Virus record (IMG/VR): IMGVR_UViG_2526164649_000019
DNA length: 6,745 nucleotides
Reading direction: 5' to 3' (one strand)
Source of the DNA: a virus
Taxonomy: Duplodnaviria > Heunggongvirae > Uroviricota > Caudoviricetes
The notes below the pieces were generated by a model, which saw nothing but the letters and a program-made list of their open reading frames with translations, was not told the DNA's origin and did not search any database. Below are positions 1 to 6,745 of this stretch, in pieces. Both the position numbers and the translations under genes were made by a program. How positions within the stretch are numbered: position 1 is the stretch's first letter; each line of letters begins with the position of its first letter.

Positions 1-525
1 CTGCTGAACCAGACGTTCGCTCCTACAGCACCAAATCAGGTCTGGGTGGCGGACCTGACGTATGTTGCCACACAGGAGGGATGGTTGTACCTCGCTGGCA
101 TCAAAGATGTTTATACGTGCGAAATTGTCGGCTACGCCATGGGAGAGCGCATGACAAAAGAGCTGACAGGTAAAGCCCTGTTTATGGCGCTCAGGAGCCA
201 GCGCCCACCTGCCGGGCTAATCCACCACTCTGATCGAGGTTCACAGTACTGCGCATACGATTACCGGGTCATACAGGAGCAGTTTGGTCTGAAAACATCA
301 ATGTCGCGTAAAGGTAACTGTTACGACAACGCTCCGATGGAAAGCTTCTGGGGAACGCTGAAAAATGAGAGCCTGAGCCACTATCGTTTTAATAACCGGG
401 ATGAAGCCATCTCAGTAATACGGGAATACATTGAGATTTTCTACAATCGTCAGCGTCGTCACTCTCGTCTGGGGAATATCTCCCCGGCAGCCTTCAGGGA
501 AAAATATCATCAGATGGCTGCTTAA
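1..525 (+). CDS. IS3-family transposase OrfB, C-terminal catalytic (DDE/rve) portion; 5' end lies outside the window
   Basis: Frame is open from base 1 (LLNQTFAPTAPNQVWVADLTYV...) to TAA at 523-525. Contains rve-type transposase hallmarks: D in ADLTYV, HSDRGSQY, and GNCYDNAPMESFW with the catalytic E context. Family assignment is by motif recall, not a search. Confidence 0.85.
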   Translation: MLNQTFAPTAPNQVWVADLTYVATQEGWLYLAGIKDVYTCEIVGYAMGERMTKELTGKALFMALRSQRPPAGLIHHSDRGSQYCAYDYRVIQEQFGLKTSMSRKGNCYDNAPMESFWGTLKNESLSHYRFNNRDEAISVIREYIEIFYNRQRRHSRLGNISPAAFREKYHQMAA

Positions 526-562
526 AAAAGAACAAATGGTAGTGTCCGCTATTGCCAGTACA
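1..562 (+). mobile_element. Right-hand part of an IS3-family insertion sequence (possibly IS150-group); tentative right terminus ...GCCAGTACA ending at 562
   Basis: The transposase C-terminus ends at 525. IS3-family ends finish in CA, and the reverse complement of 556-562 reads TGTACTG, which matches my recollection of the IS150 terminus. The exact boundary is uncertain by tens of bp. Confidence 0.45.
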
Positions 563-837
563 CCTCACAACGCCATCCTGACAAGCGTTTTATCTTCAAC
601 GGGAATGAGATATGGAAACGTGGAGAATCAACCACAGAGTATACCCGCGCACACCAGCGAACAATCAGACGACTGCGCAGACTCATCGCCAGGAAACAGT
701 ATACAGAAAAATGGTTCAGAAAATATGACACATGGAGCGCCGGATATTACGAACTGATGGCAACAAAACCATTCTGACGTAAACGAAATTAACCATGACG
801 CAATTAAATAAGGCAAGCCGAATACATCAGGAGGACC

Positions 838-1026
838 ATGAACATTTATTTCAGAATAGTTATATCACTGGCAATTATCGCATGTATTTACGGATTAATC
901 GTTCCGGCCCTCATATCAATGAAGGATACGGTAGCAGTGATTTCTGGCTTTGCTCTGGCGTGTCTGACCCCGCCCTGCATTTATGCCATTTATAAGGGTC
1001 TTTCTTTTTCTAAGGATAAAAGATGA
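838..1026 (+). CDS. Small (62 aa) membrane protein with two predicted transmembrane helices; translationally coupled to the downstream SPFH gene
   Basis: Shine-Dalgarno AGGAGG at 829-834, ATG at 838. Two hydrophobic segments (IVISLAIIACIYGLIVPALI and VAVISGFALACLTPPCIYAIY) and a basic C-terminal tail (KGLSFSKDKR), consistent with both termini in the cytoplasm. Its stop TGA (1024-1026) overlaps the next ATG (1023-1025). Confidence 0.7.
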   Translation: MNIYFRIVISLAIIACIYGLIVPALISMKDTVAVISGFALACLTPPCIYAIYKGLSFSKDKR

Positions 1027-1850
1027 AAAAAGTTATTCCTGCTTTAGCCCTTGTTCTGCTGACCACCGGACTTGTCGGTTGCGATCGCGTTGAGCCTGGT
1101 AATGTTGGCATCAAGGTAAACAAACTGGGCGACGATAAAGGCGTCGGAGAAGTGGTCGGTGTTGGGCGCTACTGGACGGGATGGAACACTGAGGTTTACA
1201 TCTTCCCGACCTTCAAACAAATGAAGACCTACGATGAGCCATTCAGCTTCCAGATGAGTGACGGTACAACCATCGGCTATCACATCGGCGTGGCCTACAA
1301 AGTTGATCCATCCAAAGTTACCACAGTCTTTCAGACCTACCGCAAAGGCGTGGACGACATTACCGACACCGACCTGCGCCAGAAGATAGCCGACGCACTC
1401 AACCGACTGGCCAGCAAAATGACCACCGACAAATTTATCGACGGCGGCAAGTCTGAGCTGCTGGATGCAGCTCTTAAAGACATTCAGGAAGAAATGACGC
1501 CCATCGGTATTCAGGTAATGAGCCTCTCATATGTGGGTAAGCCGGAGTACCCGCCTACTGTTATCGACAGCATTAATGCCAAAGTCACGGCGAACCAGAA
1601 AACCCTGCAACGCGAGCAGGAAGTAAAACAGCGCGAAGCGGAAGCCAACATGTTGCGCGCGGAAGCTGCCGGACAGGCAGATGCGATTCGCACAAAAGCC
1701 CAGGCCGAAGCCGATGCTATTCGTTTACGCGGTGAAGCTCTGCGCCAGAACCCAAACGTTATGGAGCTGGAAGCCATCAACAAGTGGAACGGTACACTGC
1801 CGCAATACATGACCAGCGGTGCCAACACACCATTTATTCAGGTTAAGTAA
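1023..1850 (+). CDS. SPFH/band-7 (stomatin/prohibitin/HflKC-like) lipoprotein, predicted inner-membrane anchored with a periplasmic SPFH domain and a C-terminal Ala/Glu-rich coiled coil
   Basis: Signal peptide MKKVIPALALVLLTTGLVGC with lipobox L-V-G-C, followed by Asp at +2 (CD), the classical Lol-avoidance inner-membrane retention signal. SPFH-like core (GRYWTGWNTEVYIFPTFKQ ... IGIQVMSLSYVGKPEYPPTVIDSINAKV) and a heptad-like tail (QREQEVKQREAEANMLRAEAAGQADAIRTKAQAEADAIRLRGEALRQ). RBS AGGA at about 1011-1014. Confidence 0.88.
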   Translation: MKKVIPALALVLLTTGLVGCDRVEPGNVGIKVNKLGDDKGVGEVVGVGRYWTGWNTEVYIFPTFKQMKTYDEPFSFQMSDGTTIGYHIGVAYKVDPSKVTTVFQTYRKGVDDITDTDLRQKIADALNRLASKMTTDKFIDGGKSELLDAALKDIQEEMTPIGIQVMSLSYVGKPEYPPTVIDSINAKVTANQKTLQREQEVKQREAEANMLRAEAAGQADAIRTKAQAEADAIRLRGEALRQNPNVMELEAINKWNGTLPQYMTSGANTPFIQVK

Positions 1851-1857
1851 TACATAT

Positions 1858-1878
1858 GCCCGGTATTACACGCCGGGC
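1858..1878 (+). other. GC-rich stem-loop (6-bp stem GCCCGG/CCGGGC, 9-nt loop) in the spacer between the SPFH and ORF6N genes; no downstream U-tract
   Basis: Inverted repeat read directly at 1858-1863 and 1873-1878. It is followed by GTCTGGAG rather than a T-run, so it is not a canonical intrinsic terminator; it could be an RNA-stability or processing hairpin. Confidence 0.35.
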
Positions 1879-1893
1879 TGTCTGGAGATAAAA

Positions 1894-2643
1894 ATGAATA
1901 CTGTAACCATCAACAACAAACAGTTTCCGGTAATCGAATATCGCGGTCAGCGTGTTGTGACGCTGGCGATGATTGATGAAGTCCACCAGCGACCGGAAGG
2001 AACCGCGCGTGCAGCATTCAACCGAAACCGTGAGCATTTCATCAGCGGTGTGGATTATGCCGAATTAGGTGCGGACGTAATACGTACGGACCTCCCGGAA
2101 GGAACATTCTCTAAATTTGCACCATCGGGGATTGTACTTTTTGAATCAGGTTACCTGATGTTGACGAAGCCATTCAATGACGCCCTTGCCTGGCAGGTTC
2201 AGCGCGAACTGGTTAACAGCTACTTCCGCACTCGCACACCGCTAACGGAAATCGAGATGATCGCTGCGATAGCCGCCGACGCTGTTCGTCAACAGAAGCG
2301 CCTGAATCATGTGGAAGAACAGCTCGAAACAGTCACAGAAGCGGTGGAAACCATCAAACGCGGAAATATGCGCGCCGGATATGTCGGTTACCGCCAGGTG
2401 GTAGCCAAAAGTGGAATGAGTGACGCCAAGTGTCGGAATCTGGTGAACGCATATCAAATTCCTACAGACACCCACGAATTCATGACTCCGGACGGTCTGT
2501 TGTCTCGCAGGGCTATCGTCGAGCTTGAGCCATTTATGGCGGCGTTCCACCAAATGATGTCAGAGGCTGAACCACACGGCACACGCTGGTATCACCCGAA
2601 GATGGGGCTTTTCCAGGTGATCGGATGGGAGGATAAAGCATGA
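1894..2643 (+). CDS. ORF6N / KilA-N-like DNA-binding domain protein (antirepressor-like phage regulator), 249 aa
   Basis: RBS GGAG at 1884-1887, ATG at 1894 (MNTVTINNKQFPVIEYRGQRVVTLAMIDEV...). N-terminal region carries the pattern typical of ORF6N/KilA-N domains (RNREHFISGVDYAEL ... VLFESGYLMLTKPFND). The C-terminal half is helical and of unknown function. The ORF track's longer version (from 1819) overlaps the SPFH gene and lacks an RBS. Confidence 0.8.
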   Translation: MNTVTINNKQFPVIEYRGQRVVTLAMIDEVHQRPEGTARAAFNRNREHFISGVDYAELGADVIRTDLPEGTFSKFAPSGIVLFESGYLMLTKPFNDALAWQVQRELVNSYFRTRTPLTEIEMIAAIAADAVRQQKRLNHVEEQLETVTEAVETIKRGNMRAGYVGYRQVVAKSGMSDAKCRNLVNAYQIPTDTHEFMTPDGLLSRRAIVELEPFMAAFHQMMSEAEPHGTRWYHPKMGLFQVIGWEDKA

Positions 2644-3209
2644 TCATCCAGTCAAAACTTATTCGCGCCGCTCTGGTGTGCGCTGCTAAAAACGACGTTC
2701 GTTATTACCTGAACGGTCTTCACATCACGCCGAAACATATTGAGGCAACCAATGGTTCCGTGGCACTGCGCATGGCTCACGGCATCCGGACGAAGAAAAA
2801 CATCATTGTCCAGTTCGAAGGGGGCGTCCCGGCCAAAGCCGAAACGACAGAGCTGATTTTTAGTAAAGAGCCGATCGCTGTTCATCGCGACCAGTTTCAG
2901 CGACGACTGTCCATTACCGGCATTAAACTGGTGGACGGTTGTTTTCCGGATTTGGATCGCATCATTCCGAAAAAGTTTGACCGCTGTACTCACCCGGTGC
3001 TCCAGGCGGGTTACCTGAGTTATCCAGAGAAGATGTTTGGTCGTGAGCGTAAATTTATTCCCGTCCAGTTACGTCCCTCCGGTGACGGGCAAGCGGTCAG
3101 AATTCAGTTTGATTCCATCATCAACTCAATGTATGGCAATCCTGAATTTGTTGTGATGCCTTGTCGTGATCATGGCGATTTCAACGTGGCTCAGGAGCAT
3201 CCGGAATGA
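2640..3209 (+). CDS. Truncated beta-sliding-clamp (DnaN-like) protein, 189 aa: clamp domain II-like region plus a shortened domain III-like region
   Basis: RBS GGGAGG at 2627-2632; the ATG at 2640 overlaps the upstream stop (ATGA). Motifs colinear with E. coli DnaN as I recall it: NDVRYYLNG, ATNGSVALRM (cf. ATDGHRLAV), IKLVDGCFPDLDRIIPKK (cf. SKLVDGRFPDYRRVLPK) and EFVVMPCRD (cf. the C-terminal AYVVMPMRL). The CDS call is firm; the homology call is less so (about 0.6). Confidence 0.8.
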   Translation: MIIQSKLIRAALVCAAKNDVRYYLNGLHITPKHIEATNGSVALRMAHGIRTKKNIIVQFEGGVPAKAETTELIFSKEPIAVHRDQFQRRLSITGIKLVDGCFPDLDRIIPKKFDRCTHPVLQAGYLSYPEKMFGRERKFIPVQLRPSGDGQAVRIQFDSIINSMYGNPEFVVMPCRDHGDFNVAQEHPE

Positions 3210-3244
3210 AAATCGAATACCAGGACGCCGCAGGAGGTGAATCA

Positions 3245-3328
3245 ATGAGCTGGCCTGATGCAATCGTAACTCTGGGGATGGTATTCGCAGTAGCGTTTGT
3301 TGTGTACTCGATTTGTCGATGGGGATAA
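3245..3328 (+). CDS. Candidate 27-aa hydrophobic single-helix membrane peptide (MSWPDAIVTLGMVFAVAFVVYSICRWG)
   Basis: Near-consensus Shine-Dalgarno AGGAGGT at 3232-3238 with a 6-7 nt spacer to the ATG at 3245. It fills the gap between the flanking genes exactly (upstream stop 3209, downstream start 3333). Too short for the ORF track. Confidence 0.45.
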   Translation: MSWPDAIVTLGMVFAVAFVVYSICRWG

Positions 3329-3332
3329 CCAC

Positions 3333-3575
3333 ATGTTCGCTTTGATTCAACGCGGGCAGATATACACAGACAGAGCCGGATACCCAGTAGAAATTACTCG
3401 CAGTACTGAGCACTCAGTGTTCTTTCGGAGGATGGACGGACGTACCGGGCGAGTACGCATCGGTGAATTCAGTAGCCTGTTCGAGCATATTGACCACCTG
3501 GAATATCACAAGATTCTGGCTGAAACAGAACAAGAAAAGCACCTGAAGAAATTACGCGCAATGCAAAGGAAGTAA
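3333..3575 (+). CDS. Small conserved-looking phage protein, 80 aa, basic C-terminal helix (possibly a DUF4222-type prophage protein; unverified)
   Basis: ATG at 3333, in frame with the ORF-track ORF 3297-3575; the upstream part of that ORF overlaps the peptide gene, so the internal start is preferred. Weak RBS GGGGA. Sits in the operon context just upstream of the integrase region. Confidence 0.6.
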   Translation: MFALIQRGQIYTDRAGYPVEITRSTEHSVFFRRMDGRTGRVRIGEFSSLFEHIDHLEYHKILAETEQEKHLKKLRAMQRK

Positions 3576-3578
3576 AAA

Positions 3579-3725
3579 ATGAATAAAGCGTTTGAGCTAT
3601 GGGTCCACCAGCGTTACGGCAACCACTACGACCTGACGCGAGATGTTGACGGTTTCTACTGTCGTGAAATTGTGAAACGAATGTTTGAGGTCTGGTGCCA
3701 CTGCCGTGGGCTGAGTGTTGTGTGA
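3579..3725 (+). CDS. Small hypothetical protein, 48 aa, with three Cys and one His (MNKAFELWVHQRYGNHYDLTRDVDGFYCREIVKRMFEVWCHCRGLSVV)
   Basis: RBS AGGAAG at 3567-3572, ATG at 3579, 3 nt after the upstream stop. Same strand and tight packing as its neighbours. No function recognisable. Confidence 0.5.
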   Translation: MNKAFELWVHQRYGNHYDLTRDVDGFYCREIVKRMFEVWCHCRGLSVV

Positions 3726-3733
3726 GGTAATGC

Positions 3734-3896
3734 ATGGGCAATGTGATTCAACTGGCTCCCAATGAATGGGTTTGTGAAAGCGTTCTAATCGCAATTACCG
3801 GGCTCAAACCAGGCACAATTCTTCGGGCCCGGAAAGAATGCTGGATGGTTGGAAGAGAGTATATTCACGTATCACCAGACGGTAATCCAAAGCCTT
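3734..3896 (+). pseudogene. int: 5' segment of the tyrosine integrase gene (N-terminal excisionase/AlpA-like HTH DNA-binding domain), cut off from the rest of the gene by an IS911-like insertion; alternatively a separate xis
   Basis: RBS GAGGT at 3725-3729, ATG at 3734. Product MGNVIQLAPNEWVCESVLIAITGLKPGTILRARKECWMVGREYIHVSPDGNPKP resembles Xis/AlpA winged-helix proteins (cf. lambda Xis ...RRWVRECRIF...GREYLF). From 3898 the frame runs into the IS inverted repeat. Removing the IS and one copy of CTT joins this frame in-frame to the integrase body at 5149. Confidence 0.55.
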
Positions 3897-3897
3897 C

Positions 3898-5104
<1,207 letters not shown>

Positions 5105-5109
5105 ATCAC

Positions 5110-5145
5110 CTCTGTTCAGGTGGCCAAATTCAGTGTGCCACTTCA
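5110..5145. repeat. IS911-like left inverted repeat (IRL)
   Basis: Reverse complement reads TGAAGTGGCACACTGAATTTGGCCACCTGAACAGAG; 24 of 36 positions match the right inverted repeat. Confidence 0.8.
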
Positions 5146-5148
5146 CTT

Positions 5149-6239
5149 TTGGGGTAAGTAAAAAAGAAATTACGGTGAAGGAACTTGAAGAAAAGTGGCT
5201 GGATCTGAAACGAATGGAAATCTCTGCAAATGCATTCAATCGCTATGAATCCGTTGCAAGAACGATGGTTCCGAAAATTGGAGGCGGCAGACTGGTGTCA
5301 TCGGTAACCAAAGAGGAATTGCTGTATATCAGGAAAGATTTGCTGACCGGGTATCAGAATTCAACGAAAAACAAAGCAGCAGCAAAAGGACGGAGCGTCG
5401 TTACTGTAAATTATTACATGACGACAATCGCTGGAATGTTTCAGTTTGCTGCAGATCACGGTTACTTAGAAGCAAATCCCTTCCAGGGAATTAAGCCTCT
5501 TAAAAGAGCCAGGGCAGAGCCAGATCCGCTAACTCGTGACGAATTTATTCGCCTGATAGATGCTTGCCGACATCAGCAGACGAAAAACCTGTGGTCATTG
5601 GCTGTGTACACAGGAATGCGTCACGGTGAACTGGTCTCCCTGGCCTGGGAAGATATCGATCTGAAAGCAGGAACTATTACTATCAGGCGCAATTATACGA
5701 AACTCGGTGAGTTCACTCTACCTAAAACTGAAGCAAGTACAAACAGGGTTGTGCATCTTATCCAGCCCGCTATCAGTGTCCTGAAAAATCAGGCTGAAAT
5801 GACAAGACTGGGTAAGCAGCACCACATCAAGGTTCAACTACGTGAATATGGACGTTCAGTGAATCATGAATGTACTTTCGTATTTAACCCCCAGGTGGTT
5901 AGAAAAAGCAAACAGGTAGGTTTTATCTACAAGGTAGATTCCATTGGCGACTCATGGGAAACAGCCATTAAGCGTGCGGGCATCAGGCACCGGAAAGCAT
6001 ACCAGTCACGACACACTTATGCGTGCTGGTCATTATCTGCCGGAGCAAACCCAAGCTTCATTGCCAGCCAGATGGGCCATGCAAGTGCCCAGATGGTGTT
6101 CAATGTATACGGAGCATGGATGACTGACAGTAATGCAGAACAGATCGCAATGCTGAATCAGAAGCTGGCAGATTATGTCTCAATGATGTCCCATGGTCAC
6201 CAAAGTGACACAAGAGACTTATTAAAATCAGTGGGTTAG
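5149..6239 (+). pseudogene. int: 3' segment of a phage tyrosine integrase (core-binding plus catalytic domain), lacking its own start because of the IS911-like insertion
   Basis: Tyrosine-recombinase motifs: Arg in TGMRHGEL (codon 5619-5621), box II region SRHTYACW...GH (6009-6020), and candidate nucleophile Tyr in FNVYGAWM (codon 6108-6110). Stop TAG at 6237-6239. There is no in-frame start between the IS end and the conserved region; the ORF-track start at 5073 lies inside the IS. Confidence 0.85.
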
Positions 6240-6265
6240 CCTTCAATACCCGTCATGTTAACTGC
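6240..6265. other. Candidate prophage/host junction (attL core region)
   Basis: Lies between the integrase stop (6239) and the point where yecE-like coding similarity begins (about 6251-6266). The exact core cannot be fixed without the other prophage end or an uninterrupted yecE allele. Confidence 0.3.
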
Positions 6266-6745
6266 GTGGAGGGCAACACCACGCTTTACGCCCTGCCGAA
6301 ACCCGAGGTTGTCCTGCGCTGGCGTGAACAGACCACAGATGACTTCCGCTTCTGTTTTAAGTTTCCGGCGACCATTTCGCATCAGGCAGCATTACGACAT
6401 TGCGATGATTTAGTGACTGAATTTTTGACCCGCATGTCACCGTTGGCTCCGCGCATTGGGCAATACTGGCTGCAACTGCCTGCCACATTCGGCCCACGGG
6501 AGCTGCCTGCGCTTTGGCATTTTCTCGATTCTCTCCCTGGCGAATTTAATTATGGTGTGGAAGTCCGCCATCCACAGTTTTTCGCCAAAGGGGAAGAGGA
6601 ACAAACGCTTAATCGCGGTTTACATCAGCGCGGCGTTAATCGGGTGATTTTAGACAGCCGCCCGGTTCATGCATCACGTCCACACAGTGAAGCTATTCGC
6701 GACGCTCAACGAAAAAACCTAAAGTTCCGGTACATGCTGTACTGA
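6251..6745 (+). pseudogene. yecE: 3' portion of the host gene yecE (DUF72 family), interrupted near its 5' end by the prophage; possibly also prematurely terminated at 6743-6745
   Basis: Frame reads ...RHVNCVEGNTTLYALPKPEVVLRWREQTTDDFRFCFKFPATISHQAAL..., which matches my recollection of E. coli YecE from about residue 30 onward. There is no ATG or RBS for this fragment (the ORF track begins it at GTG 6266). yecE is a documented integration site for lambdoid (including Stx) phages. Confidence 0.55.

Follow-up and report, generated by a model that had tools for sequence, protein, structure and literature searches.

A conserved phage gene pair encoding an SPFH-domain prolipoprotein and a predicted 62-residue membrane hairpin protein in temperate and virulent phages

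The window, that is, the whole stretch of 6,745 nucleotides analysed here, is a decayed phiP27-like prophage remnant located at yecE in Shigella flexneri and cut by IS911 and another IS element. The phage origin assumed in the preliminary description was borne out by the phiP27-like left arm, with xis and int adjoining yecE, and the exact matches of the two proteins considered below, a 62-residue protein and an SPFH protein, are Shigella flexneri entries. An IS element lies upstream of position 567 and interrupts the early operon that contains their genes, so that expression at the Shigella locus is uncertain; neither a sigma-70-like promoter nor a plus-strand terminator was found between positions 500 and 2700. 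Because the prophage is a decayed remnant, the practical importance of this particular locus is low. The features of the two genes are as follows.

829-834, plus strand: Shine-Dalgarno-like AGGAGG before the small ORF, with a short spacing of 3 nt to the ATG (direct reading)
838-1026, plus strand: gene for the SPFH partner, a 62-residue protein predicted to form a two-helix hairpin in the inner membrane (phrog_1130, dN/dS, AlphaFold)
904-930, plus strand: P23-A-L-I-S-M-K-D-T31, where conservation within the partner is highest, at the end of TM1 predicted to be periplasmic and at the turn between the helices
1011-1016, plus strand: Shine-Dalgarno-like TAAGGA for the SPFH gene, inside the 3' end of the partner ORF, 6 nt from the ATG at 1023 (direct reading)
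1023-1026, plus strand: ATGA start/stop overlap suggesting translational coupling (SPFH ATG at 1023-1025, small-ORF TGA at 1024-1026)
1023-1850, plus strand: gene for a 275-residue SPFH/Band 7 prolipoprotein, prohibitin/HflK-like, phrog_200 (Pfam, PHROG, AlphaFold, Foldseek)
1023-1082, plus strand: lipoprotein signal peptide with an MKK n-region, a hydrophobic core and the lipobox LVGC, Cys20 at 1080-1082 (direct reading)
1083-1085, plus strand: Asp at +2, the putative E. coli Lol-avoidance (inner-membrane retention) signal, followed by Arg at +3 (direct reading)
1086-1646, plus strand: SPFH domain, residues 22-208 (Pfam; AlphaFold pLDDT mostly >85)
1554-1748, plus strand: predicted continuous helix of 65 residues (178-242), corresponding to the coiled-coil wall element of SPFH cages (AlphaFold, Foldseek)
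1782-1802, plus strand: conserved C-terminal motif K-W-N-G-x-L-P, in which W255, G257 and P260 are invariant in the family

The small ORF is a real gene. Comparisons with phiP27 and Fraca give dN/dS values of 0.28 and 0.23, respectively, in its own frame, versus 0.84-1.70 in the other two frames, and its product matches phrog_1130, annotated as a membrane protein, with E=6.6e-24 in the PHROG profiles. An overlapping ORF at 795-995 was rejected as coding, since dN/dS is around 1 or higher in the frames other than that of the gene at 838. The AlphaFold model of the 62-residue protein, of modest confidence (pLDDT 67), has two helices, at residues 2-26 and 31-59, with a turn of 4 residues between them. 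Among 20 close homologues, P23 and L25-T31 are invariant and A24 varies, while the motif P-x-[LM]-[ILV]-S-[AS]-x-[DS]-[TS] is retained in distant and fused partner homologues. The ORF has no family match in Pfam, none of the ten window proteins scanned against Pfam matched NfeD, and an OB-fold is excluded because the protein is too short, so that the upstream gene is, as had been stated, not an NfeD partner. The related view that this minimal partner is the unusual part of the locus holds as regards its difference from NfeD, but not beyond it: the family to which the protein belongs is conserved and widespread, with frequent fusions to the SPFH protein, and the partner is no local oddity. Two other identities were tried for the hairpin protein and rejected. 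T4 Imm scored -2.4 bits with the partner HMM, and a class II holin would fit in size and topology, but the gene lies in the early left operon, away from the lysis cassette.

The presence of an SPFH domain in the downstream protein, proposed from the sequence alone, is supported by Pfam Band_7 (PF01145) with E=6.1e-31 and 108.3 bits, against a gathering cut-off of 23.6, over residues 22-208; moreover, the protein matches phrog_200 (lipoprotein) with E=1e-114. The AlphaFold monomer model (pLDDT 84.3) comprises SPFH1/2 followed by helix 178-242, and the best PDB matches retrieved by Foldseek are full-length cage subunits, namely HflC/HflK (7vhq, E=3.5e-14), prohibitin (8rrh), erlin, stomatin, flotillin and QmcA. 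The predicted fold is thus the full cage-forming SPFH architecture, closest to that of HflK/C and the prohibitins.

At the N-terminus, the lipoprotein pattern (a basic n-region, a hydrophobic core and [LVI][ASTVI][GAS]C) can be read by eye as MKKVIPALALVLLTTG-LVGC, with L17-V18-G19-C20 at 1071-1082 and D21 immediately after. The earlier reading of an LVGC lipobox with Asp at +2, which predicts that the SPFH domain faces the periplasm, agrees with this. The lipobox Cys is invariant in a diverse alignment of 35 sequences, conserved in at least 90% of 134 sequences and located 2-5 residues ahead of the first SPFH strand across the family, although it is replaced by Tyr in one sub-lineage. The residues that follow are less uniform: C-D-R occurs in 90 of the 120 closest cluster representatives, but Asp at +2 is limited to the enterobacterial clade, and the wider family varies at this position, with mostly Ser or Thr. 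In addition, a basic residue at +3 may, as work from the Tokuda laboratory is said to indicate, weaken inner-membrane retention. With Arg at +3 and a variable +2, therefore, the sorting rule by itself does not suffice to place the protein in the inner membrane.

The two genes are closely linked. The ATGA overlap with the hairpin gene, also pointed out in the preliminary description, is evident on direct reading, and an identical 4-nt overlap is found in phiP27, P88, Fraca, KpCHEMY26, OLIVR6, Pseudomonas phage 5400 and a Cohaesibacter prophage. A search with a partner HMM through the 17,223 six-frame ORFs of 988 kb yielded 117 matches, all of them on the strand of the SPFH gene and nearly all directly upstream of it; as tallied from the locus listing, a partner accompanies 37 of 46 non-redundant SPFH loci. 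The same HMM detected no partner beside the SPFH homologues of phiEa21-4, Burkholderia RY5 and CcrSwift. Partner and SPFH protein are also fused in 23 proteins of >200 residues, where the partner lies N-terminal to the signal peptide, lipobox and SPFH domain and the linkers are of varying length; about 20 of these 23 are among the best 150 SPFH representatives at 50% identity. Protein P0162, with the partner C-terminal to the SPFH domain, is topologically awkward and was not counted as a true fusion; it probably arose by read-through where the SPFH gene precedes the partner gene, an order seen at locus L119. From this pattern, we infer that the hairpin protein is a conserved functional partner of the SPFH protein, with which it would be in physical contact. 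The two proteins nevertheless co-evolve loosely: partner identity is 26-30% in comparisons that give 96-97% for the mature SPFH protein, and the lipobox marks a mosaic breakpoint. This would be expected if their contact were weak or limited to the motif, or if the partner interacted with the signal peptide or the precursor instead.

The pair extends far beyond the lambdoid phages. SPFH homologues were found in 592 phage records, many of them of virulent phages, and phrog_1130 lies beside this SPFH subfamily in lambdoid, P2-like, P1-like, N4-like and rV5-like phages, in Pseudomonas, Stenotrophomonas and Agrobacterium phages and in the Cohaesibacter prophage. The pair, or the SPFH gene alone, is present in the strictly virulent N4-like, rV5-like, FelixO1-like, Bruynoghevirus and phiCbK-like phages, and the carriers include virulent phages of plant and environmental bacteria. 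The mature SPFH protein is 96-97% identical across lambdoid, P2-like and P1-like phages and 78% identical in an N4-like phage. When the window SPFH protein was used as the query of a related-locus search, only loci with 96-100% identity were returned, and searches with three distant homologue proteins found no loci.

In every temperate context examined, the pair is located in an early lytic operon. One such context is a leftward early operon in which the pair, in sense orientation, is placed between the repressor gene and xis/int; in P88, it is part of the cox-side early operon; and in P1-like plasmids, it lies between dmt and ban in the ban operon, which has a perfect C1 operator upstream of the pair. 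In the virulent N4-like, rV5-like and FelixO1-like phages, it is found in DNA-metabolism regions. In the Gram-negative phage loci examined, the pair was never found in the lysis cassette, and a related prophage that is intact carries its holin and lysozyme genes >11 kb from the pair. The pair is absent from canonical P1, whose plp/upl genes were considered as the same pair and rejected, since P1 plp encodes 125 residues on the opposite strand. The so-called superinfection exclusion protein encoded directly upstream of the SPFH gene in the Vi01-like phage PhiSH19 was likewise set aside as an unrelated, soluble acidic protein; the PhiSH19 SPFH protein itself is too distant to match the family HMM.

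SPFH proteins are known as membrane scaffolds, and HflK/C and the prohibitins both partner FtsH/m-AAA proteases. The likeness to HflK/HflC noted at the outset was supported, as these are the closest solved relatives of the phage protein both in sequence (E=2e-4) and in fold (the 7vhq match given above). HflK/HflC structures (7vhp, 7vhq, 7wi3, 9cz2) share with it SPFH1/2, the long helix and the C-terminal cap region, and their bulk lies on the periplasmic side of the inner membrane, as predicted for the phage protein. However, HflK and HflC are a paralogous pair, whereas the phage module combines a single SPFH gene with a 62-residue hairpin gene; HflK/HflC are anchored by an N-terminal TM helix, in contrast to the lipobox signal peptide of the phage protein; and structural alignments give an identity of around 16-18%. 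Furthermore, NCBIfam contains solely sub-threshold HflK/HflC/FloT matches to the SPFH protein, which reaches 26 bits against a cut-off of 134.4 for hflC (TIGR01932), 23.5 against 159.4 for hflK (TIGR01933) and 20.4 against 660 for PRK10930. Having missed the equivalog cut-offs, it cannot be credited with FtsH binding by homology.

Other known systems resemble the phage pair in part. PHB1/2 cage subunits are among the top fold matches, and PHB, which partners an FtsH-type protease, faces the intermembrane space, topologically equivalent to the periplasm. The SPFH-NfeD operons (QmcA-YbbJ, 8z5g; YqiK-YqiJ; PH1511-PH1510) also join an SPFH protein, in the case of QmcA a fold match, to a small membrane partner, and fusions occur in them as well. 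Nevertheless, the phage partner has no OB-fold or NfeD domain, is encoded upstream and would expose only a turn of 4-5 residues, and the SPFH proteins of these operons face the cytoplasm, unlike the predicted periplasmic orientation in phages. The classification of Hinderhofer et al. 2009, which includes prokaryotic 'p-prohibitins' (SPFH4), describes neither a lipoprotein form nor any association with phages or with a hairpin partner, and the words 'lipoprotein' and 'phage' do not appear in its text. Among phages, Kayvirus MbpS/MbpV likewise places an SPFH gene beside a small membrane protein, and MbpS-type genes are weak tblastn matches of the window SPFH protein (26% identity, E=6e-6); these phages differ in their Gram-positive host and in the position of the genes in the lysis region, and no relation to the lipobox or partner motif of the phage pair is shown. 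Finally, the 83-residue T4 Imm and other small inner-membrane exclusion proteins of phages are comparable in being expressed early, having two TM helices and ending in a charged tail, but Imm has no detectable sequence similarity to the partner and works without an SPFH protein.

On these grounds, the two genes may be regarded as a single accessory phage module, whose function we tentatively place, at somewhat less than an even chance, in an early-expressed, lipid-anchored scaffold at the periplasmic face of the inner membrane that acts on a conserved host target. The SPFH protein would be exported by Sec and lipidated at Cys20, and in enterobacteria Asp at +2 would keep the lipoprotein in the inner membrane. 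By analogy with HflK/C and the prohibitins, the SPFH domains on the periplasmic face of this membrane could oligomerize through the 65-residue helix into a ring or cage, of which the hairpin protein would be either an integral-membrane subunit or a client. Both ends of the hairpin would be cytoplasmic, and only the conserved 'P-x-L-I-S-x-K-D-T' turn would reach the periplasm. The module would be produced early in lytic growth rather than serve as a lysogenic-conversion gene, and it would most likely enclose or shield a patch of inner membrane. Since the mature SPFH protein is near-identical between unrelated phage types, its target is expected to be a conserved component of the host envelope and not a phage-specific protein. 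FtsH-type membrane quality control would be the leading candidate client, FtsH being a reasonable target in view of the closest solved relatives, followed by general membrane stabilization or the exclusion of superinfecting DNA. A bolder version, in which phages of many families carry a self-contained viral prohibitin, a lipid-anchored periplasmic SPFH cage with a hairpin adaptor of a new kind that takes the place of NfeD and can be fused to the SPFH protein, is unlikely as a whole. Such a cage would capture some host machine conserved in the inner membrane, most obviously FtsH, as a general step of host takeover early in infection by virulent and temperate phages.

The preliminary description had laid emphasis on the lysis-lysogeny decision, which an HflK/C mimic might set by tuning the FtsH-dependent turnover of cII/cIII. 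HflK is indeed the best solved-structure match in sequence and fold, the predicted topology, with the bulk in the periplasm, is the same, and an equal speculation has been published for the SPFH genes of Burkholderia phage CSP3 and Pseudomonas phage AH14b. This emphasis is not supported by the distribution of the family, which is common in strictly virulent phages and also present in P2-like and P1-like phages; its occurrence in virulent phages and in early lytic operons argues against a role specific to that decision. To our knowledge, the switches of P2-like and P1-like phages do not use cII/FtsH. The failure to reach the HflK and HflC equivalog models weighs in the same direction, and the distal position of the pair in a delayed-early leftward operon would make it late relative to the cII decision, so that such a role is quite improbable. 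Membrane-level abortive infection, another of the original suggestions, is unlikely because virulent phages carry the gene; moreover, PADLOC-DB v2 has no family matching the pair, or the two proteins encoded downstream, at E up to 0.1. The latter result bears equally on superinfection exclusion or envelope hardening, in which the inner membrane would be altered against later phage DNA or lysis from without, in analogy to T4 Imm/Sp. An envelope protein encoded early in virulent and temperate phages, accessory to the point of being absent from canonical P1 and accompanied by a partner with the gross architecture of Imm (two TM helices, a short loop and a charged C-tail) would suit this function. 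However, the negative HMM score speaks against a sequence relation to Imm, the gene named for superinfection exclusion beside the Vi01-like SPFH gene encodes an unrelated soluble protein, and, as phages whose entry machineries differ greatly share a near-identical SPFH protein, the block would have to be generic; exclusion is, hence, distinctly unlikely.

A role in lysis timing or secretion, where the scaffold would partition the membrane to delay or organize holin triggering, or aid the export of lysis enzymes, draws on Kayvirus MbpS, a distant SPFH homologue whose gene adjoins that of a small, holin-like membrane protein within the lysis region and for which its authors suggest a function in the Sec-dependent export of Tgl, and on the resemblance of the 62-residue partner to class II holins in size and topology. 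The Gram-negative pair, in contrast, lies in early or DNA-metabolism regions in the loci examined, never in the lysis cassette, and holins are highly diverse, whereas the SPFH protein is nearly identical across unrelated phages, which leaves this role little probability. Still less credible, and in our view highly improbable, is a lysogenic-conversion or virulence lipoprotein that is expressed from the prophage and acts on the animal host, for instance as a TLR2 agonist. Shigella flexneri is a pathogen, and the prophage-encoded, HflK/C-like PM0222 of Pasteurella multocida has been reported in outer-membrane vesicles, signals via TLR1/2 and affects virulence; this report is a lead only, the likeness of PM0222 to the present subfamily being one of description. 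Several points count against such a role: the early operons that contain the pair are repressed, no separate promoter was detected for it, virulent phages of plant and environmental bacteria carry it as well, and TLR2 can be triggered by any lipoprotein.

Recent work has shown that SPFH scaffolds, including HflK/C, prohibitins, stomatins and flotillins, form membrane cages, whose contents and purpose are debated. The phage version is small, probably homo-oligomeric and apparently attached by lipid only, has a partner of about 60 residues and has remained nearly unchanged while moving between unrelated phages. Thus, it would be a compact natural tool for probing the effect of an SPFH cage on a bacterial membrane, and the hairpin partner, together with the fusions, offers a concrete hypothesis of a complex that is open to mutational testing. 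A search of the literature for functional studies of phage SPFH proteins in connection with defence, exclusion, holins or Shiga toxin found none, and papers up to 2026 describe the role of SPFH proteins in phages as unclear. The function proposed here would explain a gene carried by hundreds of phage genomes, among them those of therapeutic candidates (N4-like, rV5-like and Kayvirus phages) and of Stx2 phages. Homologues are also found in metagenomes, where NCBI names them 'prohibitin family protein'.

The preliminary description had placed a small membrane protein gene ahead of an SPFH lipoprotein gene, and the two ORFs are found as it described them, at 838-1026 (62 aa) and 1023-1850 (275 aa), with an ATGA overlap at 1023-1026. 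The larger product matches the Pfam Band_7 profile (E=6.1e-31) and phrog_200, labelled 'lipoprotein' (E=1e-114), and it begins with the textbook signal peptide of a lipoprotein (MKKVIPALALVLLTTG-LVGC-DR), the lipobox being followed by Asp at +2 as had been claimed. Shigella flexneri entries hold the exact sequences of the SPFH protein (A0A380AMA8, 'Putative serine protease') and of the small protein (A0A380AMA7, 'Uncharacterised protein'). This Shigella locus is an ordinary copy of a widespread and already annotated phage gene pair, whose members are coupled, conserved and sometimes fused. As a class, the pair is an undescribed variant of the SPFH-plus-partner theme, predicted from sequence to be a lipid-anchored, periplasmic, prohibitin/HflK-like scaffold. 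Whereas SPFH-NfeD systems have NfeD as the partner, the phage pair has a hairpin protein instead.

For the small ORF, phrog_1130 ('membrane protein') is the matching PHROG family (E=6.6e-24). Purifying selection acts on this ORF in no frame but its own: dN/dS there is 0.28 when compared with phiP27 and 0.23 with Fraca, whereas the other frames give 0.84-1.70. In the model of the small protein, two helices are joined by a four-residue turn. Since positive residues are found at both ends, the N- and C-termini are predicted by the positive-inside rule to be cytoplasmic and, thus, the periplasm would see only the turn S27-M-K-D30; this turn and the end of TM1 (P23, L25-T31) form the best conserved part of the protein. 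In line with the preliminary description, which saw no canonical NfeD partner, there is no NfeD domain in the small protein, and an SPFH-NfeD pair is rejected on this ground.

The SPFH protein is a clear member of the SPFH superfamily, of the HflK/prohibitin kind, and its architecture is complete and of the cage type. Its AlphaFold model (pLDDT 84.3) comprises SPFH1/2, a helix of 65 residues (178-242) and a short helix at the C-terminus, and is aligned end to end by Foldseek to solved SPFH cage subunits, with HflC/HflK first, followed by prohibitin, erlin, stomatin, flotillin and QmcA. At the sequence level, HflK is the top PDB match, with only E=2e-4, and an HflK/C orthologue is rejected because the protein misses the HflK/HflC equivalog models by a wide margin. 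Metagenomic relatives are named 'prohibitin family protein' by NCBI, and the 2009 classification of prokaryotic SPFH proteins makes no mention of lipoproteins or phages. Within the subfamily, the Cys at the end of the signal peptide shows little or no variation, and few residues separate it from the first strand. The residue after this Cys was Thr (27), Ser (23), Asp (16), Gly (11) or Glu (6) in one sample and Ser in 89 of 120 in another, C-D-R being the typical form in the enterobacterial clade (90 of the 120 closest cluster representatives). An enterobacterial sub-lineage of close homologues (MKKRLSVIALAAICTMGIIGYDRVEPGF...), in which Tyr replaces the lipobox Cys, would escape lipidation at that position.

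By tblastn, 592 phage records contain homologues of the SPFH protein, and in 373 of these the match spans 80% or more of the length. Many strictly virulent groups and even haloarchaeal viruses are included. A full-database search reached 3,067 representative clusters at E<1e-3, of which 231 remained at E<1e-30. The pair recurs with its order unchanged, and in most cases with the 4-nt overlap kept, in phiP27 and Stx2a/Stx2d phages (some at yecE), in 215 complete E. coli genomes, in the Hendrixvirinae phage Fraca, in the P2-like phage P88, and between dmt and ban in P1-like phage-plasmids. It is also present in the virulent N4-like Klebsiella phage KpCHEMY26, where the upstream gene is annotated '2 TMDs N in C in', in Pseudomonas phage 5400, Stenotrophomonas phage Pokken, Agrobacterium phage OLIVR6 and a Cohaesibacter prophage, and, with one gene intervening, in rV5-like phages. 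A partner HMM built from 25 sequences and searched against 17,223 six-frame ORFs (988 kb of fetched loci) gave 117 matches, all on the SPFH strand and almost all immediately upstream. By hand tally, with near-duplicates left out, the partner was present in 37 of 46 loci, and the HMM found none beside some SPFH homologues.

The strongest evidence is provided by fusions. A search covering 1.84 billion cluster representatives showed that, of the 150 best SPFH homologues, about 20 are partner fusions of 320-390 aa. These begin with the partner, which has the motif P-x-[LM]-[ILV]-S-[AS]-x-[DS]-[TS], and continue with a linker that varies, a hydrophobic segment resembling a signal peptide, the lipobox Cys and, finally, the SPFH domain. 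This order fits the predicted topology, namely an N-in/C-in partner and then an inside-to-outside signal peptide. Because such Rosetta-stone fusions occur with differing linkers in many separate clusters, a functional link between partner and SPFH protein is very likely. The order is reversed in some distant relatives, which have the partner gene (2157-2288 of one fetched locus, L119) right after the SPFH gene, and in the homologue P0162 a downstream partner (residues 283-331) is read through into one ORF with the SPFH domain. The fusion P0383 (L128, 6001-7044) is found in a metagenome-assembled bacterial genome amid non-phage genes, with an LVIVD-repeat protein, a sigma-54 regulator and a histidine kinase as neighbours; the module thus occurs in at least one cellular context and is not strictly confined to phages.

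The pair has spread horizontally between unrelated phages with the mature SPFH protein highly conserved, at 96-97% identity among the lambdoid, P2-like and P1-like versions and 78% in the N4-like one. Where the mature protein stays at 96-97%, the partner shows 26-30% identity and the signal peptide 37-60%, and DNA similarity to P88 and P1-like elements starts at ~1071-1076. A mosaic breakpoint is located at ~1071-1082, in the lipobox codons. The partner seems to be swapped together with the signal peptide, independently of mature SPFH; either a few motif residues may suffice for the partner/SPFH interaction, or the partner may act with the precursor or its signal peptide.

A related E. coli prophage that is intact has the pair in the leftward early operon, downstream of a CI-like repressor gene and in sense orientation, running towards xis/int, and the same arrangement is found in phiP27 and Fraca. 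P88 has the pair in its cox-side early operon, ahead of the replication gene. In P1-like plasmids a perfect C1 operator at the end of dmt precedes it by 1.5 kb, the corresponding P1 site being the annotated Oban operator that controls the ban operon. Virulent phages carry the pair among DNA-metabolism genes, and the Cohaesibacter prophage after DNA polymerase A. Around the pair in the window, neither a sigma-70-like promoter nor a plus-strand terminator was detected. We infer that the pair would be expressed early or middle in the lytic cycle and repressed in lysogens.

The pair combines a lipoprotein signal with placement in early operons. Given the Asp+2 rule, the obligatory inner-membrane location of the partner and the fused forms, the SPFH protein would be lipidated and kept on the periplasmic face of the inner membrane; an Arg at +3 may weaken retention by Asp at +2. 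It would oligomerise into a ring or cage, and the hairpin protein may be a membrane-embedded subunit or client, contacted via its conserved periplasmic turn. The near-identical SPFH proteins of phages with unrelated virions, receptors, holins and regulators suggest that the target is a conserved one in the host and not specific to a phage. Since HflK/C and prohibitins, the two best-characterised relatives, both enclose FtsH-type proteases, FtsH-linked membrane quality control is tentatively the leading candidate within the overall model, the next being general membrane stabilisation or superinfection exclusion.

The observation in the preliminary description is borne out, and its interpretation, an HflK/C-like scaffold acting through FtsH on the cII-dependent lysis-lysogeny decision, or else in exclusion or abortive infection, is supported in part. 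A role specific to cII and the lysis-lysogeny decision fits poorly with a gene that is found in virulent phages and in P1-/P2-type phages, and that lies at the distal end of a delayed-early operon. As virulent phages carry the gene, abortive infection is an unlikely role for it, and none of the PADLOC models matched. Papers as recent as 2026 call it unclear why phages carry this gene, and others offer only speculation on an HflC/cII role.

The 6.7-kb window represents the left arm of a phiP27-like lambdoid prophage with yecE as the integration site, and this prophage is decayed. The features around the pair are:

1-566: terminal part of a second repeated element, coding for the C-terminus (rve domain) of an IS3-family transposase
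1894-2643, plus strand: ORF6N-domain protein of the anti-repressor type (phrog_1726, E=5e-70)
2640-3209, plus strand: 189-aa protein weakly similar to the DNA polymerase III beta clamp
3206-3328, plus strand: 40-aa ORF with one hydrophobic helix (MSWPDAIVTLGMVFAVAFVVYSICRWG), overlapping the stop of the preceding gene
3734-3931: DUF1233 excisionase
3898-5145: complete IS911 between xis and int, sharing 99.8% identity with the IS911 annotated on S. flexneri pCP301
5146-6268: integrase region, 96.8% identical to phiP27 int/attL
6266 to window end: yecE (DUF72 gene)

Compared with phiP27, IS911 stands in place of the 3' end of xis (last ~73 nt), a spacer of ~350 bp and the first ~220 nt of int, and the prophage is probably locked in place at yecE. 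The element at 1-566, which is probably IS600-like, has many copies of 100% identity on E. coli and Shigella plasmids. It truncates the early operon, and the window resembles the intact prophage of E. coli E110019 only from 567 onwards. With its upstream operon lost, the pair may be silent in the Shigella remnant.

Directly 3' of the SPFH stop lies a GC-rich inverted repeat without a T-run (GCCCGG-N9-CCGGGC, 1860-1880), which the terminator scan did not call as a terminator. The ORF6N-domain gene is the next gene 3' of the SPFH gene and has the same position in Fraca and the E. coli prophages. The 189-aa protein matches Pfam DNA_pol3_beta_2 (E=0.007), TIGR00663 dnaN (E=1.2e-4) and phrog_947, 'processivity factor', whereas its best PHROG, phrog_3007 (E=5.9e-65), carries the conflicting label 'RusA-like resolvase'; its homologue in E. 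coli E110019 is a frameshifted pseudogene. The 40-aa ORF is annotated in the same strain as a hypothetical protein.

Follow-up and report, generated by a model that had tools for sequence, protein, structure and literature searches.

In phage phiP27 (Stx2e), the gene for an SPFH lipoprotein (L05) is followed by L04, L03, the excisionase gene xis (L02) and the integrase gene int (L01), and the attachment site lies in yecE. In phage lambda, the distal region of the pL operon, with ea8.5, ea22 and ea10, occupies the same position and the same strand, relative to the repressor gene, pL, xis and int, as the genes described below. The lambda pL operon also encodes CIII, an inhibitor of FtsH.

The genes considered here, g1 to g7, lie at positions 838-3725 of a 6,745-nt stretch of DNA (the window, which denotes the whole of the analysed sequence) from virus record IMGVR_UViG_2526164649_000019 (Caudoviricetes). 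The cassette is very probably the distal stretch of the early-left operon of a yecE-integrated, phiP27-like lambdoid prophage, now an IS-beheaded, locked-in remnant (Table 1). The genes themselves are ordinary, widely conserved phage genes that annotations of phiP27-like prophages and Stx phages already include. The preliminary description had envisaged that intact relatives could reveal ordinary conserved phage genes of known function; the relatives bear out the first part of this expectation and not the second.

Table 1. Features of the window, with the evidence for each assignment
Feature	Position	Strand	Evidence
3' part of IS600 (IS3 family)	1-567	+	orfB C-terminus 46-525; right terminal repeat ends ...CACCTCA
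3' 190 nt of early-left hypothetical gene	568-757	+	alignment with L001 9002-9211
g1, 62-aa small membrane protein	838-1026	+	phrog_1130 6.6e-24; hydropathy
g2, 275-aa SPFH/Band 7 lipoprotein	1023-1850	+	PF01145 6e-31; phrog_200 1e-114
g3, 249-aa ORF6N-domain protein	1894-2643	+	PF10543 47.6 bits; phrog_1726 7e-70
g4, 189-aa truncated beta sliding clamp homologue	2640-3209	+	DnaN profile E 1e-16; AlphaFold2; Foldseek
g5, 40-aa ORF, doubtful gene	3206-3328	+	comparison with L003
g6, 80-aa DUF4222 protein	3333-3575	+	PF13973 56.7 bits; phrog_285
g7, 48-aa conserved small protein	3579-3725	+	phrog_3871 9e-35
xis', truncated DUF1233 excisionase gene	3734-3897	+	PF06806 82 bits; alignment to L002 xis
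Complete IS911 (IS3 family)	3898-5145	-	99.8% identity to annotated IS911 copies
int', 5'-truncated tyrosine recombinase gene	5146-6239	+	PF00589; alignment to 437-aa L002 integrase
yecE (DUF72), prophage/chromosome junction	6266-6745	+	PF01904 115 bits

The ORF coordinates, the inter-ORF gaps (-4, 43, -4, -4, 4 and 3 nt from g1 to g7) and the SD-like motif upstream of every ORF (7/7) agree with the earlier view of the cassette as seven tightly packed genes on the integrase strand, and the same seven genes are called in the RefSeq annotation of E. coli relatives. Because six of the seven ORFs match profiles (phrog_1130, PF01145 SPFH, PF10543 ORF6N, DnaN-like, PF13973 DUF4222 and phrog_3871) and dN/dS against the E. 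coli relatives is 0.01-0.31 where the sequences diverge, these are real genes rather than chance ORFs; the status of g5 is doubtful. An eighth co-oriented gene, the xis remnant that follows g7, was absent from the preliminary description.

The same gene order, free of IS elements, is found in E. coli CAU16175 and FDAARGOS_1283, where the repressor gene is followed by an HTH gene, small genes, a ParE-like gene, a 130-aa gene, g1-g7, xis, int and yecE. In the window, g1-g7, xis' and int' are all on the + strand, and in L001, L003 and phiP27 the region sits between the immunity region and xis-int. In L003, a terminator (6956-6973) precedes a promoter with 11 of 12 consensus positions (TTGACA-17-TATTAT, 7004-7032), which is the only strong + strand promoter of that locus and lies directly after the repressor gene; no + strand terminator was found from this promoter through int. 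The promoter is overlapped by operator-like ATCGnTAAACCGAT palindromes, and a similar palindrome is present in the divergent repressor/cro region. The lone upstream promoter and the lack of a terminator before int support the earlier proposal of a single transcription unit, so far as this can be read from sequence. The proposed likeness to the accessory position of lambda likewise holds, and some relatives carry an ead/Ea22-like gene inside the region. The intact operon would span about 6.8 kb, starting about 2.2 kb upstream of g1 at a near-consensus, operator-flanked sigma-70 promoter, directly after the terminator of a LexA-family (CI-like) repressor gene, and would continue through about eight small genes, g1-g7, xis and int into yecE without a terminator. 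In a working phage, g1-g7 would be silent in the lysogen and transcribed early after induction or infection, like the ea/b-region genes of lambda.

On the upstream side, the preliminary description placed the end of an IS3-family element near 562. The family assignment stands, the element being IS600, whereas its right end is at 567. The IS3-family elements were identified by near-identity to named copies and by their terminal repeats (TGAGG.../TGAAG...); a relative is annotated 'IS3-like element IS600 family transposase', and a full copy of 1262 bp is present in L007. The gene cut by IS600 has 393 nt (130 aa; CDS 8819-9211 in L001) and is interrupted at nt 183. L004, L005 and L007 all lack its 5' half, there is no target duplication at IS600 (TAT vs CAA), and to the left of IS600 the Shigella-type loci have a nin-region fragment, rusA and, on the opposite strand, a Q-like antiterminator gene. 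These three lines of evidence bear out the earlier suggestion that the IS replaced upstream DNA. As the window itself starts inside IS600, the extent of the loss was read from three loci, 99.8-99.9% identical, in which exactly the same junction is found; they suggest that a deletion associated with IS600 took away the immunity and replication regions together with the promoter and the beginning of the operon.

On the downstream side, the cassette does not adjoin a working integrase gene: the xis remnant and IS911 lie in between, and residues 1-74 are missing from int. IS911, which shares 99.8% identity with annotated copies over 1248 bp, replaces 346 bp of phage DNA, namely 73 nt at the 3' end of xis, the spacer between xis and int, and about 218 nt of int; no target duplication was found at its flanks (TTC and CTT). 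Compared with the full-length L002 xis, xis' retains residues 1-55 of 78, and compared with the 437-aa L002 integrase, int' retains residues 75-437, having lost the start codon and the first 74 codons. Neither IS911 nor the truncation of the int 5' end was mentioned in the preliminary description. In relatives, int is followed by yecE-yecN-cmoA-cmoB and, on sequence comparison, the yecE junction is the phiP27-type attachment locus.

We envisage the following decay in a host genome of Shigella or enteroinvasive E. coli type: an IS600-associated deletion would have beheaded the operon, and an IS911-associated deletion has taken the 3' end of xis and the 5' end of int. The genes g1-g7 would now most likely be silent, or weakly expressed by read-through from the co-oriented IS600, and appear to be decaying neutrally rather than acting as a selected cassette. 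The one ground for present silence is the lack of a consensus promoter. A scan confined to sigma-70 consensus sites yielded none in 1-4000 on either strand, where 4.4 would be expected from shuffled sequence, and the best candidates of a relaxed search in 441-880 reached only 8/12, in line with the preliminary failure to recognise a convincing sigma-70 promoter. All seven ORFs are intact in the window, which could reflect either recent immobilisation or retained selection.

That the cassette is still expressed and kept by selection in the Shigella-type host, via IS600 read-through or a hybrid promoter, appears clearly unlikely. IS600 is co-oriented with the genes, no + strand terminator was found between its orfB and g1, and a candidate promoter, TTGCCA-16-CATCCT, spans the junction with its TTGCCA hexamer in the right end of IS600; this hybrid, however, matches only 8/12 positions and has a poor -10 element, and transcription of IS911 converges on the cassette from its 3' end. 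The intact ORFs of the window would fit continued selection, but the sister copies L004 and L005 have IS1 inserted in the 3' end of g1, and the window differs from each Shigella-type copy by 6-7 coding changes, all nonsynonymous, although 0:7 (synonymous:nonsynonymous) is too low a count to settle the matter and the three comparisons cannot be treated as independent. The retention of the same IS600 junction in several lineages is accounted for by vertical descent.

Across relatives, the seven genes are independently assorting modules rather than one system, and the sole constant partners are g1 and g2. In a co-occurrence scan of 240 viral loci, g1 is present beside g2 in all 80 g2-centred loci, only about 19 of which carry g3-g5. 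Of 80 g4 loci, more than 50 are without g1-g2, and g4 is missing from 49 g3 loci. Identity to any single relative shifts by gene (with L002, for example, 92% in g2, 87% in g3 and 100% in g4-g6). At least 80% of the region is held by 51 of 5426 E. coli genomes, and some part of it by 1060.

The protein encoded by g1 has two hydrophobic segments in its 62 aa. PHROGs files its family under 'moron, auxiliary metabolic gene and host takeover'. No NfeD domain was found in g1, which has no Pfam match at E <= 0.01. The g2 product matches PF01145 with 108.3 bits (gathering cut-off 23.6) over profile positions 2-176 of 176; a signal peptide with the lipobox LVGC and Asp at +2 is followed by an HflK-like SPFH and coiled-coil region, and dN/dS against L002 is 0.01. 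It falls below the NCBIfam equivalog cut-offs of both HflC (26 bits vs 134.4) and HflK (23.5 vs 159.4). The pair is found on lambdoid, P2-like and P1-like backbones, and small 2-TM ORFs analogous to g1 overlap the start of the SPFH gene in P88 and in a P1-like phage. We infer that g1-g2 is a two-gene membrane module in which g2 would be an HflK-like protein of the inner membrane.

The joint transfer of the pair among lambdoid, P2-like and P1-like backbones, the PHROGs category of g1 and the 80-nt spacer before g1 would also fit a lysogen-expressed moron with its own promoter outside the early operon, acting, for example, in superinfection exclusion or membrane protection; in the P1-like locus, the gene annotated upstream lies on the other strand, so that the pair may start its own transcript there. 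This reading is very unlikely: no promoter-like site was found in 758-837 and no terminator after g2, the pair in P88 shares 4 nt with the early gene before it, as genes of one operon do, and no defence model matches.

The g3 product scores 47.6 bits against PF10543 (gathering cut-off 27.8) and, in the g3-centred locus scan, is found with many different neighbours, suggesting an independent module encoding an ORF6N protein of the DNA-binding type; the label 'anti-repressor' for g3 derives solely from database family names. The 40-aa g5, with one hydrophobic segment, has no family match in Pfam, PHROGs, NCBIfam or PADLOC. Comparison with L003 resolves it into the opening 7 codons of the gene found after g4 in other phages, joined to the small hydrophobic ORF that usually precedes DUF4222, so that g5 probably arose as a chimera where recombination joined two sequences, and is hence a doubtful gene. 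For g6, the PF13973 match (56.7 bits, cut-off 27) is accompanied by a dN/dS of 0.10. The usual position of g7 (dN/dS 0.11) is directly upstream of xis, and it co-occurs with xis-int in most loci scanned; g6 and g7 usually travel with xis-int.

The g4 product is a half-size homologue of the beta sliding clamp. Its profile matches PDB DnaN chains with E 1e-16, the AlphaFold2 model (pLDDT 91.6) comprises one full domain and a partial one, and the top Foldseek matches of this model are beta clamps. The homology extends over DnaN residues ~136-291 and the C-terminal VVMPxR strand, that is, domain II and part of domain III (about 1.5 domains). The protein is not a full DnaN (189 aa against a three-domain subunit of ~366 aa; TIGR00663 21.2 bits against a cut-off of 137.65), and a closed DnaN-like ring is unlikely because the protein has no domain I and little of domain III. 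When the residues of the clamp-binding-motif pocket (subsites I and II) are taken as listed in PMC11139829, 15 of the 18 can be aligned in the g4 family, and 11 of these 15 are at least 90% conserved (P = 8e-7); N320, Y323 and V344 have no counterpart. The g4 of the window has Ser at the equivalent of His175, where the family has His.

Probably unable to encircle DNA, g4 might, early after induction, sequester or redirect host proteins with clamp motifs, and candidate partners may include Pol III alpha, the clamp-loader delta subunit, Hda, translesion polymerases and MutS/L. In parallel, g1-g2 may form an HflK/C-like SPFH assembly at the inner membrane, on its periplasmic side, and so influence FtsH or further membrane proteins, much as CIII acts on FtsH in lambda. 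The joint reading, a pocket-keeping phage 'half-clamp' acting on host proteins together with an HflK/C-like, FtsH-modulating assembly, is tentative and unlikely to be right as a whole. If true, g4 would be a takeover or replication-control device. The g4 family, with its conserved predicted peptide-binding pocket, is widespread and uncharacterised, and is the sole follow-up lead from this locus; the g1-g2 family, also widespread and uncharacterised, is likewise worth experiments in an intact phage.

The earlier suggestion that the seven genes form one coherent cassette of anti-phage defence or host-takeover cargo is barely credible, even though they are co-oriented and tightly packed in an integrase-proximal variable region and include plausible effector types (a membrane module and a host-replication-factor-like protein): no PADLOC-DB v2 family matches g1-g7 or the upstream fragment at E <= 0.01, independent assortment across the 240 viral loci, with only g1-g2 linked, largely refutes it, and in intact phages the genes have no promoter of their own and sit in an early operon under repressor control, unlike prophage defence genes, which are typically active in the lysogen. 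For annotation, the 'orphan cassette' is best described as a promoterless remnant of a phiP27-like prophage, not as a candidate defence island. It is a textbook case, of little weight as a discovery, of IS expansion in Shigella-type genomes immobilising and beheading prophages, and it also illustrates the mosaic accessory genes at the int-proximal end of lambdoid early operons.

Individual modules have their own described counterparts. For g4 these are short phage proteins resembling 'DNA polymerase III beta', and its structural matches over the full length (TM 0.75-0.81) are 180-210-aa proteins of Pantoea, Serratia and other phages; DnaN itself has three domains, as against the ~1.5 of g4, which lacks domain I. 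HflK and HflC, like g2, combine an SPFH domain with a coiled coil, and HflK is the nearest solved relative of g2 by sequence; they are, however, anchored by an N-terminal TM helix, whereas g2 is anchored as a lipoprotein and scores far under the equivalog cut-offs. With HflK-HflC and the SPFH-NfeD operons, g1-g2 shares an overlapping gene encoding a small membrane partner, which in the latter is an NfeD-domain protein and here is the 62-aa g1, without a Pfam match.

At the level of the operon, no sequence homology was found between g1-g7 and the lambda genes, and the exo/bet/gam recombination genes of lambda are not annotated in the operon of the relatives; the ea region and the cassette are nevertheless alike in consisting of small, tightly packed, non-essential, mosaic genes. 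In phiP27 the place of g3, g4 and g5 is taken by L04 and L03, which in relatives are genes of the DUF5406 type, and the window copy, unlike phiP27, is IS-disrupted and lacks a promoter, an immunity region and functional xis and int. Even so, phiP27 and the yecE-integrated Stx2a phages share with the window the type of integrase and excisionase, the yecE site, the order g6-g7-xis and the g1-g2 SPFH module, whose nucleotide identity is about 90-92%.

The region that carries the seven plus-strand open reading frames (g1-g7) is an ordinary, already annotated mosaic stretch of the early-left operon of a phiP27-like phage that lost its promoter via an IS600-associated deletion. The features listed in the table below were mapped from an ORF listing, family scans and reading of the junction sequences. 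The seven ORFs are real and as closely packed as the preliminary description stated; the gaps are -4, 43, -4, -4, 4 and 3 nt. All are intact in the window, each is preceded by a Shine-Dalgarno-like motif, and the same seven genes are called by the RefSeq annotation in E. coli relatives. Where divergence suffices, dN/dS against these relatives is 0.01 for g2, 0.19-0.25 for g4, 0.10 for g6 and 0.11 for g7.

Features of the window (positions in nt; xis' and int' are truncated genes)
Feature	Position	Strand	Remark
IS600, 3' part	1-567	+	right terminal repeat ends ...CACCTCA at 567
130-aa hypothetical gene, last 190 nt	568-757		
g1	838-1026		62-aa peptide, two hydrophobic segments
g2	1023-1850		275-aa SPFH/Band 7 lipoprotein, lipobox LVGC then Asp
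g3	1894-2643		ORF6N-domain protein
g4	2640-3209		beta-clamp-like
g5	3206-3328		40 aa
g6	3333-3575		DUF4222
g7	3579-3725		48 aa
xis'	3734-3897		truncated DUF1233 excisionase gene
IS911	3898-5145	minus	complete
int'	5146-6239		5'-truncated integrase gene
yecE	from 6266		

The window as such is found in no complete E. coli genome, the best match being about 96% over 82% of its length. Its IS600/phage and xis/IS911 junctions are both present, at 99.8-99.9% identity, in Shigella flexneri SFBU1023, E. coli ECMA0423 and a 32-kb viral contig, which points to a lineage of the Shigella/EIEC kind. As to the phage backbone, it is phiP27-like: phiP27 has the same type of int and xis, the same yecE site and the same SPFH gene adjoining xis-int, and the yecE-integrated Stx2a phages have g1-g2 in common with the window at about 90% identity.

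The equivalent locus is free of insertion sequences in E. coli CAU16175 (L001) and FDAARGOS_1283 (L003), where a LexA-family repressor gene, an HTH gene, several small genes, a ParE-like gene, the 130-aa gene, g1-g7, xis, int and yecE follow one another on one strand. Some intact relatives have extra ead/Ea22-like and DUF551 genes among g1-g7. In L003, a clean terminator (6956-6973) closes the repressor gene, and downstream of it lies a TTGACA-17-TATTAT promoter (11/12 matches; 7004-7032), with no terminator-like site on the plus strand from this pL-like promoter to the end of int. Palindromes of the form ATCGnTAAACCGAT overlap the promoter, and the operator-like palindromes ATCGATAAACCGAT, ATCGGTAAACC and ATCGGAAAGCCGAT (L003 6985-7035 and 6195-6213) flank it and recur in the divergent repressor/cro region, as would be expected of operators. 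Together, the gene order of the relatives and these L003 signals place g1-g7 at the distal end of an early operon of the pL type that is probably under repressor control. The parallel that had been drawn with the int-proximal accessory genes of lambda is apt. The proximal part of the operon in both IS-free loci includes a gene annotated as "ParE family toxin-like protein", which shares its ends with the adjoining genes by overlap (8604-8822 in L001 and in L003); this part is deleted in the lineage of the window.

IS600 interrupts the 130-aa gene after nt 183, and the three loci that share the IS600 junction lack the 5' half of this gene. The flanks of the element in these loci, TAT (left) and CAA (right), differ, so a 3-bp target duplication is lacking, and to its left lie a nin-region fragment, rusA and, on the opposite strand, a Q-like antiterminator gene. 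Taken together, the missing half gene, the missing duplication and the left-hand neighbours indicate that IS600 marks a deletion; lost with it were the promoter and the first 2 kb of the operon, together with the immunity and replication regions. Because the window starts inside IS600, we infer the deletion for the window itself from these loci. A different event is seen in the EIEC-type strain E. coli VL46, where IS600 has inserted in simple fashion, duplicating 3 bp (CAT), exactly at the start codon of g1 (L002 6274-7537, corresponding to window 837-839), and parts this gene from its Shine-Dalgarno motif; the same insertion is present in the EIEC-type strains CFSAN029787 and RMDEC332/364. 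It is independent of the insertion in the window, so that IS600 has struck a second time directly upstream of these genes.

The absence of a promoter noted in the preliminary description is borne out by the scan of window 1-4000, which yielded no sigma-70-like site on either strand, with 4.4 expected. A relaxed scan gave at best 8/12 matches within 441-880 and none of at least 9/12 inside the cassette. A hybrid promoter directed outward from the IS600 end was considered and rejected, because its best candidate reached no more than 8/12 and had a poor match at -10. No Rfam family matched the promoterless spacer or any other part of the window at E <= 0.1. Read-through into g1-g7 from the co-oriented IS600 is possible because there is no terminator between the element and the cassette.

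The integrase gene beside the cassette is a pseudogene, a point that had been missed together with IS911 and its consequence for excision. IS911, 99.8% identical to annotated copies, has replaced 346 bp of phage DNA, namely, the 3' end of xis, the spacer and codons 1-74 of int, leaving residues 1-55 of 78 in xis' and 75-437 of 437 in int'. The ends of the element were set by sequence reading and the 99.8% match, its terminal repeats sharing only 8 consecutive bases. It has no target duplication (TTC at 3895-3897 versus CTT at 5146-5148). With the 3' end of xis and the 5' part of int replaced, the prophage cannot excise. The IS911/int junction of the window occurs in none of the retrieved loci; in L004 (SFBU1023) and L005 (ECMA0423), int is missing downstream of IS911.

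Within window 838-3897, each of the three Shigella-type loci (L004, L005 and L007) differs from the window by 6-7 coding changes, all nonsynonymous and none synonymous, although these counts are small and the three comparisons overlap. This contrasts with the strongly purifying pattern in functional phages (dN/dS 0.01-0.3 against E. coli phage relatives), and the contrast fits relaxed selection after immobilisation. In L004 (2627-3406) and L005 (3057-3845), the 3' end of g1 is interrupted by some 780 bp of extra DNA with inner ORFs that resemble IS1; the 9 bp of window 1014-1022 are duplicated there.

Whether the seven genes travel together was assessed in 240 loci from viral-contig scans centred on g2, g4 and g3, scored gene by gene. 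Although g1 accompanies g2 in 80 of 80 g2-centred loci, g3-g5 are present in only about 19 of these 80; in most of them, g2 is directly followed by g6-g7-xis-int, as in phiP27. Conversely, g1-g2 are absent from more than 50 of 80 g4 loci, and only 51 of the 1060 complete E. coli genomes with some part of the region have at least 80% of it. The inherited unit is therefore a single gene or the g1-g2 pair, not the set of seven. The P2-like phage P88 has the g1-g2 pair in its early operon (L168 2250-2453 and 2450-3280), and in the P1-like phage MH422554.1 a 78-aa ORF that the annotation omits (L167 2231-2467), likewise with two hydrophobic segments, runs into the beginning of the SPFH gene and overlaps it, a layout that mirrors g1-g2, as does that of P88. 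Coupling of g3 and g4 is suggested by the overlap of the g3 stop with the g4 start and by g4 following g3 in 75 of 75 homologues of the first two locus sets, a sample that had been selected via g2 or g4; it is refuted by the g3-centred scan, in which 49 loci have g3 without g4. None of g1-g7 matched a PADLOC model, and no test applied here marks the region as a defence island. The literature searched held no functional study of phage SPFH lipoproteins, ORF6N proteins or truncated clamps as defence or takeover factors. The original interpretation is supported in part; the genes themselves are ordinary, mosaic and already annotated.

With 108 bits against PF01145, g2 is a genuine SPFH protein. 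Among solved structures, a sequence relationship was seen with HflK chains alone (E 2e-4), and g2 scores far under the HflK/C equivalog cut-offs. The Asp that follows the lipobox suggests inner-membrane retention under Lol sorting, and g1 and g2 may together form a membrane-scaffold module. For g3, "anti-repressor" is only a database label. The exception among the seven ORFs is g5, which matches no family and is probably a chimeric by-product of recombination: compared with L003 12800-12908, its first seven codons (MKIEYQD...) come from whichever gene follows g4 in other phages, and the remainder corresponds to a hydrophobic mini-ORF (MSW[PR]DAIVTLG..SICRWG) that is conserved directly upstream of DUF4222 and overlaps the end of a DUF551 gene in another frame.

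The most informative of the seven genes is g4. Its family profile (38 members) aligns with DnaN over residues ~136-291 and at the VVMPxR strand of the C-terminus (E 1e-16), and the confident AlphaFold2 model (pLDDT 91.6) has beta clamps exclusively as its top PDB matches. Of the 18 residues that form the peptide-binding pocket of the beta clamp (PMC11139829), 15 can be aligned, and for 11 of these 15 conservation within the family reaches 90% or more (hypergeometric P 8e-7). At residue 40, where the equivalent of His175 stands in 92% of the family, the window copy has Ser, as does the VL46 copy, which is identical to it. From sequence and model, it is a reasonable and testable idea that g4 is a half-clamp that retains the pocket and would bind clamp-binding motifs. 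A ligand encoded in the cassette itself was rejected: the KMGLF of g3, part of a highly conserved C-terminal WYHPKMGLFQ[VA]IGWE (window 2590-2640) that is retained in a 52%-identity homologue, is equally conserved without g4 and lies inside a generally conserved segment, and no cassette protein contains a Q-type clamp-binding motif. Only two leads merit experiments, g4 as a half-clamp and the SPFH pair g1-g2, and an intact relative is the better setting for these. Short phage clamp-like proteins (180-210 aa), for which the literature search found no functional study, are common, are labelled merely "DNA polymerase III beta subunit" and resemble g4 (TM 0.75-0.81). Of the DnaN domains, g4 lacks the first and the greater part of the third.

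What the first reader, a model, noticed from the sequence alone, without database searches (positions are those of the whole stretch)
2640..3209. Prophage-encoded truncated beta-sliding-clamp (DnaN-like 'mini-clamp')
The 189-aa product carries, in DnaN order, three signature blocks of the bacterial replicative clamp as I recall E. coli DnaN: NDVRYYLNG...ATNGSVALRM (cf. QDVRYYLNG...ATDGHRLAV, start of domain II), ITGIKLVDGCFPDLDRIIPKK (cf. FTSKLVDGRFPDYRRVLPK, domain II/III boundary) and EFVVMPCRD near the C-terminus (cf. the terminal AYVVMPMRL that lines the partner-binding cleft). Domain I is absent and only about 77 residues follow the II/III boundary, against about 110 in DnaN. That is roughly 1.5 clamp domains, so it cannot form a normal three-domain protomer. 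Inference: it could heterodimerise with host DnaN, or mimic its binding cleft to capture proteins carrying clamp-binding motifs. Either would make it a replication-hijack or exclusion/abortive-infection effector. I do not know of a characterised clamp fragment in the integrase-proximal region of lambdoid phages.
Basis: partly seen in the sequence, partly recalled or inferred. Interest (0 to 1): 0.85.

Follow-up and report, generated by a model that had tools for sequence, protein, structure and literature searches.

The report
Phage mini beta-clamp keeping partner pocket
A prophage gene encodes a cut-down copy of the bacterial DNA sliding clamp that keeps the pocket used to dock replication and repair proteins but lacks the parts needed to form a ring; it belongs to a large phage family that I found described in no paper.

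Summary

Its architecture is DnaN domain II plus only the second half of domain III (about residues 313-366). Domain I and residues about 251-312 are missing, and with them both sides of the head-to-tail dimer interface. The second inner helix of domain II is also lost.

What the family conserves is the clamp-binding-motif pocket. Ten of the 18 columns that are at least 80% conserved across 140 diverse members are pocket residues (p=1e-7).

Best reading: a basic module that lacks the canonical ring-forming interfaces and binds clamp-binding-motif peptides, diverting or tethering partners of the host clamp. Heterodimerisation with DnaN is disfavoured.

The gene is not unique. It lies in 61 of 5426 complete E. 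coli genomes and 253 phage records, and has at least 150 clusters of about 180-aa relatives. RefSeq already calls it 'beta clamp domain-containing protein', and PHROGs mislabels it 'RusA-like'. I found no functional study. The biological role is untested. This allele has H175->S in the pocket.

The parts
2640..3209 (+). Mini beta-clamp CDS (189 aa plus stop). Identical to RefSeq WP_000586688.1 'beta clamp domain-containing protein'.
   Evidence: ORF list. 100% identical copies in E. coli and Shigella. PHROG 3007 full-length match, E=5.9e-65. dN/dS 0.09-0.16.
2627..2632 (+). Shine-Dalgarno GGGAGG, 7 nt upstream of the ATG. The ATG overlaps the stop of the upstream gene (ATGA).
   Evidence: Read directly from the sequence.
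2640..2975 (+). aa 1-112: equivalent of DnaN domain II (about residues 132-250). Layout is beta-alpha-beta3 followed by beta-loop-beta3; the second inner helix is replaced by a loop with a conserved Pro64.
   Evidence: HMM alignment of query 5-115 to DnaN 136-254. Distant members match PF02767 positions 19-116 of 116. DSSP of two independent AF2 models.
2976..3170 (+). aa 113-177: equivalent of the SECOND half of DnaN domain III only (about 313-366): helix 123-133 plus three strands ending in the clamp C-terminal strand.
   Evidence: A sub-profile of 140 members scores 30.7 bits on DnaN 313-366 and 3.1 bits on 251-312. Distant members match PF02768 positions 68-121 of 121.
3171..3206 (+). aa 178-189: variable C-terminal tail with low model confidence, absent from distant members.
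   Evidence: pLDDT 77 to 52 in the last two blocks. Alignment A1.
2694..2717 (+). DVRYYLNG (aa 19-26) = DnaN 150-157. Contains pocket subsite I residues R152 and L155 (R21, L24).
   Evidence: Invariant in A1; 98% and 95% conserved in 140 representatives. Pocket residue list from PMC11139829.
2745..2768 (+). ATNGSVAL (aa 36-43) = DnaN 171-178. Pocket residues T172, G174 and H175 (T37, G39, S40). In this allele His175 is replaced by Ser.
   Evidence: T and G are invariant. H is present in 89-91% of the family but is S or F in the E. coli/Shigella subclade.
2934..2969 (+). DGCFPDLDRIIP (aa 99-110) = DnaN 238-249. Pocket residues P242, R246 and V247 (P103, R107, I108).
3003..3017 (+). QAGYL (aa 122-126) = DnaN N320-V324. 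Pocket subsite II residues N320 and Y323 (Q122, Y125).
   Evidence: N or Q in 81-94% and Y in 89% of the family. Family consensus EIGFNaeYL aligns to DnaN EIGFNVSYV.
3147..3167 (+). FVVMPCR (aa 170-176) = DnaN Y359-R365. Pocket residues V360, M362, P363, M364 and R365.
   Evidence: M 96%, P 91% and R 82% conserved in 140 representatives.
1894..2643 (+). Upstream, translationally coupled ORF6N / anti-repressor-like gene (249 aa from the RefSeq start). Operon context. In E. coli its C-terminal region and the mini-clamp occur in nearly the same number of genomes.
   Evidence: Pfam ORF6N 2.1e-12 and PHROG 1726 anti-repressor. 57 genomes carry its C-terminal region and 61 carry the mini-clamp; in all 25 rows shown the match runs into the mini-clamp gene.
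3206..3328 (+). Downstream overlapping 40-aa ORF with a hydrophobic segment. Annotated as hypothetical in RefSeq. Operon context.

Best explanation
The gene encodes a 'mini-clamp': a three-motif arc of the bacterial beta sliding clamp. It comprises domain II plus the C-terminal beta-alpha-beta3 half of domain III. These are exactly the pieces that together build the hydrophobic pocket where clamp-binding motifs (QL[SD]LF-type peptides) dock.

It lacks domain I, the first half of domain III and one of the DNA-facing helices, so it lacks the parts with which DnaN closes its ring.

Most likely it acts as a small, basic module that binds clamp-binding-motif peptides through the retained pocket. 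In that way it would compete with the host beta clamp for one or more partners, such as polymerases, the clamp-loader delta subunit, Hda, MutS/MutL or RecB. It is probably expressed with the prophage's early-left operon, or as a stand-alone accessory gene in virulent phages.

What is shown: homology, architecture, fold, loss of the interface elements, pocket conservation, purifying selection and distribution. What is inferred: peptide binding, monomeric state, competition with DnaN, and which partner matters.
For: - Homology and fold.
- Architecture of domain II plus the second half of domain III.
- Pocket mapping: 17 of the 18 published pocket residues (PMC11139829) could be mapped. In A1, 11 of the 17 are at least 89% identical to the E. 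coli residue, and most of the others are conservative (V/I, N/Q, M/C). Pocket positions are more conserved than the rest (0.85 vs 0.57; Mann-Whitney p=7e-7).
- In 140 representatives with median 29% identity to the query, 10 of the 18 columns conserved at 80% or more are pocket residues (Fisher p=1e-7).
- Missing ring elements: domain I and residues about 251-312, which include I272/L273. Helix alpha2' is absent in two independent models of members only 33% identical.
- Basic pI (9.2; family median 8.4; DnaN 5.25). This fits docking of clamp-binding motifs, whose flanks are acidic.
- dN/dS 0.09-0.16.
- Placement among accessory or early genes beside methyltransferases, Lar and ParB-like genes. 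In Dhillonvirus it sits alone on the opposite strand among structural genes, far from the phage Pol I module.
- Lambdoid phages are known to manipulate clamp supply: the lambda sRNA LPR1/PreS raises dnaN translation (bioRxiv 10.1101/2024.10.31.621285).
Against: - No binding, oligomeric-state or phenotype data exist.
- Pocket residues are also the most conserved residues of DnaN itself, and they drive the homology detection. Part of the enrichment is therefore ascertainment.
- This particular allele, and the E. coli/Shigella subclade, carries H175->S/F at the residue that bridges the two subsites, and R240->C. L177 is Ala in the close relatives (A1) but Leu in 44% of the 140 representatives.
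- Removing half of domain III should expose a hydrophobic core. This argues for some oligomerisation or a bound partner rather than a free monomer.
- A sponge for Pol III would also hurt a lambdoid phage that needs host Pol III, so the relevant target, if any, must be more specific.
- Complexes could not be modelled with the tools allowed.
Confidence: 0.45

Rival explanations
1. Loader-independent tether, working like herpesvirus UL42. The basic mini-clamp binds DNA directly with a positive surface and uses the retained pocket to hold a polymerase or repair protein carrying a clamp-binding motif on phage DNA. It would recruit partners rather than sequester them.
For: - Basic pI of 9.2 against 5.25 for DnaN.
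- The pocket is conserved.
- Some carriers encode their own Pol I.
Against: - The gene lies outside the replication modules, and in Dhillonvirus it is on the opposite strand among structural genes.
- The lambdoid carriers have no polymerase of their own.
- One of the three DNA-facing helices is lost.
- No DNA-binding data exist.
Confidence: 0.2
2. Ring or arc by self-assembly. Each protomer is 3 of the 12 beta-alpha-beta3 motifs of a clamp ring. Two protomers could pair their orphan half-domains about a dyad to rebuild a pseudo-domain III. Four protomers could close a D2-symmetric 12-motif ring that acts as a true sliding clamp.
For: - The protomer has three clamp motifs and superposes rigidly on a 90-degree arc of the ring.
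- The deletion leaves an unpaired half-domain that should need a partner surface (inference).
- E. coli beta*, a two-domain internal product reported to act as a trimeric clamp, is a precedent for shorter clamps. This is from my own knowledge (Skaliter, Paz-Elizur and Livneh, J Biol Chem 1996) and could not be verified in the library.
Against: - The helix that would face DNA in motif II-b is missing in both models.
- The canonical interface residues are gone.
- A D2 ring would present pockets on both faces, unlike any known clamp, and it is not obvious how a clamp loader would handle it.
- The monomer model is confident on its own (pTM 0.87).
Confidence: 0.12
3. Clamp poison by heterodimerisation. 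The fragment would pair with a host DnaN protomer and block ring closure or loading.
For: Only the shared fold supports this. Monomeric beta is known to bind delta.
Against: Both halves of the head-to-tail interface are absent from the protein: domain I, and the first half of domain III with I272/L273.
Confidence: 0.05
4. The pocket is reused for a different ligand, for example single-stranded DNA or 3' ends, or a phage-specific peptide unrelated to host clamp partners.
For: - In the primed-DNA crystal structure the beta pocket binds the ssDNA part of the template (PMC11139829).
- The protein is basic.
- The H175 and L177 positions vary.
Against: Subsite I and II residues are kept with the same identities as in DnaN across very divergent members. 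The simplest explanation is the same class of ligand.
Confidence: 0.1
5. RusA-like Holliday junction resolvase, as labelled in PHROGs and many phage records; or a decaying pseudogene fragment of a phage dnaN.
For: - PHROG 3007 carries the label 'RusA-like Holliday junction resolvase', and many phage records repeat it.
- The host prophage is degraded by IS911 and IS600.
Against: - There is no RusA family hit in Pfam or NCBIfam. The fold is unambiguously a clamp.
- dN/dS is 0.09-0.16.
- Length is uniform at 165-215 aa in the 150 best cluster representatives.
- The exact protein occurs on at least 1000 contigs.
Confidence: 0.02

Closest known systems
Bacterial beta sliding clamp DnaN (E. coli, 366 aa; PDB 1MMI/2POL and others)
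   Same: - Same beta-alpha-beta3 motifs.
- The same residues line the clamp-binding-motif pocket: equivalents of R152, L155, T172, G174, P242, R246, Y323, M362, P363 and R365.
- Same C-terminal strand, VVMPxR.
   Different: - Only 3 of 6 motifs: no domain I and no first half of domain III.
- Helix alpha2' is lost.
- No canonical dimer interface.
- Basic rather than acidic.
- Scores far below the TIGR00663 and Pfam thresholds.
- Phage-borne accessory gene rather than an essential chromosomal gene.
Short 'DNA polymerase III beta subunit' / 'RusA-like' proteins of virulent and temperate phages (PHROG 3007; Dhillonvirus, Deseoctovirus, Vibrio and Pantoea phages and others)
   Same: - Same family: full-length PHROG match at 5.9e-65.
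- 27-33% identity, with the same 1.5-domain model (BFVD TM 0.7-0.8; second AF2 model pLDDT 90).
   Different: - This copy belongs to an Enterobacterales prophage subclade of about 188 aa, with an extra short helix (aa 159-164) and a C-terminal tail.
- In the E. coli and Shigella copies it is coupled to an ORF6N gene, and the pocket carries H175->S/F.
- I found no study of any of these proteins.
E. coli beta* (UV-induced internal product of dnaN, domains II+III). From my own knowledge; not verified with the tools.
   Same: It starts at almost the same point of DnaN (about residue 135) and lacks domain I. It shows that shortened clamps can exist.
   Different: beta* keeps the whole of domain III and is reported to assemble into a ring. 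The mini-clamp lacks a further half-domain and one inner helix.
Herpesvirus processivity factors UL42, UL44, BMRF1 and PF-8
   Same: - Viral clamp-fold proteins that, from my own knowledge, work without forming a closed ring.
- They bind a polymerase peptide in the equivalent inter-domain groove.
   Different: - They have two full domains and no detectable sequence relationship.
- They are eukaryotic viral proteins, and their DNA binding through a basic face is demonstrated.
- This is an analogy of mechanism only.
Phage and toxin proteins that target the beta clamp (Twort Gp168, PDB 7EVP; Caulobacter SocB)
   Same: They share the presumed goal of interfering with traffic at the host clamp's pocket.
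   Different: Those proteins bind the clamp. The mini-clamp would instead imitate the clamp and bind its partners.

Membership tests
Beta sliding clamp DnaN (TIGR00663; Pfam PF00712 + PF02767 + PF02768) | Three clamp domains (N-terminal, central, C-terminal) in one roughly 366-aa chain | tested here: not met
   189 aa with no PF00712 hit. The central domain is present, and only the second half of the C-terminal domain is present.
Beta sliding clamp DnaN (TIGR00663; Pfam PF00712 + PF02767 + PF02768) | Score above the curated family thresholds | tested here: not met
   TIGR00663 scores 21.2 bits against a cut-off of 137.65. PF02767 scores 17 bits against 27.
Beta sliding clamp DnaN (TIGR00663; Pfam PF00712 + PF02767 + PF02768) | Processivity-clamp fold (repeated beta-alpha-beta3 motifs) | tested here: met
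   [not shown]
Beta sliding clamp DnaN (TIGR00663; Pfam PF00712 + PF02767 + PF02768) | Conserved hydrophobic pocket for clamp-binding motifs (subsites I and II) | tested here: met
   Tested by sequence only. 17 of 18 residues were mapped. 10 are at least 82% identical across 140 representatives. This allele has H175->S. Peptide binding itself was not tested.
Beta sliding clamp DnaN (TIGR00663; Pfam PF00712 + PF02767 + PF02768) | Head-to-tail dimer interface (domain I against the I272/L273 region of domain III) | tested here: not met
   Both regions are absent. The C-terminal segment maps to DnaN 313-366 (30.7 bits) and not to 251-312 (3.1 bits).
Beta sliding clamp DnaN (TIGR00663; Pfam PF00712 + PF02767 + PF02768) | Closed ring that encircles DNA and is loaded by the DnaX complex | not testable with these tools
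   Multimer modelling and biochemistry are unavailable. Loss of helix alpha2' argues against this feature.
Phage mini-clamp family (PHROG 3007; about 170-210 aa) | Full-length match to the family profile, with the same length class | tested here: met
   PHROG 3007 E=5.9e-65, protein residues 1-179 on profile positions 3-188 of 190. The best 150 representatives in a 1.84-billion-protein library cover the profile end to end, apart from about a dozen shorter fragments, and the full-length ones are 165-215 aa.
RusA-like Holliday junction resolvase (the label attached to PHROG 3007) | RusA fold or family signature | tested here: not met
   No RusA family appears among the Pfam or NCBIfam hits at E<=1. 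The fold is a clamp. The label is a propagated misannotation.
Known anti-phage defence proteins (PADLOC-DB) | Match to any defence-system model | tested here: not met
   No hit at E<=0.1 for the protein or for five neighbouring genes.
E. coli beta* type two-domain clamp | Complete domains II and III | tested here: not met
   The first half of domain III is missing. The description of beta* itself rests on my own knowledge.

The most novel reading that the evidence does not exclude
The about 180-aa mini-clamps are a previously undescribed class of phage effectors. They would imitate the docking pocket of the host sliding clamp and pull one specific clamp client away from host DNA, or onto phage DNA without any clamp loader. 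Candidate clients are MutL/MutS, Hda, RecB, a translesion polymerase or the delta 'wrench'. An even stranger possibility is that four 1.5-domain protomers assemble into a D2-symmetric 12-motif ring, a clamp architecture never seen before.
Probability: 0.3. Interest if true: 0.8.

Novelty: new variant of a known kind. Interest (0 to 1): 0.55.

Why it matters
The beta clamp's pocket is the hub through which polymerases, mismatch repair, Hda, the clamp loader and (reported in 2026) RecBCD are coordinated. It is also an antibiotic target. A large phage-borne family keeps just that pocket on a minimal scaffold of about 180 aa, which suggests a way for viruses to rewire the hub by molecular mimicry rather than by inhibitors.

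If the idea is right, it would give a natural minimal pocket domain useful for structural and drug-screening work. It would also give a genetic tool to titrate clamp clients in vivo. It would explain a gene present in hundreds of therapeutic-candidate phages that is currently mislabelled as a polymerase subunit or a RusA resolvase.

If the idea is wrong and these proteins assemble into rings, they would redefine the minimal building block of a sliding clamp.

Tried and rejected
1. Upstream ORF6N C-terminus as a dedicated clamp-binding-motif partner.
- The ORF6N protein ends in RGTRWYHPKMG[LI]FQVIGW, which resembles the delta motif AMSLF. It is conserved in E. coli, Citrobacter and Xenorhabdus copies next to the mini-clamp.
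- The same motif is kept in phi467 and phiP27, where no mini-clamp follows. It is therefore not specific to the mini-clamp, and I dropped it as evidence.

2. RusA-like resolvase label (PHROG 3007).
- No support from Pfam, NCBIfam or fold. Rejected as a misannotation.

3. Defence-system membership.
- PADLOC found nothing.

4. First half versus second half of domain III.
- The whole-family HMM and hhalign at first aligned aa 113-155 to DnaN 251-290, a result of internal pseudo-symmetry.
- A dedicated sub-profile and the Pfam coordinates settled it in favour of 313-366.

5. First automated pocket mapping.
- The mafft --keeplength mapping was wrong because residues were dropped.
- One motif anchor was off by one. 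Both were corrected.

6. Natural fusion proteins as a way around the single-chain limit of the structure predictor.
- P0015 and P0035 are a C-terminal read-through and an N-terminal mis-start, not ORF6N or tandem fusions.

7. Literature.
- Ten searches used combinations of beta clamp, DnaN, phage, prophage, truncated, decoy, Jerseyvirus and accessory genes. None found a paper on these proteins. One further search failed on a formatting limit.
- The phage accessory-gene screen preprint does not mention clamps.
- The beta* papers could not be retrieved.
Full report
**1. The observation**

The window carries an ORF at 2640-3209 on the + strand, encoding 189 aa. A GGGAGG Shine-Dalgarno lies 7 nt upstream of its ATG. 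The ATG overlaps the stop codon of the upstream gene (ATGA), and its own stop overlaps the ATG of a 40-aa downstream ORF.

I fetched the real E. coli K-12 dnaN.
- DVRYYLNG is identical to DnaN 150-157.
- ATNGSVAL corresponds to ATDGHRLA (171-178).
- KLVDGCFPDLDRIIPK corresponds to KLVDGRFPDYRRVLPK (235-250).
- FVVMPCRD corresponds to the C-terminal YVVMPMRL (359-366).

Pairwise BLASTP gives E=7e-8. Curated single-sequence models stay below threshold: PF02767 scores 17 bits against 27, and TIGR00663 scores 21 against 137.65.

**2. Homology is solid at profile and structure level**

- A database search found 78 relatives. About 60 of them are close relatives or fragments, mostly about 188 aa, where named from Enterobacterales. 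A second group of about 178-aa proteins is only 27-38% identical.
- A 35-sequence alignment (A1) searched against all PDB sequences returns 45 beta-clamp sequences among 47 hits. The other two are glutaredoxins at E>0.3. The best hit has E=1e-16.
- hhalign against E. coli DnaN gives 98.6% probability.
- AlphaFold2 with A1 gives pLDDT 91.6 and pTM 0.87.
- The top 41 Foldseek hits against the PDB are all bacterial beta clamps.
- A second model, of a member only 33% identical (P0065, from a marine phage-like contig), has the same layout with pLDDT 90.2.

**3. Architecture**

Residues 1-112 correspond to DnaN domain II (about 132-250). For residues 113-177 the first alignments were ambiguous, because the two halves of a clamp domain are themselves related.

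Two tests settled the question:
- Distant members hit Pfam PF02767 over positions 19-116 of 116, and PF02768 over positions 68-121 of 121 only.
- A profile of the C-terminal segment built from 140 diverse members scores 30.7 bits on DnaN 313-366. It scores 3.1 bits on DnaN 251-312 and about zero on the other half-domains. The family consensus EIGFNaeYL...MPMRL is collinear with DnaN EIGFNVSYV...MPMRL.

The protein is therefore DnaN minus domain I and minus about residues 251-312. This amounts to three of the six beta-alpha-beta3 motifs. The DSSP strings of both models show beta-alpha-beta3, then beta-loop-beta3, then alpha-beta3. The second inner helix of domain II (DnaN RKGVIELMRML) is replaced by a loop with a nearly invariant proline.

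The deleted segment contains I272/L273, whose mutation makes beta monomeric (PMC11139829). The partner surface of that interface lies in domain I, which is also absent.

From the known positions of these residues I infer the spatial order of the retained motifs as II-b, II-a, III-b: a contiguous 90-degree arc with the partner pocket at its centre.

**4. What the family conserves**

The published pocket residues are as follows (PMC11139829):
- Subsite I: R152, L155, T172, G174, H175, R176, L177, P242, R246, V247, V360, M362.
- Subsite II: H175, N320, Y323, V344, M362, P363, M364, R365.

Seventeen of these 18 could be mapped through unambiguous motif anchors.
- In A1, 11 of the 17 are at least 89% identical to the E. 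coli residue. Most of the rest are conservative (V/I, N/Q, M/C).
- Pocket positions are more conserved than the remainder of the protein (0.85 vs 0.57; Mann-Whitney p=7e-7).
- I then aligned 140 representatives from an exhaustive HMM search. Their median identity to the query is 29% and the minimum is 16%. Only 18 columns are at least 80% conserved.
- Ten of those 18 are pocket residues: the equivalents of R152, L155, T172, G174, H175, P242, Y323, M362, P363 and R365. Most of the others flank them (D150, Y154, G157, G239). Fisher's exact test gives p=1e-7.

Two caveats apply. These are also the most conserved residues of DnaN and help drive detection, so part of the signal is ascertainment. 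In addition, the allele in this window and its E. coli/Shigella relatives carry Ser or Phe instead of His175, and Cys instead of Arg240.

**5. The gene is real, selected and common in phages**

- dN/dS is 0.16 against a 97%-identical E. coli copy and 0.09 against a Citrobacter copy.
- The exact protein is on at least 1000 contigs. UniRef calls it 'DNA polymerase III subunit beta'.
- Recent RefSeq annotations call it 'beta clamp domain-containing protein'.
- It is present in 61 of 5426 complete E. coli genomes, and in Shigella flexneri with 100% identity.
- tblastn finds relatives in 253 phage records, mostly Salmonella, Escherichia, Klebsiella and Vibrio phages. They include Dhillonvirus, Deseoctovirus and Kagunavirus members and Vibrio and Ralstonia phages. 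They are annotated either 'DNA polymerase III beta subunit' or 'RusA-like Holliday junction resolvase'.
- The second label comes from PHROG 3007, which the protein matches end to end at 5.9e-65. Nothing supports a RusA relationship.
- An exhaustive search of 1.84 billion cluster representatives gives 12,054 hits at E<=1e-3. The best 150 cover the profile end to end, apart from about a dozen shorter fragments, and the full-length ones are 165-215 aa.
- BFVD contains many phage proteins of 180-250 aa with the same fold, at TM 0.7-0.8.

**6. Context**

In the window the gene sits in a tightly packed, co-oriented block:
- a small membrane ORF;
- an SPFH/Band-7 lipoprotein;
- an ORF6N anti-repressor-like gene;
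- the mini-clamp;
- a 40-aa ORF;
- a DUF4222 gene;
- a 48-aa ORF;
- xis, then int.

The block lies next to yecE (DUF72), the attachment locus. No sigma-70-like promoter is found between 500 and 4000, against 4.4 expected from shuffles. This is consistent with read-through from a distal early promoter, as in the lambda pL operon; that is an inference.

Elsewhere the gene behaves as a mobile accessory gene:
- It sits beside a methyltransferase and a ParB-like gene in phage C1.
- It sits beside Dam and SSB in a Vibrio phage.
- It sits beside Lar in a metagenomic phage.
- In Dhillonvirus TheodorHerzl it stands alone on the opposite strand between capsid and spanin genes, 24 kb from the phage Pol I module.

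PADLOC gives no hit.

**7. Mechanism**

The retained parts are exactly those that form the partner pocket. The lost parts are those needed for the ring. The family is basic: pI 9.2 for this protein and a family median of 8.4, against 5.25 for DnaN. The flanks of clamp-binding motifs are acidic.

I therefore favour a module that lacks the canonical ring interfaces, binds clamp-binding-motif peptides and competes with the host clamp for one or more clients. My confidence is about 0.45.

The rivals are:
- a UL42-like, loader-independent tether on DNA (0.2);
- self-assembly of half-domains into a pseudo-domain, and possibly a four-protomer ring (0.12);
- a different ligand in the pocket, such as ssDNA (0.1);
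- heterodimerisation with DnaN, disfavoured by the missing interfaces (0.05);
- resolvase or pseudogene (0.02).

Two papers give biological plausibility but no direct evidence. Lambda raises dnaN translation with an sRNA (bioRxiv 10.1101/2024.10.31.621285). RecB carries a clamp-binding motif (PMC13254535).

**8. Literature and novelty**

Ten full-text searches found no paper describing these short phage clamps. The accessory-gene screen preprint does not mention clamps.

The homology itself is already encoded in automated annotation. The following appear to be new:
- the 1.5-domain architecture;
- the precise deletion;
- the loss of the interface and of one inner helix;
- the pocket-centred conservation.

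I rate it a new variant of a known kind, with interest 0.55. It is a well-defined, testable lead in a large family, but without any functional evidence, and the allele in this window has an altered pocket residue.

Noticed in passing
window 3898-5140 (- strand): An IS911 (IS3 family) copy replaces 341 bp that are present in an intact E. coli copy of the prophage. The 3' end of xis (now 3734-3897) and roughly the first 71 codons of int are gone, so the prophage should be unable to excise.
   Followed up: yes
window 1-569 and 567-839: The 3' part of IS600 is followed by prophage sequence that lies to the left of IS600 in E. coli RMDEC332. The IS600 insertion point is therefore about 270 bp further left than in that reference, implying an independent insertion or a rearrangement.
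   Followed up: partly
window 2590-2625 (C-terminus of the ORF6N gene, 1894-2643): The anti-repressor-like protein ends in RGTRWYHPKMGLFQVIGW. [quoted passage not shown] The segment is conserved in Citrobacter and Xenorhabdus, but also in phi467 and phiP27, which have no mini-clamp downstream. It could be a host-clamp-binding motif or merely structural.
   Followed up: partly
window 838-1026 and 1023-1850: A 62-aa membrane ORF overlaps (ATGA) an SPFH/Band-7 lipoprotein (Pfam 6e-31; PHROG 200). This is a membrane-scaffold pair in the early-left arm of the prophage, and its function is unknown.
   Followed up: no
PHROG 3007 and many phage GenBank records (e.g. NC_054651.1 17626-18162, PP580404.1 38860-39480): The clamp-fold family is widely annotated as 'RusA-like Holliday junction resolvase'. 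Nothing in sequence or fold supports this, so it looks like a propagated misannotation.
   Followed up: yes
window 2757-2759 (codon 40) and 2940-2942 (codon 101): The E. coli/Shigella subclade has Ser or Phe where 89-91% of the family, and DnaN, have the pocket-bridging His175. It also has Cys in place of Arg240. The cause could be altered specificity or relaxed constraint in this lineage.
   Followed up: partly
window 500-4000: There are no sigma-70-like promoter matches at all (0 found against 4.4 +/- 2.2 in shuffles) across the SPFH, ORF6N, mini-clamp, DUF4222 and xis block. This is consistent with one long operon driven from outside the window.
   Followed up: no
window 3206-3328, 3333-3575 and 3579-3725: Three small conserved genes lie between the mini-clamp and xis: a 40-aa hydrophobic peptide, a DUF4222 protein (PHROG 285) and a 48-aa protein (PHROG 3871). 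All are of unknown function, and all are kept in the E. coli copies of the prophage.
   Followed up: no

Follow-up and report, generated by a model that had tools for sequence, protein, structure and literature searches.

Does an antirepressor-like gene that overlaps the start of a beta clamp-like gene form a dedicated two-gene module with it? The question is raised by a 6,745-nucleotide stretch of viral DNA (IMG/VR record IMGVR_UViG_2526164649_000019, hereafter the window), in which a gene for a 249-aa antirepressor-like protein with an ORF6N domain (1894..2643, + strand; ATG at 1894, 249 codons, TGA stop at 2641-2643) runs directly into a gene for a 189-aa clamp-like protein (2640..3209, + strand; ATG at 2640, 189 codons, stop at 3207-3209). 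A previous, sequence-only reading had proposed such a module, pointing to an ATGA stop/start overlap and to a GGGAGG Shine-Dalgarno sequence inside the upstream gene. Both signals are confirmed from the sequence: the overlap lies at 2640..2643 (+ strand), and GGGAGG at 2627..2632 (+ strand), within the ORF6N coding sequence and 7 nt before the ATG at 2640. The ORF6N gene has its own Shine-Dalgarno sequence, GGAGA, at 1884..1888 (+ strand), 5 nt before its ATG. The arrangement is conserved: among 60 related, non-redundant loci, 47 have an upstream gene whose end falls no more than a few bases from the start of the clamp gene, mostly with a 4-base ATGA or a 1-base TAATG overlap and with a GGAGG-type Shine-Dalgarno sequence kept at this position.

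The same ATGA junction occurs elsewhere in the operon, at 1023-1026 (membrane peptide/SPFH) and at 3206-3209 (clamp/next ORF), and three more junctions have gaps of 8 nt or less, so that 6 of the 7 operon junctions show ATGA or a near-zero gap. The overlap is thus a sign of dense operon packing and by itself no proof of a dedicated two-gene unit. Nor does it imply expression at matched levels, as had been supposed, because ATGA is the norm in this operon and a strong Shine-Dalgarno sequence permits independent initiation.

The ORF6N gene and the clamp-like gene are best explained as consecutive cistrons of the leftward early operon (from the cI side to xis-int) of a defective lambdoid prophage adjoining yecE. 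This prophage is a broken E. coli/Shigella element. The assignment to an operon ending at xis-int follows from the downstream genes, namely a DUF4222 gene, a 48-aa gene and an excisionase gene (together 3333..3931, + strand), the last with its 3′ end replaced by an insertion sequence. That sequence, an IS911-like element of the IS3 family (3898..5150, - strand, boundaries approximate), disrupts both xis and int. Upstream, in the same operon, lie the mutually ATGA-coupled genes for a 62-aa membrane peptide and an SPFH/Band-7 lipoprotein (838..1850, + strand). In Fels-1, PSTCR3 and pMM1680-3 the corresponding operon is co-directional with a cI-like gene, xis and int, and Klebsiella loci carry lambda Kil upstream. 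The usual downstream neighbour of the clamp-like gene, a 74-aa phrog_1001 gene that is as frequent beside it as the antirepressor-like gene, is deleted in the window: a 1,146-bp deletion with its breakpoint at about 3226 has fused its first 7 codons to a small membrane peptide, leaving a chimeric 40-codon ORF (3206..3328, + strand).

A crude scan of positions 500-4000 found no sigma-70-like promoter against 4.4 sites expected, which leaves expression possible. A terminator scan performed no better than on shuffled sequence, the SPFH-ORF6N intergenic hairpin is ordinary (z=-1.4, no T-tract), and Rfam gave zero matches within the window. PADLOC matched none of four proteins tested (the ORF6N protein, the clamp-like protein and the upstream pair). 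The toxin/antitoxin-like or sensor/effector role once suggested for the two genes is, with neither a PADLOC match nor a promoter-like site, unsupported.

The identities given earlier to both gene products hold. The upstream protein carries an ORF6N domain of the KilA-N superfamily, putatively DNA-binding (Pfam PF10543, aa 13-92, 1930..2169, + strand), which scores 47.6 bits (2.1e-12), above the gathering cut-off of 27.8. Together with homologues that match all 249 residues at 98% identity and full coverage, this score establishes the gene as real. The protein also matches phrog_1726, named 'anti-repressor', at 5e-70, a match at the level of the PHROG name. A long central helix follows, and then a C-terminal domain without assigned function, here called type A (aa 122-247, 2257..2634, + strand; phrog_6610, 6e-23), which has no Pfam match. 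The type-A domain also follows N-domains of the Rha and Bro-N types, i.e. domains are shuffled among the relatives. The KilAC/ANT domain PF03374 is absent from the window's protein at E<=0.1, and relatives upstream of other clamps (L204) carry it weakly. NCBIfam has no match for this protein or for the 62-aa peptide. An AF2 model of the ORF6N protein, built from 28 homologues of 81-98% identity, reached a pLDDT of 42, too low for the model to be of use.

The downstream gene is likewise real: it has a match to phrog_3007 at 5.9e-65, and PGAP gives it the name 'beta clamp domain-containing protein'. Its product is homologous to DnaN and corresponds to domain II of DnaN together with the C-terminal half of domain III; we call it a half-clamp. 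The AF2 model has a pLDDT of 91.8, and the 50 best PDB matches listed by Foldseek are all bacterial DnaN, in alignments of about 255 columns for the 189-aa query, i.e. with a gap of about 65 residues. The family profile finds E. coli DnaN at E=7e-13; residues 5-154 pair with DnaN 136-293 and, at the C-terminus, FVVMPCR pairs with YVVMPMR. A C-terminal profile scores 11.9 bits on DnaN 313-366 and 0.8 bits on 251-312. Aligning the last third of the protein with the first half of domain III would have preserved the Ile272/Leu273 interface; we rejected this because these scores, the GFNxxY and VVMPxR motifs and the Foldseek gap favour the second half. Profile and Foldseek together thus give coverage of DnaN only from about 133 to 250 and from 313 to 366.

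Compared with E. coli DnaN (PDB 1MMI/2POL), the half-clamp has the same fold, is homologous in sequence along domain II and in the region of the C-terminal strand, and shares the pocket residues, but it is 189 rather than 366 aa long and belongs to a stand-alone phage and plasmid family. Its N-terminus lies at about DnaN residue 133, near the start of beta*, the internally initiated short DnaN form that comprises domains II-III. A full clamp has three domains in tandem, made of six beta-alpha-beta-beta-beta repeats in about 366 aa; the 189 residues of the half-clamp do not amount to such an array, and it scores far below the cut-off of TIGR00663 (21.2 against 137.65 bits) and below that of Pfam DNA_pol3_beta_2 (17 against 27 bits). 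The head-to-tail dimer of DnaN is closed by Ile78/Phe106 of domain I against Ile272/Leu273 of domain III (PMC11139829). The half-clamp lacks both domain I and the segment 251-312, so both sides of the ring interface are missing. The family comprises 996 clusters at E<=1e-10, or about a thousand 50%-identity clusters, in phages and plasmids. Its best 150 representatives are all of 214 aa or less, so that none has a fused domain; two candidate fusions, P0015 and P0035, were rejected as read-through or mis-start artefacts.

What the family keeps is the pocket for clamp-binding motifs (CBMs). Using the residues of subsites I and II of the beta clamp pocket (PMC11139829), we found a mean top-residue frequency of 0.71 in the equivalent columns against 0.34 elsewhere (Mann-Whitney p=5e-7, 141 50%-identity representatives). 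R152, L155, T172, G174, H175, P242, Y323, M362, P363 and R365 (DnaN numbering) are kept in 80-99% of members. Judged from these alignments, the CBM pocket residues are the most conserved feature of the half-clamp family, and peptide binding by them is predicted; their conservation could partly come from fold constraints common with DnaN. The window's allele has Ser at the position of His175. Near-identical E. coli alleles have S, F, C or H there, and this variability suggests that the pocket may be altered or relaxed in the window's lineage.

We then asked how regularly the two kinds of gene occur together, using the 'best 80' IMG/VR sets and related phages, whose loci are not independent. An antirepressor-like (Ant-like) gene of the ORF6N, Bro-N or Rha type lies directly upstream of the half-clamp gene in 49 of 60 non-redundant prophage loci and at most 1.2 kb away in 7 more (56/60 in total); it is absent in 4. 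One to three small genes intervene between the two in 7 of the 60. The adjacency persists for clamps that are only 31-32% identical, and involves at least six distinct Ant architectures directly upstream of the clamp, in Escherichia, Salmonella, Klebsiella, Serratia, Xenorhabdus, Photorhabdus, Providencia and Morganella. A sample anchored on the 48-aa gene (p48) contained 7 operons with both genes, 1 with the Ant-like gene only, 43 with neither and none with the clamp only; the Ant-like gene is thus present in 7/7 clamp-bearing and 1/44 clampless operons (Fisher p=7e-8, loci not independent). We rejected the idea that the operon always houses an Ant-like gene, which would make the association a trivial synteny, as 43 of the 51 p48-anchored clusters have none.

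Viewed from the antirepressor side, the clamp is absent more often than not. It stands beside 24 of the best 80 ORF6N homologues and is missing beside the other 56. The phages phi467 and CharmingMan have no clamp gene. What follows close ORF6N homologues at this junction varies: a gene of 112 aa (phrog_37628), one of 123 aa, one that is PrtN-like, or nothing. The order in phi467 is the same ORF6N gene, then the 112-aa gene, then the phrog_1001 gene. Counted with one tool, there are 1,893 ORF6N-related clusters and 78 clamp clusters. Clamps with 89-98% identity are preceded by proteins that are unrelated (19-24% identity), and by comparison of their sequences half-clamp and upstream protein appear not to co-vary. 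Distant half-clamps have no Ant-like neighbour: they are found alone, often amid tail genes, or beside ParB, Dam, ArdA or lambda-P genes, for example after a ParB-like gene in Jersey-like phages and after a lambda-P-like replication gene in one other lineage. Lar is, besides ArdA and Dam, another occasional neighbour.

The link is therefore one-sided and at the level of protein class: the clamp goes with any Ant type, while Ant-like genes, including the closest relatives of the window's, are mostly clampless. The part of the proposal that stands is that the clamp lies near an antirepressor-type gene; a dedicated pair of these two proteins is not supported, given the clampless homologues, the near-identical clamps behind unrelated proteins, the small genes that sometimes intervene and the distant family members with no Ant-like neighbour. 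The sequence-only reading had named, among the findings that would refute its module, that the two genes are apart in most related genomes. They are so in one direction, the 56 clampless ORF6N homologues having a different downstream gene, whereas within its clade the clamp is rarely without an Ant-like gene.

The explanation that we prefer, with moderate confidence, combines early-operon cistrons, a mosaic Ant-like protein, a pocket-only half-clamp and a class-level, one-sided link. The first gene encodes a mosaic antirepressor-like protein, in which a putatively DNA-binding ORF6N domain at the N-terminus is followed by a long helix and then a C-domain; the second encodes a DnaN-derived half-clamp that has lost the ring-closing interface, has kept the CBM pocket residues and would no longer be a sliding clamp. 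Produced during lytic growth, it would be a soluble pocket module, binding LF-type CBM peptides of host replication/repair or phage proteins as a decoy or adaptor. It moves as a small cassette, usually with the 74-aa phrog_1001 gene, and in temperate phages of Enterobacterales the cassette almost always lies immediately 3′ of, and is translationally coupled to, some antirepressor-like gene. The loss of both interface sides, together with the pocket being the most conserved feature, leads us to infer that a pocket-only decoy or adaptor is more likely than a sliding clamp. A general CBM competitor would also hit host Pol III, which lambdoid phages need, so selectivity must be assumed. The annotation in many records implies instead a true, if small, processivity clamp that serves phage DNA replication; this is very improbable: clear DnaN homology and the places behind lambda-P-like and ParB-like genes speak for it, but the protein has no more than 1.5 of the 3 domains of a clamp, both domain I and the segment 251-312, with the sides of the dimer interface, are gone, TIGR00663 gives 21 bits against a cut-off of 138, and the gene lies in the accessory left arm near xis/int, outside the replication module, or often alone amid tail genes. 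In principle, a ring of six domains could be built from four copies with 1.5 domains each.

Two other readings differ from the preferred one in how much they make of the adjacency. The two proteins may form a true complex, in which an LF-containing C-terminal tail of the Ant-like protein docks in the CBM pocket of the half-clamp, giving a clamp mimic on specific DNA or an adaptor; a regulator recruiting a clamp mimic, as previously envisaged, is in this predictive sense possible. The strong class-level adjacency and conserved coupling, down to clamps 31-32% identical, would suit a complex, as would a hydrophobic-G/S-x-F motif near the C-terminus in 3 of 4 tail types and in a Lar-like protein, resembling delta's AMSLF, and the precedent of Mu MuC, which uses the host beta clamp in late transcription (PMC12867686). 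We nevertheless consider it unlikely, because the partners do not co-vary even where near-identical clamps follow upstream proteins of 19-24% identity, the same type-A tail occurs in many ORF6N homologues without a clamp, the type-C tail has no LF motif, genes intervene in 7/60 loci and the Ant-like gene is missing in 4/60, and distant half-clamps lack Ant-like neighbours. Among the LF-containing tails, type A ends in ...HPKMGLFQVIGW and type D in ...DLKSLFGEKK. At the other extreme, the post-Ant junction could be a module boundary for swapped cassettes, of which the half-clamp is one, with the overlap reflecting compact packing only. The tight gaps at 6 of 7 junctions, the alternative genes (112-aa phrog_37628, 123-aa, PrtN-like) or nothing at this junction, the phi467 arrangement and the absence of co-variation all accord with pure synteny. 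This reading too is doubtful, as most p48-anchored operons have no Ant-like gene and all clamp-bearing ones do (7/7 against 1/44), and as at least six unrelated Ant architectures upstream of clamps across many genera are hard to obtain without selection for the arrangement.

A broader and distinctly speculative extension of the preferred explanation is that half-clamps are widespread, previously undescribed pocket-only beta-clamp mimics of phages and plasmids that capture host CBMs and, in temperate Enterobacterales phages, are targeted or regulated by the upstream Ant-like protein. Candidate CBM targets would be Pol III alpha/delta, Hda, TLS polymerases, MutS/L and RecBCD. The occasional neighbours ArdA, Lar and Dam fit such a role.

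Clamp-dependent phage transcription is known from T4, where gp45 acts with gp33/gp55. The T4 and Mu systems share with the present one the concept of a phage DNA-binding regulator joined to a clamp via a clamp-binding motif, which here is putative; they use a complete DNA-loaded ring, whereas the half-clamp cannot form a canonical ring. Among antirepressor-like mosaic proteins, of which P22 Ant is an example, domain shuffling in KilA-N/ORF6N, Bro-N and Rha proteins with KilAC/ANT was reportedly described by Iyer et al. in 2002. The window's protein resembles them in its above-threshold ORF6N domain, in N- and C-domains shuffled among relatives and in its PHROG 'anti-repressor' match, but its C-domain is not Pfam ANT/KilAC and its gene lies in a leftward early operon, not in an immI-type region. 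Salmonella prophages encode BstA, an abortive-infection protein that acts on phage DNA as it replicates and whose DNA-binding domain is of the KilA-N type, as is the putative one of the window's protein. The ORF6N protein differs from it in its C-domain, the lack of a PADLOC match and of a promoter-like site for expression in the lysogen, and BstA is not known to have a clamp-like partner. Targeted literature searches on ORF6N with a sliding clamp, on DnaN-like phage proteins and on beta clamp with prophage and antirepressor found nothing relevant.

The beta clamp is central to replication and repair in bacteria, a hub whose partners all bind a single pocket and which is for that reason an antibiotic target. 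The half-clamp family is a natural stand-alone copy of the residues of that pocket without the ring, in about a thousand 50%-identity clusters. If it sequesters CBMs, it would be a new route by which mobile elements rewire host replication, repair or recombination, as well as a ready-made probe for clamp interactions, and the mimicry of the broader extension, if true, would be a new host-takeover or anti-defence strategy. The recurrent place behind KilA-N/Bro-N/Rha genes offers a testable handle on a very large, mostly uncharacterised class of phage proteins. As to annotation, the half-clamp family is wrongly labelled 'RusA-like Holliday junction resolvase', a name derived from PHROG, and misleadingly labelled 'DNA polymerase III beta subunit'.

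The window covers the left arm of a defective lambdoid prophage. Its plus strand carries genes for a 62-aa membrane peptide (838-1026), an SPFH/Band-7 lipoprotein (1023-1850), the antirepressor-like ORF6N protein (1894-2643) and the clamp-like protein (2640-3209; the half-clamp), then a 40-codon ORF (3206-3328) and, in this order, a DUF4222 gene, a 48-aa gene and the excisionase gene. The 3′ fragment of an IS3-family transposase gene (1-525) cuts off the phage operon on the left, and no gene is assigned to 526-837 of the window. At the other end, an IS911-like IS3-family element on the minus strand (about 3898-5150) has taken the place of the xis 3′ end and of about 85-90 codons at the start of the integrase gene, and the prophage remnant therefore cannot excise. 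The integrase remnant (5160-6239) is flanked by a DUF72 (yecE-like) gene (6266-6745), which we take to be yecE. In intact relatives the same genes have a cI-like repressor gene on one side and xis-int on the other, all on one strand, while in Klebsiella loci they directly follow a homologue of lambda Kil; the ORF6N and clamp genes are thus cistrons of the leftward early operon. A scan of 500-4000 for sigma-70-like promoters found none, against 4.4 expected from the shuffled-sequence average, a result that fits read-through transcription of a long early operon. Scanning the window for terminators gave no convincing one.

The sequence-only reading had proposed that the ORF6N gene and the clamp form a translationally coupled two-gene module. 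The ATGA overlap of the two genes (2640-2643) and the GGGAGG Shine-Dalgarno (2627-2632) were both confirmed by reading the sequence, and in most related loci the two genes likewise overlap as ATGA or TAATG, with a Shine-Dalgarno of the GGAGG type. As the mark of a special pair, however, the overlap fails: the same ATGA joins the membrane peptide and SPFH genes (1023-1026) as well as the clamp and the next ORF (3206-3209), and is therefore a packing rule of the operon. The ATGA-coupled membrane peptide and SPFH genes (838-1850) also recur as a pair upstream of several antirepressor types (loci L007, L089, L099 and L104), and E. coli plasmids have SPFH-gene matches as well.

The association was analyzed from the side of the clamp using 101 loci whose clamp shares at least 53% identity with that of the window, plus two deep relatives; grouping at 97% nucleotide identity across the region of three genes leaves 60 clusters. 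An antirepressor-like (Ant-like) gene, i.e. one with an ORF6N, Bro-N or Rha N-domain, runs up to the clamp start in 49 of the 60 clusters, including loci L204 and L207, where the annotated genes abut the clamp. In 7 clusters it lies at most 1.2 kb away with one to three small genes between, among them a Lar-like gene, a 190-aa gene and 81-113-aa genes. The 4 clusters with no Ant-like gene are all from Klebsiella, with the clamp after kil. At least six unrelated architectures are represented among the proteins upstream of the clamp. The arrangement is kept even in Providencia phage PSTCR3 (clamp 32% identical; Rha N-domain and type-A C-domain upstream), in Morganella pMM1680-3 (clamp 31% identical; ORF6N and an ANT-like C-domain upstream) and in a prophage with a P4-like integrase, where a short Rha protein precedes the clamp.

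As a control, we used 51 non-redundant left arms anchored on p48, the conserved 48-aa gene near xis. Neither gene is present in 43 of these, both in 7, an Ant-like gene only in 1 and a clamp only in none (Fisher p = 7e-8); with 43 of 51 arms lacking both, the idea that Ant-like genes are constant residents of the operon was therefore rejected. The association between clamp and Ant-like genes is real at the level of the class, in samples that are "best 80" lists of loci from related phages. The clamp itself is rare (60 of 5,426 complete E. coli genomes); in these it nearly always stands behind an ORF6N gene, with a Bro-N gene in at least one listed genome.

Seen from the ORF6N gene, the picture differs. 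Among the best 80 IMG/VR homologues of the ORF6N protein (84-99% identical), the clamp is the next gene in only 24; in the others its place is taken by a 112-aa phrog_37628 gene, a 123-aa gene or a PrtN-like gene, or is empty. Phages phi467 and CharmingMan have the ORF6N gene (92% and 89% nucleotide identity, respectively) without a clamp. Hence, of the proposed pair conserved across prophages, what stands is the clamp's place behind the Ant-like class, but not a fixed partner for the ORF6N gene: the association runs in one direction and is not tied to particular alleles. In phi467-like phages (L001, 4001-5307), the phrog_37628 gene occupies the clamp's slot between the same ORF6N gene and a phrog_1001 gene, while in loci L021, L118 and L119 it follows the clamp instead.

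The phrog_1001 gene encodes a 74-aa protein (MKIEYQDYGAV...) with no match in a Pfam search. Its start overlaps the clamp stop in 48 of the 60 clusters, the Ant-less Klebsiella loci and both deep relatives among them. In the window it was taken out by a clean 1,146-bp deletion relative to loci L048/L056 (breakpoint about 3226; window 2600-3226 matches L048 4961-5587, and 3226-3728 matches 6734-7235), so that the local "module" is already incomplete. The 40-codon ORF (3206-3328) is a chimera of the first 7 phrog_1001 codons and a small membrane peptide that has its own start (ATG 3245) and Shine-Dalgarno (GGAGGTG).

Single-sequence family scans of the half-clamp against DnaN remain below threshold (Pfam, 17 bits, cut-off 27; TIGR00663, 21 bits, cut-off 138); a profile built from 25 homologues matches E. 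coli DnaN at 7e-13. Its AF2 model is confident (pLDDT 91.8), and the best 50 Foldseek matches listed from the PDB are all bacterial beta clamps, with alignments of about 255 columns for the 189-residue query, implying a gap of about 65 residues. DnaN domain II (about 133-250) is represented by residues 1-115. The C-terminal 75 residues score 11.9 bits on the C-terminal half of domain III (313-366: GFNxxY...VVMPxR) vs. 0.8 on its first half, which was rejected as the poorer fit; the DnaN sequence used for this fit and for the pocket columns agrees with the stretches in the profile alignment. Domain I and DnaN residues 251-312 are missing. Since the ring-closing interface of the beta clamp has Ile78/Phe106 on one side and Ile272/Leu273 on the other (PMC11139829), the half-clamp is without both.

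What the half-clamp is predicted to keep of DnaN is the pocket for clamp-binding motifs. With subsite I/II residues taken as published and half-clamp columns mapped as their equivalents, mean top-residue frequency is 0.71 in pocket columns vs. 0.34 in all others (p = 5e-7; 141 representatives at 50% identity), and R152, L155, T172, G174, H175, P242, Y323, M362, P363 and R365 have the E. coli identity in 80-99% of members. The equivalent of His175, which in DnaN bridges both pocket subsites, is Ser in the window (codon 40, 2757-2759); at this position, E. coli alleles that share over 96% identity differ (S, F, C or H), whereas 89% of the wider family has His. This family has 996 clusters at E<=1e-10, and its best 150 representatives are all at most 214 aa (most 170-214 aa), so there is no fused domain among them. 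We read the protein as a putative pocket-only clamp derivative, a decoy or adaptor for LF-type peptides, and probably not a processivity ring. The PHROG label "RusA-like Holliday junction resolvase" on its family, phrog_3007, is supported by neither sequence nor predicted fold; it has spread to many RefSeq phage annotations.

In the ORF6N protein, the ORF6N domain (aa 13-92) scores above the Pfam threshold; PHROG places the protein in "anti-repressor" families, with aa 122-247 in phrog_6610. Its family comprises 1,893 clusters at 90% identity (the same tool gives 78 for the clamp), and in relatives ORF6N, Bro-N and Rha N-domains are freely shuffled with at least four C-domain types. The AF2 model (pLDDT 42) is unusable.

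The best-supported interpretation is that the half-clamp is a DnaN-derived pocket module on a small cassette, which in Enterobacterales temperate phages is kept directly behind an Ant-like gene of any type and translated together with it. A partnership with the upstream protein, whether physical or regulatory, could for example use the LF-containing tails of C-domain types A (that of the window) and D, which resemble the AMSLF of delta. However, clamps 89-98% identical to each other are preceded by proteins with a mutual identity of just 19-24%, or by a Lar-like protein instead, and thus give no sign of a co-evolved interface; we consider a dedicated complex unlikely. Pure synteny, in which the boundary behind Ant-like genes is simply a favoured site of insertion, also seems improbable to us. 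A toxin/antitoxin role, likewise suggested from the sequence, or a defence role found no support, as there is no PADLOC match and 500-4000 has no promoter-like site.

Conceptually, two known systems come closest to an Ant-like protein with a half-clamp. One is T4 gp45 with gp33/gp55. The other, described in PMC12867686, is Mu MuC with beta. Clamp-binding motifs continue to be described in further host proteins, RecBCD being an example (PMC13254535). By our rating the half-clamp would be a beta clamp reduced to its pocket, and capture of host proteins through this pocket, or recruitment by the upstream protein, would, if true, raise the importance of the finding. RefSeq already gives both genes generic names, and targeted literature searches found no paper on the ORF6N/half-clamp pair or on phage DnaN-like proteins.

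Distant half-clamps occur in other settings: behind ParB-like genes in virulent Jersey-like phages, in front of Dam, behind a lambda-P-like gene, or after ArdA on a plasmid. In Shewanella phage 1/41 (L201/L292) and other E217-like loci (L291, L295), a lone half-clamp lies opposite in strand to the tail or baseplate genes around it, which is a moron-like arrangement; in phage 1/41, a gene of the Acb2/Tad1-hairpin family is found about 2 kb from it. Genes of anti-restriction type sometimes adjoin half-clamps (plasmid pSTEC648_2, i.e. L202, and loci L007/L060, L205 and L296): the neighbour is ArdA directly before the clamp, a Lar-like gene that separates the clamp from the Ant gene, or a Dam methylase gene directly after the clamp.
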